Positions 1 to 64,000 of a stretch of DNA of 64,000 bases are shown piece by piece. This DNA is from Candidatus Latescibacterota bacterium (GTDB lineage Bacteria; Latescibacterota; UBA2968; UBA8231): positions 4,512,001 to 4,576,000 of the forward strand of contig OZ220089.1 of NCBI GenBank assembly GCA_964291625.2. Direction: 5' to 3'. Within the stretch, counting starts at the first letter, position 1; every line of letters begins with the position of its first letter. The notes under the pieces are model-generated. The model saw only the letters and a list, made by a program, of their open reading frames with translations. It was not told the origin of the DNA and did not search any database. The position numbers were made by a program, and so were the translations under genes.

Positions 1-651
1 CTGCACCTGGCCTACATGTGGCGCTACAACGCCGCCGTCCGCGAGCTGCTGCGCCTGGCCGCGGCCGGCGCCCTCGGGCAGATCTACCAGTTCCGGGGCC
101 ACATCCCCAAGCCGATGGGCTGGCATCGGCAGCTGGCCGAGGAGTTCACCGTCTACCACGGCGGCGTCTACTTCGAGATGGCGGGCCACCTCCTCGACCT
201 GATGGTCACCCTCATGGGGGAGCCCCTGCGCGTGCACCCGGCCCTGGCCTGCCACTACGGCGACCGGTCGGAGGTCGACAACGCGGTGGTCGTCCACGAG
301 TGCCGGGACGGGCTCGGCACGGTGGACACCACGGCGATGCAGATCGGCATGGACCGCCGCCTGGAGGTCCACGGCACCGCCGGCACGACCCTCCACGAGC
401 CCCTGGGCTCCGACGGCCTGCGCCTGTTCCTGAAAGACCCCGTGGACGGCTACCCCGCGGGGGAGTGGGTCACCGCCGACCGCGCCCGGGGCGAGGCCGA
501 TCCCACCCTGCTGCGGGAGCTGGCCGCCTGCATCCGCGGCGGCAAGGATCCCGACTACGGGGCGGACCACGACCTGGCCGTGCAGCGCACCCTGCTGGCC
601 GGCTGCGGGATCGCCGACGGCCACACCATGCGCAAGGAGCCGCCGTCCTGA
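1..651 (+). CDS. Gfo/Idh/MocA family oxidoreductase, 5'-partial (C-terminal part)
   Basis: Frame is open from base 1 (ctg cac ctg gcc tac atg); YMWRY..GALGQI and GGVYFEMAGHLLDL match the family C-terminal domain. Confidence 0.75.
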   Translation: MHLAYMWRYNAAVRELLRLAAAGALGQIYQFRGHIPKPMGWHRQLAEEFTVYHGGVYFEMAGHLLDLMVTLMGEPLRVHPALACHYGDRSEVDNAVVVHECRDGLGTVDTTAMQIGMDRRLEVHGTAGTTLHEPLGSDGLRLFLKDPVDGYPAGEWVTADRARGEADPTLLRELAACIRGGKDPDYGADHDLAVQRTLLAGCGIADGHTMRKEPPS

Positions 652-663
652 GGCCGCCGGGCC

Positions 664-3417
664 ATGGGTGAGTGGATCACGCGCGGCTTCGAGGCGTTCT
701 CCCGCGGGACCTGCGGCCACGCCGGGCAGAACCTCTACGTCTCCCGGGCCGGGGTCCTGCAGCGGATCTTCCACTTCGACCTGAACCTCGACGGTCACGC
801 CGACCTCGTCTTCTGTGACAGCCAGGACCACTGGGAGAAGCCGCCCGCCTCGGTGTACGTCGATCCCCTGGGGGAGCGCCGACTGGTGGAGCTGCCCGCG
901 GAGGGGGCGTGGTCGGGGGCGGTGGCCGACCTGACCGGCGATGGCCGCGACGATCTGGTGGTGGGCAACCACCACGACGGCATCCGCCGCGACCTGAACT
1001 CGACGATCTACTTCGGCTCGCCCGAGGGGTGGAGCGAGCGCTGCACCCAGCGCCTGCCGGCGCCCCTGACCACGGCCGTGGCCGCCGGCGACTTCGACGG
1101 GGACGGCCGCGTCGACCTGGCCTTCCTCTGCCGTCCCGACCCGGCCTCCGGGGCGCCGGCGGTGCGGCTCTTCCTCCAGACCGGTCTCGGCTTCGAGCCC
1201 AAGCGCTTCCGCGACCTGCCGCTGGCCGCTCCGGGGGGCCCGGCGGAGCAGCTCACTGCGGACGACCTCGACGGCGACGGCTGCGCCGACCTGCTGGTGC
1301 GCGGCGCCGACGGCTCGGCCCGGGTCTACTGGGGAGGCCCGGACGGCCTCGATCCCGGGTGCGCCGCCGACCTCGACGGGGCGGCCGGGTCCACTCCTCC
1401 TCCGCCTCCTTCACGCGACAGCGCCCGCGGGCACTCGTACGAGGAGTTCGTCGCCGACGCCCCGCCCCTGCCGGCGGTGGTCGACGACGGCGCCGGCGGA
1501 CGGTGGCTGTTCCTGCCGTCGCCCGAGGGGGCCTTCCTGGTGCCCGCCGGTCCGGACCGCTCCTTCGGTGAGCCTCGGGTCCTGCCCTGCGGGCGCCCCA
1601 TGGCCGCCGCCGCCGGGGACGTGGACGGCGACGGCCGCCCCGAGCTGGTGGTCGCCTGCCGGGAGGAGCGGCCGGAAGGGGACGCGGGCGGTCAGCGCTC
1701 GTGGCTGTACCGCCGCGCCGAGGGCCCCGGCTGGACGGAGGAGGGCCGCATCGCCCTGGCCACGGAGCGCGCCTGCGACGTGGCGGTGGCCGACCTCGAC
1801 GGCGACGGCCGCGCCGAGATCGCCTTCTGCCGGAACCACTCCGAGGAGGCGTACACCACCGAGTCGCTCCTCTACCGGGGCGGCCGGGAACCCGCGGAGG
1901 CGGCGCGGCTCACCACCCACGACGCCCGGCGGGTCCTGCCGGGCCGCGCCCGGGGCCCCGGAGGCCCGGTATGGCTGGCCTTCGTCAACCACTTCGCCGG
2001 ACCCCTTCCGGGCAGCCCGTCGGTGCGCGTCTACTGGGGAGGTCCGGAGGGCTTCGAGGCCGGCCGCCGCGCCGAGCCGCCGGCCTGGGGGGCGGTGGAG
2101 TCCCTGGCCGCCGACGTGGACGACGACGGCTGGCCGGACCTCGTCCTCGCCAACTGCTCGGAGAACTCGATCTGGCTCGATCCCGGCTCCTACGTCGTTC
2201 CATCCGGCCCCGGGGGGTTCGCCGGCACCCCGTCCCAGGTGCTGCCCACGACCCGCGCCCACGGGGTGGCCTGCGCCGACCTCGACCGCGACGGTTGGCT
2301 CGACCTCGTGTTCTGCGGCTTCGACAACCCCGAGCTGCTCATCTTCCGCGGAGGTCCGCGGGGGTTCGACACCGCCAACCCCGAGCGCCTGCGGCTGGAG
2401 TTCGACGGCGTCCTCTGCTCCGAGCCCCGCTGGGTCTACCTGGCCGACCTGAACCGGGACGGCTGGCTCGATCTCGTGGTGCCCGACATCGCCTCCGACC
2501 GCAGCGTCGTCCTGTGGGGCGGCCCCGGCGGCTTCGACATCGAACGCCGGCAGATGCTCTCCGTCTGGCACGCCGCCTGCGCCCGCGCCGCCGACCTCGA
2601 CGGCAACGGCTGGCTCGATCTCATCGTCGGCGGCCACCAGCCCTCGGCAGGCGAGCCCCACGACAGCTTCCTCTACATCTACTGGAACGGCCCCGAGGGC
2701 CTGTCCGAGAGCCGCCGCACCCTGCTGCCGGCGAGGGCCGTCAACGCCCTCGCCGTGGCCGACTTCGACGGCGACGGGCGCCTCGACATCTTCGCCTGCT
2801 CCTATCACGCCGGCCTGGAACGGGACGTCGACTCCTTTCTCTACTGGAACCGCGAGGGCCGGGGGTTCAGCGCCTCGGACCGGCAGCGACTGTTCACCCA
2901 TTCCGCCTCGGGATGCGTGGCCGCCGACTTCGACGGCGACGGACGCGTGGACCTGGCCATCGCCTATCACAAGGTCGAGGGACAACACGTGGGCGACTCG
3001 GCGGTCTGGTGGAACGGCGGGGAGGGGTTCGACGCGAAGCGGGTGACCCGCCTGCCCACGCGGGGGCCCCACGGCATGACGGCCATCGAGCCGGGGAACC
3101 AGGCCGACCGCGGTCCGGAGGAGCACTACGAGTCCGAGCCCTTCGAGCTGCCCCCGGGAACGCGGGCCCGGCGGATCGACTGGGAGGCCGAGGTGCCGGC
3201 CACCTGCCGGGTGCGGGCCCAGGTGCGCGCCGCGCCGACGCGGGAGGCCCTGGCCCGGGCGGCGTGGAGGGGGCGCGGCGGCGGCGGGGGCTGGCTCGAG
3301 TGCGGGGACGGGATCCAGGCGGGGCCCGGCGGCTGGCTGCAGTACCGGCTGGCCCTCGGCGCGCGCAACGGCTGCGGGACCCCGCGGGTCACGCAGGTCC
3401 GGGTGACCTGGCAGTAG
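664..3417 (+). CDS. FG-GAP/VCBS repeat beta-propeller protein
   Basis: 917 aa with about 12 D[LFV]xxDGxxD[LI]-type Ca-binding loops (e.g. DFDGDGRVDL, DLNRDGWLDL). Confidence 0.85.
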   Translation: MGEWITRGFEAFSRGTCGHAGQNLYVSRAGVLQRIFHFDLNLDGHADLVFCDSQDHWEKPPASVYVDPLGERRLVELPAEGAWSGAVADLTGDGRDDLVVGNHHDGIRRDLNSTIYFGSPEGWSERCTQRLPAPLTTAVAAGDFDGDGRVDLAFLCRPDPASGAPAVRLFLQTGLGFEPKRFRDLPLAAPGGPAEQLTADDLDGDGCADLLVRGADGSARVYWGGPDGLDPGCAADLDGAAGSTPPPPPSRDSARGHSYEEFVADAPPLPAVVDDGAGGRWLFLPSPEGAFLVPAGPDRSFGEPRVLPCGRPMAAAAGDVDGDGRPELVVACREERPEGDAGGQRSWLYRRAEGPGWTEEGRIALATERACDVAVADLDGDGRAEIAFCRNHSEEAYTTESLLYRGGREPAEAARLTTHDARRVLPGRARGPGGPVWLAFVNHFAGPLPGSPSVRVYWGGPEGFEAGRRAEPPAWGAVESLAADVDDDGWPDLVLANCSENSIWLDPGSYVVPSGPGGFAGTPSQVLPTTRAHGVACADLDRDGWLDLVFCGFDNPELLIFRGGPRGFDTANPERLRLEFDGVLCSEPRWVYLADLNRDGWLDLVVPDIASDRSVVLWGGPGGFDIERRQMLSVWHAACARAADLDGNGWLDLIVGGHQPSAGEPHDSFLYIYWNGPEGLSESRRTLLPARAVNALAVADFDGDGRLDIFACSYHAGLERDVDSFLYWNREGRGFSASDRQRLFTHSASGCVAADFDGDGRVDLAIAYHKVEGQHVGDSAVWWNGGEGFDAKRVTRLPTRGPHGMTAIEPGNQADRGPEEHYESEPFELPPGTRARRIDWEAEVPATCRVRAQVRAAPTREALARAAWRGRGGGGGWLECGDGIQAGPGGWLQYRLALGARNGCGTPRVTQVRVTWQ

Positions 3418-3499
3418 CCGGGCCGGTCGGTCCCGGGCCGCGTCTTGCCCTTCCGGGTCCCGGGCGCCCAACTTACCCGCACACCCGGGAGGAAGAGAG

Positions 3500-5068
3500 A
3501 TGCACAGACCGCGCCTGATCTACTACAACGACGCCCACCACTATCACGCCAAGCGCATCGAGCCGCCGGCGAGCCTGCACATGCTGCAGTGGCCGGTGGA
3601 CGAGCTGGCCGGCACCGGGGCCGACACCCTCGCCCTCGGCCTCGGCTACGGCGACGTGTTCTTCCACGACACCAGGGTGGGGCGCTCCGTGGGGCAGCGG
3701 AAGGAGACCTGGGAGTCGTACATCGACTGGCGCATCATGCGCATGGTCGAGGAGGGGCAGCGCCTGGGGACCGACCAGCTGCGGGCCTGCATCGAGCGCG
3801 GGAAGGAGCTGGGGGTGCGCGTCGTCCCGAGCCTGAAGCTGCAGGACTCGCACCAGCCCGGGGCGCAGCGCTGCGGCACCCTCAAGTGGGAGAAGGGCGC
3901 CGAGGTCAGCATCGGCGAGGAGGGCCGCCATCTCTTCGGGTACGACTACGCCCTCGCCGAGGTGCGCGACTACAAGCTCGCCCTGCTGCGGGAGATCCTC
4001 GAGGACTACGGCCCCCACGGCATCGAGCTCGACTTCCTCTTCGGCACCCAGTACTTCAAGAGCGGCGAGGAGCGCGCCGCCGAGATCATGAGCGGCTTCG
4101 TCGCCGACGTGCGCCGGCTCATGGACGAGACCACCCCGGACGGCGGGGAGCGGCTGCCCCTGATGGTGCGCGTCGATCTGAGCGAGGAAGCCAACCACGC
4201 GTCCAGGCTCGACGTGGCCGGCTGGCTCGAGGCCGGCAGCGTCGACCACGTCGTCGGCCAGGACGGCTGCATCCTCACCGACACCGAGCCGAAGCCCGGG
4301 TGGATGACGAAGGCGGCCAACGCCGCCGGCGCCGCCGCCTACTACCGGCCGCCGCGCCGGGTCTTCCACGAGGCCGTCCCCTTCATGCACATCGAGATGT
4401 GGCGGGCCCTGCAGCAGAGCCTGGTCCACGACGGCTGGGCCGGCCTCTACCACGGGTACATGCCCTGGCCCTTCGACGACGAGGAGTACTCCTTCCTGCG
4501 GGAGATGGCCTACCCGGAGACCACGGGGCGCCGCGACAAGCGCTACTTCCTGCAGCCGCGGGAGGGCGCCGCCGACGCCGAGACCACCACCCCCCACCGG
4601 GTGCTGCCCCTGACCCTGGAGGAGGGGGCGGTCCTGCGGGCGCCGGTCCACGTGGCCGACGACGTCGACGGGGCCCGCGCCGACGGCGAGATGCGCAAGC
4701 CGGTCCTCACCCTCCGCTTCCAGTTCTACTGCATCGAGGACGACGTGGAGATCCGCTTCAACGGCCAGGTCCTGGATCTCGACGACGCCGAGATCACCGA
4801 CGAACGCGCCCTGTTCTTCCCGGTGCGCTTCCACGGCGCCCAGGAGGTGCAGGTCCCCCTGGGCGGCTCCTTCCACTGGTTCCGCTTCCGGTTGCCGGCC
4901 GACAGCGTGCGCCGCGGCGAGAACCTGGTCGAGGTCGAGGTGAGGCGCCTGGAGCCGCGGGCCACCTTCACTCGCTCCCTGAGCGGCGTCGAGCTCTACA
5001 TGCGCTACCGCGACATGGAGCGGCCCCTCGGCCTGCAGCAGGACCGCATCGGACCCAAGTCGACGTGA
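3500..5068 (+). CDS. Hypothetical TIM-barrel protein, glycoside hydrolase-like (GHL10-like)
   Basis: GGAGG RBS upstream; RLIYYND start; DYALAEVRDYKLALLREILEDY..GIELDF segment; C-terminal beta-sandwich (RRGENLVEV). Confidence 0.6.
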   Translation: MHRPRLIYYNDAHHYHAKRIEPPASLHMLQWPVDELAGTGADTLALGLGYGDVFFHDTRVGRSVGQRKETWESYIDWRIMRMVEEGQRLGTDQLRACIERGKELGVRVVPSLKLQDSHQPGAQRCGTLKWEKGAEVSIGEEGRHLFGYDYALAEVRDYKLALLREILEDYGPHGIELDFLFGTQYFKSGEERAAEIMSGFVADVRRLMDETTPDGGERLPLMVRVDLSEEANHASRLDVAGWLEAGSVDHVVGQDGCILTDTEPKPGWMTKAANAAGAAAYYRPPRRVFHEAVPFMHIEMWRALQQSLVHDGWAGLYHGYMPWPFDDEEYSFLREMAYPETTGRRDKRYFLQPREGAADAETTTPHRVLPLTLEEGAVLRAPVHVADDVDGARADGEMRKPVLTLRFQFYCIEDDVEIRFNGQVLDLDDAEITDERALFFPVRFHGAQEVQVPLGGSFHWFRFRLPADSVRRGENLVEVEVRRLEPRATFTRSLSGVELYMRYRDMERPLGLQQDRIGPKST

Positions 5069-5973
5069 CCGCCCTCCCACAGCGGGAGATCGAGGCCCTG
5101 GGCGCCGCCTTCGACGGGCGCTTCGGCTTCTACGTGGAGGACCTCGCCTCCGGGGCCAGGGCCGCGGTCAACGCCGATCATCGCTTCCCCACGGCGAGCG
5201 TCTGCAAGGTGCCGGTCATGGTCGAGCTCTTCCGCCAGGCCGCGGCCGGGGAGCTGTCCCTCTGCGACCGCCGCCGGCTGGCCGGCCCCATCAGCACCCA
5301 CGGCTCCGGCGGCCTGGGCCTGGCCCATGACGAGCCCGAGCTGACCCTCCTCGACTACTGCCGCTTCATGATCTTCGTCAGTGACAACGTGGCCACCGAC
5401 ATGCTCATGGGGGTGGTGGGACTCGACAACGTGAACCGCACCATGGAAGGCCTCGGCTTCGGGGACCTGCGCACCAACAGCACCATGAGCCGCTACCACT
5501 ACGCCATGGTCGGCATGGCGGACCGGACCCCGAGTCCGGAGGCGGACGAGGAGATGGCGCGGCGAATGAAGGAGGAGGGCCTCGACTACGGCGCCTGGCC
5601 CTACCACGACGCGCCCGAGAACAACGTCGCCTCCCCGGCCCACATGGGCGCCCTGCTCAAGGCCCTCCACCAGGGCCGGGTGGTCGACGAGGCCGCCTCG
5701 GCACAGATGGTGGAGCTGCTGGAGAGCGGCCGCGACCGGCGCATGCTGCCCCGGCACGTCGACCCCGGCGTGGTGATCGCCCACAAGTACGGCTCCAGCG
5801 GACGGATCAAGGGAGACGTGGGCCTCCTGTTTCTGCCGTCGGGCCCGCTGGTGGCGGCCGGTTTCGCCACCGCCGCCAACGACGAGGCCGACGGCGCCGA
5901 GGTCATCGCCGAGGCCTGCCGACTGGCCGTGGAGAGCCTATCACCCGAAAGCGCAAAGGAGAGGGACGAGTGA
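5065..5973 (+). CDS. Serine hydrolase, class A beta-lactamase-like fold
   Basis: GTG start overlaps the upstream TGA (GTGA); FPTASVCK (SxxK), SDN, and AHKYG at the KTG position. Confidence 0.8.
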   Translation: MTALPQREIEALGAAFDGRFGFYVEDLASGARAAVNADHRFPTASVCKVPVMVELFRQAAAGELSLCDRRRLAGPISTHGSGGLGLAHDEPELTLLDYCRFMIFVSDNVATDMLMGVVGLDNVNRTMEGLGFGDLRTNSTMSRYHYAMVGMADRTPSPEADEEMARRMKEEGLDYGAWPYHDAPENNVASPAHMGALLKALHQGRVVDEAASAQMVELLESGRDRRMLPRHVDPGVVIAHKYGSSGRIKGDVGLLFLPSGPLVAAGFATAANDEADGAEVIAEACRLAVESLSPESAKERDE

Positions 5974-6797
5974 TTCGACTGAGCATGATGGCGCGCGAGG
6001 GGGCGGGAGCCCCCATCGACGAGACCGTGGACCTGGCCGCCGAGTTGGGCCTCGACGGGATCGACATCCACCTCTCGGGCCTGGACCGCGACCCGGAGCG
6101 GCTCAAGGCGATCCGCTGGCACTGCGTGCGCCGGGGCCTGACCATCGGCTACGCCGGCTCCGGCTCCTACGCCGGCCCCCCGGAGGAGAAGGAGCAGCGC
6201 CTGGCCCAGGGCCGGCAGGACGTGGACACGGCGGTGTTGCTGGGCGCCCAGATGCTGCGCGTCTTCGCCCGCGCCAAGTGGCCGGACAGCGTCGAGGAGC
6301 AGGAACGGCTGTGGGCGCCCATGGTGGCCAGCTTCGAGGAGCTGTCCGACTACGCCGCCGAGCGCGGCCTGATGCTGGCCCTGCAGAACCACGACGAGAG
6401 CAGCTTCTGCATGACCGCCAAACAGGCCCTGCGCATCCTGGGCGACGTGGACCGCCCCAACTTCCGGTTCCTCATGGACACGGGGCAGTGGAAGGGGGCG
6501 ATCGGTTCCCATGTCCGCGGGGAGTTCGACCCGGACGTCGACCTCTACGAGGACTACCTGCGGCCCACGGCGCCCCACGCGGTCTACGTGCGCGCCAAGA
6601 TCTACAAGATCGACGCCGGCCACGAGGAGTGGATCGACTACCCGCGGGTCGTCCGCCTGTTGCAGGAGGTCGGGTTCAACAGCAGCCTGGGCCTCGTCTT
6701 CGAGATCGGCGACCGCAACAGCTGCGGTTGGGAGGAGTGCGTCCGCCTCGCCGTGCGGCACCTGCGCCAGGTGCTCGACGAGGCCCAGGGAGGATGA
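5970..6797 (+). CDS. Sugar phosphate isomerase/epimerase (xylose isomerase-like TIM barrel)
   Basis: AAELGLDGIDI, LALQNHD, FLMDTGQW motifs; GTGA coupling to the previous gene. Confidence 0.8.
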   Translation: MIRLSMMAREGAGAPIDETVDLAAELGLDGIDIHLSGLDRDPERLKAIRWHCVRRGLTIGYAGSGSYAGPPEEKEQRLAQGRQDVDTAVLLGAQMLRVFARAKWPDSVEEQERLWAPMVASFEELSDYAAERGLMLALQNHDESSFCMTAKQALRILGDVDRPNFRFLMDTGQWKGAIGSHVRGEFDPDVDLYEDYLRPTAPHAVYVRAKIYKIDAGHEEWIDYPRVVRLLQEVGFNSSLGLVFEIGDRNSCGWEECVRLAVRHLRQVLDEAQGG

Positions 6798-7360
6798 CCG
6801 GCGGCTTCACCAGGAGCGGGGCGAGGGCGGTGGTCCCGCTCCTGGCCGCCGCGGTCGCGGCCCTGCTCGCCGGCTGCGGCTCCGATTCCGACAAGGGGGT
6901 TTCCGTCGACGAGCGGGCGCCGGCTTTCACCCTGCCCGCGGCGGACGGGACTTCCGTCTCCCTGGGCGACCTCCTCGAAGGCCGGGCGGCCGCGGTACTC
7001 GTGTTCTACCGCGGGTTCTTCTGAGGCTTCTGCAAGGCCCAGCTAGGTGAGCTGGCAGAGTCCCATCCCGCCTTCGTGGAGCGCGGCGTATCGCTCGCGG
7101 CGGTCAGCACCGACGACCTGGAGGACGCCCGCAACATGGCGGAGCTCAGCGGCGCCGGGTTCCCCATCCTCTCCGACGAGGACGGCGCGGTGGCCCGGGA
7201 CTACGGGGTCCACAACCTCCTGAACGACGGCGTCGCCGCGCCGTCGGCCTTCATCATCACGCCCGATCGCCGCATCGTCTGGAGGTTCGTGGGGGAGAGC
7301 ATCTCCGACCGCCCGGCGGTCGAGGAGATCCTGGCCCAGGTGGATGAGGTGGTGCGGTAG
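6794..7360 (+). CDS. Selenocysteine-containing peroxiredoxin-like (AhpC/TSA) lipoprotein, 188 aa, Sec at codon 77
   Basis: ATG 6794 (ATGA overlap); lipobox LAGC; APAFTLP..G..VSL; FYRGFF-TGA(7022-7024)-GFC, i.e. UxxC; frame continues to TAG 7360 with AVSTD, FPILSD, PSAFIITPD. Confidence 0.85.
7025..7063 (+). promoter_or_regulatory. Putative bacterial SECIS hairpin
   Basis: Lower stem TTCTGC(7028-33)/GCAGAG(7055-60); upper stem CAGCT(7040-44)/AGCTG(7050-54); G-containing loop AGGTG starting 20 nt after UGA. Confidence 0.7.
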
Positions 7361-7410
7361 TCGGCGCCGCACCCGACGGGTACTCTATGGGGCAATAGGA
7401 GGGATACGTC

Positions 7411-8598
7411 ATGCAATTCATCAAGCGTCTTCGCATGAGCGGACTGCTGTCGTTCCCTCCAGACATGGAGTCCTTCGAACTGCAGCCCCTGAACGTCCTC
7501 ATCGGTCCGAATGCCTCGGGGAAGACGAACCTCATCGAGGTATTGGAACTGCTGAGAGCGGCGCCAGGGGACTTTGCTGCCGCCATCCGGGACGGAGGCG
7601 GTGCCCTGGAGTGGCTGTGGAAGGGCAGTGGCTGGAAGTCTCCGCTTGCTCCAACCCTGGAAGTCGAGACAGGTTCGTATCGTGGGGTCAAAGGGCCTCT
7701 GAAGTATCGTCTCTCCTTCAGAGTCATGGGCCTCGAGGCTAGTATCCAGGAGGAGGTAATCGAGGAAGCAGGTCCGCAGGGAGAAGGGCAGCATTCCTAC
7801 TACAAGTTTCGTCAAGGGCGGCCGGTGATCAACATCCGCGTGCGGACGCATGGTGAAGAAACCGAGGAGAGAACGCTGCCATTGAACGAAAACTCCTTGG
7901 ATCAACCGGTTCTGGCGCAGCGTAGGGATCCGGATCTCTATCCCGAACTGTCGTGGCTCGCTTGGCAGTTTGGATCCATTCAGAGTTTCCGCGAATGGAG
8001 TTTCGGCCGGTACAGTGCTATACGACAGCCGCAACGCGCCGATCTTCAGGGACAGTGGCTGCTCCCCGACTCCAGCAATCTCGCCCTTGTGCTCAACCAG
8101 ATCGAGCACATGTCCGGTCCAGTGTTCAACGAACACCTGAAACGCTTCTTTCCCCGGTTCGAGCGCATGTCCACGGCGATATCGGGGGGCACGGTACAGT
8201 TCTACCTGCACGAGTCCGGCTTTCATCTACCCATTCCCTCGACCCGGCTTTCCGACGGTACCCTCCGCTTCATCGCCCTGCTGGCGACGCTGCTGTCCCC
8301 CCATCCGCCGCCGCTGGTCTGCATTGAGGAGCCGGAACTAGGGTTGCATCCCGATGCCGTGGCCATGCTCGCCGATCTACTAGTCGATGCTTCCAAGCGG
8401 ATGCAGCTTGTAGTCACGACCCACTCCGATGCCCTCGTGTCGGCCTTGACCGATCAGCCGGCATCCATCGTTGCCTGCGAGCGGCCAGGAGCCGGCACCG
8501 AGTTGCGACGGCTCGATCCCGAAAAGCTCGCCGGTTGGCTGAGTGAATACCGACTCGGCGACCTGTGGCGGATGGGGGAGCTTGGCGCCAATCCGTGA
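7411..8598 (+). CDS. AAA_21/ABC-type ATPase (SMC/AbiEii-like)
   Basis: Walker A LIGPNASGKTN, signature LSDGTLR, Walker B CIEEPELGLHP, VTTHS. Confidence 0.9.
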   Translation: MQFIKRLRMSGLLSFPPDMESFELQPLNVLIGPNASGKTNLIEVLELLRAAPGDFAAAIRDGGGALEWLWKGSGWKSPLAPTLEVETGSYRGVKGPLKYRLSFRVMGLEASIQEEVIEEAGPQGEGQHSYYKFRQGRPVINIRVRTHGEETEERTLPLNENSLDQPVLAQRRDPDLYPELSWLAWQFGSIQSFREWSFGRYSAIRQPQRADLQGQWLLPDSSNLALVLNQIEHMSGPVFNEHLKRFFPRFERMSTAISGGTVQFYLHESGFHLPIPSTRLSDGTLRFIALLATLLSPHPPPLVCIEEPELGLHPDAVAMLADLLVDASKRMQLVVTTHSDALVSALTDQPASIVACERPGAGTELRRLDPEKLAGWLSEYRLGDLWRMGELGANP

Positions 8599-9209
8599 GC
8601 GGCATCGCCATCTACATGGAAGGCGGGGGTACGGGCAAGGAGAACCGTGCAGCCCTGCGCCAGGGGATGGACGCCTTTCTACAGTCCCTCAAGGAAGCCG
8701 CCAGGAGCAAGGCTCTGCGTTGGAAGCTGGTCTGCTGCGGACCTCGCGATGAGGCATTCCGAGGATTCAGGAGTGCCGTCAACAACGGGGACAATGCGGT
8801 GAGTGTCCTGCTGGTGGATGCCGAGGGTTCGGTCAACCAGTTGCCCCGGGACCACCTGCAGAGCCGGGACAAATGGGATCTGAGTTTTTCCGAGGCGGAC
8901 TCCGTTCACCTCATGGTGCAGGCGATGGAGGCCTGGATCGTCGCCGACCCGGAGGCTCTCGCAGGATACTACGGGCAAGGCTTCGTGGAGCGGCAACTAC
9001 CCCGATCCGCGAACCTTGAGATCGTACAGAAAGCGGACTTGATGCGTGGGCTGGACAGAGCAACGAGAGGCACGTCCAAAGGGCGTTACCACAAGGGCAG
9101 ACATGCAAGCGATCTTCTGAAACGCGTTGATGCTGGCAAGGCGAGGGAGCGGTGCGCTCACTGCGAGCGGCTGTTTGAGATGCTCGGGGGAATGATCTCC
9201 ACGGTCTAA
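8595..9209 (+). CDS. DUF4276-like (TOPRIM-like) protein
   Basis: GTGA overlap with the ATPase; IYMEGGG, LLVDAE, MVQAMEAW.ADP and YHKG..HA motifs. Confidence 0.75.
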   Translation: MSGIAIYMEGGGTGKENRAALRQGMDAFLQSLKEAARSKALRWKLVCCGPRDEAFRGFRSAVNNGDNAVSVLLVDAEGSVNQLPRDHLQSRDKWDLSFSEADSVHLMVQAMEAWIVADPEALAGYYGQGFVERQLPRSANLEIVQKADLMRGLDRATRGTSKGRYHKGRHASDLLKRVDAGKARERCAHCERLFEMLGGMISTV

Positions 9210-9499
9210 GCCATCCGCCCCGGTAGTCCATCCGGATTCGTCCAGGTCGGAAGGTCCGTCCCCGTGGCTTCCGCATACAGGGTTTCGGGTGCAATGTCGA
9301 TCTCGTCGCCCCACGTCAAGACCCCAAGCTCCTTGTTGACGGTGAAGCTCCGAAAGAACTCGACATCCCGGAATCGCTCGAACACACCCCGCCTCTCCAG
9401 GTACCTTTCGAAGTCAACGACTCCGCGCTGGCCGTCGTCGAACTCCAACTCGATCAGATAGCCACCCCGATATACGGCCGAAACAACGTCGTGCAGCAT
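9206..9499 (-). CDS. DUF2442 domain protein (putative antitoxin)
   Basis: Y.IELEFDDGQRGVVDF...F..FRD...F....V......LTW..EIDIAPETLY. Confidence 0.8.
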   Translation of the reverse strand: MLHDVVSAVYRGGYLIELEFDDGQRGVVDFERYLERRGVFERFRDVEFFRSFTVNKELGVLTWGDEIDIAPETLYAEATGTDLPTWTNPDGLPGRMA

Positions 9500-9530
9500 T
9501 CTGCGATCGTTGGCCACGATACGTCAGACC

Positions 9531-19167: not shown

Positions 19168-20751
19168 TCACTTGAGCAGGGTCACCCGTCCCGCTGCGAT
19201 GAACCTCTCGCCGCAGACGAGGCGGTACACGTAGGTGCCGCTGGCCGCCGGGCGCCCCGTGCCGTCGCGGCCGTCCCAGGCGACGGCGTAAGCGCCTCCG
19301 CTCACCATCTCGTCGAAGAGGCGGCTCACCCGCCGGCCCGTCAGGTCGTGGACGTCCAGCCGCGCCGCCTGGCGCACCCCCTCCGGCACGGTGAAGCGGA
19401 TCGTCGTAGAGGGGTTGAAGGGGTTGGGAAAGGCCCGGTCCAGGGAGAAGCCCTCGGGCCGGGAGACGGAGAGCTCGCTGACGGCGGTGAGGTCGGGGCC
19501 GGTGTAGCGGATCACGTAGATCGCCCCGGAGTTGCGGTCCTCGTAACCGAGCCCGCCGCGGTTGGAGATGTCGGAGACGTAGAGCCGGTCGCCCGAGGAG
19601 AGCAGCCCGTCCAGGTGGCCCACGGCGGGCTCCTCGTTGCTGATGAAGTGGAAGTACTCCCGCGTCTCCAGGTCGACGTAGACCAGGGGGTTCTCCTCGT
19701 TGGCGCGGCCCCCCCGGAAGAACTGGCCGTGGAAGCCGACGAAGAGGCCGTTGTTGAGTCCGGGCGGGAACCCGGGCGGGGCGAAGGCGATCTCGTTGGG
19801 GCCCTCGGCCTCGGAGCCGGTGGCCGGGTCGGGCAGGGGCAGGAAGGCGACCAGGGGCGGGATGGCGCCGCCGCCGACGAACTCGCCGGTGCGGTAGGCG
19901 ATGTAGTGGTCGGGGAAGCCGAAGTCCTCGATCTCGCCGCCGATCTGGTCGTTGGGAATCATGTTGATCTCGTCGGCGCTGTGGGCCTCGATGGCGTTCT
20001 GCAGCCCGTCGATGCCGTTGTCCTCGAAGTAGAGGTCTCCCGTCTCGGGATGGAAGGCGAGCCCCGAGGCCGAGCGCAGGCCGGTGGCGATCTGGATCAC
20101 CTCGGCGTCGCTGATCGTCTCGCCGTCGAAGCGGAAGGTGAGGCGGTGGATGGCGTCGCAACCCAGGTCGGCGGAGAGGCCGAAGTCGCTGACGAGGGGG
20201 CGGGTCTGGGTGGTCCTGGCGAAGTTGACCGCCGAGCCGAGGGGGAAGAACAGCTCGTATCTCTCCCCGACCTGCCGCGCCGCCAGGGCCGAGTTCGGGT
20301 GCAGGAGCGAGGCGTCGTTGAGGTCGATGCGGCCCACCTGGGTGATCTCGTAGTCGGGCGCCGGGCCCATGCGCAGGATGAGGATCGGCTGCCCCTGGCC
20401 GGTGACGAAGAGCAGGTCGCCGGCCCGGTCGAGGGCCGTGGGACCGCCCACGGCCAGCTCCTCCTCGAGCCGGATCCAGCGGTCGGCGATGGCGTCGCCG
20501 TCGTCGTCGACGAGGCGCAGGAGGCTCCCCGAGGCGCTGCCGAAGAGGGTGGGGCCGTTGGCCACGGCGGTGAGGATCGAGCCGTCGTCCAGCTCGGCCA
20601 TGCCCACGGGGAAGTTGAGGCCGCCGGCGTAGGTGGTGATGGTGAAGTCCTCCGGCTTCACCCGCGGGTCGCCGCCGATCTCGAACTGGGCGCCGGCGGG
20701 CCCCGCCAGAAAGACGGCGGCCGTCAGGAGGGAGAGGGAGAGAGGGTGCAT
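19168..20751 (-). CDS. Glucose/sorbosone dehydrogenase-like beta-propeller with FlgD-Ig/T9SS-like CTD
   Basis: Signal peptide MHPLSLSLLTAAVFLAGPAGA; ATGLRSASGLAFHP.TGDLY...NG.D; DEIN; DFGFP; AFPNPFNPSTTI...WDGRD. Confidence 0.75.
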   Translation of the reverse strand: MHPLSLSLLTAAVFLAGPAGAQFEIGGDPRVKPEDFTITTYAGGLNFPVGMAELDDGSILTAVANGPTLFGSASGSLLRLVDDDGDAIADRWIRLEEELAVGGPTALDRAGDLLFVTGQGQPILILRMGPAPDYEITQVGRIDLNDASLLHPNSALAARQVGERYELFFPLGSAVNFARTTQTRPLVSDFGLSADLGCDAIHRLTFRFDGETISDAEVIQIATGLRSASGLAFHPETGDLYFEDNGIDGLQNAIEAHSADEINMIPNDQIGGEIEDFGFPDHYIAYRTGEFVGGGAIPPLVAFLPLPDPATGSEAEGPNEIAFAPPGFPPGLNNGLFVGFHGQFFRGGRANEENPLVYVDLETREYFHFISNEEPAVGHLDGLLSSGDRLYVSDISNRGGLGYEDRNSGAIYVIRYTGPDLTAVSELSVSRPEGFSLDRAFPNPFNPSTTIRFTVPEGVRQAARLDVHDLTGRRVSRLFDEMVSGGAYAVAWDGRDGTGRPAASGTYVYRLVCGERFIAAGRVTLLK

Positions 20752-20795
20752 CGGCTTCCTTTCGCGGGGGCGCGGCCATCCGCTGCGGGCGCCCG

Positions 20796-22238
20796 TCATC
20801 GAAGCAGGGTCAGCTTGAAGGTGCGTGATTCGGCCGTCGTCCGCACGCGCGCCAGGTAGACGCCGCTGGCCGCCGGCGCGCCCCTGTCGTCGCGGCCGTC
20901 CCAGCGGGCCTGGTGCTCTCCCGCGGCGAGCCGGGAGGAGACCAGGGTGCGGACCCGCCGGCCGGCGGCATCGTGGACGGCGAGGTCGACCGGACCTCCC
21001 CGCGGCAGCGACCAGGTGATCGTGGTGGAGGCGTTGAAGGGGTTGGGATAGCCCCTGAGCAGGGTCGGGGCGTCGGGGGAGGGCGGGGGGCCGGAGACGG
21101 CCGTCGGCTCGCCGAGAGCGTCGATCCAGCGCGAGACGATCCGCACCCCTTCCTCGTCGACGAGCCCCGAGGCCAGGGGCGGCATGCGCCGGTCGTCGAG
21201 GGCCAGCATGCGCAGGACGAGGACGGAGCCGGCCCCGTCGCCGGGCCGGAGGATGCGCCGGTCGAAGCCGTCCACGCCGAGGTTCGGGGGCGCGTTGACG
21301 ATGCCGGCGGCCTCGAGCGCCGTCTCGTAGCGCAGGTCGATCTCGGTGCGCCGCAGGCCCCCCGGCCGGTGGCAGTTGGCGCAGTTGGCGGCCAGGTAGG
21401 ACCGCGCCCGCCCGGACAGCGAGGCCGAGTCGTCGGCGGGGTCCTCCCACCGCGGGAACTCGTCGAAGCCGCCGCCGATGTCCTCGGTGAACAGGCCGAG
21501 GCGGTTCCAGGTCTCCAGCTGGTGGGCGGAGACGCCTCCGTAGTCGTGGAAGCCGTTGAGCTGGGCCGTGCGCACGCCGAGCACCTGTCCCACCTGCGCG
21601 GTGTGGCAGCGGCCGCAGTCCTCGGTGGCGGGGAAGACGTAGTCCACGTGGGCGCGGCCACCGGGGGCGGCGGGATCGACGATCTCGTAGCGTGACGTGC
21701 CTCCCGGGATCAGCAGCTCGGCGTCGGTGCCGACCTCGTTCCAGCGGTAGCTGAAGCCCTCCCAGCGCTCGCTGTCGCCGGCCTTGATCAGCAGCCGCGT
21801 CTCCACGATCCGCCGCGACGAGGGGTCGCCCCGCACCATGTCGAGGTAGAAGCTCTTCACCAGGACCGTGTTGGGCGGGAACCGCCAGGGGCCGCCGCGG
21901 GAGAACTCGATCTGCGACAGGCCGGGAAGGGCGAGGTAGCGGACCTTGTGGGCCCCGTCCGACCACAGGGGCGAGTTGACCGAGAACGGGACCAGTCCCG
22001 GCGACGGGGTCCGGGACGGAATGTCGCTGTAGAGGCCCGTGGCGGAGATGGTGGAGGGGGGCGGCCCGGCGGCCAGGTCGACGAGGAGGCTGGTGTTGGC
22101 GGCGCGCTCCTCGTGGCCGGCCTGGGCCCGGGCCTCGGCGGTCGTCACCAGCGCCGCCGCCGTCCAGAGCAGGAGGGCCGGCGCCGACCGGGCCCGGGCG
22201 CCGCCGGCGGGTCTCCCCGCCGGCCGGCGAGTGCGTAT
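20796..22238 (-). CDS. Diheme c-type cytochrome (SO2930-like) with FlgD-Ig/T9SS-like CTD; start uncertain
   Basis: CGRCH and CANCH heme motifs; NSPLWSDGAHK, FPPNTVLVKSF, ETRLL, RMPPLA; GYPNPFNASTTI CTD. Confidence 0.8.
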   Translation of the reverse strand: MRTRRPAGRPAGGARARSAPALLLWTAAALVTTAEARAQAGHEERAANTSLLVDLAAGPPPSTISATGLYSDIPSRTPSPGLVPFSVNSPLWSDGAHKVRYLALPGLSQIEFSRGGPWRFPPNTVLVKSFYLDMVRGDPSSRRIVETRLLIKAGDSERWEGFSYRWNEVGTDAELLIPGGTSRYEIVDPAAPGGRAHVDYVFPATEDCGRCHTAQVGQVLGVRTAQLNGFHDYGGVSAHQLETWNRLGLFTEDIGGGFDEFPRWEDPADDSASLSGRARSYLAANCANCHRPGGLRRTEIDLRYETALEAAGIVNAPPNLGVDGFDRRILRPGDGAGSVLVLRMLALDDRRMPPLASGLVDEEGVRIVSRWIDALGEPTAVSGPPPSPDAPTLLRGYPNPFNASTTITWSLPRGGPVDLAVHDAAGRRVRTLVSSRLAAGEHQARWDGRDDRGAPAASGVYLARVRTTAESRTFKLTLLR

Positions 22239-22303
22239 CTTCTCCGACCGGTGACGACGATGGCGGACACGACCGGCAGGCGGGTGCTTCGGGAGGGAAG
22301 GCG

Positions 22304-22846
22304 GTGAGCGTCGAGGCGTCGGACCGTTCGCGCACCGACGGCAAGGGGCGCACCCGCTGGGAGCTGAACGAGCGGATCGGCGAGCGGCTCTCACGCCTGG
22401 CCGACTACCTCGTCATCGGCGGCTACGAGGAGTCGCACGCCACGGTCTACAAGCGCCTGTCGTACACCGTCAGCCGCTGGCCCGAGTCGCTGGAGAGACT
22501 GAGGCACGAGGGTCGGCTGAAGGAGCTGCCGAGCGTGGGCCCCACGATCCAGGCGCTCCTAACCGAGCTGGTCGACACCGGGACCTGCGCCAAGTGGGAG
22601 GACTGGAAGCGGCGGGTGCCCGAGTCGGTCCTTGAGTTGCGCGACATCCCCGGTCTCGGCGCGAAGATGGTCCGCACCCTCTTCCTGGAGTTGGGCATCG
22701 ACGGGCTCGAGGCCCTGGAACGGCGGCTGGAGGCGGGCGGACTGGACGGGGTGAGGGGGTTGGGAGGCAAGCGTCTGACGAGCATCCGCCGGCACCTGGA
22801 GGCGCGTCGGCGGGGCGAGGTCCGGCATGCGCACGGCGCCGGGTGA
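22304..22846 (+). CDS. Helix-hairpin-helix protein resembling the N-terminal (8 kDa + fingers) part of DNA polymerase X
   Basis: N..IGE.L..LADY......YKR; LKELPSVGPTI; LRDIPGLGAKMVRTLFLELGI; GVRGLGGK. Confidence 0.75.
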   Translation: MSVEASDRSRTDGKGRTRWELNERIGERLSRLADYLVIGGYEESHATVYKRLSYTVSRWPESLERLRHEGRLKELPSVGPTIQALLTELVDTGTCAKWEDWKRRVPESVLELRDIPGLGAKMVRTLFLELGIDGLEALERRLEAGGLDGVRGLGGKRLTSIRRHLEARRRGEVRHAHGAG

Positions 22847-22851
22847 CGCCG

Positions 22852-22983
22852 TCAGGTGCGGTTGCGCAGGATGTAGTAGATGACGCCGGCGATGGCGAAC
22901 AGGTAGAGGGCGTTGAATTCGAAGAAGTAGATGGCGGCGACCGCTCCGATGGCGGCCATGATCCGCTGTTCGCGAGGGTTCAA
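22852..22983 (-). CDS. Small hydrophobic membrane protein (43 aa), not in the ORF track
   Basis: AAGGAGG RBS 5 nt before TTG; MNPREQRIMAAIGAVAAIYFFEFNALYLFAIAGVIYYILRNRT*; mostly G/C third positions. Confidence 0.7.
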   Translation of the reverse strand: MNPREQRIMAAIGAVAAIYFFEFNALYLFAIAGVIYYILRNRT

Positions 22984-23068
22984 CGGCACCTCCTTCGAGC
23001 GAGAAGGCGAAGGTGAAAGAGGATGGAGCTAAGTATCCGACCCCGCCGGACCGGCGGCAAATGAGAGG

Positions 23069-23605
23069 GTGGCGGTGAGCGACCACGGCCGGCCGGAGCG
23101 CGGCGACTACTACATGGGCATCGCCATGGCCGTGAGGGCCCGCGCCGACTGCCTCGGCAACCGCATCGGGGCCGTCCTGGTGCTGCAGGACCGCATCATC
23201 TCCACCGGGTACAACGGTACCCCCGCCAACATGACCAACTGCACCGAGGGAGGCTGCGTCCGCTGCGCCGACCGCGAGCGCTTCGTCTCGGGCCGGGCCT
23301 ACGACATCTGCATCTGCGTCCACGCCGAGCAGAACGCCCTGCTCGCGGCGGCGCGCTTCGGCATCGCCACCGAGGGCGCCGTCCTCTACTCGACGATGCG
23401 CCCCTGCTTCGGGTGCACCAAGGAGCTGCTCCAGGCGCGCATCTCCTCCGTTCACTACCTGCACGACTGGGTCTATCCCGACGACGAGATGCAGGAAAGC
23501 TACCTCGACCTGCAGTCCTGGTTCCCCGACGGCGTGCACCGGGTGGAGATGGCCGACCCCGACGCGGTCTGGGCCGTCTCCCGCCGGCGGGAGGCCTCGG
23601 GGTGA
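23069..23605 (+). CDS. dCMP deaminase / ComEB family deaminase
   Basis: IISTGYNGTP, HAEQNA, PCFGC. Confidence 0.9.
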   Translation: MAVSDHGRPERGDYYMGIAMAVRARADCLGNRIGAVLVLQDRIISTGYNGTPANMTNCTEGGCVRCADRERFVSGRAYDICICVHAEQNALLAAARFGIATEGAVLYSTMRPCFGCTKELLQARISSVHYLHDWVYPDDEMQESYLDLQSWFPDGVHRVEMADPDAVWAVSRRREASG

Positions 23606-25125
23606 ACCGGCTCGCCCTCCCCCTCCTCCTGGCCCTGGTGCCAGCGGCCCCGGCGGCGGCCGTGGAAGTGCCGCTGCCGTCGCGTCCCGTCACCCTCGAC
23701 GGCGACCTGCGAGAGTGGGGGGAGGCCGCCTGGATCCCGGTCGAGCCCGCCGCCGACGGGGTCGGGCTGCGGGGTGTCTTCGCCGACGCTCTCGACCACG
23801 AGGCGGTGGTCCTCGTGCAGTGGGACGCCCGCCACCTCTACGTGGCCGCGGCGGTCCACGACGACACCCTCGACGCCGGCCGGGTCCCGCCCGCCGAGCG
23901 CGAGTGGCACGGGCCCGCCGGCGAGCGTAAGGACCGCATGTTCTACTACGACCACATGAAGCTCTTCGTCCGCGAGCCCGGGGCCGACGCCGGCTACAAC
24001 CTGTGGCTCGCCCCTCCCGGCGGCGGCGAGGACGGCTCCCGCCCGTACTGGTGGGGCGGCCGCCAGCGCCGGGCGCCGGCGGAACGCCCGCCGGTGGAGG
24101 TGGCCTCCCGGGTGCGGGGCCGGGCGCGCAGCTTCGAGATGGCCATCCCCTGGACCTGGCTCGGCGCCTGGCCCCAGCCCGGCGACGAGTTCGACGCCCT
24201 CTTCCTCTTCGTCGACGCCGACCAGCCGGGACGGCCGGTGGGCGGCAAGATCGGCAGCGGCCGGGACCGCTGGATCTGGTGGCAGGGGAAGCTGGTGCTG
24301 CGCGGGAGTCCGGAGGGGCTGCGCCCGCGGCCGACCCCCGAGGACAAGGTCATGGAGAGACCGGTGGCGGTCGCCGCCGAAGAAGCCCTCGACCCGCGGG
24401 TGCGGCAGGCGATCGAGCGCTCGCGGCGGGTCGAAGCGGCGGCCGACACGGCGGCAGACGATCCGGCTCCCCGGGAGGCCTCCGCGCCGCCGGCCGCCCC
24501 CCGGACGACGGTGGCGGCCGCGGCGCCCGCCCCCGCGGCCGACGCGCCGTCGACGGGCGGCGGGACCGTCACGGCCGCCGGCGGCCAGGACGGCGGGCAG
24601 CTGTCGCTGCGGGCGCGCCTGAACCGCCAGCTCCTCGCCCGCCGGGCCGCCTCCCGGGCGCCGGACTGGATTCGCCGGCTGGAGCGCAGCCCCGGGCTCT
24701 CGGAGGCCCAGGTCGACTCCTACTACACCGTCCTGCGCCGGCACCTGCAGCGCATCGTCGTCGGCAAGCTCAGCGTCCGCGTCGACATCCTCGTCGTCGA
24801 CATGGCCGCCGCCGCCGGCGGCGGCCGCATCGAGGCGCGGCGGTTCCTGGTGGACCTGCTGAGGAACCTGGAAGGCCGGGAGGACGAGGAGGCCCTGGCC
24901 TGGTACGCCCGGGCCGCCGAGAGCCTCGATCTGCAGGCCGGAGCCGTGCGGGCCTTCGTGGAGGCCCTCGGCTCCCGCAGCCGCAGGATCTTCGAGGAGC
25001 GGCGGGCGTCGACCTCCGAAGAGCTGTTGCGCAAGGCCGCCGGCGAGGCCGACCTGTCCCCGCCCCAGGCGCGGCAGCTCCTGGGAGCCCTGGCGCGGAT
25101 CGAAGGCGGGATCGTCGGCTGGTGA
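23602..25125 (+). CDS. Secreted protein with N-terminal CBM9/DOMON-like domain, Ala/Pro linker and helical C-terminus
   Basis: GTGA coupling; signal peptide; LDGDLREW, WDARHLYVAAAVHDD, FEMAIPW. Confidence 0.6.
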   Translation: MNRLALPLLLALVPAAPAAAVEVPLPSRPVTLDGDLREWGEAAWIPVEPAADGVGLRGVFADALDHEAVVLVQWDARHLYVAAAVHDDTLDAGRVPPAEREWHGPAGERKDRMFYYDHMKLFVREPGADAGYNLWLAPPGGGEDGSRPYWWGGRQRRAPAERPPVEVASRVRGRARSFEMAIPWTWLGAWPQPGDEFDALFLFVDADQPGRPVGGKIGSGRDRWIWWQGKLVLRGSPEGLRPRPTPEDKVMERPVAVAAEEALDPRVRQAIERSRRVEAAADTAADDPAPREASAPPAAPRTTVAAAAPAPAADAPSTGGGTVTAAGGQDGGQLSLRARLNRQLLARRAASRAPDWIRRLERSPGLSEAQVDSYYTVLRRHLQRIVVGKLSVRVDILVVDMAAAAGGGRIEARRFLVDLLRNLEGREDEEALAWYARAAESLDLQAGAVRAFVEALGSRSRRIFEERRASTSEELLRKAAGEADLSPPQARQLLGALARIEGGIVGW

Positions 25126-25163
25126 GCGCCCGGGGCGGAGAAACCGCGCACTCGAGGAGAGGC

Positions 25164-26794
<1,631 letters not shown>

Positions 26795-26798
<4 letters not shown>

Positions 26799-27247
26799 TC
26801 GGAAGTCCCGCCGAAGGCCGGGTGGAGCAGATCCTCCTCTACCCCGAGCGCCGGGGGCCGGCCCGGGAGTGCGAGGAGGCGGTCGCCGTGGCCGGCGTGG
26901 GGCTGGCGGGGGATCACCGCCGCAACCCGTCCCGCGCCGTCACCCTGCTCTCCGTCGAGGCCTGGGAGGAGGCGATGGCGGCGGTGGGCGCCGACCTGCC
27001 GCCCCGGGCGAGGCGCGCCAACCTCGTGGTCCGCGGCCTCGACCTGGGTTCGCTCGTCGGCCGCAGGCTGCGCATCGGCGGGGCCGAGGTGGCCGTGCGG
27101 GGCGAGACGGTGCCCTGCGAGCGGATGGACCTGCAGCGCGCCGGCCTGCAGGAAGCGCTGAGGCCGGCCATGCGCGGCGGCGTCTTCGGCCCCGTGGAGC
27201 GCAGCGGACCCATCCGGCTCGGCGATGCGGTCTCCGTCGTGGAGTGA
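26795..27247 (+). CDS. MOSC domain protein
   Basis: GLAGD, RAVTL, RRANLVVRG, PCERM, RGGVF...SGPIRLGD. Confidence 0.85.
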
Positions 27248-27251
27248 GGGT

Positions 27252-27280
27252 TTGACATTCTCCGGCAAGGGCGGCATACT
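27252..27280 (+). promoter_or_regulatory. Sigma70-type promoter of the thrS leader
   Basis: TTGACA (27252-57), 17-bp spacer, CATACT (27275-80). Confidence 0.75.
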
Positions 27281-27317
27281 AGATCGCATCGCAGCCATGA
27301 CCGAAGGAGCCACCTGC

Positions 27318-27440
27318 ATGTCCCGGGAGAAGACGACGGCGGACGGAGCATCGCGCCGCGAGACCACCACCACCCCCGGGACGACCACGCCCGTCACGGG
27401 TACCCGTGACCGACATCCGACGGTGGACCCTCCGGGATAA
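27318..27440 (+). CDS. Thr-rich leader peptide (40 aa) of the thrS operon
   Basis: GAAGGAG RBS 8 nt upstream; MSREKTTADGASRRETTTTPGTTTPVTGTRDRHPTVDPPG*; 12 Thr codons; directly upstream of thrS. Confidence 0.85.
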   Translation: MSREKTTADGASRRETTTTPGTTTPVTGTRDRHPTVDPPG

Positions 27441-27463
27441 GCGATTCCCGACCGAAGACTTCC

Positions 27464-27506
27464 GAGAGAGCCCGCTGTCGAATCCGACCGGCAGCGGGCT
27501 TTTCTC
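27464..27506 (+). terminator. Attenuator terminator hairpin
   Basis: AGCCCGCTGTCG(27469-80)/CGGCAGCGGGCT(27489-500) 12-bp stem, 8-nt loop, followed by TTTCTC. Confidence 0.8.
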
Positions 27507-27526
27507 ATGACCCACAGGAGCAGGGA

Positions 27527-29449
27527 GTGAAGATCCGGATCCGCGAACAGGAGGTGCTGGAGCACGAGGGGGGCGGCCACCTCAAGGAGATCCTCCTCGA
27601 GCACGACCGCAAGCTGCTGCGGGAGTTCGTCGCCGCCCGCCGGGGGGAGGAGTGGGTCGACTTCCACACGGAGCTCGAGGCCTCCGACGAGGTCGAGCTC
27701 GTCCCCTGGGAGGCCGACGAGGCGGCGTGGGTCTACCGCCACAGCCTGTCCCACGTCATGGCCCAGGCCGTGCGGCGGCTCTTCCCCGAGGCGCGGCTGG
27801 CCATCGGACCGGCCATCGACGACGGGTTCTACTACGACTTCGACGTGCCCGAGCCCTTCAGCGCCGAGGACCTGGGCCGCATCGAGAAGGAGATGAAGCG
27901 GGTGGTCCGCCAGAACCACCGCTTCGAGCGCGAGGAGGTCAGCCGCGACGAGGCCCGGGACCGCCTCCGGGACGAGCCCTACAAGCTGGAGATCCTCGAC
28001 GAGTTGGAGGACGACGAGTCCCTCACCTTCTACCGCGACGGCGACTTCGTCGACCTCTGCCGCGGCCCCCACGTGCTGAGCACGGGACAGGTCCGCCACT
28101 ACAAGCTGCTCAGCGTGGCCGGCGCCTACTGGCGCGGCGACGAGGGCAACAAGATGCTGCAGCGCATCTACGGCACCGCCTTCGCCAGCCGCGAGGCCCT
28201 CGACGGCCACCTGCGCATGCTGGAGGAGGCGAAGAAGCGGGACCACCGCCGCCTGGGGCGCGAGCTGGAGCTGTTCTTCTTCGACGACGAGGTCGGCCCC
28301 GGCCTGCCCCTGTGGCAGCCGAAGGGGACGGTCCTGATCGAGGAGCTGGAACGGCTGGCGAAGGAGACCGAGCGCGAGGCCGGGTACCTGCAGGTGCGCA
28401 CCCCCCACATCTGCAAGGACTCGATGTTCGTGCGCAGCGGCCACCTGCCCTACTACGCCGAGTCGATGTTCCCGCCCATGGAGATGGAGGGGGTGAAGTA
28501 CTACCTCAAGCCGATGAACTGCCCCCACCACCACAAGGTGTTCGCCTCGGCGCCGCGCAGCTACCGCGACCTGCCCCTGCGCCTGGCCGAGTACGGGACC
28601 TGCTACCGCTACGAGCAGTCGGGGGAGCTCTTCGGGCTGATGCGGGTGCGCTCGATGCAGATGAACGACGCCCACATCTACTGCACCCTCGACCAGTTCG
28701 AGGAGGAGTTCCTCGCCGTCTGCCGCATGTACCTCGGCTACTTCGAGCTCTTCGGCATCGACAAGTACGTCATGCGCCTCAGCACCCACGACCCGGCGGA
28801 TCTCGGGAAGAAGTACGTCGACGAGCCGCAGCTGTGGCTGGAGACCGAGGAGAGGGTGCGCCGCGCCCTGGCCAACGGCGGCATCAACCACGTCGAGGTG
28901 GCGGGGGAGGCGGCCTTCTACGGCCCCAAGATCGACGTCGAGGTCTGGAGCGCCATCGGCCGCGAGTTCTCGATCGCCACCAACCAGGTCGACTTCGCGG
29001 TGCCGGCCCGCTACGGCCTCGCCTACACCAGCGCCGAGGGCGCGGAGGAGACGCCGATCTGCATCCACCGGGCGCCGCTGGGTACCCACGAGCGCACCAT
29101 CGGCTTCCTGATCGAGCACTACGCCGGCGCCTTCCCCACGTGGCTGGCGCCGGTGCAGGCGGTGACGCTGCCCATCGCCGAGCGCCACGGGGAGTACGCC
29201 GAGACGGTCCGTCAGGCCCTGGCCGCCGCGGGTGTCCGTGTCGAGCTGCAGGCCGATCAGAGCCTGAACTACCGCATCCGGGCGGCGCAGAAGCAGAAGG
29301 TCCCGTACATGCTGGTCCTCGGCGACCGCGAGGTCGAGGACGGCAAGGCGGCCGTGCGTCTGCGCAGCGGCGAGAACCTCGATCCCATGGCGGTGGACGA
29401 GGCGGTGGCCCTCATCGCTGGCCGCATCGCCTCGCGGGCCCCGGAATAG
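27527..29449 (+). CDS. thrS: Threonine--tRNA ligase
   Basis: HSLSHVMAQAV, DLCRGPHV, GAYWRGD, KRDHRRLG, KPMNCPHH, AFYGPKID. Confidence 0.97.
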   Translation: MKIRIREQEVLEHEGGGHLKEILLEHDRKLLREFVAARRGEEWVDFHTELEASDEVELVPWEADEAAWVYRHSLSHVMAQAVRRLFPEARLAIGPAIDDGFYYDFDVPEPFSAEDLGRIEKEMKRVVRQNHRFEREEVSRDEARDRLRDEPYKLEILDELEDDESLTFYRDGDFVDLCRGPHVLSTGQVRHYKLLSVAGAYWRGDEGNKMLQRIYGTAFASREALDGHLRMLEEAKKRDHRRLGRELELFFFDDEVGPGLPLWQPKGTVLIEELERLAKETEREAGYLQVRTPHICKDSMFVRSGHLPYYAESMFPPMEMEGVKYYLKPMNCPHHHKVFASAPRSYRDLPLRLAEYGTCYRYEQSGELFGLMRVRSMQMNDAHIYCTLDQFEEEFLAVCRMYLGYFELFGIDKYVMRLSTHDPADLGKKYVDEPQLWLETEERVRRALANGGINHVEVAGEAAFYGPKIDVEVWSAIGREFSIATNQVDFAVPARYGLAYTSAEGAEETPICIHRAPLGTHERTIGFLIEHYAGAFPTWLAPVQAVTLPIAERHGEYAETVRQALAAAGVRVELQADQSLNYRIRAAQKQKVPYMLVLGDREVEDGKAAVRLRSGENLDPMAVDEAVALIAGRIASRAPE

Positions 29450-29451
29450 CC

Positions 29452-30144
29452 GTGTGGAAGGGGCTGCACCGCCAGGCCCGGATCCTGTGGCGTTTCCGCT
29501 TTCACCTGCTCTGTGCCGCCGCCGCCCTGCTGTTGTGGGATACCTTCTGGATCAAGCCCTTCCGGGTCTTCGTGGTCATGGTCCACGAGATGTGCCACGC
29601 CGTCGCCGCCCTGGTCACGGGGGGAGAGGTCCTGGAGATGCGCACCGCCTGGGCCGAGCACGGCTACACCCTGTCCCGGGGCGGCTGGCCGGTGGTCATC
29701 GTGTCGGCCGGGTACCTGGGCTCGGCCCTGCTCGGCGCGGCGCTGATCTGGTCGGGGGTGCTGCCGCAACTGCAGCGGCTGGCCCTGCTCCTGATCGGGG
29801 CCGCGACCCTGGGCATGACCCTGGCCTTCACCCCCGCGGGCGGGATCGACTTCGCCTTCGGCATCGCCGGGGGCCTGGCGCTGATCTGCACGGCCATGTA
29901 CTCGGCGCGGTCCGGGTCGGCCGGGGCGGTGTGGCTGGGGGTGATGCTCTGCCTCTACAGCCTCCACGACTTCCGCACCGACCTGTGGCTCTTCGCCGAG
30001 CGCACCGACGCCGGCATCCTGGCGGCGCACCTCGGCCTGCCGTGGCTGGCCTATCCCATCGCCGCCGCCTGGGTGTGGCTGTCCTTGTGGGGGATGTACC
30101 GGGCCATGGGGTCGCTGGTGAAGCACGAGGCCTCCCAAACCTGA
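29452..30144 (+). CDS. M50 family (M50B-like) membrane metallopeptidase
   Basis: HEMCHA inside a hydrophobic segment, SAGYLG, TDAGILA; several TM helices. Confidence 0.8.
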   Translation: MWKGLHRQARILWRFRFHLLCAAAALLLWDTFWIKPFRVFVVMVHEMCHAVAALVTGGEVLEMRTAWAEHGYTLSRGGWPVVIVSAGYLGSALLGAALIWSGVLPQLQRLALLLIGAATLGMTLAFTPAGGIDFAFGIAGGLALICTAMYSARSGSAGAVWLGVMLCLYSLHDFRTDLWLFAERTDAGILAAHLGLPWLAYPIAAAWVWLSLWGMYRAMGSLVKHEASQT

Positions 30145-30161
30145 AGGAGATCCGATAAGCC

Positions 30162-31946
30162 ATGCGCATGAGCCGTCTCTTCAGCCAGACCCTGCGGGAG
30201 GCCCCGGCCGACGCCCAGGTGGCCAGCCACGTCCTGCTGCTGCGGGCCGGGTACGTCCGCCAACTCGCCAGCGGCATCTTCAGCTACCTGCCCCTGGCGC
30301 ACAGGGCCCTGTCCAGGATCGAGCAGATCATCCGCGAGGAGATGGATGCCATCGGCGGCCAGGAGATCAAGATGCCCGTGGTCCACGCCGCCGACGTGTG
30401 GAAGGCCTCCGGCCGCTACGAGGAGTACGACGAGTCCCTCACCCGCTTCCACGACCGCCACGGCCGCGACATGGTCCTGGCCACCACCCACGAGGAGATC
30501 GTCGCCGACCTGGCCAGCCGCGAGATCCGCTCGTACCGGCAGCTGCCCGCCATGGTCTACCACTTCCAGACCAAGTGGCGCGACGAGGCGCGGCCCACCT
30601 CCGGACTGCTGCGGGTGCGCGAGTTCACCATGAAGGACTCGTACTCCCTCGACGCCTCGCAGGAGGGGCTGGAGGCCCAGTACCGGGCCCACTACCAGGC
30701 CTACTTCAACATCTTCCGCCGCTGCGGCCTGCCGGTACGGGCGGTGCGCTCCGACGTGGGCATGATGGGCGGCTCCGCGGCCCACGAGTTCATGTACCTC
30801 AAGGAGGTGGGGGAGAACACCCTGGCCCTGTGCGGCGCCTGCGGGTACGCGGCCAACACCGAGGTCGCCGCTTTCGCCAAGGCGGCGGCCGCCGAGGAGG
30901 AGCCCCTGCCCCTGGAGAAGGTGGCCACCCCCGGAGCGGCGACCATCGCCGAGCTGGCCGCCTTCCTCGACATCCCCGCGAGCCGCACGGCGAAGGCGGT
31001 CTTCCTGGTGGGCCGCTTCAAGGCCGCCGAGGACGGCCGGGAGTCCGGGGAGCGCCTCGTCCTGGCGGTGATCCGCGGCGACCTCGAGGTCAACGAGATC
31101 AAGCTCGCCAACGCCGCCGGCGCCCTGTCGCTGAGACCGGCCCACGACGAGGAGATCGCCGCCGCCGGGGCGGTGGCCGGCTACGCCTCGCCCTTGGGGC
31201 TGTCGGAGGACACCCTGGTGGTGGCCGACGACTCCGTGGTCTCGTCGCCGAACCTGGTCTCCGGCGCCAACGAGGCCGGGTACCACGTGCGCAACGTCAA
31301 CCACGGCCGCGACTGGCAGGCCGCCGTCGTCGACGACATCGCCCTCGCCGAGGCGGGCCACGCCTGCGCCGACTGCGGCGCCGCCCTGGGCATCGTCCGC
31401 GGCGTCGAGGTGGGCAACATCTTCCAGCTCGGCACCCGCTACACCGACGCCCTGGGCGCCTCCTTCCTCGACGAGCAGGGCCGGGAGCGGCCCGTCATCA
31501 TGGGTTCCTACGGCATCGGCGTGGGCCGGCTCCTCGCCTGCGCCGTCGAGGAGCACCACGACGACAACGGCCTCTCCCTGCCGGTGACCGTCGCTCCGTA
31601 CCAGGTGCACCTCGTCTCCCTGGCCAAGAGCGAGGGGCCGGCCCGGTCCGCCGCCGAGGCCCTCTACGATGAGCTGACCGCGGCCGGCGTCGAGGTCCTC
31701 TACGACGACCGCCCCGAGAACCCCGGCGTCAAGTTCAACGACGCCGACCTCATCGGCTGTCCGGTGCGGGTCACCGTCGGCGACCGCGGGTTGAAGAAGG
31801 GGACTCTCGAGGTCAAGCTGCGCGGCGCCGCCGGCCGGGGCGAGGAGGTGCCCGTGGCCGAGACCTCCGCCCGCGTCCAGGAAGAGCTGGCGGCGCTGCG
31901 GCGGCGGATCGAGGAGAGCGTCGGCCCGGTGGAGTACGCCGACTGA
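30162..31946 (+). CDS. proS: Proline--tRNA ligase (bacterial type with editing domain)
   Basis: MRMSRLFSQTLRE.PADA, LLRAGYVRQ, SYRQLP, GLLRVREF.MKDSYS, EVGNIFQLG, MGSYGIG. Confidence 0.97.
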   Translation: MRMSRLFSQTLREAPADAQVASHVLLLRAGYVRQLASGIFSYLPLAHRALSRIEQIIREEMDAIGGQEIKMPVVHAADVWKASGRYEEYDESLTRFHDRHGRDMVLATTHEEIVADLASREIRSYRQLPAMVYHFQTKWRDEARPTSGLLRVREFTMKDSYSLDASQEGLEAQYRAHYQAYFNIFRRCGLPVRAVRSDVGMMGGSAAHEFMYLKEVGENTLALCGACGYAANTEVAAFAKAAAAEEEPLPLEKVATPGAATIAELAAFLDIPASRTAKAVFLVGRFKAAEDGRESGERLVLAVIRGDLEVNEIKLANAAGALSLRPAHDEEIAAAGAVAGYASPLGLSEDTLVVADDSVVSSPNLVSGANEAGYHVRNVNHGRDWQAAVVDDIALAEAGHACADCGAALGIVRGVEVGNIFQLGTRYTDALGASFLDEQGRERPVIMGSYGIGVGRLLACAVEEHHDDNGLSLPVTVAPYQVHLVSLAKSEGPARSAAEALYDELTAAGVEVLYDDRPENPGVKFNDADLIGCPVRVTVGDRGLKKGTLEVKLRGAAGRGEEVPVAETSARVQEELAALRRRIEESVGPVEYAD

Positions 31947-31956
31947 CGCCCGCGGG

Positions 31957-33402
31957 CTAATTCCGCTCCGCCTCCGGAACCTCGCTGCGCTGGGCGGGCT
32001 CGTAGCCGATCGCCCGCCGGCCGTGGTCGACGTCGTAGAGCGGCCAGTCGCTGTCCGACACCCCGAAGACGATCTCGTACGTCGACCCCGTGTGGGTGAT
32101 GGCCGCCTCGAAGACGCGCACCGCGTCCTCGTGCCCCAGCTGGTGGGGGTGGGCAGGCTGGTCCCGCTCGAGGCTGAAGTTGCCGATGCGCACGCCGACG
32201 AAACGGGTGCCGTGGCGCCAGGCCCAGGTGTGGCCCAGGCCCTCTCCGAAGATCTTGCTGATCGTGTAGAAGGTCTCCGGCCGCGGGAACAGGTCGACGG
32301 TGCGCCGCAGGTTCCGCGGGTAGGGGGAGAGGATGCCGGCGCGGCTGGCGTAGGCGACGCGGGGCACCCGGTTGCGCCTCACCGCCTCCATGATGTGCCA
32401 GGTGCCGACGAAGTTGGAGGACCACACCTCTTCCCAGGGAGAGCCGCCGCTCGGGGTTCCCCCCAGGTGGACGACGGCGTCCACGTCCCGGGTGGCCCGC
32501 AGGCAGGCCTCGAAGTCGCCGAGGGGGGCGGTCACCGTGTCGGTGAGCTCCGGCATCTCCACCCGGTCCATGCCGCGGACCTCGTAGCGGCCCCGCAGGC
32601 CGCGGGCCAGGACGCGCCCCACCTGCCCCGCGGCCCCGGTGATCAGCACCCGGCGGGGCGGCTGGTCCGACAGGGGCTCGGCCGGACCGTCGTCGCCGCG
32701 GAAGGTGCGTTCCGCCTCCGGCAAGCGGGAGATGTCCCGCGGCTCGTAGCCGATCGCCCGCCGGCCGTGGTCGAGGTCGTAGAGGGGCCAGTCGCTGGCG
32801 GAGACGCCGAAGACGATCTCGAAGCCCGCCACGGGATGGGCGGCGGCCTGCTCGAAGAGGCGGACGCAGTCGCCGTGGCTGAGCTGGTGAGGGTGCCCGG
32901 GCCGGTCGCGGTCGACGCTGAAGTTGCCGATGCGGACGCAGACGCACTCCATGTCGAAGCGCGAGGCGTACATGGAGGCCAGCATCTCGCCGAAGAGCTT
33001 GCTGTTGTCGTAGAGGCCGAGGGGGCGCGGCATCATCTCCACCCGGCGCTGAACGCCGTCCGGGTAGAGCCACAGCAGGCCGGCGCGGCTGGCGAAGACG
33101 ACGCGCCGGACCTCTGCCTCCCGGGCCGCCTCGAAGACGTGGTAGCAGCCGATGTAGTTGTTGTTGGCGATCTCCGGCCAGGGCCGCTCGCCGGCGTTGC
33201 CCCCGAGGTGGATGACCGCGTCGACGCCGTCCACGGCGCGGCGGACGTGGTCGAAGTCGCCCAAGTCACCCTGGAGGAACTCGCCGCCGCCCTCGGCGGG
33301 AGGCCGGCGGTCGAAGGCGCGCACCCGGTGGCCCCGGGCTCGCAGACCGCCCACGACACAGGTGCCGACGCGGCCGGAGGCGCCGGTGACGAGCAGGTGC
33401 AT
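31957..33402 (-). CDS. Tandem two-domain NAD-dependent epimerase/dehydrogenase (uronate dehydrogenase-like extended SDR)
   Basis: Two Rossmann starts (LVTGASGRVG, LITGAAGQVG), two YxxSK (YDNSK, YTISK), duplicated VRIGNFS..RD.P.HPHQL. Confidence 0.85.
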   Translation of the reverse strand: MHLLVTGASGRVGTCVVGGLRARGHRVRAFDRRPPAEGGGEFLQGDLGDFDHVRRAVDGVDAVIHLGGNAGERPWPEIANNNYIGCYHVFEAAREAEVRRVVFASRAGLLWLYPDGVQRRVEMMPRPLGLYDNSKLFGEMLASMYASRFDMECVCVRIGNFSVDRDRPGHPHQLSHGDCVRLFEQAAAHPVAGFEIVFGVSASDWPLYDLDHGRRAIGYEPRDISRLPEAERTFRGDDGPAEPLSDQPPRRVLITGAAGQVGRVLARGLRGRYEVRGMDRVEMPELTDTVTAPLGDFEACLRATRDVDAVVHLGGTPSGGSPWEEVWSSNFVGTWHIMEAVRRNRVPRVAYASRAGILSPYPRNLRRTVDLFPRPETFYTISKIFGEGLGHTWAWRHGTRFVGVRIGNFSLERDQPAHPHQLGHEDAVRVFEAAITHTGSTYEIVFGVSDSDWPLYDVDHGRRAIGYEPAQRSEVPEAERN

Positions 33403-36400
33403 CAGGGCTGTTGCGCCGGCGGGTTTCCGACCGGTGCGTCGGAACCTGCTCCGGCCTCGTCGTGCGGGTCGCCCCTGGAGGAGAGCAGCCACAGACCCGC
33501 CAGCAGGGCCGCGCACAGGACGAGCAGCGCCCAGCCCTGGGCCGCGAACGCCGACTGGTCCAGCAGACCGAGGCCGCGGTCGACGGCGGTGAACAGGAAG
33601 CCGGCGAGGGCGTAGGCGGCGGCATTGCCGCGGAAGAGCCAGTACACGGCGGCGGCGAGCACCGCGGCGGTCAGGACGAACCAGCCCAGGTCGTAGAGGA
33701 ACTCCGCCGGCCGGTGGGCCTCGGCGCCGGCCATGGCCGCCCCCAGGGCGAGGACGACGAGGACCACCAGCGGCGGGCGGCGGAGGACGCGGACGGTGTA
33801 GTACACGAGGACGCCGGCGGCCAGGGGCAGGACCAGCCCTCTCCCCACGGCGTCCAGGAGACCGCCCAGGGCGGGGGCCCACGAGCCCACGGCCGGGATC
33901 TCGGGGACCGGTGAAGGGGCCCCGGCGGGGAACGCGGCGGCGAGGATCCCCGAGAGCCGGTCCAGGGCCAGTCCCCCGGCGACGGCGAGGACGGAGAGGG
34001 GCACGGCGTCGCGCAGCTGCGGGCGCAGGCCGTGCCGGCTCATGCGGTCCCCGGCCGCCGGGTAGAGGGCGCCGCAGAGGCCGGCGCCCAGGGACACGAG
34101 GAGCCCCAGGAAGACGGCGGCCAGGAGGAAGCCCGCCAGGCCGGTGATCAGGTAGAGGGTCAGGGGCATCTCGGTCCGGTACAAGGCGTAGAACGCGGGC
34201 AGCTCGTTGGCCTGGCCCAGGGCGAGGACCGAGGCCGCGAAGAGGCCGAGCCGGAGGGGCCGCCTCCAGGCCAGCGTTCCCGAGCGGATGTGCCCCACGA
34301 GCAGCACGAGCAGGTGCACCGAGACGGCGATGGCCACCCCCACCGGCGTCCACTCCAGGATCGTGCGCCACCAGGAGCCCTCGCGGCGCTCCCGCAGCCA
34401 GTCCTCGGGCAGCTTGATGAACCGGTCCAGGTCGGCGGCCTCGCCGCCGGCCACGTGCACCCGGCAGCGGAACCGGGCCTCGTCGAGGTTGCGCCGGTCG
34501 CCCTCCTTCGCCTCCCACACGAACCAGTGGTCGCGGCGCCCGGGCAGGTCCTCGGCGGAGGCCTCCTTGAGCACGAAGGCGGCAGGGTCGAGCCGGAAGG
34601 CGCGCAGGTGGTCCAGGGCCACGGCCTTCGCCTCCTCCTCGGACAGACTGTCCCCCGGCGCCTCCTCGGCGAGCTGGTGGCGGATGCCGTAGACCTCGCC
34701 GTCCTCCGGGCGCAGACGGACCTCCCACTCCTCCTTCTCCCCGGGCCGGAAGAGCCGCAGCCGCCACAGGGCCGGCGCCAGATCGTCCTCGTAGAGCGCC
34801 GTCGCGGCCTCCGGGCCGGCGCGCTCGTCGCGGTACTCCACGGCGGACCCGTTCCAGGGGGTCGACTGGGTCACCACCGTGCGCCAGGAGTCGGCGTCGA
34901 CTCCCAGGGCGGCCAGGTGCCGGCGGCCCTCCTCGAGGGCCTCCCCCGAGGTCAGGCGGTAGTCGACCTCCGGGGCCAGGTCCGGCTTTTCGACAGCGAA
35001 GACCGCCAGCGCCGCCAGCACCGCCGCGGCGGCCACTGCGAGGCGCCTCCGGTTCAGAGGACGGTAGTCGGCGGCCTCGGAGGGGTCTGCTCCCCGGGGG
35101 CCGGTTCCGCCGGCTGAGCCGGGGCCGCGGACTCGAGGGGTGGAGTGTCCTCCCGGTTGAGCAGCGGTCCGGGATCGACGAAGGACCCCCGCCGCAGGTA
35201 GAGGACCACCGCCGCCCCGAGGGGCAGCAGCAGGAGCCCCACCGACAGGGTGGCCGAGAGCACGAAGTAGGGGTCGCTGGAGCGCAGCAGGATCAGGGCC
35301 GTGTAGAAGGCGTCGATCATGTAGTGCCAGACCAGGACCGGCAGCAGGCCCCAGCGCACGAAGACGTAGCCCACCACCACCCCGGCGAGGCCGACCTCGA
35401 GGCCGCGGATCCAGAAGGGCTGCTGCGGATAGCCGGCGTGGGCGAACCCCCAGATGACGGCGGAGATCAGCACCGCCGCCCAGCGATGGCGGAGGATCCG
35501 GTGCAGGAAGGGGATGGAGAAGGCCCGGGAGGTGAACTCCTCGGAGACGGCGGGCAGGAAGCCGATGAGGAGCACCACCACCCAGGGGATGTAGGTGTTC
35601 ACCATCTCGCTGTAGGGGATGTCGGCCGGGCTCCAGGCCCCGAAGCGTCCGGCCACCACGTAGAACACGCTCTGGTAGGCGACGAAGAGGGCCGTCATGG
35701 CCAGCCCGATGACGCTGCCCGTGAGGAAGCGCTTCGTGCGGATGCCCTCGGGCAGGAACTGCTTCGACTGGCGGATGTGGCCGCCGTACCAGCGGCGGTA
35801 CTCCGGCTCGCCTCCGGCGACGATGAAGGCGATGGCCAGGCCGATGGCCAGGGCGATCGCCGCGGCCTGCAGCACGCCCTGGGCCAGGAAGCTGCCGAAG
35901 GTGCCGGTGGTGTCGAAGTTGTAGACCGCCACCGGCAGGGCGTTGATCTCGGCCAGGAAGCTGAGGACGAAGGCGATGCCCCCGAGGACGAGGGCGAAGC
36001 GCCAGCGCACGTCCTGGTAGCGGATGCTCGACACGAGGCGGACCAGCAGGGCCAACCAGGTGGCGAACAGGAAGAGGGCGGCCACCAGGCCGGTGGTCTC
36101 GTTGCGGGAACGCAGCTCCTGGTAGTCCCGGGTCCAGGCCTCCGGAACCTTGAGGAACTCGGTGAAGCTGCCCACCTCGCCGCCCTGCACGCCGACGTGG
36201 TACCGGTAGCTGGAGCCGGAGACCTCGAAGCCGGCCAGCTTCCAGGTGAAGGCGTGGTCGACCCGGTTGGGCCGTTCGATGGTCGTCGCCTCGACGAACT
36301 CCAGCCGGCCCGGGTCGAGGTCCATCGCCTCCGACAGGAACCCCCGCGCCAGTTCCCGGGCCTCGGGCTGGGACAGGCTGTCGCCGGCGGCCTCCTCCTC

Positions 36401-36805
36401 GATCCGGTGCCGGAAGCCGACCAGCTCTCCCGTGGTCGTGTGCTCGACCCGGAACTCCTCCTTCTGCCGCTCCCGGAACCAGCGGTTGCTCCACCGCCAC
36501 AGGCGCACCGGATCGCCGATGACGGCGCTGGCCCCCTCGAGGCCGAGCTCGCGCTCGAGGAAGGTCTTGGCGCCGTCGTCGTAGCGGAACAGGGCCGCCT
36601 GCCGGTAGCCGTCGAGGTCGAACCCCCGGTCCTGGAGGAAGGAGGCGGCCTGCTCCCGGGCCTCGCCGCGGGTCAGATCGAAGTCGATCGTCGCCTCGGG
36701 GAAGGCGTCGTAGAAGAAGCGCGCCCCCACCGCCAGGCCGATGACGGTCAGGACGGCGCATCCCAGGAGGAGGCGGAAGTCGTTGCGGTCGAGATGGCGT
36801 TCCAT
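33402..36805 (-). CDS. Large membrane protein with CPBP (Abi/CAAX) protease domain and duplicated extracytoplasmic domains; frameshift near 35090-35105
   Basis: PAVSEEFTSR, WGFAH, VWHY motifs in the 35054-36805 frame; homologous second repeat (EEAPGDSLSEEEA, F.KLPEDW) continues in the frame ending at 33402. Confidence 0.75.
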
Positions 36806-36872
36806 GTGGGCGGTTATATTCGGCGCGCCCCGGCGGAGGGTCAACGGGAGGCCGGGCCCTCCGACGTTGACA

Positions 36873-39800
36873 ATGTTCCGGGGGCGTCCGCTGATTCCCC
36901 CTGAATCCTCAGCCGGGAGAGCCGTCCTGAACCGAGTCCGCCCGATCCTCGTCCTCGTCCTGCTCGCCTGGTTCCCGTCGGCGCCGACAGCGGCCGGGCC
37001 CTTCGAGGTCGGCGTCGTGCCCTCCGACGACGCGGCCCTCGCCGCGCCCGCGGCGCGCAGCGATTCCCTCACCGCCGACCAGGTCCTGCAGATGGTGCGC
37101 CGCGCCGTCGACCTCGTGGGCGGCATGGGGGCCTTCGTGCCCGACACCGCCCGATGGGTGGCGATCAAGCCGAACGTCACGATCCCCGAGCCCTCCGGCT
37201 CCGGCATCGTCACCGACGCCCGCGTGGTGCGCGCCGTGGCGATCCTGGTACACGAAGCGGCTCCCGGTGCGCGCATCTCCATCGCCGAGGGCGCCGGCGG
37301 CTGGATCAGCCCGTCGCTGAAGGACAGCACCGACCAGGAGTACAGGCTGGCGGACGGCTTCGAGATCGCCGGCCACCGGGCCACCGTGCACGAGCTGCGG
37401 CAGCGGGGCGTCGACATCGACTGCGTCGACCTGAACTTCGACCGCCCCGTCCGCCTGGAGCCCCGCGGCGGGGGCCTGGCCGACTCGGACTACGACATCG
37501 CCGCCACCATCGTCGAAGCCGACGCCTGGATCAACTGCCCCGTGGCCAAGACCCACGGCGCCAAGATCACGGCGTCGATGAAGAACCACCTCGGCATCCT
37601 TCCCGGGCACATCTACGGCTGGAACAAGGGCGGCGGCACCGACCGCCGGCCCGCCGGCATCCCCCACGCCCCGCGCGTGCAGGACGAGTGCTGGGTCGAT
37701 CTGTGGGGCCTGACCGAGGTCGACCTGAACGTGGTCGACATGATCGCCGGCAGCGAGGGCGGCGCCTTCGGCGGCACGCCCCGGCGCGCCAACACGATCG
37801 TCGCCGGCGCCGACCCGGTGGCCACCGACCTCGTGGTCGCCCGGCTCATGGGCTTCAACCCGGACGACTTCGAGTTCGCCGACCTGGCCTGGCAGCAGGG
37901 CCGGGGGCCGGGCGTGTACGAGAACATCCGCGTCCTCGGAGGCGACGTGGAGTCCCTGGCCATGCGCTACGTCAAGGCGGGCGTCGACTACGGCGGCGGC
38001 GACTGGACCGAGCAGGCCAACTACGGCATGGGCCCCCGGCGCTGGACGCTCCTGGGGCCGGTGGAGCGCGACCACCGGTTCACCCCGGAGGAGGTGGCCG
38101 CGCTGCGCCCGGAGCCGGGCCGCGGCGGCTGGTCCGAGGTGACCTGGTTCGGCCACGACAAGATCGACCTCGACACCCACTTCGACGATCCCGTCCACTG
38201 CGCCGTGTACGCCTACACCACCTTCACCATGGCGCGGTCCGACTCGGTGCGGTTCTGGCTCGGCTCGGACGAGGACCTCTCCGTCTGGATCGACGGCGAA
38301 CCGCTCTACGAGTTCGAGGGCCGCCGCCGCCACATGCTGGGGCAGGTGCAACGGCCGGGCTACCTGGAGGCCGGGGAGCACAGGCTCCTCGTGCGCGCCT
38401 CCCAGAGGCGGGGGCGGTTCGACTTTTCCTTCAACGTCTGCGAGCCGATCGACGATCCGCTCTTCGCCGGCAACCGCTACCCGGGCGTGCGCTACAGCGT
38501 CACCGGGGCGGATCCCCTGTCGCCGTCGGCGCGAGTCCGCTCCGAGGACATCTACGACGGCTGGTTAAGCGAGGAGAGGGTGGGCGATCTCGGCCGGGGG
38601 GAGCCCCTCGAGGCGGCCCTGGCCGCCCCCGACTCGATCCTCCTGGGGCGGCTTCCCCGGACCACCAACGAGAGCCTGCTCGGCGCCGCGGCGGACGCGG
38701 CGGGGCTGCGGCGGGCCGACCTCGACAGCGTCGCGCTGGCGGCGCTGAGCCGGGCCCCGTTCTGGTCGGGCGGGTACTCGGGCCCCTACTCCCCGCTCGG
38801 GTGGCCGAGGTACGGTCCCGAGCCCCCGCGCCTGCTCGAGTGGCTCGGCCTGGGATACAGCGTCTCCAGCGGCTTCAGGGCGCGGGAGAGCCTCAAGGAG
38901 ATCAAGGGCTGGCTCTCCTGGGGCGTGCCGGTGGTGGTCGGATACGGCTGGCGGTGGACGGTGGCCGCCGGCTACCGCGAGACGGCGGAGGGCATCGAGC
39001 TCTACGAGCTTGGGCCGGAGGACGAGGGATGGGGCCTCGTCGAGGACCAGTGGTGGGCCCGGTTCCCCGACCGCCTGTGGCGCAACTGTCCCTTCCTGGT
39101 GGTGGAGAGGAGGGCCGAACCCCTCTCCGAGCGCGCCCTCGTGGACAGCGTCGCCGCCCTGGCCCTGGAGATGGGTCTGGCCGTCTGGACCGAGGACCAG
39201 CCCGAGCCGTGGGGCGCCCACCGGCGGCCGGCCGGCCTCCACGCCTGGGACAGCTGGGTCCGGGACTGGGAGCGGCTCCCGTGGACGGAGGAGTGGCTCG
39301 CCGGCTCCCGCGAGGTCCGGGCCTGGCTCGCGGACGTGGGTCTGGATGAGCTGCCGGAGCTGATCGAGGCTCGCAGGATGGCGGCGGGGTTCCTCCTCGC
39401 CGCCGCCGGCCGCGAAGACCCCGGGCGTCGGCGCGAGCTGCTCCAGGCGGCGGGGACGGCGTACCAGGGGGTGGCGGACGAGCTGGACGAGGAGACCGGC
39501 GGGCTGCAGCGGGACCTCGGCGTCTTCGAGGGGGAAGCGGACAGCGCGAAGATCGAGCCGGAGAAGGCCAGGGCGCGCGTGCGGGCGGCCCGGCGCCTGG
39601 AGAGGCAGGCGCTGCAGGCCCTCTCCGACCTGCTCGACCGCGGTCCGATCCCGCCGCCGGCCGAGGATCCCCTGGGGGAGAAGGACCGCGGCGTGCGGCT
39701 CTTCACCTGGCGCTCGGGCTACGCCGGGGGGGTCTACGAGATCCACTACGACAATGCCGAAGGCCTGAGATACACCTGGCTGACCGGCCGCGAGGCGGAA

Positions 39801-40034
39801 GAGGTGACCACCGAGGTCCACGGCCCCGTGCCCGAGGACGGGGGTTGGCTCTTCGCCCTGGAGACGGAGGGGGAGGGCTGGTACGAGATCCGCCAGAGCC
39901 CCTCCGCCGACAACGGCTGGACCGCGGTCGTGCGCACCACCGACTTCCGCTGGCGCCGGCTCACCCACGAGGTCGAGGTCACCCTCTGGGCGGTCCCGGC
40001 CGCACCTTCGGAAGAGGAGGATTCCCGATCATGA
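36873..40034 (+). CDS. Secreted multidomain protein: DUF362 + PA14-like + unknown C-terminal domains; start uncertain
   Basis: VAIKPNV, VTDARVV, INCPVAKTH...TASMKN..G, DPVATD..A.LMGF (DUF362); WLGSDEDLSVWIDG..L.AGEHRLLV (PA14-like). Confidence 0.75.
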   Translation: MFRGRPLIPPESSAGRAVLNRVRPILVLVLLAWFPSAPTAAGPFEVGVVPSDDAALAAPAARSDSLTADQVLQMVRRAVDLVGGMGAFVPDTARWVAIKPNVTIPEPSGSGIVTDARVVRAVAILVHEAAPGARISIAEGAGGWISPSLKDSTDQEYRLADGFEIAGHRATVHELRQRGVDIDCVDLNFDRPVRLEPRGGGLADSDYDIAATIVEADAWINCPVAKTHGAKITASMKNHLGILPGHIYGWNKGGGTDRRPAGIPHAPRVQDECWVDLWGLTEVDLNVVDMIAGSEGGAFGGTPRRANTIVAGADPVATDLVVARLMGFNPDDFEFADLAWQQGRGPGVYENIRVLGGDVESLAMRYVKAGVDYGGGDWTEQANYGMGPRRWTLLGPVERDHRFTPEEVAALRPEPGRGGWSEVTWFGHDKIDLDTHFDDPVHCAVYAYTTFTMARSDSVRFWLGSDEDLSVWIDGEPLYEFEGRRRHMLGQVQRPGYLEAGEHRLLVRASQRRGRFDFSFNVCEPIDDPLFAGNRYPGVRYSVTGADPLSPSARVRSEDIYDGWLSEERVGDLGRGEPLEAALAAPDSILLGRLPRTTNESLLGAAADAAGLRRADLDSVALAALSRAPFWSGGYSGPYSPLGWPRYGPEPPRLLEWLGLGYSVSSGFRARESLKEIKGWLSWGVPVVVGYGWRWTVAAGYRETAEGIELYELGPEDEGWGLVEDQWWARFPDRLWRNCPFLVVERRAEPLSERALVDSVAALALEMGLAVWTEDQPEPWGAHRRPAGLHAWDSWVRDWERLPWTEEWLAGSREVRAWLADVGLDELPELIEARRMAAGFLLAAAGREDPGRRRELLQAAGTAYQGVADELDEETGGLQRDLGVFEGEADSAKIEPEKARARVRAARRLERQALQALSDLLDRGPIPPPAEDPLGEKDRGVRLFTWRSGYAGGVYEIHYDNAEGLRYTWLTGREAEEVTTEVHGPVPEDGGWLFALETEGEGWYEIRQSPSADNGWTAVVRTTDFRWRRLTHEVEVTLWAVPAAPSEEEDSRS

Positions 40035-40744
40035 CACCCCTCGACTACGGACGCTCCTTCGTCATCGGCCGGGCCCCCGCCAACGAGGTCCGCTTCTGGG
40101 TGGAGTCGCGCACCCGCTGGATCGACGAGCGCGCCGGGACCCACGAGGACTACGTGCAGTGCGGCTCCTGCAAGAGCGAGGACACCTTCGCCGAGAAGGA
40201 CCTCTTCCTGCGGGACAACTACGACTTCCTGCCCGTCTTCGGACCGCGGTGGGGGATCGTCTTCCGGCGCAAGTCCGTCCGCCACGACGGCTACCGCGAG
40301 GTCCGCGAGGCCGTGGGCTGGTGGGACGGACAGAGCTACCGGCTGGTGGAGGGCCCGGCCCGGGAGCTGACGAGCCAGGAGGAGATCCTGGAGGCGACCT
40401 ACGCCCACCTGCCGCTGGTCTCGCAGACGGAGATCGCCGACCCCGGCACCGGCCTGCGGGCCGTCATCGAGGCGCCGGTGAAGACGATCAACACCCGCCG
40501 GGGGCCGGGGATCTACCAGGTCGACACCGGTCCCGTGGTCCTTCCCGACCTGTCCCGCCGCCCCGAGCGCAGCGTCGACGCCCTGCGGCTGGCCTTCGTC
40601 GCCTTCAACGTCCCGGGCTTCGCCGACTTCGTGGTCGAGGTTCCCACCCCCACCGGCGAGTCGCCCGAGGCGGCCGAGGTCTTCCACTACTCGGAGCGCA
40701 TCACCCTGCCGGCGGAGAACCGCCTCTACGCCATCGAGGTCTGA
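40031..40744 (+). CDS. Hypothetical protein with CxxCK motif
   Basis: ATGA coupling, coding-type codon bias; VRFWVESRTR, QCGSCKSE, YQVDTGPV. Confidence 0.65.
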   Translation: MTPLDYGRSFVIGRAPANEVRFWVESRTRWIDERAGTHEDYVQCGSCKSEDTFAEKDLFLRDNYDFLPVFGPRWGIVFRRKSVRHDGYREVREAVGWWDGQSYRLVEGPARELTSQEEILEATYAHLPLVSQTEIADPGTGLRAVIEAPVKTINTRRGPGIYQVDTGPVVLPDLSRRPERSVDALRLAFVAFNVPGFADFVVEVPTPTGESPEAAEVFHYSERITLPAENRLYAIEV

Positions 40745-40746
40745 CG

Positions 40747-41475
40747 ATGGAGCTCTACGCCGGCACCAGCGGCTACAGCTACAAGGAGTGGAAGGGGCCC
40801 TTCTACCCCGAGAAGCTCCCCGACAAGGAGATGCTCTCCTACTACGGGGAGCGCTTCCGGACGGTGGAGATCAACAACTCCTTCTACCGCGTCCCCAGGC
40901 CCGAGGTCGTCCGCGGCTGGGCGGAGCGCGTGCCCGGGGAGTTCCGCTTCGCCATGAAGGCGACGCGGCGGATCACCCACTTCAAGCGGCTCAAAAACGT
41001 GGGGGAAGAGACGGCCTGGTTCGCCGGCGTCGCCGGCGAGCTGGGCGAGCGCCTTGGGGCGGTCCTCTTCCAGTTCCCGCCGACCTTCGAGAAGGACCTG
41101 GAGCGCCTGCGGACCTTCGTCGACCTGCTGCCGGACCGCCTGCCGGCGGCCATGGAGTTCCGCCACGACAGCTGGTTCGACGACGACGTGCGCGACTGCC
41201 TGCGCGCCGCCAACCGGGCCCTCTGCTTCGCCCACGAGGACGACGACACCGCGGCCGACGTGGAGCGCCGCTTTGCCGGCACCGCCGACTGGGGCTACCT
41301 GCGGCTGCGGGGCAGCGACTACTCCGACGAGGAGATGACCGCCTGGGCGTCGAGGGTTCTGGAGCAGGGCTGGGACCGCGCCTTCGTGTTCTTCAAGCAC
41401 GAGGACGAGGGCCTGGGCCCGAAGCTGGCGCAGCGCTTCGTCGAGGCCGCCGGCCGGCTGTCGCCCTCGGCCTAG
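40747..41475 (+). CDS. DUF72 domain protein
   Basis: GTSGYSYKEWKGPFYP, TVEINNSFYR, LFQFPP, EFRHDSW, YLRLRG. Confidence 0.92.
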   Translation: MELYAGTSGYSYKEWKGPFYPEKLPDKEMLSYYGERFRTVEINNSFYRVPRPEVVRGWAERVPGEFRFAMKATRRITHFKRLKNVGEETAWFAGVAGELGERLGAVLFQFPPTFEKDLERLRTFVDLLPDRLPAAMEFRHDSWFDDDVRDCLRAANRALCFAHEDDDTAADVERRFAGTADWGYLRLRGSDYSDEEMTAWASRVLEQGWDRAFVFFKHEDEGLGPKLAQRFVEAAGRLSPSA

Positions 41476-42272
41476 TCGCGGGGCCTCTTCGGCGGCGCCG
41501 CCGACACCCCCTCCATCCCGCCGCTGACGCGCACCACCTCGCCGGTCATCCAGGCGCTCTCCGGACCGCACAGGAAGGCCACCGTGCTGGCGATCTCCTC
41601 CGGCTCCCCCCAGCGGCCGAGGGGGATCGCCTTGCGCACCCGCTCGATCATCTCCTCCTCGCTGATCCCGAGGGAGGCCGACCGCTGCGCCATGTTGCGC
41701 CGGTTGAACTCGGTGTAGACCGGCCCCGGGGCCACGGCGTTGACCCGGACCCCGTAGGCGGCCAGCTCCTGCGCCAGGGTGCGGGTCAGGGAGATGACGC
41801 CGGCCTTGGCCACGTTGTAGGCGGCCACCAGGGCCGCCGGGTTCTGGCCGTTGATGGAGGCGAAGTTGACGATGGCGCCGGACTCCTGGCGCTCCATGAC
41901 CGCCGCCGCCGCCCGGCAGCAGTAGAACGTGCCGGTAAGGGTTGCGGCCAGGACCCGGTCCCATTCGTCGTCGGGCAGCTGGGAGACGGGCAGCACCCGC
42001 TGGCCCACGCCGGCGGAGTTGACCAGGATGTCGAGGCGCTCCAGAGACCCGAGGGCCTCTCCGACGGCGGCGCTGTCGGTCACGTCGAGGGCGCAGGCCT
42101 CGGCCGCCAGGCCCTCGGCCGCGAGGCGGCGGGCGTGATCGGCGGTGGCCTCCGCCTGCAGGTCGGCGAGCACCACGCGGGCGCCCCGGCGGGCCAGCTC
42201 CCCGGCGGTGGCCAGTCCGAGGCCCTGGGCGGCGCCCGTGACCAGGGCGGTCTGCCCCTCAAGCTGGCTCAC
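41472..42272 (-). CDS. SDR family oxidoreductase (FabG-like)
   Basis: TGAAQGLG, LVNSAG, YNVAK, VRVNAVAPG, IPLGRWG. Confidence 0.92.
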   Translation of the reverse strand: MSQLEGQTALVTGAAQGLGLATAGELARRGARVVLADLQAEATADHARRLAAEGLAAEACALDVTDSAAVGEALGSLERLDILVNSAGVGQRVLPVSQLPDDEWDRVLAATLTGTFYCCRAAAAVMERQESGAIVNFASINGQNPAALVAAYNVAKAGVISLTRTLAQELAAYGVRVNAVAPGPVYTEFNRRNMAQRSASLGISEEEMIERVRKAIPLGRWGEPEEIASTVAFLCGPESAWMTGEVVRVSGGMEGVSAAPPKRPRD

Positions 42273-43288
42273 AGTTCCTCCAGGCGGATCTCGGCGCCGT
42301 CCTGCCGGGCGCTGGCCACGGCGCCGAAGACCATGGCCATCGACTTGAGGTTGTCCTCGGCGCTGCACTCGGGCTCGCGGTCCTCCCTCAGGGCGCTGAC
42401 GAACTCGTGCAGCACGGGATGGCGCCTTTCCGGACCCGGCGGGTCGAGGCTCAACTGCTCCCGCACCCGCGGGTCGGCCCTGTGGGCGTGGGTGTGGAAG
42501 AGCCGGGAGCCCTCCCAGGTCAGGGTCCCCGCCGGACCCTCGAAGCGCCACTCGCCGTTGTGGCCGCCGGGGGCGTGGCCGACGGTGCAGCCGACGCCGC
42601 GGTGGGTGGCCACGACGCCGTCCTCGAAGCGGAACAGGATCAGCTGGCAGGCGTCGCCCCGGTGCCATCCCCAGGGCAGGTTCCAGGTGACGGCGCGCAC
42701 GCTCAGCGGCTCCCGGCCGAGGGTGTAGCGCATCATGTCGAAGTGGTGGATGCCCATGTCGGTGAGGAACATGTAGGGCTCGGTCACGTAGTGGCTGCCC
42801 GGGTTGTCGGCCCAGCTCACGTAGAGGGAGACGTCGAGCTGGGCGCAGTCGCCGATGAGCCCCTCGTCGAGGAGCCGGCGCGTCGTCCGCGGCTGCGGGT
42901 TGAAGCGGTAGTTCTGGGTGATCATGTGGCGCCGGCCGGATCGGCGGCCGGCGTCGACGATGCGGCGGGCGGCGGCGAAGTCGCCGCTGAGCGGCTTCTC
43001 TCCCAGCAGGTGCAGGCCCGCCTCGAAGGCGGCGAGGGCGATCTCCTCGTGAACGGCGGGAGGGGTCACGTCGAGGACGAAATCGGCTTCCACGGCGCCG
43101 GCGGCGGCGGCCAGGTCCTCGAAGAGGAGGTCCGCGGGCACGGCGAGCTCGGCGAGGGCCCGTTCCCGGTTGGCCGGGGCGGGCTCGACCACGGCGGCCA
43201 GATCGACGCCGTCGTATTCGCGGCAGGCCTCGAGCCAGTGGCGCCCGCGTCCGCCGAGTCCGCAGAGAATGGCCTTCAAGGCTGGCAT
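42269..43288 (-). CDS. Gfo/Idh/MocA family oxidoreductase
   Basis: GLGGRG, TPPAVH, EKPL, QNYRF, DMGIHHFD. Confidence 0.9.
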   Translation of the reverse strand: MPALKAILCGLGGRGRHWLEACREYDGVDLAAVVEPAPANRERALAELAVPADLLFEDLAAAAGAVEADFVLDVTPPAVHEEIALAAFEAGLHLLGEKPLSGDFAAARRIVDAGRRSGRRHMITQNYRFNPQPRTTRRLLDEGLIGDCAQLDVSLYVSWADNPGSHYVTEPYMFLTDMGIHHFDMMRYTLGREPLSVRAVTWNLPWGWHRGDACQLILFRFEDGVVATHRGVGCTVGHAPGGHNGEWRFEGPAGTLTWEGSRLFHTHAHRADPRVREQLSLDPPGPERRHPVLHEFVSALREDREPECSAEDNLKSMAMVFGAVASARQDGAEIRLEEL

Positions 43289-43357
43289 GGGCTCCTCAAA
43301 GGTGATTGGTTGAAGGGCCCGGTATCATACGAAAACGAAGCGATCGGAGTCCCTCGA

Positions 43358-44992
43358 ATGGCGACAGTCAACGACAACATCGCGCGGATCCTGAAGGCCG
43401 AGGGGGTGGAGTGGGTCTCCGCCTTCCCCCAGCAGACCCTGATCGACGCGGTCACCCTCGCCGGGATCCGCCCCATCATCACGCGCACCGAGCGCACCGG
43501 CGTCAACATGGCCGACGGCTTCAGCCGGGTGCGCAACCGCGAGGCCTTCGGCGTCTTCACCATGCAGCAGGGCCCGGGGGCCGAGAACGCCTACCCGGGG
43601 TCGGCCCAGGCCTTCGCCGACTCGATCCCGCTGCTGCTGCTGCCCGGGGGGCCGCCCACCGACCGCACCCAGGCCCATCCGAACTTCGAGGCCGCTCCCG
43701 GTTACCGGCGGGTCACCAAGTGGGCGGCCAACATCAACCTGCCGGGGCGCGTCCCGGAGCTGATGCGCGTCGCCTTCTCGCAGATGCGCCACGGCCGGCC
43801 GGGGCCGGTGCTGGTGGAGATCCCCGCCGACCTGGGCGGCGAAGAGGCCCCGGGCTTCGAGTACGAGCCGCCGCGGGAGCGCCGGTCGAAGGGGGACGAG
43901 GACGACGTGCGCGATCTCGTGGGCGCCCTGCTGCGGGCCGAGCGCCCGGTGATCCTCGCCGGCCACGGGACCCTGTGGGCCCGGGCCTGGGACGAGCTGG
44001 CCGCCTTCGCCGAGCTGGCGGCTGTGCCGGTGATGACGACCATGGCCGCCAAGAGCGTCTTCCCCGAGGACCACGAGTTGGCCCTGGGCACGGGCGGCCA
44101 CTCGGGGACCCTCATGGCGGCGCGCTTCCTGGAAAGGGCGGACTTCGTCCTCGCCATCGGCTCCAGCCTGACGAAGTCGACCTTCGCCTTTCCCCTGCCC
44201 GAGGAGGCGGTGATCGCCCAGGTGACCAACGATCCGGTGGACCTCAACCGGGACCACGCGGTCGACCACGGGGCCCTCGGCGACGCCCGCCTGGTCCTCG
44301 ATCAGCTGGCCGAGGAGGTCCGCCGCCAGGCCGGGGAGGAGGGCCGCGACCACCGTCCGGTGGCCTCGGCGGTGGCCGAGGTCCGCCGGGAGTTCGAGGA
44401 CCAGTGGCGGCCCCTGCTGCACTCCGACGAGGTCCCGATCAACCCCTACCGGGTGTTCACCGAGATGGCCGCCGCCGTGCCGCCGGCAGAGGCGATCGTC
44501 ACTCACGACTCCGGGTATCCGCGCGACCAGCTGCTGCCCATGTGGCGGACGGTGACCCCGAGGGGTTATCTCGGCTGGGGCAAGTCGACGCAGCTCGGGT
44601 ACGGCTTCGGGCTGGCCCTGGGCGCCAAGTTGGGGGCGCCGGAGAAGACCGTGATCAACGTCATGGGCGACGCCGCCTTCGGCATGGCCGGCATGGACGT
44701 GGAGACGGCGGTCCGCGCCGAGATCCCCATCCTGACGGTGGTCCTCAACAACGGCGTCATGACCCACTACGACAAGAACCTGCCCGAGGCCAGCCGGGTC
44801 CACGGGGTCGACCGCCTCGGAGGCTGCTACTCGGGTGTGGCGAGGGAGCTGGGGGCCCACGCCGAGCGGGTCGACCAGCCCGGCGAGGTCCGCGCCGCCA
44901 TCGAGCGCGCCGTGGCCGCCAACCGCGAGGGCCGGCCCGCCGTCGTCGAGGTGATGACCAAGGCCGAGGAGAGGGTGGCCAGGCACTTCTGA
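43358..44992 (+). CDS. Thiamine pyrophosphate-requiring enzyme
   Basis: TERTGVNMADGFSR, QQGPGAEN, RPGPVLVEIP, MGDAAFGM...NNG. Confidence 0.9.
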   Translation: MATVNDNIARILKAEGVEWVSAFPQQTLIDAVTLAGIRPIITRTERTGVNMADGFSRVRNREAFGVFTMQQGPGAENAYPGSAQAFADSIPLLLLPGGPPTDRTQAHPNFEAAPGYRRVTKWAANINLPGRVPELMRVAFSQMRHGRPGPVLVEIPADLGGEEAPGFEYEPPRERRSKGDEDDVRDLVGALLRAERPVILAGHGTLWARAWDELAAFAELAAVPVMTTMAAKSVFPEDHELALGTGGHSGTLMAARFLERADFVLAIGSSLTKSTFAFPLPEEAVIAQVTNDPVDLNRDHAVDHGALGDARLVLDQLAEEVRRQAGEEGRDHRPVASAVAEVRREFEDQWRPLLHSDEVPINPYRVFTEMAAAVPPAEAIVTHDSGYPRDQLLPMWRTVTPRGYLGWGKSTQLGYGFGLALGAKLGAPEKTVINVMGDAAFGMAGMDVETAVRAEIPILTVVLNNGVMTHYDKNLPEASRVHGVDRLGGCYSGVARELGAHAERVDQPGEVRAAIERAVAANREGRPAVVEVMTKAEERVARHF

Positions 44993-45026
44993 TGCCGAAG
45001 CCGCCCGCGGACGCCGGCAGGCCCGC

Positions 45027-45692
45027 GTGATTCGCCTGCGCCTGGTGCGCCACGGAGAGCCGGGGTGGATCGTGGACGGCCGCGCCGTCGACGATCCGGA
45101 TCTGACCGCCCGGGGCCTGGAGGAGGTCGAGGCCCTGTGCGGGGAGCTGGCCGCCGAGCGCTTCGACGCCCTCTTCGTCAGCCCCCTGCTACGGGCCCTG
45201 CAGACCGCCGGTCCGCTGTCACGCCGCCTCGGCATGGAGGCGCAGGTCTGCCCCTGGCTGGCCGAGCAGGCCCCTCCCGTCTTCGAGGGCCGGCCCGGCG
45301 CCGAGGTGGAGGCGGCCTTTGAGGAGGTCCGCCGCCGGCCCCCCGCCGAGTGGTGGGACGGGATGCCGGGGGGCGAGCCCTTCCGGGACTTCCGCCGCCG
45401 CGTGGTGACCGGCCTCGAGGGACTGCTCTCGGGGCTCGGCGCCGTCCCCTTCGATGCCGGAGGCTACCGCCTATGGCGGATACCCGACGGGGATCTCTCC
45501 CTGCTGCTGGTTTGCCACGGCGGCACCAGCGGCGTCGTGGTCTCCCACCTGCTGGGGCTGGACGCCGTGCCCTGGGAGCACGACCGCTTCCCCCTGCGCA
45601 CCGGGGGCAGCGCGCTCCTCCAGACGCGGCCCCTGGCCTCCGGAGAGATCTGGAGCCTGATGCAGCTTGAGGGGGCCGAGCGGCTGTTCTGA
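45027..45692 (+). CDS. Histidine phosphatase family protein
   Basis: LVRHGE, SPLLRALQTA, LLVCHGG. Confidence 0.9.
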   Translation: MIRLRLVRHGEPGWIVDGRAVDDPDLTARGLEEVEALCGELAAERFDALFVSPLLRALQTAGPLSRRLGMEAQVCPWLAEQAPPVFEGRPGAEVEAAFEEVRRRPPAEWWDGMPGGEPFRDFRRRVVTGLEGLLSGLGAVPFDAGGYRLWRIPDGDLSLLLVCHGGTSGVVVSHLLGLDAVPWEHDRFPLRTGGSALLQTRPLASGEIWSLMQLEGAERLF

Positions 45693-45694
45693 GG

Positions 45695-46615
45695 CTACCC
45701 CCGCCGCGCCTTCTTCGCCCGCTTCTTCCGCGGCGGCTTCCACTTGCGCAGGTTGCGCCTCCAGCTCTTCTGCAGCTCCGCCTTGATCGCCTTCACGTCC
45801 TTGAAGCGGTCGCCGAAGACCGAGAGGTGGTAGCCGCCGGCGATCTGCTCCGGGCAGACGAAGAGCTCGCGGCCCGGCGGCGCGGCCTTCAGCCACAGGG
45901 CCAGCAGCTGGTCGCCGAACTCCATGCAGTCCTTGAACTCCGGCGTCAGCTTGCCGCCCCGCCCGAGGGCCGGGATCATGGCGTGATGGCCGTTGAAGGG
46001 TCGGAAGTGGATCTGGTTGGCCAGCTGCACCAGGTCTGGGCGCTCCACGAGGCGCTTGAAGTAGGGCGGCGACAGGTGCTTGACCACCGCCGGGTGCGAG
46101 AAGTCCCAGGTCATCTTGAGGGGGCGCTTCTCGGCCTTCTCGAAACCCTCGGCCAGGGCATAGGCCTTCTCGGGGGTCTCGGTGCAGGTGTCGCGGTGGA
46201 CCTCGATGGAGACGTCCATCTCCAGCTCGTCGGCGACGCCCATGACCTCGCGGGCGCAGGCGACCGCCTCCTCGGTCCCGGTGTCGTGGTCGAGCATCTG
46301 CACGTTGACGACGCGGGCGTTGTACTTGCGGATGCGCTTGAGCTTGCGCTCCACCTCCCGGGGGCCGCCCATGTCGGTGGTGCAGGCGAAGATCAGGCCC
46401 GACTCCTCGACCACCTCGGGCCCGAACATGGTGACCCGCCCGAGGAATCCGTCGAAGCCGGCGTTGCGGATCCGCCGCAGCTTCTGGGGGATCGTCCACT
46501 CGCCGCGCTTGTCCCCGTAGCCCATCAGGGTGCCCACGGAGCACATGTGGCGCAGGACGGGGGGCTCCGCCTTCTGCTTCGCTCTCTTCTTCTTCACCCT
46601 CTTCGCCTTGGCCAT
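45695..46615 (-). CDS. Xylose isomerase-like TIM barrel protein with Lys/Arg-rich termini
   Basis: AGFDG, IEVHRDT.TETPE, WDFSH, HFRPFNG, CPE. Confidence 0.7.
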   Translation of the reverse strand: MAKAKRVKKKRAKQKAEPPVLRHMCSVGTLMGYGDKRGEWTIPQKLRRIRNAGFDGFLGRVTMFGPEVVEESGLIFACTTDMGGPREVERKLKRIRKYNARVVNVQMLDHDTGTEEAVACAREVMGVADELEMDVSIEVHRDTCTETPEKAYALAEGFEKAEKRPLKMTWDFSHPAVVKHLSPPYFKRLVERPDLVQLANQIHFRPFNGHHAMIPALGRGGKLTPEFKDCMEFGDQLLALWLKAAPPGRELFVCPEQIAGGYHLSVFGDRFKDVKAIKAELQKSWRRNLRKWKPPRKKRAKKARRG

Positions 46616-46642
46616 GGCCTGCCTTTCGTCTGGTGAGTACGG

Positions 46643-47038
46643 CTACCGGCTCTTCAGGTACTTCACGACTTCCGCCGCCGCCTTCCCCCCCTTCCTCGCG
46701 TGGCTCATCAGGGAGATCCCGTGGGGCCCCTTGCGGTCGATCACCGCCGGGTCGTCCTCGACCACGGCCTTGACGATCTCGAGCTTGCCGAGCATGGCCG
46801 CGGCGAAGAGGTCTATGCGGGCGCCCCGGCCGAGGAGCAGCTCGGCGATGTCCCGGCGGCCCATGTGCGCCGCCGCCCCGAGGCCCGTCTCCCAGTCTCC
46901 CCCTCCCCAGTCCCAGCAGGCGTTGAGGAGGCCCGGCTCCTCGTCCAGCATGCTGGTGACGCTGTCGAGGTCGCCGTGGGCGTCGTTCACGAACTGCTGC
47001 ACCCGTTTCGGGTCGATCGCCGGGTTCGCCGGTGACAT
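46643..47038 (-). CDS. Small ankyrin repeat protein
   Basis: AHGDLDSV..ML, DWETGLGAAAHMGRRDIAELLLGRGA, AAAMLG; AAGGAG RBS. Confidence 0.85.
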   Translation of the reverse strand: MSPANPAIDPKRVQQFVNDAHGDLDSVTSMLDEEPGLLNACWDWGGGDWETGLGAAAHMGRRDIAELLLGRGARIDLFAAAMLGKLEIVKAVVEDDPAVIDRKGPHGISLMSHARKGGKAAAEVVKYLKSR

Positions 47039-47192
47039 GACCTGCTCCTTTCCCGTGTGAGCCCGTAGACTACGACCGCCGGGGCGGAGGCTCAACGGCC
47101 GGGGCCCGGGGCGGCCAAAGGACCCCTTCCCCGTGGCGGCGGCCCGGCGGGCCCCGCTATCTTGTGGCCGCCCTCAACAGAAGGAGAATGCC

Positions 47193-47999
47193 ATGGGCAT
47201 GACCGACGAGGAGAAGTTCCGATTCGATCTGACCGGCTTCCTGGTGAGGCCGGCCATCCTGGAGCCGCCCGAGATCGAGGCGATCGTCGACCAGATCGAC
47301 CGCATCCACCACGATCCCGGGTCGCTGCCGCCCGAGGAGCGGGCCGTGCCCGGAGGGGCGGCCAGCCTGCTCATCGATCACCCGAAGGTGCTGGAGGTGC
47401 TCCACGAGATCATCGGTCCCGAGGTCCGCCTGGAGGGGACCTACTGCGTGTGGCGGAAGCAGGGGGAGCGCCACGGCGAGCTGCACGGCGGCGGACCCGG
47501 ACAGATCGATCCGATCTTCGGCTACCGCTGCGCCAACGGCCGCATCCACGCCGGCATGGTGCGGGTCGTCTTCGAGTTGACCGAGGTGAGCCGGGAGGAC
47601 GGGGGCACCCACTTCATCGCCGGCAGCCACAAGTCGAACTTCCCCATGCATCCCGACCACATGTCGCTGGAGGAGGGCCGGCGCAGCGAGTTCCTGATCA
47701 GCTACGACTGCCCGGCGGGCAGCGCCGTGTTCTTCACCGAGAACCTGTGCCACGCGGGGCCGGAGTGGAAGCGGGAGACGCCGAGGGTGGCGGTCCTCAA
47801 CGCCTACTCCCACCTGGCCACCCACTGGCACCGCCTGAAGATCCCCGGCGAGGTGATGGCGGCCCTGCCCCGCGAGAAGCAGGCGTACTTCCGCGAGCCC
47901 TGGATCGCCGACTTCCGCACCAGCCCGGCGACGCACAACACCATGGAGCGCTTCCTGGACAACGACGAGCCCACGGTGCGGCTCGATCACCAACCCTGA
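47193..47999 (+). CDS. PhyH-family Fe(II)/2OG enzyme with HxG motif
   Basis: EKFRFDLTGFLV, LHGGG, DGGTHFIAGSHK, AGSAVFFTENLCHAG..W....R. Confidence 0.85.
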   Translation: MGMTDEEKFRFDLTGFLVRPAILEPPEIEAIVDQIDRIHHDPGSLPPEERAVPGGAASLLIDHPKVLEVLHEIIGPEVRLEGTYCVWRKQGERHGELHGGGPGQIDPIFGYRCANGRIHAGMVRVVFELTEVSREDGGTHFIAGSHKSNFPMHPDHMSLEEGRRSEFLISYDCPAGSAVFFTENLCHAGPEWKRETPRVAVLNAYSHLATHWHRLKIPGEVMAALPREKQAYFREPWIADFRTSPATHNTMERFLDNDEPTVRLDHQP

Positions 48000-48026
48000 C
48001 CGAAGAGCTGAAGAGAGGAGAAGGAG

Positions 48027-49102
48027 ATGGCGAAGATCTACCGGGTCGGCGTGGTCGGATGCGGCGGCATGGGCCGCTCGCACACCCGCGCCTGGAGCGA
48101 GCACCCCAGGGCCGAGGTGGTGGCCCTGGCCGACGTCGACCTCGAGAGGGCGCAGGCCCTGGCCGGGGAGCACGGCGTGGGCGCCGTGTTCGGCGACTAC
48201 CGCGAGATGCTCGACAAGGAGGAGATCGACGTCCTCAGCGTGCCCACCTGGCAGGGGGTCCGCGCCGAGGTGACGATCGCCGCCGCCGAGGCCGGCGTGA
48301 AGGGGGTCCTGGGCGAGAAGCCGATCGCCGCCGCCGTGGGCGAGGCGGAGGACATGATCGCCGCCTGCGACCGGGCCGGGACGAAGCTGGCCATCGGCCA
48401 CCAGGGGCGGTTCGCTCCGGCGCCGAACGAGGTGCGGCGCCTGGTGGCCGCCGGGGCGATCGGCGAGCCCACCATGGTCCACCACCGCGCCAAGGCGAAC
48501 GCCGGCCTGCTCAACACCGGCACCCACGCCATCGACGGCTGGCGCTACATGCTCTCCGACCCGAAGCCCCTGTGGGTCATCGGCAACACCTCGCGGACCA
48601 CCGACCGCTGGGAGCGCCGCAGCCCCTGCGAGGACCTGTGCATGGGGCTGGTCTGCTTCGAGGAGGGGTGCGCGGAGTGTACGAGGGCGACCTGCCGGAC
48701 CCGGGGGTGGACATGGCCACCGTGTACGGCACGGAGGGGCAGATCCGCTCCGAGCAGGGCGGCGTGAGGCCCGGCGGCGGGCTCTTGCTGCAGAACGGGG
48801 ACCGGGCGGGCTGGCAGCGGATCGAGCCCCCGGCGGTGCAGGTGACCCAGTACGACGAGTTCGTCGCCTGGCTCGACGGCGAGATCGAAGAGCACCGCAG
48901 CAGCGGCGAGCAGGCCCGTTACACCCTCGAGATCATGATGGCGATCTACGAGTCCCTGCGGGTCAAGGGCGTGGTCGAGCTGCCCATGTCGACGCGGGAA
49001 TGCCCGCTGGACCTGATGATCGACGACGGCACCCTGCCCGTGCTCGTGGAGGGCCGCTACGACCTGCGCGCCCCCTTCCCGGGCCAGGCCCCCCGGGGCT
49101 AG
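48027..49102 (+). CDS. Gfo/Idh/MocA family oxidoreductase; frameshift near 48665
   Basis: VGCGGMG, EKPIA, GTHAID in the first frame; continuation VRGVYEGDL...YTLEIMMAIYES in the -1 frame to TAG 49102. Confidence 0.8.
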
Positions 49103-49105
49103 GCA

Positions 49106-51013
49106 TCAGTCTCCCGGCGCCGGGGCGGCGGAGGTCCCGGCCTCCCGGACGATGGTCAGGATCTCGGTGCCGTACTTCTCCGCCTTGGCCGGGCCGATTC
49201 CGTGGGCCGTCCGCAGGGCCTCGAGGCCGGCCGGCCGGAGGGCGGCGATGTCGCGCAGGGAGCGGTCGCTGGCCACCACGTAGGGGGGAACGCCGGCCTC
49301 CCGGGCCGTCTCCAGGCGCCAGGCCCGCAGGGCCTCGAAGAGGTCCCTCGCGTCCTCCTCCAGCTCGGGAGGGGGCGCCGGCCGCCGGGCGGCGGACCGT
49401 GGAGCGGCGCGGGGTCCGCGCTCCGCCGCCGCCGGGGGCAGCAGCAGCCGCGCCGGCCGGCGCTCGTGGATCACGTCGTAGCCCTCGTCGGTGACCACCA
49501 CCACGGGGCGGTCGCCGCCCTGGAAGTCGACCCAGCCGGCGGTCACGCAGCGTCGCAGCAAGGTCAGGATCCACTCCTCGGCGCGCTCCGACAGGACCCC
49601 GAAGGTGGCGGTGTTGTGCAGTCCGGCCCGCTGCAGGCGCAGGTCGTCGGCGCCGCGCAGCAGCCGCGCCGCGGCGCCGATGCCGAAGCGGCCGTGGACC
49701 CGGGCGACGCCGCACAGGGCCTGGCGCACGATGGTGCTCACCTCGGCCGCGTCCGGCCTCCCGCCGTCGTCCAGCTCCAGGCAGACGTCGCAGCGGCCGC
49801 AGCCGGCCAGGGTCTCCTCCTCGTCGCCGAAGTAGCGCAGGATGGCGTCGTGGCGGCAGGCGCCGCCCTCGGACCAGCGCATCAGCTCGAGGAAGAGGTT
49901 CCAGCGGTGGGCCACCGTCTCCGGGTCGGGGACCCGCCCCTCCACGTCGCTCTCGATCAGCCGCCGGCGCAGGGCCATGTCGCCCGGCGAGACCAGCAGC
50001 AGGCAGACGGCCGGGGCGCCGTCGCGTCCGGCGCGTCCGGCCTCCTGGTAGTAGGCCTCCACCGAGCCCGGCGGCGCCAGGTGGACGATACAGCGCACGT
50101 CGGGGCGGTCGATGCCCATGCCGAAGGCGTTGGTGGCGACGACGATCTCCTGGCCTCCCCCGGAGAAGGCGCGCTGAACCGACTCGCGGGCGTCGCCGTC
50201 CATGCCGGCGTGGTAGGCGGCGGCGTTCCAGCCCGCGGCGGTCAGCCGCTGGGACTCCTCCTCGGTCTGGCGGCGGGTGGCGGCGTAGAGGATCGCCGTG
50301 CCCCGTCCGGACCCCGGGGCGGTGAGGGTTTCGGCCAGGGCGGCGTCGACCCGGGCCTCGCGCTCGCCCTTGCCGAGAGCCGGGTGCACGCGGAAGGCGA
50401 GGTTGGGCCGGGCGAAGCCGCGCACGTGCTGCGGCGTGTCGGCGGGCAGCCCGAGACGCTCGAGGATCTCGTCGCGCACCACCGGCGTGGCGGTGGCGGT
50501 GCAGGCCAGGACGCGCGCCCCGGGCAGCAGCGCGAGGAGTTCGCCGATCTGCATGTACTCGGGGCGGAAGTCGTGCCCCCACTCGCTGATGCAGTGGGCC
50601 TCGTCGACGGCCACGAGGGGGCACTCGAGACCCCCAACGAGCTGGCGGAACCCCTCGAAGGTGAGCCGCTCCGGGGCCACGTAGGCGAGCTTGTAGCGGC
50701 CCCGGGCCAGGGCCCCCATGCGCCGGCGGATCTCGCCGCCGTCGAGAGTACCGGCGAGGTAGGTGGCGGGCACGCCCCGGGCCTCGAGGGCGGCCACCTG
50801 GTCGTGCATGAGGGCGATGAGGGGGGAGATGACCAGGGTCGTGCCCGGCAGGAGGGCGGCGGGCAGCTGGTAGGTGAGGCTCTTGCCGCCGCCCGTGGGC
50901 GCCACCAGCAGGACGCGACCCACGTCGAGCAGGGCCTCCACGGCCTCCCGCTGGCCCGGCCGGAAGCCGGTGAATCCGAAGCGCTGCAGTCCGGCGTCGA
51001 GATCGATGGCCAT
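49106..51013 (-). CDS. recQ: ATP-dependent DNA helicase RecQ (with RQC and HRDC)
   Basis: PTGGGKSLTYQLP, VDEAHCISEWGHDFRPEY, ATNAFGMGID, YYQEAGRAGRDG, CGRCDVC, HRDC LRAWR..VPPYVV. Confidence 0.95.
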   Translation of the reverse strand: MAIDLDAGLQRFGFTGFRPGQREAVEALLDVGRVLLVAPTGGGKSLTYQLPAALLPGTTLVISPLIALMHDQVAALEARGVPATYLAGTLDGGEIRRRMGALARGRYKLAYVAPERLTFEGFRQLVGGLECPLVAVDEAHCISEWGHDFRPEYMQIGELLALLPGARVLACTATATPVVRDEILERLGLPADTPQHVRGFARPNLAFRVHPALGKGEREARVDAALAETLTAPGSGRGTAILYAATRRQTEEESQRLTAAGWNAAAYHAGMDGDARESVQRAFSGGGQEIVVATNAFGMGIDRPDVRCIVHLAPPGSVEAYYQEAGRAGRDGAPAVCLLLVSPGDMALRRRLIESDVEGRVPDPETVAHRWNLFLELMRWSEGGACRHDAILRYFGDEEETLAGCGRCDVCLELDDGGRPDAAEVSTIVRQALCGVARVHGRFGIGAAARLLRGADDLRLQRAGLHNTATFGVLSERAEEWILTLLRRCVTAGWVDFQGGDRPVVVVTDEGYDVIHERRPARLLLPPAAAERGPRAAPRSAARRPAPPPELEEDARDLFEALRAWRLETAREAGVPPYVVASDRSLRDIAALRPAGLEALRTAHGIGPAKAEKYGTEILTIVREAGTSAAPAPGD

Positions 51014-51074
51014 CACCGATTCGAAGGTCGGCCGGCTCCGGCGGCGGCGCAAGGCTGGGCCACGGACCTTGCGT

Positions 51075-51580
51075 GACCCGGCGCCCGCGCGCCGGGAGGC
51101 GGCGTTCGGGCGAGGGCGGCTGCCCGAGCCCCGCGGGGGTCACGCGCCCGGCGCGCCGGGGAGGCGGAAGTCCGGGCCTTCACTTCGGAGGCGGCTGCCC
51201 GAGCCGCGGGTCAGGCGGCGCCGGGTGTCGACCGGGAGGGCTGGGAGTGCGGGCTTGCGGTGCGAGTCCAGGTGGCCCGAAGCCGCGGGTCACGCGCCGC
51301 CGGGCGTCGACCAGGAGCGGGGCGGCCAGGCGATCTCGGCGATGGCGAGGCCGGAAGTCCGGGCGTTCGTTGCGAGCTGCCCGTAGCCGCGGGTCCGCGG
51401 CGTCTGGCGTCGACCGGGAGAGGGGCTACCCGGCGAGCTCCAAGATGGTGAGGCCGGGAGTCCGGGCGTTCGTTGCGAGCTGCCGTAGCCGCGGGCCACG
51501 CGGCGCCCGGCGCGCCGGGGAGGCGGAGTCCGGGCGTTCAGTGGGAGGCGGTTGCCCGAGCCGCGGGGTGCGTGGCCTCG
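51075..51580. repeat. Degenerate intergenic tandem repeat array (6 anchored units of 72-104 bp plus a partial unit)
   Basis: Core TGCCCG(A/TA)GCCGCGGG(T)C recurs at about 51121, 51196, 51274, 51378, 51481, 51553; second block GG(A/G)AGTCCGGGC(G/C)TTC in most units. Confidence 0.8.
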
Positions 51581-51598
51581 TGCCGACCGAGTAGCGGC

Positions 51599-52324
51599 CT
51601 ACCGGGTGAGCTCCGCGATGGCGCGCACCGTCCGGTGGGGCGCCGCGGGGGCATCGGCGGGCAGTCCGTGGCCGCGGACGTCGACCCAGACCGTGTGCAG
51701 GCCCAGCCGGCGGCAGGGCTCGATCTCCCACTGGAGGTTGTCGCCCACCATCCAGGCCTGGTGCGGACTCGCGCCCAGGGCCTTGAGGGCGTGCCGGAAG
51801 ACGCGCTCATCCGGCTTGCCCGCGCCGAACTCCTCCTCGATGACGATGCAGCGGAAGAACCCGGCCAGGTCGAAGCGCTCGATCTTGGCGCGCTGGCCGG
51901 CGGCGTCGCCGTTGGTGACCAGGGCCAGGGGCACCCCGGCCGCGGCGAAGTGGCGCAGGGTTTTCACGGCGCCGGCGAAGGGCCGGATCGCGGCCGTGCG
52001 CGCTTCGGTGAACTCCGCGGCCAGACGCCGGGAGAGGGACTCGGGAGCCCCGTCGTCGCGGATCCCCAGGGCGCGCAGGGCCTCGGCGACGTTGGCGCGC
52101 CTCGTGTTGGCCAGGTCCAGCCGCCCCTGCCGGTGACGCTCGGGGTCCGACCACCAGGCGCGGGAGACCGCGGCGATCGAGCGGCGTACCCGCTCCGGCG
52201 GCACGCCCCCGAACTCTCCGGCGAACCTCTTCGTCACCTCCTCCCAGGCGGGTGCGGCCACGGCCTCGAACTCGATGATCGTGTCGTCGAGGTCGAAGAG
52301 GATCGCTTCAGGTGGTTCAGGCAT
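51599..52324 (-). CDS. HAD family hydrolase
   Basis: FDLDDTI, LVTNG, GKPD, MVGDN. Confidence 0.92.
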   Translation of the reverse strand: MPEPPEAILFDLDDTIIEFEAVAAPAWEEVTKRFAGEFGGVPPERVRRSIAAVSRAWWSDPERHRQGRLDLANTRRANVAEALRALGIRDDGAPESLSRRLAAEFTEARTAAIRPFAGAVKTLRHFAAAGVPLALVTNGDAAGQRAKIERFDLAGFFRCIVIEEEFGAGKPDERVFRHALKALGASPHQAWMVGDNLQWEIEPCRRLGLHTVWVDVRGHGLPADAPAAPHRTVRAIAELTR

Positions 52325-53615
52325 CCGGTGCTCCGGGTTGGCGGCGGATCAGGGCGCGGCGATGGGGGCCCACCGAGAGCAGGGAGATCGGCGTCTCGAT
52401 CAGGGCCTCCAGGCGATCGACGTAACGGCGGGCGGCGTCGGGCAGCTCCTGCCAGCGGCGGACCCCCGAGATGTCGGCGCGCCAGCCCGGCAAAGTCTGG
52501 CACACGGGCTCGGCGCGCTCCAGATCCCGGGTGCAAGGAAAGTCGGTGGTCTCCCGGCCGTCGATCCGGTACGCCGTGCACAGGGGAATCTCGTCCAGGT
52601 AACCGAGGACGTCGACGTTGCTCAGGGCCACGCTGGTGGCGCCCTGGAGACGGCAGCCGTAGCGGGTGGCCACGGCGTCGAAGGGGCCGACCCGCCGCGG
52701 CCGGCCGGTGGTGGCGCCGTACTCGCCCCGGTCACCGCCCCGCCGCCGCAGCTCCTGGCCGGCCGCCCCCTTCCATTCGGTGACGAAGGGGCCGGCGCCG
52801 ACACAGCTCGAGTAGGCCTTGGCCACGGCGACGATCTCGTCGATCGACGGGGGAGGGACTCCGAGTCCGACGCACGCGAAGCCGGCCAGGGTGGAGGACG
52901 ACGTCGAGTAGGGGTAGATGCCGTGGTCGGGATCCCGCAGCGCCCCGAGCTGGCCTTCCGCCAGGATGCGCTCGCCCGCGGCCAGCCGCTGCCTCAGGAG
53001 GGCGCCGGTGTCGCGGACCATGGGCCGCAGCCGCTCGATCATGGGGGAGAGGTGGTCGCAGAGGCCGTCGACGGTCATCTCCCCGCGGTCGTAGAGGTGG
53101 CGAAAGAGGACGTTGCGCGCCTCCAGGGAGCGGCCGAGTCGCTCCCGCAGCCAGTTCCGATCGAAGAGATCTCCCACCCGCAGGCCCACCTTGAGGCACT
53201 TGTCCGCGTAGAACGGAGCCATGCCGGCGCGGGTGGAGCCGAAGGCCCTCTCGCCGAGACGCTCCTCCTCGCAGCGGTCGGCGATCACGTGGGAGGGCAG
53301 GACGACCTGGGCCCGGTCCGATATCACCAGGTCCGGCGCCGGCACGCCGCCGGCCGTCAGCCCGTTCAGCTCCTCCAGCAGGGCGGCGGGATCGACGGCG
53401 ACGCCGGGGCCGAGGAGGTTGGTCACGCCCGGACGGAAGACCCCCGAGGGCAACAGGTGCAGGGCGAACCTGCCCAGGTCGTTGACGATGGTGTGACCGG
53501 CGTTGCGGCCCCCCTGGAAGCGGGCCACGACGCCGGCGCCGGCGGCCAGGGCGTCGGTGATCTTGCCCTTGCCCTCGTCGCCCCAGGCGGCTCCGACCAC
53601 GGCGGTGACGGGCAC
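52317..53615 (-). CDS. purA: Adenylosuccinate synthetase
   Basis: WGDEGKGKITD, GGRNAGHT, LHLLPSG, EYGATTGRPRRVG, SVGP. Confidence 0.93.
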   Translation of the reverse strand: MPVTAVVGAAWGDEGKGKITDALAAGAGVVARFQGGRNAGHTIVNDLGRFALHLLPSGVFRPGVTNLLGPGVAVDPAALLEELNGLTAGGVPAPDLVISDRAQVVLPSHVIADRCEEERLGERAFGSTRAGMAPFYADKCLKVGLRVGDLFDRNWLRERLGRSLEARNVLFRHLYDRGEMTVDGLCDHLSPMIERLRPMVRDTGALLRQRLAAGERILAEGQLGALRDPDHGIYPYSTSSSTLAGFACVGLGVPPPSIDEIVAVAKAYSSCVGAGPFVTEWKGAAGQELRRRGGDRGEYGATTGRPRRVGPFDAVATRYGCRLQGATSVALSNVDVLGYLDEIPLCTAYRIDGRETTDFPCTRDLERAEPVCQTLPGWRADISGVRRWQELPDAARRYVDRLEALIETPISLLSVGPHRRALIRRQPGAPDA

Positions 53616-53699
53616 GGCGAATCCTCCGGTGATGGCGAAGTGTCAGGAGTGTCAGCGGGGAATCTGCAGAGGACGATGGCATAAGCCAAGATGATTCTT

Positions 53700-53716
53700 C
53701 TTATACTTAAGATAAG
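53700..53716. promoter_or_regulatory. Putative LysR binding site (T-N11-A dyad)
   Basis: CTTAT-ACTTAAG-ATAAG inverted repeat in the AT-rich gap between divergent purA and lysR. Confidence 0.65.
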
Positions 53717-53746
53717 CAAATTCGATACTCAACCCGGAGGTGGCCC

Positions 53747-54640
53747 TTGGAGCTTCAACAGTTGCGCGGATTCTGCGAGGTCGCCCGCCAGGGCAGCTTC
53801 TCGCGCGCCGCGGACCGGTTGTTCCTGACCCAGCCGGCCGTCAGTCAGCAGGTCAAGTCGCTGGAGGAGGAGCTCGGGCAGGGCCTGCTGGAGCGAGGCC
53901 GGAAGGGTGTGCGCCTCACCGACGCCGGCGAGATCCTGTTCCGGAGGGCCCGGTCGGTGCTCGGGGAGCTGGCGGCGGCGCGGGCCGAGCTGGAGCAGAT
54001 GGGGACAGGCGTTCGCGGCCGGGTGCTGCTGGCCACGAGCGACACCAACTGCACGTACGTCCTGCCGCCGGTGCTGCGCCGGTTCCGCGAGCGCTTCCCC
54101 GAGGTCGAGGTCGACATCCGAAACAAGATGTCCCCCGAGATCGGCCAGTTGGTGCTGGCGGACGAGATCGACTTCGGGCTGGCCACCCTGCCGATCAGCG
54201 GTCGCGGGCTGTCGGCGGAACCGGTCTTCGAGCGGCGGGACGTGTGGATCTGCCCGGTGGGCCACCCCCTCTCGGGCCGCAAGGCGGTCCTGCCGGCCAC
54301 GGTGGGGCGCTTCCCGCTACTGGCCCTCGAGCGCGGCAGCCAGAGCCGCTCCCTTCTCGACACCGTGCTGCGCGGCGCCGGAGCGGCCCCCTCGATCGCC
54401 ATGGAGCTGGGCAGCATCGAGATCATCAAGCGCTTCGTGGAGATCGGCTTCGGCGTCGCCCTGGTGCCGCGCGTCTCCGTGGCCGACGAGGTGGCGGCGG
54501 GACGGCTGGCGGCGGTCGCCGCCCGGGGGGTGCCGCGGCGCTCCGTCGGTCTCGTGCGGCACCGGGGGCGTCCGGCGTCACCGGCCGCCGCGGCGCTGAT
54601 GGAGCTGATGCGCGGGGAGCTGGCGGGGTTGCGCTACTGA
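53747..54640 (+). CDS. LysR family transcriptional regulator
   Basis: QLRGFCEVARQGSFSRAADRLFLTQPAVSQQVKSLEEELG; GGAGG RBS with TTG start. Confidence 0.95.
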   Translation: MELQQLRGFCEVARQGSFSRAADRLFLTQPAVSQQVKSLEEELGQGLLERGRKGVRLTDAGEILFRRARSVLGELAAARAELEQMGTGVRGRVLLATSDTNCTYVLPPVLRRFRERFPEVEVDIRNKMSPEIGQLVLADEIDFGLATLPISGRGLSAEPVFERRDVWICPVGHPLSGRKAVLPATVGRFPLLALERGSQSRSLLDTVLRGAGAAPSIAMELGSIEIIKRFVEIGFGVALVPRVSVADEVAAGRLAAVAARGVPRRSVGLVRHRGRPASPAAAALMELMRGELAGLRY

Positions 54641-54791
54641 TCCGGGCCCTCGAGGTCGGTGCGGCCGGGGCGCCTGGGCGGTCGTAGAGGGCGCTCCTGG
54701 CCTCGGTGGGATCTGCCACGGGGCACCCGGCGTGGGGGGCGAGCTCCGACAGGCCAGGCTCGCCATCAGAAATCAGGTCGGGGTGGCGGTC

Positions 54792-56078
54792 TCAGCCCGT
54801 GGGAAGAGGAAAGTCGCGGTCCTGGGTCTCCTCGATCCACTGCCGCAGGTAGCGCCTGTGCGCGGCCAGGACCTGCCCCTTGGAGGGATCGGCCGCCAGG
54901 TTGCCGGTCTCCCCGGGGTCCTCCTCCAGATCGAAGAGCACCTCTCGGGGCCGGCCCTCGGAGAAGGCCGCGTACTTGTGCTGCTGGGACACGACGATGC
55001 GCGCCGCGAAGGCGAGGTCCTGGTCGTCCGGGTGCAGTTCCGTGACGACGTACTGCCGTCCGGGGGCGTCACTCTCAACGGCGCCGCGCAGACTGTGGCC
55101 GACCACCCCCTCCGGGACCGGCAGCCCCGCGTAGTCGCACAGGGTGGGAAGCAGGTCCAGGCCGGAGGCGAGCTGGTTCCGCACCCGTCCCCGGGGGATC
55201 ACTCCCGGCCACGACAGGGTCAGGGGCACGGAGACTACGCTCTCCCACAGCATCAGCTTCACCACCCAGCGGTGGCGGGCCATGCCCTCCCCGTGGTCGC
55301 TGGTGAAGGCCACGAGGGTCTCCGCTTCGAGTCCTGCATCGCCGAGGGCCTGCAGAATGCGCCCCGTCTCGGCGTCGGCGCGCTCGGTCAGGGCGTGGTA
55401 TTCCCGGAGGTAGCGGCGCCAGTCGCCGCGGTCCCAGTCCCGCGTGAAGGTGTTCTCCGGCCCGTAGTGGGTGCGCTGCCGGCACCGGCGGATGAAGTCG
55501 GGCTCGTCCGGGTCCGGCTCGAAGCCGGCGGGCAGCGGCGGCAGGGGGCCGCCGCCGACGGTGTCCGGCGCCCGACCCATCACCCAGTAGCAGATGTCGT
55601 GAGGGTTGACCAGGGTCACGCCGAGGAAGAAGGGGCGTTGGCGCCCCGGCCTGCGCAGGTAGCGGATGGCCGCGTCGGCGATGGCGGTGTCGCTCTCGCG
55701 GCCAAGGCGGGTGCCGATGCCATCGGGCAGGAGCAGCTCGAATCGAGGTCCCCCGGTCGACTCGGGAGGCTCTCCGGGACGGATGCCCACCCAGCCCACG
55801 TCGTACCCGTGGCTCAGGAAGTGGCCGCAGAGCTCGGGCATGGCCGCGGTCCAGGGCATGCCGTTGGCCATCAGGCCGGTCTGGTGGGGTGGCCGTCCGG
55901 TGGCCAGGCTGGCGCGCGAGGGACTGCTGACCGGGGCCGCGCAGTAGGCGCGGGTGAAGCGCACGCCCGACGCCGAGAGGGAGTCGAGGTGGGGGGTGTG
56001 CACCCACTCGTTGCCGGCGGCGGACTGAGCGAAGCGGGACTGCTGATCGGTGATGACGAGGAGGACGTTCGGCGGCAT
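54792..56078 (-). CDS. Sulfatase-like hydrolase (Ser-type)
   Basis: PNVLLVITDQ, TPHLDSL, VSSPSRASLATG, FTSDHGE, LFDLEEDPGETGNL. Confidence 0.9.
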   Translation of the reverse strand: MPPNVLLVITDQQSRFAQSAAGNEWVHTPHLDSLSASGVRFTRAYCAAPVSSPSRASLATGRPPHQTGLMANGMPWTAAMPELCGHFLSHGYDVGWVGIRPGEPPESTGGPRFELLLPDGIGTRLGRESDTAIADAAIRYLRRPGRQRPFFLGVTLVNPHDICYWVMGRAPDTVGGGPLPPLPAGFEPDPDEPDFIRRCRQRTHYGPENTFTRDWDRGDWRRYLREYHALTERADAETGRILQALGDAGLEAETLVAFTSDHGEGMARHRWVVKLMLWESVVSVPLTLSWPGVIPRGRVRNQLASGLDLLPTLCDYAGLPVPEGVVGHSLRGAVESDAPGRQYVVTELHPDDQDLAFAARIVVSQQHKYAAFSEGRPREVLFDLEEDPGETGNLAADPSKGQVLAAHRRYLRQWIEETQDRDFPLPTG

Positions 56079-56157
56079 GCGGGGACCGTCGTAGTTGGTG
56101 GCGGGCGGGCGGGATACCATATTGGCGCCCGGAGAGACGAGCAACCGGGAGAGGGAG

Positions 56158-57039
56158 ATGAGCGAGTCCGGCCCTTACGTCATGCCCGACGAGGAGAAGT
56201 ACTACTTCGACCTGCAGGGGTACCTGGTCGTGCGCGGGGCCCTGTCCGCCGACGAGGTGCGGGCCTGCAACGACGCCGTCGACCACCACGCCGGCAGCAT
56301 CCGCACTCGCCCCGTGGAGGGAGGCGGTCTGGCGCGGGGCTCCGCGGCCCTCGCCGGCGGCTCCGGCCGCCGCGAGCTGACCGGGATGCTCGGCTGGCCG
56401 GCGCCCTACCGCCAACCCTTCCGCGACCTGCTGGTGCACCCCGTGGTCGTGTCGCGGCTCAACGAGATCTGTGGCCGCGGCTTCCGCCTCGACCACGGAC
56501 CGCTGCTGATCGGCGCGGCGGCCGGCACCGAGGGACACCTGCTGCACGGCGCCGGCGAGCCCTTCAGCCCCGCCAACTCGTATCACCACCAGAACTCGGT
56601 GATCTCCTGCCGCGGCGTCACCGTGGCCTGGCAGCTGACCGACGTGGGCGAGGGGGACGGCGGCTTCGCGGTGGTCCCGGGCAGCCACAAGTCGCGGGAG
56701 CCCACCCCCCGGGGGGTGCGCACCGTGGAGGACGACATGGGCCTTGTGGTGCAGCCGGCCATGGCGGCGGGCGACGTGCTGTTCTTCGCCGAGACCGCCA
56801 CCCACGGCACCCTGCCGTGGAAGGGAAGGGGCGAACGCCGCTCGGTGCTCTACAAGTACGCCGAACGCGGCGCGGCCCGGGCCGTGGGCCGGCACTTCGG
56901 GCCCCGGGACCGCTACGGCGAGTGGACCGAGGAGCTCACCGAGGCTGAGCGGGCGCTCATGTACGGCCCCGGCGTGCACGGCCGGATGCCGCTGCTGGAG
57001 TCGGACGGCGCCAACGTGCGCGTCGTGGACAGAGGCTGA
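56158..57039 (+). CDS. PhyH-family Fe(II)/2OG enzyme with HxA motif
   Basis: EKYYFDLQGYLVV, LHGAG, DGGFAVVPGSHK, AGDVLFFAETATHGTLPW...RRS. Confidence 0.85.
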   Translation: MSESGPYVMPDEEKYYFDLQGYLVVRGALSADEVRACNDAVDHHAGSIRTRPVEGGGLARGSAALAGGSGRRELTGMLGWPAPYRQPFRDLLVHPVVVSRLNEICGRGFRLDHGPLLIGAAAGTEGHLLHGAGEPFSPANSYHHQNSVISCRGVTVAWQLTDVGEGDGGFAVVPGSHKSREPTPRGVRTVEDDMGLVVQPAMAAGDVLFFAETATHGTLPWKGRGERRSVLYKYAERGAARAVGRHFGPRDRYGEWTEELTEAERALMYGPGVHGRMPLLESDGANVRVVDRG

Positions 57040-57053
57040 GGGGAGGGACCGCC

Positions 57054-57929
57054 ATGGACGAGAGAGAGCGCTACTTCTGGGACCTGACGGGCTACCTCGT
57101 GGTGCCCCAGGTGCTGACCGCCGAAGAGCTGAAGGCGGCCAACGCGGCCCTCGACTTCTGCCACGAGCAGGGGCTCGTGCACCACGCCGCGCAGGGTTCC
57201 AGGGCGCGGGATTCGCGGCGCCTGGGGGGCAGCGGTCACATCAACATCACGGCCTCCGAGGAACTGCTCACCCTGCCGAAGCCGCACTGCGATCCCTTCC
57301 GGCGCATGCTCGCCCACCCGGCCGTGGTGAGCCGCCTGAACGAGATGTGCGGACAGGGCTTCCGTTTCGACCACGGACCCCACTACATCGGCGGCGCCGA
57401 GGGCACGGCGGGGCTGACCATGCACGGCGCCGGTGAGCCGCACCGGCCGTTCGTCGCCTATCACCACCAGGCCGGCCGGGGCTACTGCGCCGGCGTCACC
57501 GTGGCCTGGAACCTGGCCGACGCGGGTCCCGGCGACGGCGGGTTCGCCTGCGTGCCCGGGAGCCACAAGGCGGGGTTCTCCATGCCCCGCGGGGTGCGCA
57601 CCGCGGACGACGACATGGGCCTGGTGACGCAGCCCGAGGTGAGGGCCGGGGATGTCCTGTTCTTCATGGATGGCGCCCAGACCCACGGTACCCTGCCGTG
57701 GACCGCCGGCCACGATCGGCGGTCGGTGCTGTTCAAGTACGCCGGACGCACTGCCACGCGCACGGGCCGCTCCGCCCAACTCGCGCCACCGCAGATCCAC
57801 TGGGGGGAAGAGCTTGTGGAAGAGATGTCGGACGTGGAGAGGGCGGTCATGTACGGCCCGGCGTCGGCGCCGGGAACCGACCGGGTCTATCTCACCGTCG
57901 ACGAGGACGGTACCGTGCGCGTGGGCTGA
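57054..57929 (+). CDS. PhyH-family Fe(II)/2OG enzyme with HxA motif (tandem paralog)
   Basis: ERYFWDLTGYLVV, MHGAG, DGGFACVPGSHK, AGDVLFFMDGAQTHGTLPW...RRS. Confidence 0.85.
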   Translation: MDERERYFWDLTGYLVVPQVLTAEELKAANAALDFCHEQGLVHHAAQGSRARDSRRLGGSGHINITASEELLTLPKPHCDPFRRMLAHPAVVSRLNEMCGQGFRFDHGPHYIGGAEGTAGLTMHGAGEPHRPFVAYHHQAGRGYCAGVTVAWNLADAGPGDGGFACVPGSHKAGFSMPRGVRTADDDMGLVTQPEVRAGDVLFFMDGAQTHGTLPWTAGHDRRSVLFKYAGRTATRTGRSAQLAPPQIHWGEELVEEMSDVERAVMYGPASAPGTDRVYLTVDEDGTVRVG

Positions 57930-57951
57930 CCCAACGGGCGGATGGGCGCCC

Positions 57952-58788
57952 TCAGATCGTGGGCCGGACCTTGTCCGCCCCCTCGAAGAGGACCCTGCGC
58001 ACCGCCGCCGTGGCGCGCTCGTGGAACTCGACGGCTACCGGATCGAAGTCCCTTGCGGGCCTCGGCGCATGGGTGAAGTGGCCGTGCCGGTCCTCCCCCC
58101 GCACCAGGGCGGCGCTGTCCCATTCGCCCACCATCTGGCGGGTGCTCGTGGGCATGTAGTGCAGGGACAGGCCGATGCGCCGGTCCGGCGAGAGGTTGGG
58201 GCCCGAGGCGTGGGCAAGCCTCACGTTGTGCAGCGACACCTGGCCCGCCTGCAGGGGCATGGCCACGGTCCGGGCCTCGTCCACCTCGACGGCGATTTCC
58301 TGTCCCCGGGTGAGGAGGTTGTCGGGCTTGTACTCGTCCTTGTGCTGCATCATGTCTCCGCGGTGGCTGCCCGGCAACACGCGCATGCACCCGCTCTCCA
58401 GCGTGGCCGGCGACAGGGCCAGCCAGACGGTGACCAGATCGTTCGTGTCCAGGCCCCAGTAGCGCAGATCCTGGTGCCAGGAGACGAAGCTCTCGCTGCC
58501 GGACTCCTTGATCCAGAAGAGGGTGTTCCAGCACAGCAGGTCTGGCCCGATCAGGTCCTCCACGGCATCGAGGATGGCCGGCAGCCGCATCAGGTCGTCG
58601 ACCCAGCGGAAGAGCAGGTGGGACTTGCTGCGCTGAGCTCCGGAGATCGGCTCGCCCTGGGCGGCCTCGAAGGCCTCCAGGCGGGCCCGATTCTCGGCGG
58701 CTGCCGCCGTCTCCAGAACCTGCACGGGGAAGTAGTACCCGTCGCGGTGGTACTGCTCGACGGCCGCGTCACTCAGGGCTCTGGGCAT
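57952..58788 (-). CDS. Phytanoyl-CoA dioxygenase family protein (canonical HxD)
   Basis: YHRDGY, SWHQD, VTVWLAL, GCMRVLPGSH, HASGPN.S..RR. Confidence 0.92.
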   Translation of the reverse strand: MPRALSDAAVEQYHRDGYYFPVQVLETAAAAENRARLEAFEAAQGEPISGAQRSKSHLLFRWVDDLMRLPAILDAVEDLIGPDLLCWNTLFWIKESGSESFVSWHQDLRYWGLDTNDLVTVWLALSPATLESGCMRVLPGSHRGDMMQHKDEYKPDNLLTRGQEIAVEVDEARTVAMPLQAGQVSLHNVRLAHASGPNLSPDRRIGLSLHYMPTSTRQMVGEWDSAALVRGEDRHGHFTHAPRPARDFDPVAVEFHERATAAVRRVLFEGADKVRPTI

Positions 58789-58953
58789 GACATCTCTCCA
58801 GCTGTGAAGTTGCCCCTTGCAGGGCAGGCGGTGTTGATTCGAAGCGAAGCCCGCTCACGGTACCTGAGCGGCCGATGCAGTACTCTAAGGTGCGCCGCGG
58901 GTCCGTGTGGACGCAAGACGCCGGTCCCGCAGAGACTCGAGGGAGGATAGACG

Positions 58954-60037
58954 ATGCCAGCTGATTCAGATGCAAGGGTTCTCGTGTACGTGGGGACCTA
59001 CAACGAAGATCCCGAGAAAGGGATCTACCACTTCCTCCTCGATCCCGCTTCCGGCTCCCTGGAGCCGGCGGGCCGGACGGCGGGGGTGCCGACGCCGTTC
59101 TTCGTACGGGTCGACGCCGCAGGCCGGCGGCTCTACGCCGCCAACGCCCTCGACGAGTGCGACGGCGTCGGGCAGGGGGCTGTGAGCGCCTTCGACATAG
59201 ATCCTTCGACGGGCGCCCTGAGCTTCCTCGGCCGCCAGCCGTCGGGGGGCACCCTGCCGTGCTACATCGACTTCGACCGCGAGGGGCGGTTCCTGCTGAC
59301 TGGCAACTACAACTCCGGCTCCGTCGCCGTCCTGCCCGTCGAGGCCGGCGGACTCGGCCCTGCGGTGGCGACGGTGCAGCACGAGGGATCGAGCGTCGAC
59401 GAGGAGCGCCAGGAGGGACCGCACGTGCACTGCATGGTTCTGGACCCCAGCGGGCGCTGGGCCCTGGCCGCCGACCTGGGAACCGACGAGGTGAGGGTCT
59501 ACGGGCTCACGGAAGAGGGAGGCCTCAGGCCGGCCGATCCTCCCGCGGCCTCCAGCGCGCCGGGGGCGGGGCCGAGGCATATCGCCTTCCATCCGCGGCG
59601 GTCCGTGGCCTACGTGCTCAACGAGCTGGACACCACTCTCTCGGTCTTCGACTGGGATCCGGAGAAGGGGCGGCTCACCGAGCGGCAGACGGTCTCGGCC
59701 CTGCCCCCCGGATTCGACGGACACAACCACGCCGCCGACGTCAAGATCCTGTCCTCGGGGCGCTTCCTCTACCTCCAACCGCGGCCATGACAGCATCGCC
59801 GTCTTCGCCGTGGACGAGGCCACCGGCTGCGTCGAGATCGTCGGTCACGAACCGGCCCAGGGGAGCTGGCCCTGGAACCTGGGCATCGATCCCACGGCGC
59901 GCTGCCTGCTGGCGGCGAATTTCGAGAGCGACTGCGTGAGCGTGTTCCGCATCGACGGCGACTCGGGGGGGCTCACCCCCACGGGAGTGAGGGCGAGAGT
60001 CCCGAAGCCGGTCTGCGTGACCATGCTCCACGGGTAG
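58954..60037 (+). CDS. 6-phosphogluconolactonase-like 7-bladed lactonase; frameshift near 59773
   Basis: VYVGTY, RQEGPHVH, ADLGTD, GAGPRHIAFHP, YVLNEL; RFLY then one extra c, then SNRGHDSIAVF...AANFESD in the +1 frame. Confidence 0.85.
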
Positions 60038-60067
60038 CCTGGCCGCTCCGGACCGGATCGATCGCCT

Positions 60068-61048
60068 TCACCCGGGGCTCCCGCGGCGGGTGACGACGAC
60101 GTTTCTGCCCATCCCCTTGGCCTCGTACATGGCGGCATCCGCCGAGCCCACGGCTTCCGCGGCGTCGGCCGGCACACCGCTGTAGATCCCGATGGAGACC
60201 GTGCCCTCCGTGCGGTCCTCCACCTCGCTGCGCAGGCGTTCGGCCAGGGCCCTGGCCTTGCCGGGGTCGCCGCCTTCGAGGGCGACGGCGAACTCGTCCG
60301 CACCCCAGCGAACGATGACGTCGGAACGCCGGACCACGCTGCGCAGGACCCTGGCCAGGGCGAGGATGAAGCGGTCCCCGGCCTCGTGTCCGCCCTCGTC
60401 GTTGATCTCCTTGAGGGTGTCGCAGTCCAGGAACAGCAGGGCCAGGGGGCGGTTGGAGCGCCGCGAGGCGGCGACCATCCGGCCAAAGATCTCGTCGAAT
60501 CCCCTCCGGTTGTGCAGGCCGGTGAGGGGGTCCACACGGGAGTCGATCTCCAGTTGCCGGGCTCTGGAGGCGTTGAGTCGGGCCAGGTCCCGGAACATCT
60601 CTTCGGCCACTCCACCCGGGTCCGAAGCCCCGGTGTCCTCCTCCCGGATCCAGAGAATCCGGCGGCAGCCCAGCTGCCTGGAGAGAGCCAGGAGCCGCGA
60701 AGCGGCACGCAGGAGCAGGCGTCCTGTCTCCTCCGCGGGCGTCAGCCAGGCCGGGTCGACGACCACACCGCCCCCGCACAGGCCGTCGGGCAGGGGCTGC
60801 CTCGAGACCCGCTCGACGGAGGGGTTGAGCAGGGCGAAGTTGGACCCGCCGAGGCGGTAGGCGGCCCCGGAAGAAGCCGGGGCCAGGCTCCGGAGACCTG
60901 ATCCTCCGTCATCGTCCCCTTCCAGGGTCTGGATGTGGACCAGCAGAAGGGAGTGGAGGCGGTCTTCGCGCAGGGCCTCGGCCAGGTCGGCCTCGAGCCG
61001 CGAGGCGCCCGGGAGGAGGTTCAAGCGGTGATCCTCTGCTCGCGGCAA
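60068..61048 (-). CDS. GGDEF-domain protein with GADEF variant; start uncertain
   Basis: DPLTGLHNRR, LKEINDEGGHEAGD, RRSD..VRWGADEF, TVSIG, ADAAMYEAKGMGRN. Confidence 0.88.
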   Translation of the reverse strand: MPRAEDHRLNLLPGASRLEADLAEALREDRLHSLLLVHIQTLEGDDDGGSGLRSLAPASSGAAYRLGGSNFALLNPSVERVSRQPLPDGLCGGGVVVDPAWLTPAEETGRLLLRAASRLLALSRQLGCRRILWIREEDTGASDPGGVAEEMFRDLARLNASRARQLEIDSRVDPLTGLHNRRGFDEIFGRMVAASRRSNRPLALLFLDCDTLKEINDEGGHEAGDRFILALARVLRSVVRRSDVIVRWGADEFAVALEGGDPGKARALAERLRSEVEDRTEGTVSIGIYSGVPADAAEAVGSADAAMYEAKGMGRNVVVTRRGSPG

Positions 61049-61163
61049 GGGGGTGGGCCTTCGTCGGCGTGGACGGGCGAGTCTCCGATTGACGGCCCCG
61101 GGAGGATTCCCCTTCCTACCAACGGTGGACCTGGCCGTTCCCCAAAGAGATCAGGAGTCGTCG

Positions 61164-62180
61164 ATGGCATCGAAGACAGGCTTTCGCTGCGGCGTGATCG
61201 GATACGGAGGCGCCTTCAACATGGGGCGCGCCCATCTATCGTCGATGGAGAAGGCAGGCATGGCGGCCGTCGCGGTCTGCGATCTGGACCCCGAGCGCCG
61301 CAAGGCGGCGGAGCAGGACTTTCCGGGGATTTCCACCTATGCCCGTCCTGGAGGCATGCTGCGTCACTCCGACCTCGACCTCGTGGCCATCATCACGCCC
61401 CACAATACCCATGCAAAGCTGGCCCTGCAGGCTCTCGACGCCAAGGTCGGGGCTGTGTGCGAGAAACCGATGGCGGTCACCTCCCGAGAGGTGAAGGCGA
61501 TGCTGGCGGCGGCTCGCCGCAACCGGGTGATGCTCTCCGCCTTCCACAACCGCCGATGGGACGGGGACTACCTGCTCCTGCGGGAATTGATCCAGAAGGA
61601 GAGGATCATCGGCCGGGTCTTCCGCCTGGAAGCCGGGTTCGGAGGCTACGGCCGACAACCGGACTGGTGGCGGGCGGACAGGACGATCTCCGGCGGAGCG
61701 ATCTATGACTGGGGCGCCCACTTTACGGACTGGATCCTGGGACTGGTGAGGGACGATATCGACTGGGTGAGCGGTTACCAGGTGAAGTGTACGGAATGGG
61801 AGGACTATACGAACGAGGACCACTCCGAGTACACCCTCAAGTTCCATGGGGGCTGCCTGGCCCACCTGGTGATCTCCAATCTGGCCATGTCCTCACGGCC
61901 GAAGTGGCGGATCCTCGGCGACCGGGGATCGATCGAAGCGGCGGCCGACGGCGCCTACCTGGTGAAGGCGCTGGTGAATGGCCGCCAGATGGAGACGCGC
62001 CTTACCCCTCCGGCCTCCAATTGGGACGCCTATTACGAGAACGTGAAGCGCCACCTTCAGGGCAGGGCCGCCCTCGCGGTGACCCCGGAGTCGGCGGCGC
62101 GGGTCATCGGTGTGCTGGAGGCGGCCAACCTCTCGGCTAGGCGCAAGGGCGGCATGCCGGTGAGACCGGCCTTCAAGTAG
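61164..62180 (+). CDS. Gfo/Idh/MocA family oxidoreductase
   Basis: IGYGGAF.MG, TPHNTH, CEKPM, FHNRRWDGD, DWGAHFTD. Confidence 0.92.
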   Translation: MASKTGFRCGVIGYGGAFNMGRAHLSSMEKAGMAAVAVCDLDPERRKAAEQDFPGISTYARPGGMLRHSDLDLVAIITPHNTHAKLALQALDAKVGAVCEKPMAVTSREVKAMLAAARRNRVMLSAFHNRRWDGDYLLLRELIQKERIIGRVFRLEAGFGGYGRQPDWWRADRTISGGAIYDWGAHFTDWILGLVRDDIDWVSGYQVKCTEWEDYTNEDHSEYTLKFHGGCLAHLVISNLAMSSRPKWRILGDRGSIEAAADGAYLVKALVNGRQMETRLTPPASNWDAYYENVKRHLQGRAALAVTPESAARVIGVLEAANLSARRKGGMPVRPAFK

Positions 62181-62184
62181 GAGG

Positions 62185-62526
62185 ATGCAAGGCTTGGAGG
62201 AGGTCGACTCTCAGGTCGTTGCCCGGGCCTCCAACCTGATCGGGCTGGGGGCCCGCTCGGGGGCCGTCGTTGTGGGACTATCCGCCGTGCGGAGGACCGG
62301 GGATCTCGCCTTGGTATTCCTGGCGGCTTCCGTATCGGCAAACACCCAGGAGGAGCTCTCCCGCTTGCAGAGAGACGGAGTCCGGGTGGTCCGCTGTCCC
62401 TCCCTGGAGCCCTTGACGGCGGCCATGGGGCGCCAGGATGCATCGGTCGTGGGAGTCCGGACGGGCTCCATGGCCGCGGGGATTATCGCCCGTATGGAGC
62501 CGGAGGCAGGCGCGGCCGGGCGTTAG
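62185..62526 (+). CDS. L7Ae/L30e-family RNA-binding protein (YlxQ-like)
   Basis: NLIGLGARSGAVVVG, LVFLAASVSANT, LTAAMGR...SVVGV...MAAGI. Confidence 0.7.
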   Translation: MQGLEEVDSQVVARASNLIGLGARSGAVVVGLSAVRRTGDLALVFLAASVSANTQEELSRLQRDGVRVVRCPSLEPLTAAMGRQDASVVGVRTGSMAAGIIARMEPEAGAAGR

Positions 62527-62570
62527 CTGGTAGAGCAGATCGAGCCGTCCATGGTTAGGCCCGTACGTAG

Positions 62571-62618
62571 AAAAAGACCCTCGAGGGAGCAGTGACGCTG
62601 TCCCTCGAGGGTCTTTCT
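62571..62618. terminator. Bidirectional intrinsic terminator between convergent genes
   Basis: AAAGACCCTCGAGGGA...TCCCTCGAGGGTCTTT 16-bp inverted repeat with A-run on the left and TTT on the right. Confidence 0.85.
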
Positions 62619-62638
62619 GGTGTTGAACGGCGCGCCTC

Positions 62639-64000
62639 TTAGAAGTGCATCGCGCCCCTTACGTCGACGCGGTTCTCGGCCTGACGGCGGTCGATTCGGC
62701 CCGCGGAGACATCGAGATCCATCATTTCGAAAGCGGTACCTCTCAGGCCTTCGAAGCGGACCCCGAGGCGCATCTGCGAACCAGCCCCGGCGGGGCCGAG
62801 CAGGGCGAAGGGTGTGAGCACAGCCGGCACCGGCTGGAGCCGCATGCCGTAACCGACCTGCGCGTCCATGGACCAGTCATCCCGCGCGGAACCGAGATGG
62901 CCGATCGTCCGGAAGGCATCGTCGCGCAACAGCGCCTGGGCGCCACCGCCGCTGGCACCCCAACTGGGCGCCAAGGCCATGGACAGGCCAAGCCCATCCG
63001 CCCCCGGCGAGTAGCTGGCCATGACGCTGCCGCCGGTCTCGCTGTAAGCGGAGTTCAGAGCCAGGACACGGCCCCGGGCCTCCAGGCGGAAGCGCGACCT
63101 CGGGCACTCGTAGCGGAAGCCGCCCGCGGCTTCGAGACCGCCGCCGGTCTGACCGTCACCACCGTCAAAGCGTCCGCTCAACTCGCCGTAGGGCGTCACC
63201 TTCGCGCAACTGGACATCTGGAAGGTGTGCGCTCCCTCGAGTCCCAGGCGGAAGCGCTGGGCGTCCACGGCCTGGTCGGCGATCACGCCGACGCCTTCGT
63301 CGGTGGAGAGATTCACCGTGCCGGCGTCGCCGCGCAGCGCCACATCCAATCCACCCAGGTTGCCCAGGGACCGTCTTGCGCCCATGATCCCCAGAGCCAT
63401 GAGCAGGTCGTTCTCTTCCGTGGTACCAGAGACGCCGCGCTCATTCTCCACGGTGCCAACACCCAGGCCACCGATGGCCCAGATGTCCACGCCCTTGCTG
63501 GGCGCGACGCGGAGGTAGGGGTAGACGCTCGTGAGAACCGTTGTCAAGGCACCCGACCCGCTGGCGCCCTCACCTTCGAAGTCGTAGTCGGTCTCTCCCA
63601 TGCTGTAGGAGACCGTGGCACCGACCTGGGCGCTTGAGGCCACCCGCTTGTCGGCACCCAGGTAGACCGAGGTCACCGTACCACTGTGGCTGCCGTAGTC
63701 CGGCGTCCCTTCGAATGTGTTGTAATCGCCGAGTCCCCAGATCGTCCAGTTGGGCAGGTTCGGATCGGACCCGCCGCCGGACTCGCCCATGGGAACGGCG
63801 AAGGAGGTGCTGCGCAGGGCCTGCTGCCACGACATCTCGTTCCGCGAGCCCATCGCATACCGCATCTCGTTCTGCAGGCCGAGAGTACCAGCCCCCAGGT
63901 GGGCGGCGCCTCCCTCGCCCAGGAGGGAGGTACCGGCCAGGTTGATCTTCAGACTGGGCCTGGAGGAGAAGCGGGTACCGATTGCCGTCGATACACTGGA
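62639..64000 (-). CDS. Autotransporter beta-barrel domain protein (5'-partial)
   Basis: Frame is open to the window edge; WTIWGLG, YLGAD, LTSVYPY, RFRLGLEG, TPYGELSGRFDGGDG.TGGGLE, terminal Phe. Confidence 0.85.
   Translation of the reverse strand, partial: SSVSTAIGTRFSSRPSLKINLAGTSLLGEGGAAHLGAGTLGLQNEMRYAMGSRNEMSWQQALRSTSFAVPMGESGGGSDPNLPNWTIWGLGDYNTFEGTPDYGSHSGTVTSVYLGADKRVASSAQVGATVSYSMGETDYDFEGEGASGSGALTTVLTSVYPYLRVAPSKGVDIWAIGGLGVGTVENERGVSGTTEENDLLMALGIMGARRSLGNLGGLDVALRGDAGTVNLSTDEGVGVIADQAVDAQRFRLGLEGAHTFQMSSCAKVTPYGELSGRFDGGDGQTGGGLEAAGGFRYECPRSRFRLEARGRVLALNSAYSETGGSVMASYSPGADGLGLSMALAPSWGASGGGAQALLRDDAFRTIGHLGSARDDWSMDAQVGYGMRLQPVPAVLTPFALLGPAGAGSQMRLGVRFEGLRGTAFEMMDLDVSAGRIDRRQAENRVDVRGAMHF

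Follow-up and report, generated by a model that had tools for sequence, protein, structure and literature searches.

Selenocysteine-containing redoxins of bacteria include the Prx-like thiol:disulfide oxidoreductases, a listed family of PF00578 proteins with a UxxC or UxxU motif and a predicted function (PMC13188914, PMC9312934), for which the GOS study reported 225 'Prx-like 1' sequences (PMC2398784). Signal peptides or lipoproteins are not mentioned for this family in the available portions of these three sources, and those of PMC8318568, PMC12013277 and PMC10444878 add nothing further on it. Exported or lipoprotein selenoproteins of bacteria have already been described in the SAO system (SaoB, SaoC and SaoX; bioRxiv 2022.07.06.499078), with CU motifs and folds unrelated to that of the protein treated here. 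Two other described proteins are TlpA, which keeps the copper-binding cysteines of ScoI and CoxB reduced ahead of copper insertion (PMC6669012), and PrxL of Caulobacter, an exported Prx-like protein without the peroxiredoxin triad, which is kept reduced by ScsB and has no detectable peroxidase activity (PMC3322552).

Here we analyzed a stretch of 64,000 nucleotides from a Latescibacterota genome (the window) and found in it a gene for a selenoprotein of the already published Prx-like family, not a new kind of protein. It shares with the UxxC members of that family the domain, the motif and the position of the SECIS element, and differs from them in its host lineage, Latescibacterota. A sequence listed after the '#Prx-like 1' header of Dataset S1 of the GOS study, JCVI_READ_852987, shows by eye FYRGYF-U-GIC, QLGEL, GVAAP and a lipobox-like N-terminus, and it resembles the database protein P0020, which is 38% identical to the window protein. 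An earlier note on this DNA had stated that AhpC/TSA-like proteins with selenocysteine are known in bacteria, which is borne out by the published family and by this same-subfamily sequence from 2008. Since both the class and the subfamily sequence were on record, a selenium specialist would not be surprised by the gene. What is added is evidence for selenocysteine use in Latescibacterota, of which we found no earlier report; a SECIS element inside the coding region with unusually clean covariation support; evidence for membrane anchoring as a trait of the family; and a testable lead to the maturation of copper and heme proteins. Annotation misses the gene: every short database record examined is split, so that this widespread marine redox enzyme is stored in two pieces.

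The locus has the following features.

6794 to 7360, plus strand: predicted selenoprotein gene, Prx-like (AhpC/TSA, PF00578), 188 residues by read-through of one UGA
6794 to 6797, plus strand: ATGA overlap of the start codon with the stop of the upstream gene, from the sequence
6794 to 6877, plus strand: predicted lipoprotein signal peptide, by sequence heuristic
6866 to 6877, plus strand: predicted lipobox LAGC, residues 25-28, with Cys28 at 6875-6877, by sequence heuristic
7022 to 7024, plus strand: in-frame TGA, codon 77, predicted selenocysteine and U of UxxC, from TGA/Cys comparisons
7031 to 7033, plus strand: Cys80, second residue of UxxC, its codon being TGC or TGT in 81 of 81 rows
7039 to 7055, plus strand: predicted SECIS apical hairpin, +18 to +34, from family covariation and published SECIS criteria
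7241 to 7243, plus strand: Pro150, in the thioredoxin-type cis-Pro position where peroxiredoxins have their catalytic Arg, by alignment with 2cx3 and 4nmu

The 188-codon frame contains a single internal stop, the TGA of codon 77, and the two open reading frame fragments pointed out in the earlier note are indeed one frame split by this triplet. In the translated product the codon takes the place of the first Cys of the motif, FYRGFF-U-GFC (U77-G-F-C80), again as had been claimed, and the Pfam AhpC-TSA domain is matched unbroken across it (residues 38-163, 103.6 bits, cut-off 26). A PF00578 match above the cut-off together with UxxC is what defines the Prx-like thiol:disulfide oxidoreductase family, and the protein has both; no NCBIfam model reaches its cut-off for the read-through protein. 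The start at 6794 is also used by the database halves P0296 and P0028. The upstream gene (5970-6797) encodes a sugar-phosphate isomerase/epimerase-like protein (PF01261), and the ATGA overlap suggests that translation of the selenoprotein gene may be coupled to it.

Homologues speak for a sense reading of codon 77. In a set of 164 (14 from one search plus the best 150 from another), 140 align over residue 77, and the column holds Cys in 119 of them, as the earlier note had expected, with Ser in 10, Thr in 7, Trp in 2, Asp in 1 and Asn in 1; the remaining 24 are mostly fragments that stop at the motif or start just past it. A search among short proteins gave 107 matches, of which 86 have FYRGFF as their very last residues, 20 represent the C-terminal half and one is truncated in another way. 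None of the 107 spans the codon, and the gene is stored as two small proteins, which is the mishandling by annotation pipelines that had been predicted. The 86 N-terminal halves have the identical stop position at 62-97% identity. Genome relatives were found with a pattern taken from the C-terminal half, so that the scan was blind to codon 77. In the best 80 of the 206 relatives found, codon 77 is TGA in all 80 loci and never TAA, TAG or a Cys codon, and the genuine terminal stops differ (TAG in 50, TGA in 21 and TAA in 4 of 75 single-domain rows). This recurrence, together with the Cys column, upholds the proposal of a selenocysteine-type UGA in a UxxC motif. For the window gene and L001, the relative nearest to it among the genomes, dN/dS is 0.18 before and 0.32 after the TGA; dN is also below dS for both halves in all 13 of the sister pairs picked by hand, with the sequences compared ungapped and two downstream values probably inflated. 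Purifying selection is indicated for both halves of the gene. A UGA aligned to Cys and coding conservation on both sides of it, the two tests applied to bacterial selenoproteins, are both found here.

The SECIS element gives a second line of evidence. According to the available parts of PMC13188914 (Fig 2), a bacterial SECIS has an apical loop of 3-9 nt and a stem of 4-16 bp and lies 16-37 nt from the UGA, with a G in the first two loop positions followed by G or U, and a folding energy of at most -7.5 kcal/mol. The window hairpin falls within all four criteria, with a 20-nt spacing, a 5-nt loop (7045-7049), a 6-bp stem and -8.5 to -9.2 kcal/mol; its second loop position (7046) is G and so is the next base. 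Across the family, the loop has G at +25 in 77 of 78 sequences and G or U at +26 in 75 of 78. The hairpin with a G-containing apical loop reported in the earlier note is therefore upheld, but its placing right after the TGA is not, since it begins 14 nt after the UGA.

Corrected mutual information, computed for 3,741 pairs of columns over 78 distinct blocks of 90 nt, served as the measure of covariation. The top pair is +21:+31, which joins the third base of Gln83 to the first base of Leu87 and is synonymous on both sides; its states are G-C in 51 blocks, A-U in 19, G-U in 7 and a mismatch in 1. Three other pairs of the same helix, +18:+34, +24:+28 and +22:+30, rank 2, 4 and 7, and the RNAalifold consensus is exactly the covarying 7-pair helix. 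Its cells are paired in 94.6%, a level reached by none of 500 shuffles, with slid controls at 13-43%. Codon bias does not explain the covariation at +21:+31, since TTG stands at codon 87 in each of the 20 rows that have CAA at codon 83, whereas the share of TTG in the rest of these genes is 22.5%, and the GC content of the loci is the same (0.61 vs 0.62). The window (G-C, at 7042:7052) and L001 (A-U) themselves differ by a compensatory change at this pair. Parsimony requires 11 changes at the Gln site; a tree-independent test is underpowered and stays below significance because only 5 pairs lie on well-supported branches (about 3.4 concordant, 0 discordant, p 0.125-0.5). The predicted SECIS structure is conserved by covariation at synonymous sites.

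In single-sequence folding, the window hairpin is no stabler than shuffles (z 0.33, 0.19, 0.93, -0.02 and 1.73). When folding starts at the UGA, another structure wins and the conserved helix, which is not the minimum-energy one, has a pair probability of about 0.2. A ribosome at the UGA is assumed to cover the first 9 or more bases, and for this reason these were omitted from further folds; the conserved helix is then dominant in the window (0.7-0.99) and, for +13 to +50, in 76 of 81 rows. A conserved lower stem below the apical hairpin was looked for and not found. The family SECIS model run over the window gave no second element (next best 12.9 bits, E 0.05). Likewise, a codon-score scan of the 413 TGA sites with open flanks in the window gave no second candidate selenoprotein; the three sites with a higher rank in that scan resemble normal ends of genes, after which another gene or strand begins.

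The rare codons CTA GGT in the hairpin had also been taken as a trace of RNA constraint. Their rarity was confirmed (2 CTA among 632 Leu codons, 35 GGT among 672 and 6 GCA among 754), and by codon score the 13-codon stretch ranks within the lowest 0.9% of the 6,346 reference windows; codons 41-53 of the same gene score nearly as low. Their conservation was not, as CTA stands at codon 84 in 4 and GGT at codon 85 in 7 of 81 rows. CTA GGT is thus ruled out as a conserved signal, and it is the base pairs that are conserved instead.

On this comparative evidence, UGA codon 77 is almost certainly recoded as selenocysteine, and we regard two other accounts of the codon as highly improbable. By one of them, the UGA would be read as a different residue, that is, as Trp or Gly by a variant code, or as Cys. 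Trp does occupy the selenocysteine position in the database homologues P0020 and P0025, yet it is best explained as TGA translated by the gene caller's alternative code, because the related low-GC loci L032, L042 and L070 have TGA. Moreover, 130 Trp codons of the window are TGG, long full-length genes run without internal TGA, many genes end in TGA, and only recoding of the SECIS type explains the conserved hairpin. By the other account, we would be dealing with a pseudogene, a sequencing error, a truly split gene or a copy taken up by a host without selenocysteine machinery. It is true that databases store the gene as two short proteins, that no such machinery was seen in the 64-kb window and that the accessible literature yielded nothing on selenocysteine use in Latescibacterota. 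Nevertheless, the same stop recurs in the 86 database halves and in 80 of 80 genome loci (best 80 of 206), always as TGA, and the window and L001 are separated by a compensatory change in the hairpin; the recurrent TGA and the purifying selection on both halves make error, pseudogene or split gene very unlikely.

The N-terminus of the recoded protein starts with two Arg, continues with hydrophobic residues, whose mean hydropathy over 15 positions rises to 2.6, and ends in LAGC, which by heuristic is the lipoprotein pattern of basic N-region, hydrophobic stretch and lipobox Cys. A simple heuristic applied to the 81 rows finds a lipobox in 64, an atypical lipobox in 5 and a hydrophobic anchor without Cys in 8, so that a lipobox or membrane anchor is present in 77; the 4 rows without one are long fusions. 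Among the N-terminal database halves, 84 of 86 have a lipobox by pattern match. These counts lend support to the predicted exported lipoprotein of the earlier note and are evidence for membrane anchoring as a family-wide trait. Given the motif and its conservation, the protein very probably leaves the cytoplasm, carries its lipid on Cys28 and sits on the outer side of a membrane.

The structure model (pLDDT 90 overall and about 98 for residues 41-188) is closest in fold to the true peroxiredoxins Bcp4 and AhpE, not to TlpA/ResA (TM 0.71-0.75 by query length; rmsd 1.7-2.0 Å at TM about 0.75 to AhpE/Bcp4), and the best sequence match is BCP 2cx3. The overall fold is that of BCP/PrxQ, AhpE and PrxU (TxxU), with Cys80 aligned to the peroxidatic Cys. 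Unlike true peroxiredoxins, the window protein lacks PxxxT/SxxC and the catalytic Arg, and has its selenocysteine at the first and not at the peroxidatic position. Of the triad as described in PMC3514251, the Pro position holds Gly, the Thr position selenocysteine and the Arg position Pro. Membership in the peroxiredoxins, which takes PxxxT/SxxC(U) plus the catalytic Arg, fails on GFF-U-GF-C and on Pro150, and the peroxiredoxin NCBIfam models all score far below cut-off (PrxU, 46 of 270 bits). Pro150 aligns with the Arg of BCP 2cx3 and with the Pro of ResA 4nmu, and at the same offset 78 of 81 rows have Pro. With TlpA, ResA and CcmG, the protein has in common a membrane anchor, a redox pair spaced by two residues and the cis-Pro proline (ResA 4nmu, E 1e-10), whereas its fold is nearer to peroxiredoxins, FYRG replaces NFWA and selenocysteine replaces the first Cys; scores on the ResA/DsbE models are below the NCBIfam cut-offs (NF002854, 52/170; TIGR00385, 23/123). 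The best NCBIfam match is the SelL-related redox protein NF040769 (67.4 bits, below the cut-off of 120). PRX_like2 (cd02970) is fitted by verbal description only, as a CxxC type without the rest of the Prx triad, and the available text of the same source deduces, without experiment, that PRX_like proteins are not disulfide oxidoreductases (PMC3514251). PrxL belongs to a different CDD family from the window protein.

Because 79 of 81 rows have no Cys other than Cys80 in the mature domain, the working unit would be U77-C80, and the absence of the catalytic Pro, Thr and Arg makes thiol-disulfide exchange outside the cell the likeliest chemistry. Delivery of Sec-tRNA by SelB at a SECIS element is established. 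In the mechanism we propose, SelB on the hairpin 20 nt downstream would bring Sec-tRNA to UGA codon 77, and the signal peptide would direct the export of the chain, which would then receive its lipid at Cys28 and be anchored on the outer side of a membrane. There, U77-x-x-C80 would alternate between selenol/thiol and selenenylsulfide, reducing or reshuffling the disulfides of envelope proteins with electrons that presumably come from a CcdA/DsbD-type membrane protein; a scan of 106 + 25 proteins from the neighbourhoods (106 out of 207 picked clusters) gave no CcdA/DsbD match. By analogy, it is rather probable that U77-C80 reduces or reshuffles disulfides in the manner of TlpA, ResA and CcmG on a peroxiredoxin-like fold. 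The explanation as a whole, that is, an intact selenoprotein gene whose product is an exported lipoprotein and a disulfide reductase or reshuffler, we consider probable.

The main rival takes the same selenoprotein for a surface peroxidase, in which Sec77 would attack H2O2 or lipid peroxides and Cys80 would resolve. It draws on the ready reaction of selenols with peroxides, on the proximity to BCP and AhpE in fold (TM 0.71-0.75) and to BCP 2cx3 in sequence, and on Arg73, which is invariant ahead of the motif. Envelope peroxidases are also known, such as PprX (PMC3322552). However, the triad is replaced by Gly, Sec and Pro, the known selenocysteine peroxiredoxins carry TxxU and not UxxC (PMC13188914), and PrxL is without peroxidase activity (PMC3322552), so that a peroxidase seems unlikely. 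A different proposal keeps the chemistry aside and has the protein serve the upstream catabolic genes (oxidoreductase, FG-GAP protein, glycosidase-like protein, serine hydrolase and epimerase), and the earlier note had placed the gene as translationally coupled to the end of a catabolic operon. The co-oriented run from 16 to 7360 with its short gaps, the ATGA overlap and the lack of a plus-strand terminator-like site agree with this proposal; in 1-9600 of the window we found neither a promoter-like site nor a plus-strand terminator. Nevertheless, none of the window open reading frames within 6 kb clusters with those of the 80 loci (best 80 of 206, relatives at 80-97% identity being outside the comparison), and even the Latescibacterota relative, L001, sits between unrelated genes (Uma2-type and AlbA-type). 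The overlap stands and the functional tie is unsupported: since its neighbours recur in none of the 80 loci, the link to the catabolic operon looks incidental, and we hold service to these genes to be improbable.

For the preferred reading, disulfide reduction or reshuffling in the envelope, possible clients come from the neighbours of relatives. Most neighbourhoods among the best 80 of the 206 relatives are unrelated to one another. Co-oriented CopC/CopD-cytochrome c, CtaG or CcmB/C genes lie within 4 kb in 9 of these 80 loci, rising to 17 if a weakly matched cupredoxin-like gene is counted, and the loci with copper or heme neighbours sit on several separate tree branches. For the other 63 loci and for the window, the set of reference genes tested shows no neighbour related to copper or heme. 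The L045 operon reads ccmE, ccmF, ccmH, two unknown genes, a ccmA-like ABC ATPase gene, ccmB, ccmC, the selenoprotein gene and ctaG; L035 and L047 share its ccmB-ccmC-selenoprotein-ctaG part, and the three are for this reason counted as one event. No other redoxin or CcmG-like gene was found in the L045 operon by tblastn with the selenoprotein. Several further lineages have the gene placed between CopC/CopD-cytochrome c and cupredoxin-like genes. CcmG acts in heme attachment. This association with copper and heme maturation is a lead, not a result. Tentatively, the likeliest clients may be cysteine pairs that need reduction before copper or heme binding. It is equally speculative that the subfamily might be a selenium counterpart of CcmG/TlpA, exported and reducing the cysteine pairs found in apo-cytochromes c and in copper proteins of SAR202/Dehalococcoidia and, once transferred, of Latescibacterota; if so, this would be the first concrete role for a large uncharacterised selenoprotein family and would tie the assembly of the respiratory chain to selenium supply. 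The accessible literature outside subscription papers, searched for a selenoprotein link to CcmG, CopC or cytochrome c biogenesis and for SAR202/Chloroflexota selenoproteomes, does not describe this neighbourhood.

Searches of the 64-kb window with E. coli SelA, SelB and SelD (tblastn), ARAGORN and Rfam gave no selA, selB, selD or tRNA-Sec, nor any tRNA or Rfam match, and ARAGORN gave no tRNA-Sec in the loci. Over the window and 1.39 Mb of loci, tblastn gave a single match, SelB in L013, where selB (18671-20437; TIGR00475, 322 bits, cut-off 242) lies about 8.5 kb from the selenoprotein gene. Two Dehalococcoidia are among the ten most selenoprotein-rich genomes of BSepDB (PMC13326102), and this database may already include the present genes in its online tables. 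Among the best 80 of the 206 relatives, the nearest, L001, is from Latescibacterota and the other 79 are from Chloroflexota. Five taxon-named homologues of a neighbouring window gene belong to Latescibacterota (four) and Gemmatimonadota (one), and the named close database halves to Gemmatimonadetes/Gemmatimonadaceae (3) and Poribacteria (1). A tree built by a quick method (146 columns, unrooted) joins the window gene and L001 (SH-aLRT 91, unstarred). Gene transfer among these phyla is plausible, and such an unrooted tree gives no donor or direction.

Several variants of the gene were observed among the relatives. Two-domain forms with two in-frame TGAs occur in L053 (10103 and 10625), L055, L062, L074 and L072 (9371 and 10124); the TGAs are 522 or 753 nt apart with no stop between them and the same hairpin after each, and the products are predicted to be two-Sec proteins. 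In L046 (9348), L057 (9360) and L063 (9360), a separate paralogue, which has its own TGA and hairpin, is encoded in a different frame about 750-815 nt upstream. The Anaerolineae/Caldilineae loci L050, L061, L073 (8837-10210) and L079 have forms that carry a long extension at the N-terminus; in L061 and L073 this extension contains a TlpA-like redoxin domain with WCxxC, which precedes the Sec domain in the fusion. A recurrent Dehalococcoidia cluster surrounds the gene in L002 (4409-10000), L005, L006-L011, L014, L019, L025, L028 and L066. Its uncharacterised products, of about 136, 200, 243 and 510 aa, are exported or membrane proteins that have His close to the N-terminus and no Pfam match; CopC/CopD-cytochrome c or cupredoxin-like genes also belong to the cluster.

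Other genes of the window also deserve a record. Upstream, 3500-5068 encodes 522 aa without Pfam or NCBIfam match and with 274 homologues at E<=0.001, a few of which carry the glycoside-hydrolase-like PF02638 or PF14871. The gene at 5065-5973 encodes a class A beta-lactamase-like serine hydrolase (PF13354, 176 bits) that falls under every NCBIfam beta-lactamase cut-off and is probably a catabolic hydrolase. Directly 3' of the selenoprotein gene, 7411-10547 contains an AAA_21 ATPase, DUF4276 and more genes with GC3 of about 0.7 against about 0.95 upstream; it looks like an inserted block, possibly of toxin-antitoxin or defence type. On the minus strand, 13057-18054 encodes 1,665 aa, which by eye we take to comprise a peptidase M60-like N-terminal part, WD40-like and Ig-like repeats and a C-terminal sorting-type tail.

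Follow-up and report, generated by a model that had tools for sequence, protein, structure and literature searches.

We have high confidence that thrS of this Latescibacterota genome is controlled by a classical ribosome-mediated transcription attenuator, which would sense Thr-tRNA(Thr) and probably govern the membrane peptidase gene and proS behind thrS as well. The attenuator is very probably real, conserved and functional, and scarcity of charged threonine tRNA very probably leads to more ThrRS being made; we infer the translation of the leader ORF, termination at the hairpin, the kinetics of the switch and its response to threonine from sequence comparison and folding. Within the window, i.e. 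the whole stretch of 64,000 nucleotides that was analysed, the relevant features are the following.

27252-27280, + strand: sigma70-type promoter, with the -35 box TTGACA at 27252-57 and the -10 box CATACT at 27275-80
27303-27309, + strand: Shine-Dalgarno sequence of the leader ORF, GAAGGAG, 8 nt before the ATG at 27318
27318-27440, + strand: thrL-like leader ORF of 40 codons, 12 of them Thr
27320-27382, + strand: predicted start-codon helix P1, 27320-27 with 27375-82, of putative function
27370-27374, + strand: 5' strand of the protector, CCACC (Thr18-Thr19-Pro20), with its partner GGUGG at 27422-26, from the genus consensus fold
27393-27410, + strand: putative RNA hairpin within the ORF, corresponding to the 18-bp palindrome and nested inside the protector
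27418-27426, + strand: 5' strand of the antiterminator, with its partner at 27472-80, from folding and alignment
27469-27503, + strand: intrinsic terminator, stem 27469-80/27489-500 and U-tract 27500-03
27516-27520, + strand: Shine-Dalgarno sequence of thrS, AGGAG, outside every predicted helix
27527-29449, + strand: thrS, threonine-tRNA ligase with editing (tRNA_SAD) domain (TIGR00418, 650 bits against a cut-off of 384; Pfam)
29452-30144, + strand: M50B-like membrane peptidase gene, probably co-transcribed (PF13398)
30162-31946, + strand: proS, probably co-transcribed with thrS (NF006625, above cut-off)

In the mechanism that we propose, a ribosome would load onto the leader ORF behind RNA polymerase. 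With Thr-tRNA plentiful, it would reach the stop codon and cover or unwind 27418-26, upon which the terminator would fold and transcription would end near 27503. With Thr-tRNA scarce, the ribosome would stall at Thr codons 16-29 and mask the protector strand, leaving 27418-26 free to capture the 5' arm of the terminator (27472-80), and the polymerase would read into thrS; the extra ThrRS would restore charging and thereby close a negative feedback loop. We place the control at transcription because the Shine-Dalgarno sequence of thrS lies clear of all helices.

The original prediction had described here a promoter, a Shine-Dalgarno sequence, a 40-codon ORF with 12 Thr codons that include runs of four and of three, and a terminator, and each was recovered exactly where it had been placed. 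The promoter, with a spacer of 17 nt, matches the consensus at 10 of 12 positions (50 shuffles gave a mean of 0.0 such sites), transcription would start near 27287, and a TTGAC/TTGCAC box lies upstream in 74 of the 75 leaders of the family. The Thr residues occupy codons 6, 7, 16-19, 22-24, 27, 29 and 35 of the leader ORF, those at 16-19, 22-24, 27 and 29 likely being the regulatory ones. A second in-frame ATG at 27297, which has no Shine-Dalgarno sequence, could lengthen the ORF by 7 codons, and in the ORF list the peptide does appear, as had been pointed out, as the tail of a 71-aa ORF (27225-27440). The ORF further upstream (about 26797-27247) gave no Pfam or NCBIfam match at the thresholds used; by eye it resembles what we take to be a MOSC-type protein. 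Of the RNA runs, 8 contained a small share of the stretch, and the assembled contigs of 4 were aligned to it. In a sponge metatranscriptome, one 260-nt contig spans 27189-27449 with one ACC codon fewer, which we count neither way because it starts upstream of the promoter and may be DNA, and because contigs cannot show a 3' end.

The Thr content of the leader ORF stands out within the genome. Twelve Thr codons compare with 5.4 expected, a number that none of 300 dinucleotide shuffles reached, and of the 21,705 ORFs that start with ATG and span 20-60 codons in this genome of 5.9 Mb, it is the sole case with at least 8 Thr within 12 codons. An HMM built from 28 leader homologues matched this locus alone (E 8e-28; next best 0.09), i.e. 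it found no second copy of the leader elsewhere in the genome, and thrS itself was found as a single copy. The leader ends here, and in G002, G004 and G006, in Pro-Pro-Gly-stop (27429-27440), presumably an EF-P-type pause motif, which is not conserved outside that subclade.

The availability of related genomes allowed us to follow the element across its family. We searched 76 family genomes, of which 75 contain the 5' part of thrS, and examined the upstream DNA of all 75, assigning leader ORFs by a rule blind to Thr (the first ATG after the promoter with a Shine-Dalgarno sequence or at the start site, else the first ATG; the promoter was picked by hand in two genomes). The canonical layout, an ATG ORF that stops 20-90 nt before a conserved terminator, was present in 61 of the 75 thrS leaders and in 14 genera, and the terminator stem motif in 70 of the 75. 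The leader ORFs range from 23 to 58 codons, yet the distance from stop codon to terminator is 24-38 nt in 56/61; 24 of them start with a Shine-Dalgarno sequence and 28 are leaderless (52/61 together). At least 5 Thr codons were found in 48/61, with Thr runs of up to 12. Averaged by genus, the leaders carry 6.0 Thr against 2.9 expected (2.06-fold) and exceed the shuffle expectation in 14/14 genera; Ala, Val, Glu and Met likewise lie above the shuffle null, by 1.5-1.7 fold. The sequences are not independent, since 31 of the 61 canonical leaders come from one genus. Among 10 members of the genus, indels are of 3 or 15 nt within the ORF and of 1-2 nt after its stop codon. Attenuation of thrS by Thr-tRNA, as originally proposed from the one sequence, is thus supported by the orthologous leaders, in which the in-frame Thr-rich ORF, the antiterminator strand near the stop codon and the covarying terminator are all retained.

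The element is lost or degraded in 14 of the 75 genomes. The leader is wholly absent from G015, G041, G049 and G050, a foreign gene lies directly upstream of thrS in G046, and the leader ORFs of G007, G012, G024, G044 and G055 have decayed. In four others (G019, G086, G088 and G089; L134, L171, L137 and L142) the leader ORF has been deleted, and the terminator hairpin with its U-tract is kept right behind the -10 box; in G019 the 3' half of the terminator is duplicated. G007 (L126; 92% ThrRS identity) has its -10 box and leader start replaced, with Thr codons, antiterminator and terminator remaining, which reflects either recent decay or an assembly error.

Leaders reduced in this way are of interest for an alternative in which the element senses coupling in general or damps transcription constitutively through a leaky terminator, and the richness in ACC codons comes from pairing with GGUGG. 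Such a reading would account for the terminator remnant that alone is kept in G019, G086, G088 and G089, and for several genera whose leaders are down to 3-4 Thr codons while the helices persist; indeed, 13 of the 61 leaders have fewer than 5 Thr (3-4), most of them not individually significant. However, a need to pair with GGUGG should enrich ACC alone, and the family uses ACG and ACT to a similar extent (ACG 161, ACC 141, ACT 124 and ACA 51). Furthermore, most AC dinucleotides fall on codon position 1 (477/46/83 by reading frame), a 6-10-fold excess of frame 0 over either alternative frame and a sign of in-frame selection on the Thr codons, and 10 of the 61 leaders contain mixed-codon runs of 10-12 Thr. 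We regard this reading as very unlikely.

The terminator of the proposed attenuator is supported by its folding and by covariation. Its 12-bp stem and 8-nt loop fold with -31 kcal/mol (z -5.98; 0/200 shuffles as good); the U-tract is short (UUUUCUC), lies 23 nt before the GTG of thrS at 27527, and a consensus scanner did not call the terminator. For covariation we used an alignment of 29 leaders, made up of G007 and 28 from the canonical set of 61; it excludes the leaderless g14 clade, G070, g9 and g22. In this alignment 98.3% of 287 cells of the terminator stem are paired, and 4 pairs and 17 cells show double changes, which none of 500 shuffles matched.

The claimed antiterminator, 27418-26 with 27472-80, can form, with 9/9 pairs including three G-U. 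Its pairing is well conserved and its covariation is weak: 93.3% of 254 cells are paired (8/500 shuffles) with many G-U-compatible single changes, against 76.6% when the strand is slid by +3 as a control, and double changes occur at 1 pair only, a covariation score reached by 19/500 shuffles. Terminator and antiterminator are mutually exclusive in the folding models. When only the RNA ahead of the ribosome was folded, the antiterminator had a probability of 0.99 with any of codons 14-29 in the A site and of 0 with codon 32 or a later one there; codon 29, the last Thr of the cluster, is at the edge of the permissive range. The 61 leaders have 477 Thr codons, of which 460 are within the permissive zone, a result that is partly built in because a stall further upstream leaves a longer piece of RNA unoccupied. 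With the ribosome at the stop codon, the terminator arm is released in 52/61. An equilibrium model that includes the upstream RNA was noisy, giving antiterminator values of 0.1-1.0 over the Thr stalls with the 3' end at 27484 and mostly below 0.3 with the 3' end at 27492. It did not reproduce superattenuation, because the antiterminator is at 0.9 in the naked RNA, and when the terminator arm was free to choose its partner, the best one was close to the stop codon in only 32/61 leaders (in this genome it is at 27333-43). We thus do not accept equilibrium folds of the whole leader as proof that it switches.

Behind thrS, we found no promoter-like or terminator-like site within 27520-32200, and 54 of the 66 family genomes compared have proS no more than 9 kb behind thrS, so that ProRS may ride on a Thr-controlled transcript. 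This linkage, and the absence of an internal promoter-like site here, would also suit an attenuator that senses both Thr and Pro on behalf of a thrS-peptidase-proS operon, the more so as the Thr run of this genus is interspersed with Pro codons and two g22 leaders contain 9 and 11 Pro. Family-wide, however, Pro codons are as frequent as expected (3.88 observed, 3.94 expected, ratio 0.98) and exceed expectation in 6/14 genera, and the leaders of genomes with a distant proS have 7/42, 2/36 and 3/42 Pro, similar to the mean of 0.096 for linked ones. Dual sensing is thus very unlikely. The two Pro-rich leaders belong to G045 and G047 (L165 and L139; 11 and 9 Pro, 4 Thr each), in which the terminator is preceded by an additional hairpin block; if Pro is sensed anywhere in the family, these would be the first candidates.

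The original prediction had further proposed a protector in which Thr codons pair with GGUGG, and here the outcome is divided. In the consensus fold that RNAalifold gave for 10 members of the genus, CCACC at 27370-74 pairs with GGUGG at 27422-26 (47/50 cells paired, no double changes) and encloses the palindrome hairpin. When this sequence is folded on its own, GGUGG pairs instead with CCACC at 27310-14 and not with the Thr codons. As a fixed helix the protector is unsupported family-wide, its best partner overlapping a Thr codon in 13 of 28 leaders versus 11.4 expected.

The perfect 18-bp palindrome at 27393-410 was found as described. In the 10 genus members a G-C pair becomes G-U in 5/10, the loop changes, and one double change turns U-A into C-G; covariation of the hairpin is not significant (169/500 shuffles). 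Because a DNA palindrome is not kept through the G-U-compatible changes in 5/10, the sequences argue for an RNA hairpin rather than a DNA operator.

Stable hairpins, one with GGU in its loop, could also suggest E. coli-type autorepression, in which ThrRS binds tRNA-like leader hairpins and blocks ribosome loading, the ORF being incidental; for E. coli thrS this mechanism is established, as set out in excerpts of PMC6542539. However, our alignments contained no conserved anticodon-like stem-loops beside the ribosome-binding site of thrS: the segment 20-60 nt before the thrS start is unconserved, the hairpin loops vary, and the palindrome is genus-limited and lies about 120 nt from the Shine-Dalgarno sequence. 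In-frame synonymous Thr runs and a U-tract would also be left unexplained, and we regard such an operator as barely credible here. The chance of a T-box, which controls synthetase genes in Firmicutes (PMC1262725, in excerpt), or of a DNA operator at a palindrome that is perfect in this genome, is next to none, as there was no Rfam match at gathering score in the window and none to the T-box model RF00230 in the genome (a control matched in 5/14 genomes), while the palindrome decays in half of the genus members and is some 105 nt beyond the putative transcription start.

Returning to the Thr attenuator, its leader start codon appears to be engaged in a helix of its own. Most other leaders with a UTR pair their AUG region with the stretch directly 5' of the Thr run, and in this genome the partner is shifted to 27375-82. 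Pairing in P1 is found in 82.7% of 150 cells (2/500 shuffles), 8 cells showing double changes (4/500). In the terminated RNA, pairing of the AUG exceeds 60% in 20 of 33 UTR-bearing versus 8 of 28 leaderless leaders, and the mean duplex energy is -10.9 versus -5.3 kcal/mol, a gap that is due in part to the shorter arm offered by leaderless starts. On these models, P1 may act as a gate that prevents re-initiation, or else as a pause hairpin. Were it a gate, the helix would bury the leader start codon and close at the Thr run, so that only a pioneer ribosome would load co-transcriptionally, and re-initiation would be shut behind a stalled ribosome and on released leader RNA, avoiding futile use of Thr-tRNA and ribosome queues; the leaderless versions without the helix would have arisen separately in two genera. 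Similar self-blocking has reportedly been seen in the E. coli trp leader. The attenuators of the family would then also form a natural tuning series, with 1-12 consecutive Thr, Shine-Dalgarno-led, leaderless or lost, and with proS also under Thr-tRNA control. That they combine a conserved start-codon gate with such a series is a tentative reading, which we hold to be possible but rather doubtful. In any case, the 75 orthologous leaders provide a set in which to study how an attenuator is tuned by the length of its Thr run, by a leaderless start and by a start-codon helix.

In E. coli, thrL comprises a leader ORF with Thr codons, an antiterminator and an intrinsic terminator before the thr operon, and trpL and pheM work by the same leader-peptide mechanism. 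Lopatovskaya et al. are said to have listed thrS in 2010 among genes with predicted attenuators. The element described here shares with thrL (RF00506) the Thr-codon leader ORF, the antiterminator and the terminator, but it controls thrS and not thrABC, shows no Ile enrichment (0.95) and encodes a longer peptide (23-58 codons); there is no detectable homology to the Rfam Thr_leader, which scored 12.5 bits (E 8.6) against a gathering score of 55. With the E. coli thrS operator and the Firmicutes T-box it has in common the gene and the signal, charging or supply of tRNA-Thr, whereas our searches here revealed no anticodon-mimic operator and no T-box. The general mechanism is laid out for trp in part of PMC4615214, and synthetase genes with attenuators appear in excerpts on E. 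coli pheST and, as predictions, Streptomyces trpS and leuS (PMC1262725) and on a Bacillus hisS paralogue (PMC2965389); as far as these excerpts go, all share the cognate-codon leader with terminator and antiterminator, and differ in amino acid, gene and phylum. The thrL proposed upstream of thrS in Streptomyces lividans is likewise a Thr-codon leader peptide and is leaderless like 28/61 of the family leaders. As excerpted, it has 18 codons, 2 Thr and no U-tract, with termination unclear to its authors (PMC8079986), whereas the leaders of the family described here have as many as 13 Thr, an antiterminator and a terminator that covaries.

The novelty is modest. A literature search for Latescibacterota and attenuation returned only ecology papers among the matches listed, and no description for this lineage was found in the texts searched; a thrS leader peptide had already been proposed in S. 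lividans (PMC8079986, in excerpt) and synthetase attenuators were known (PMC1262725, in excerpt). This is a textbook mechanism in a lineage for which we found no record, and the concept is unchanged. Alongside the operator of E. coli and the T-box of Firmicutes, it would add a third mode of thrS control, one for which an uncultured family of the FCB group offers unusually clean comparative support.

Outside the family, a Thr-rich ORF was found in 0 of the 13 class-mates examined, which had at most 2 Thr in 12 codons (L018 and L019 were left out for a misplaced start, and G030 has no thrS). Among the best 80 thrS loci in GTDB, for which starts were guessed and of which about 6 had no usable upstream DNA, at least 7 Thr in 12 codons occurred in two Latescibacterota loci only, and none of the loci from other phyla had more than 5. 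The ThrRS type found here shares 53-74% identity with its counterparts in Bipolaricaulota, Chloroflexota, Marinimicrobia and Elusimicrobiota, and only 43-49% with the ThrRS of three other sampled families of the same class. Those three families (L020-L030, L040 and L041) have a thrS leader of a different type, of about 110-150 nt and with no Thr ORF, which shares a segment TTGC-N(1-2)-GAGG and, ahead of the start, a hairpin with CGCG and a U-tract; L022 and L023 gave no Rfam match, and these leaders are possibly another regulatory RNA.

A genome scan yielded 226 terminator-like sites before long ORFs, and from these 37 loose leader candidates, of which three besides thrS match the amino acid of their own gene, a context that fits an attenuator before thrS. 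If borne out, together with thrS they would extend classical attenuation to Latescibacterota. One is a candidate Trp attenuator before trpE, an ORF with WWW and another W followed by a terminator (G000:C1:1706215-1705995, minus strand; L188), and another a candidate Cys attenuator, with seven consecutive Cys codons and a strong intrinsic terminator before cysH, encoding a PAPS/APS reductase (G000:C1:4278833-4279072; L187). The third is an Asn/Asp-rich leader of 30 codons with a long-U-tract terminator before aspS (G000:C1:3778881-3779073; L186).
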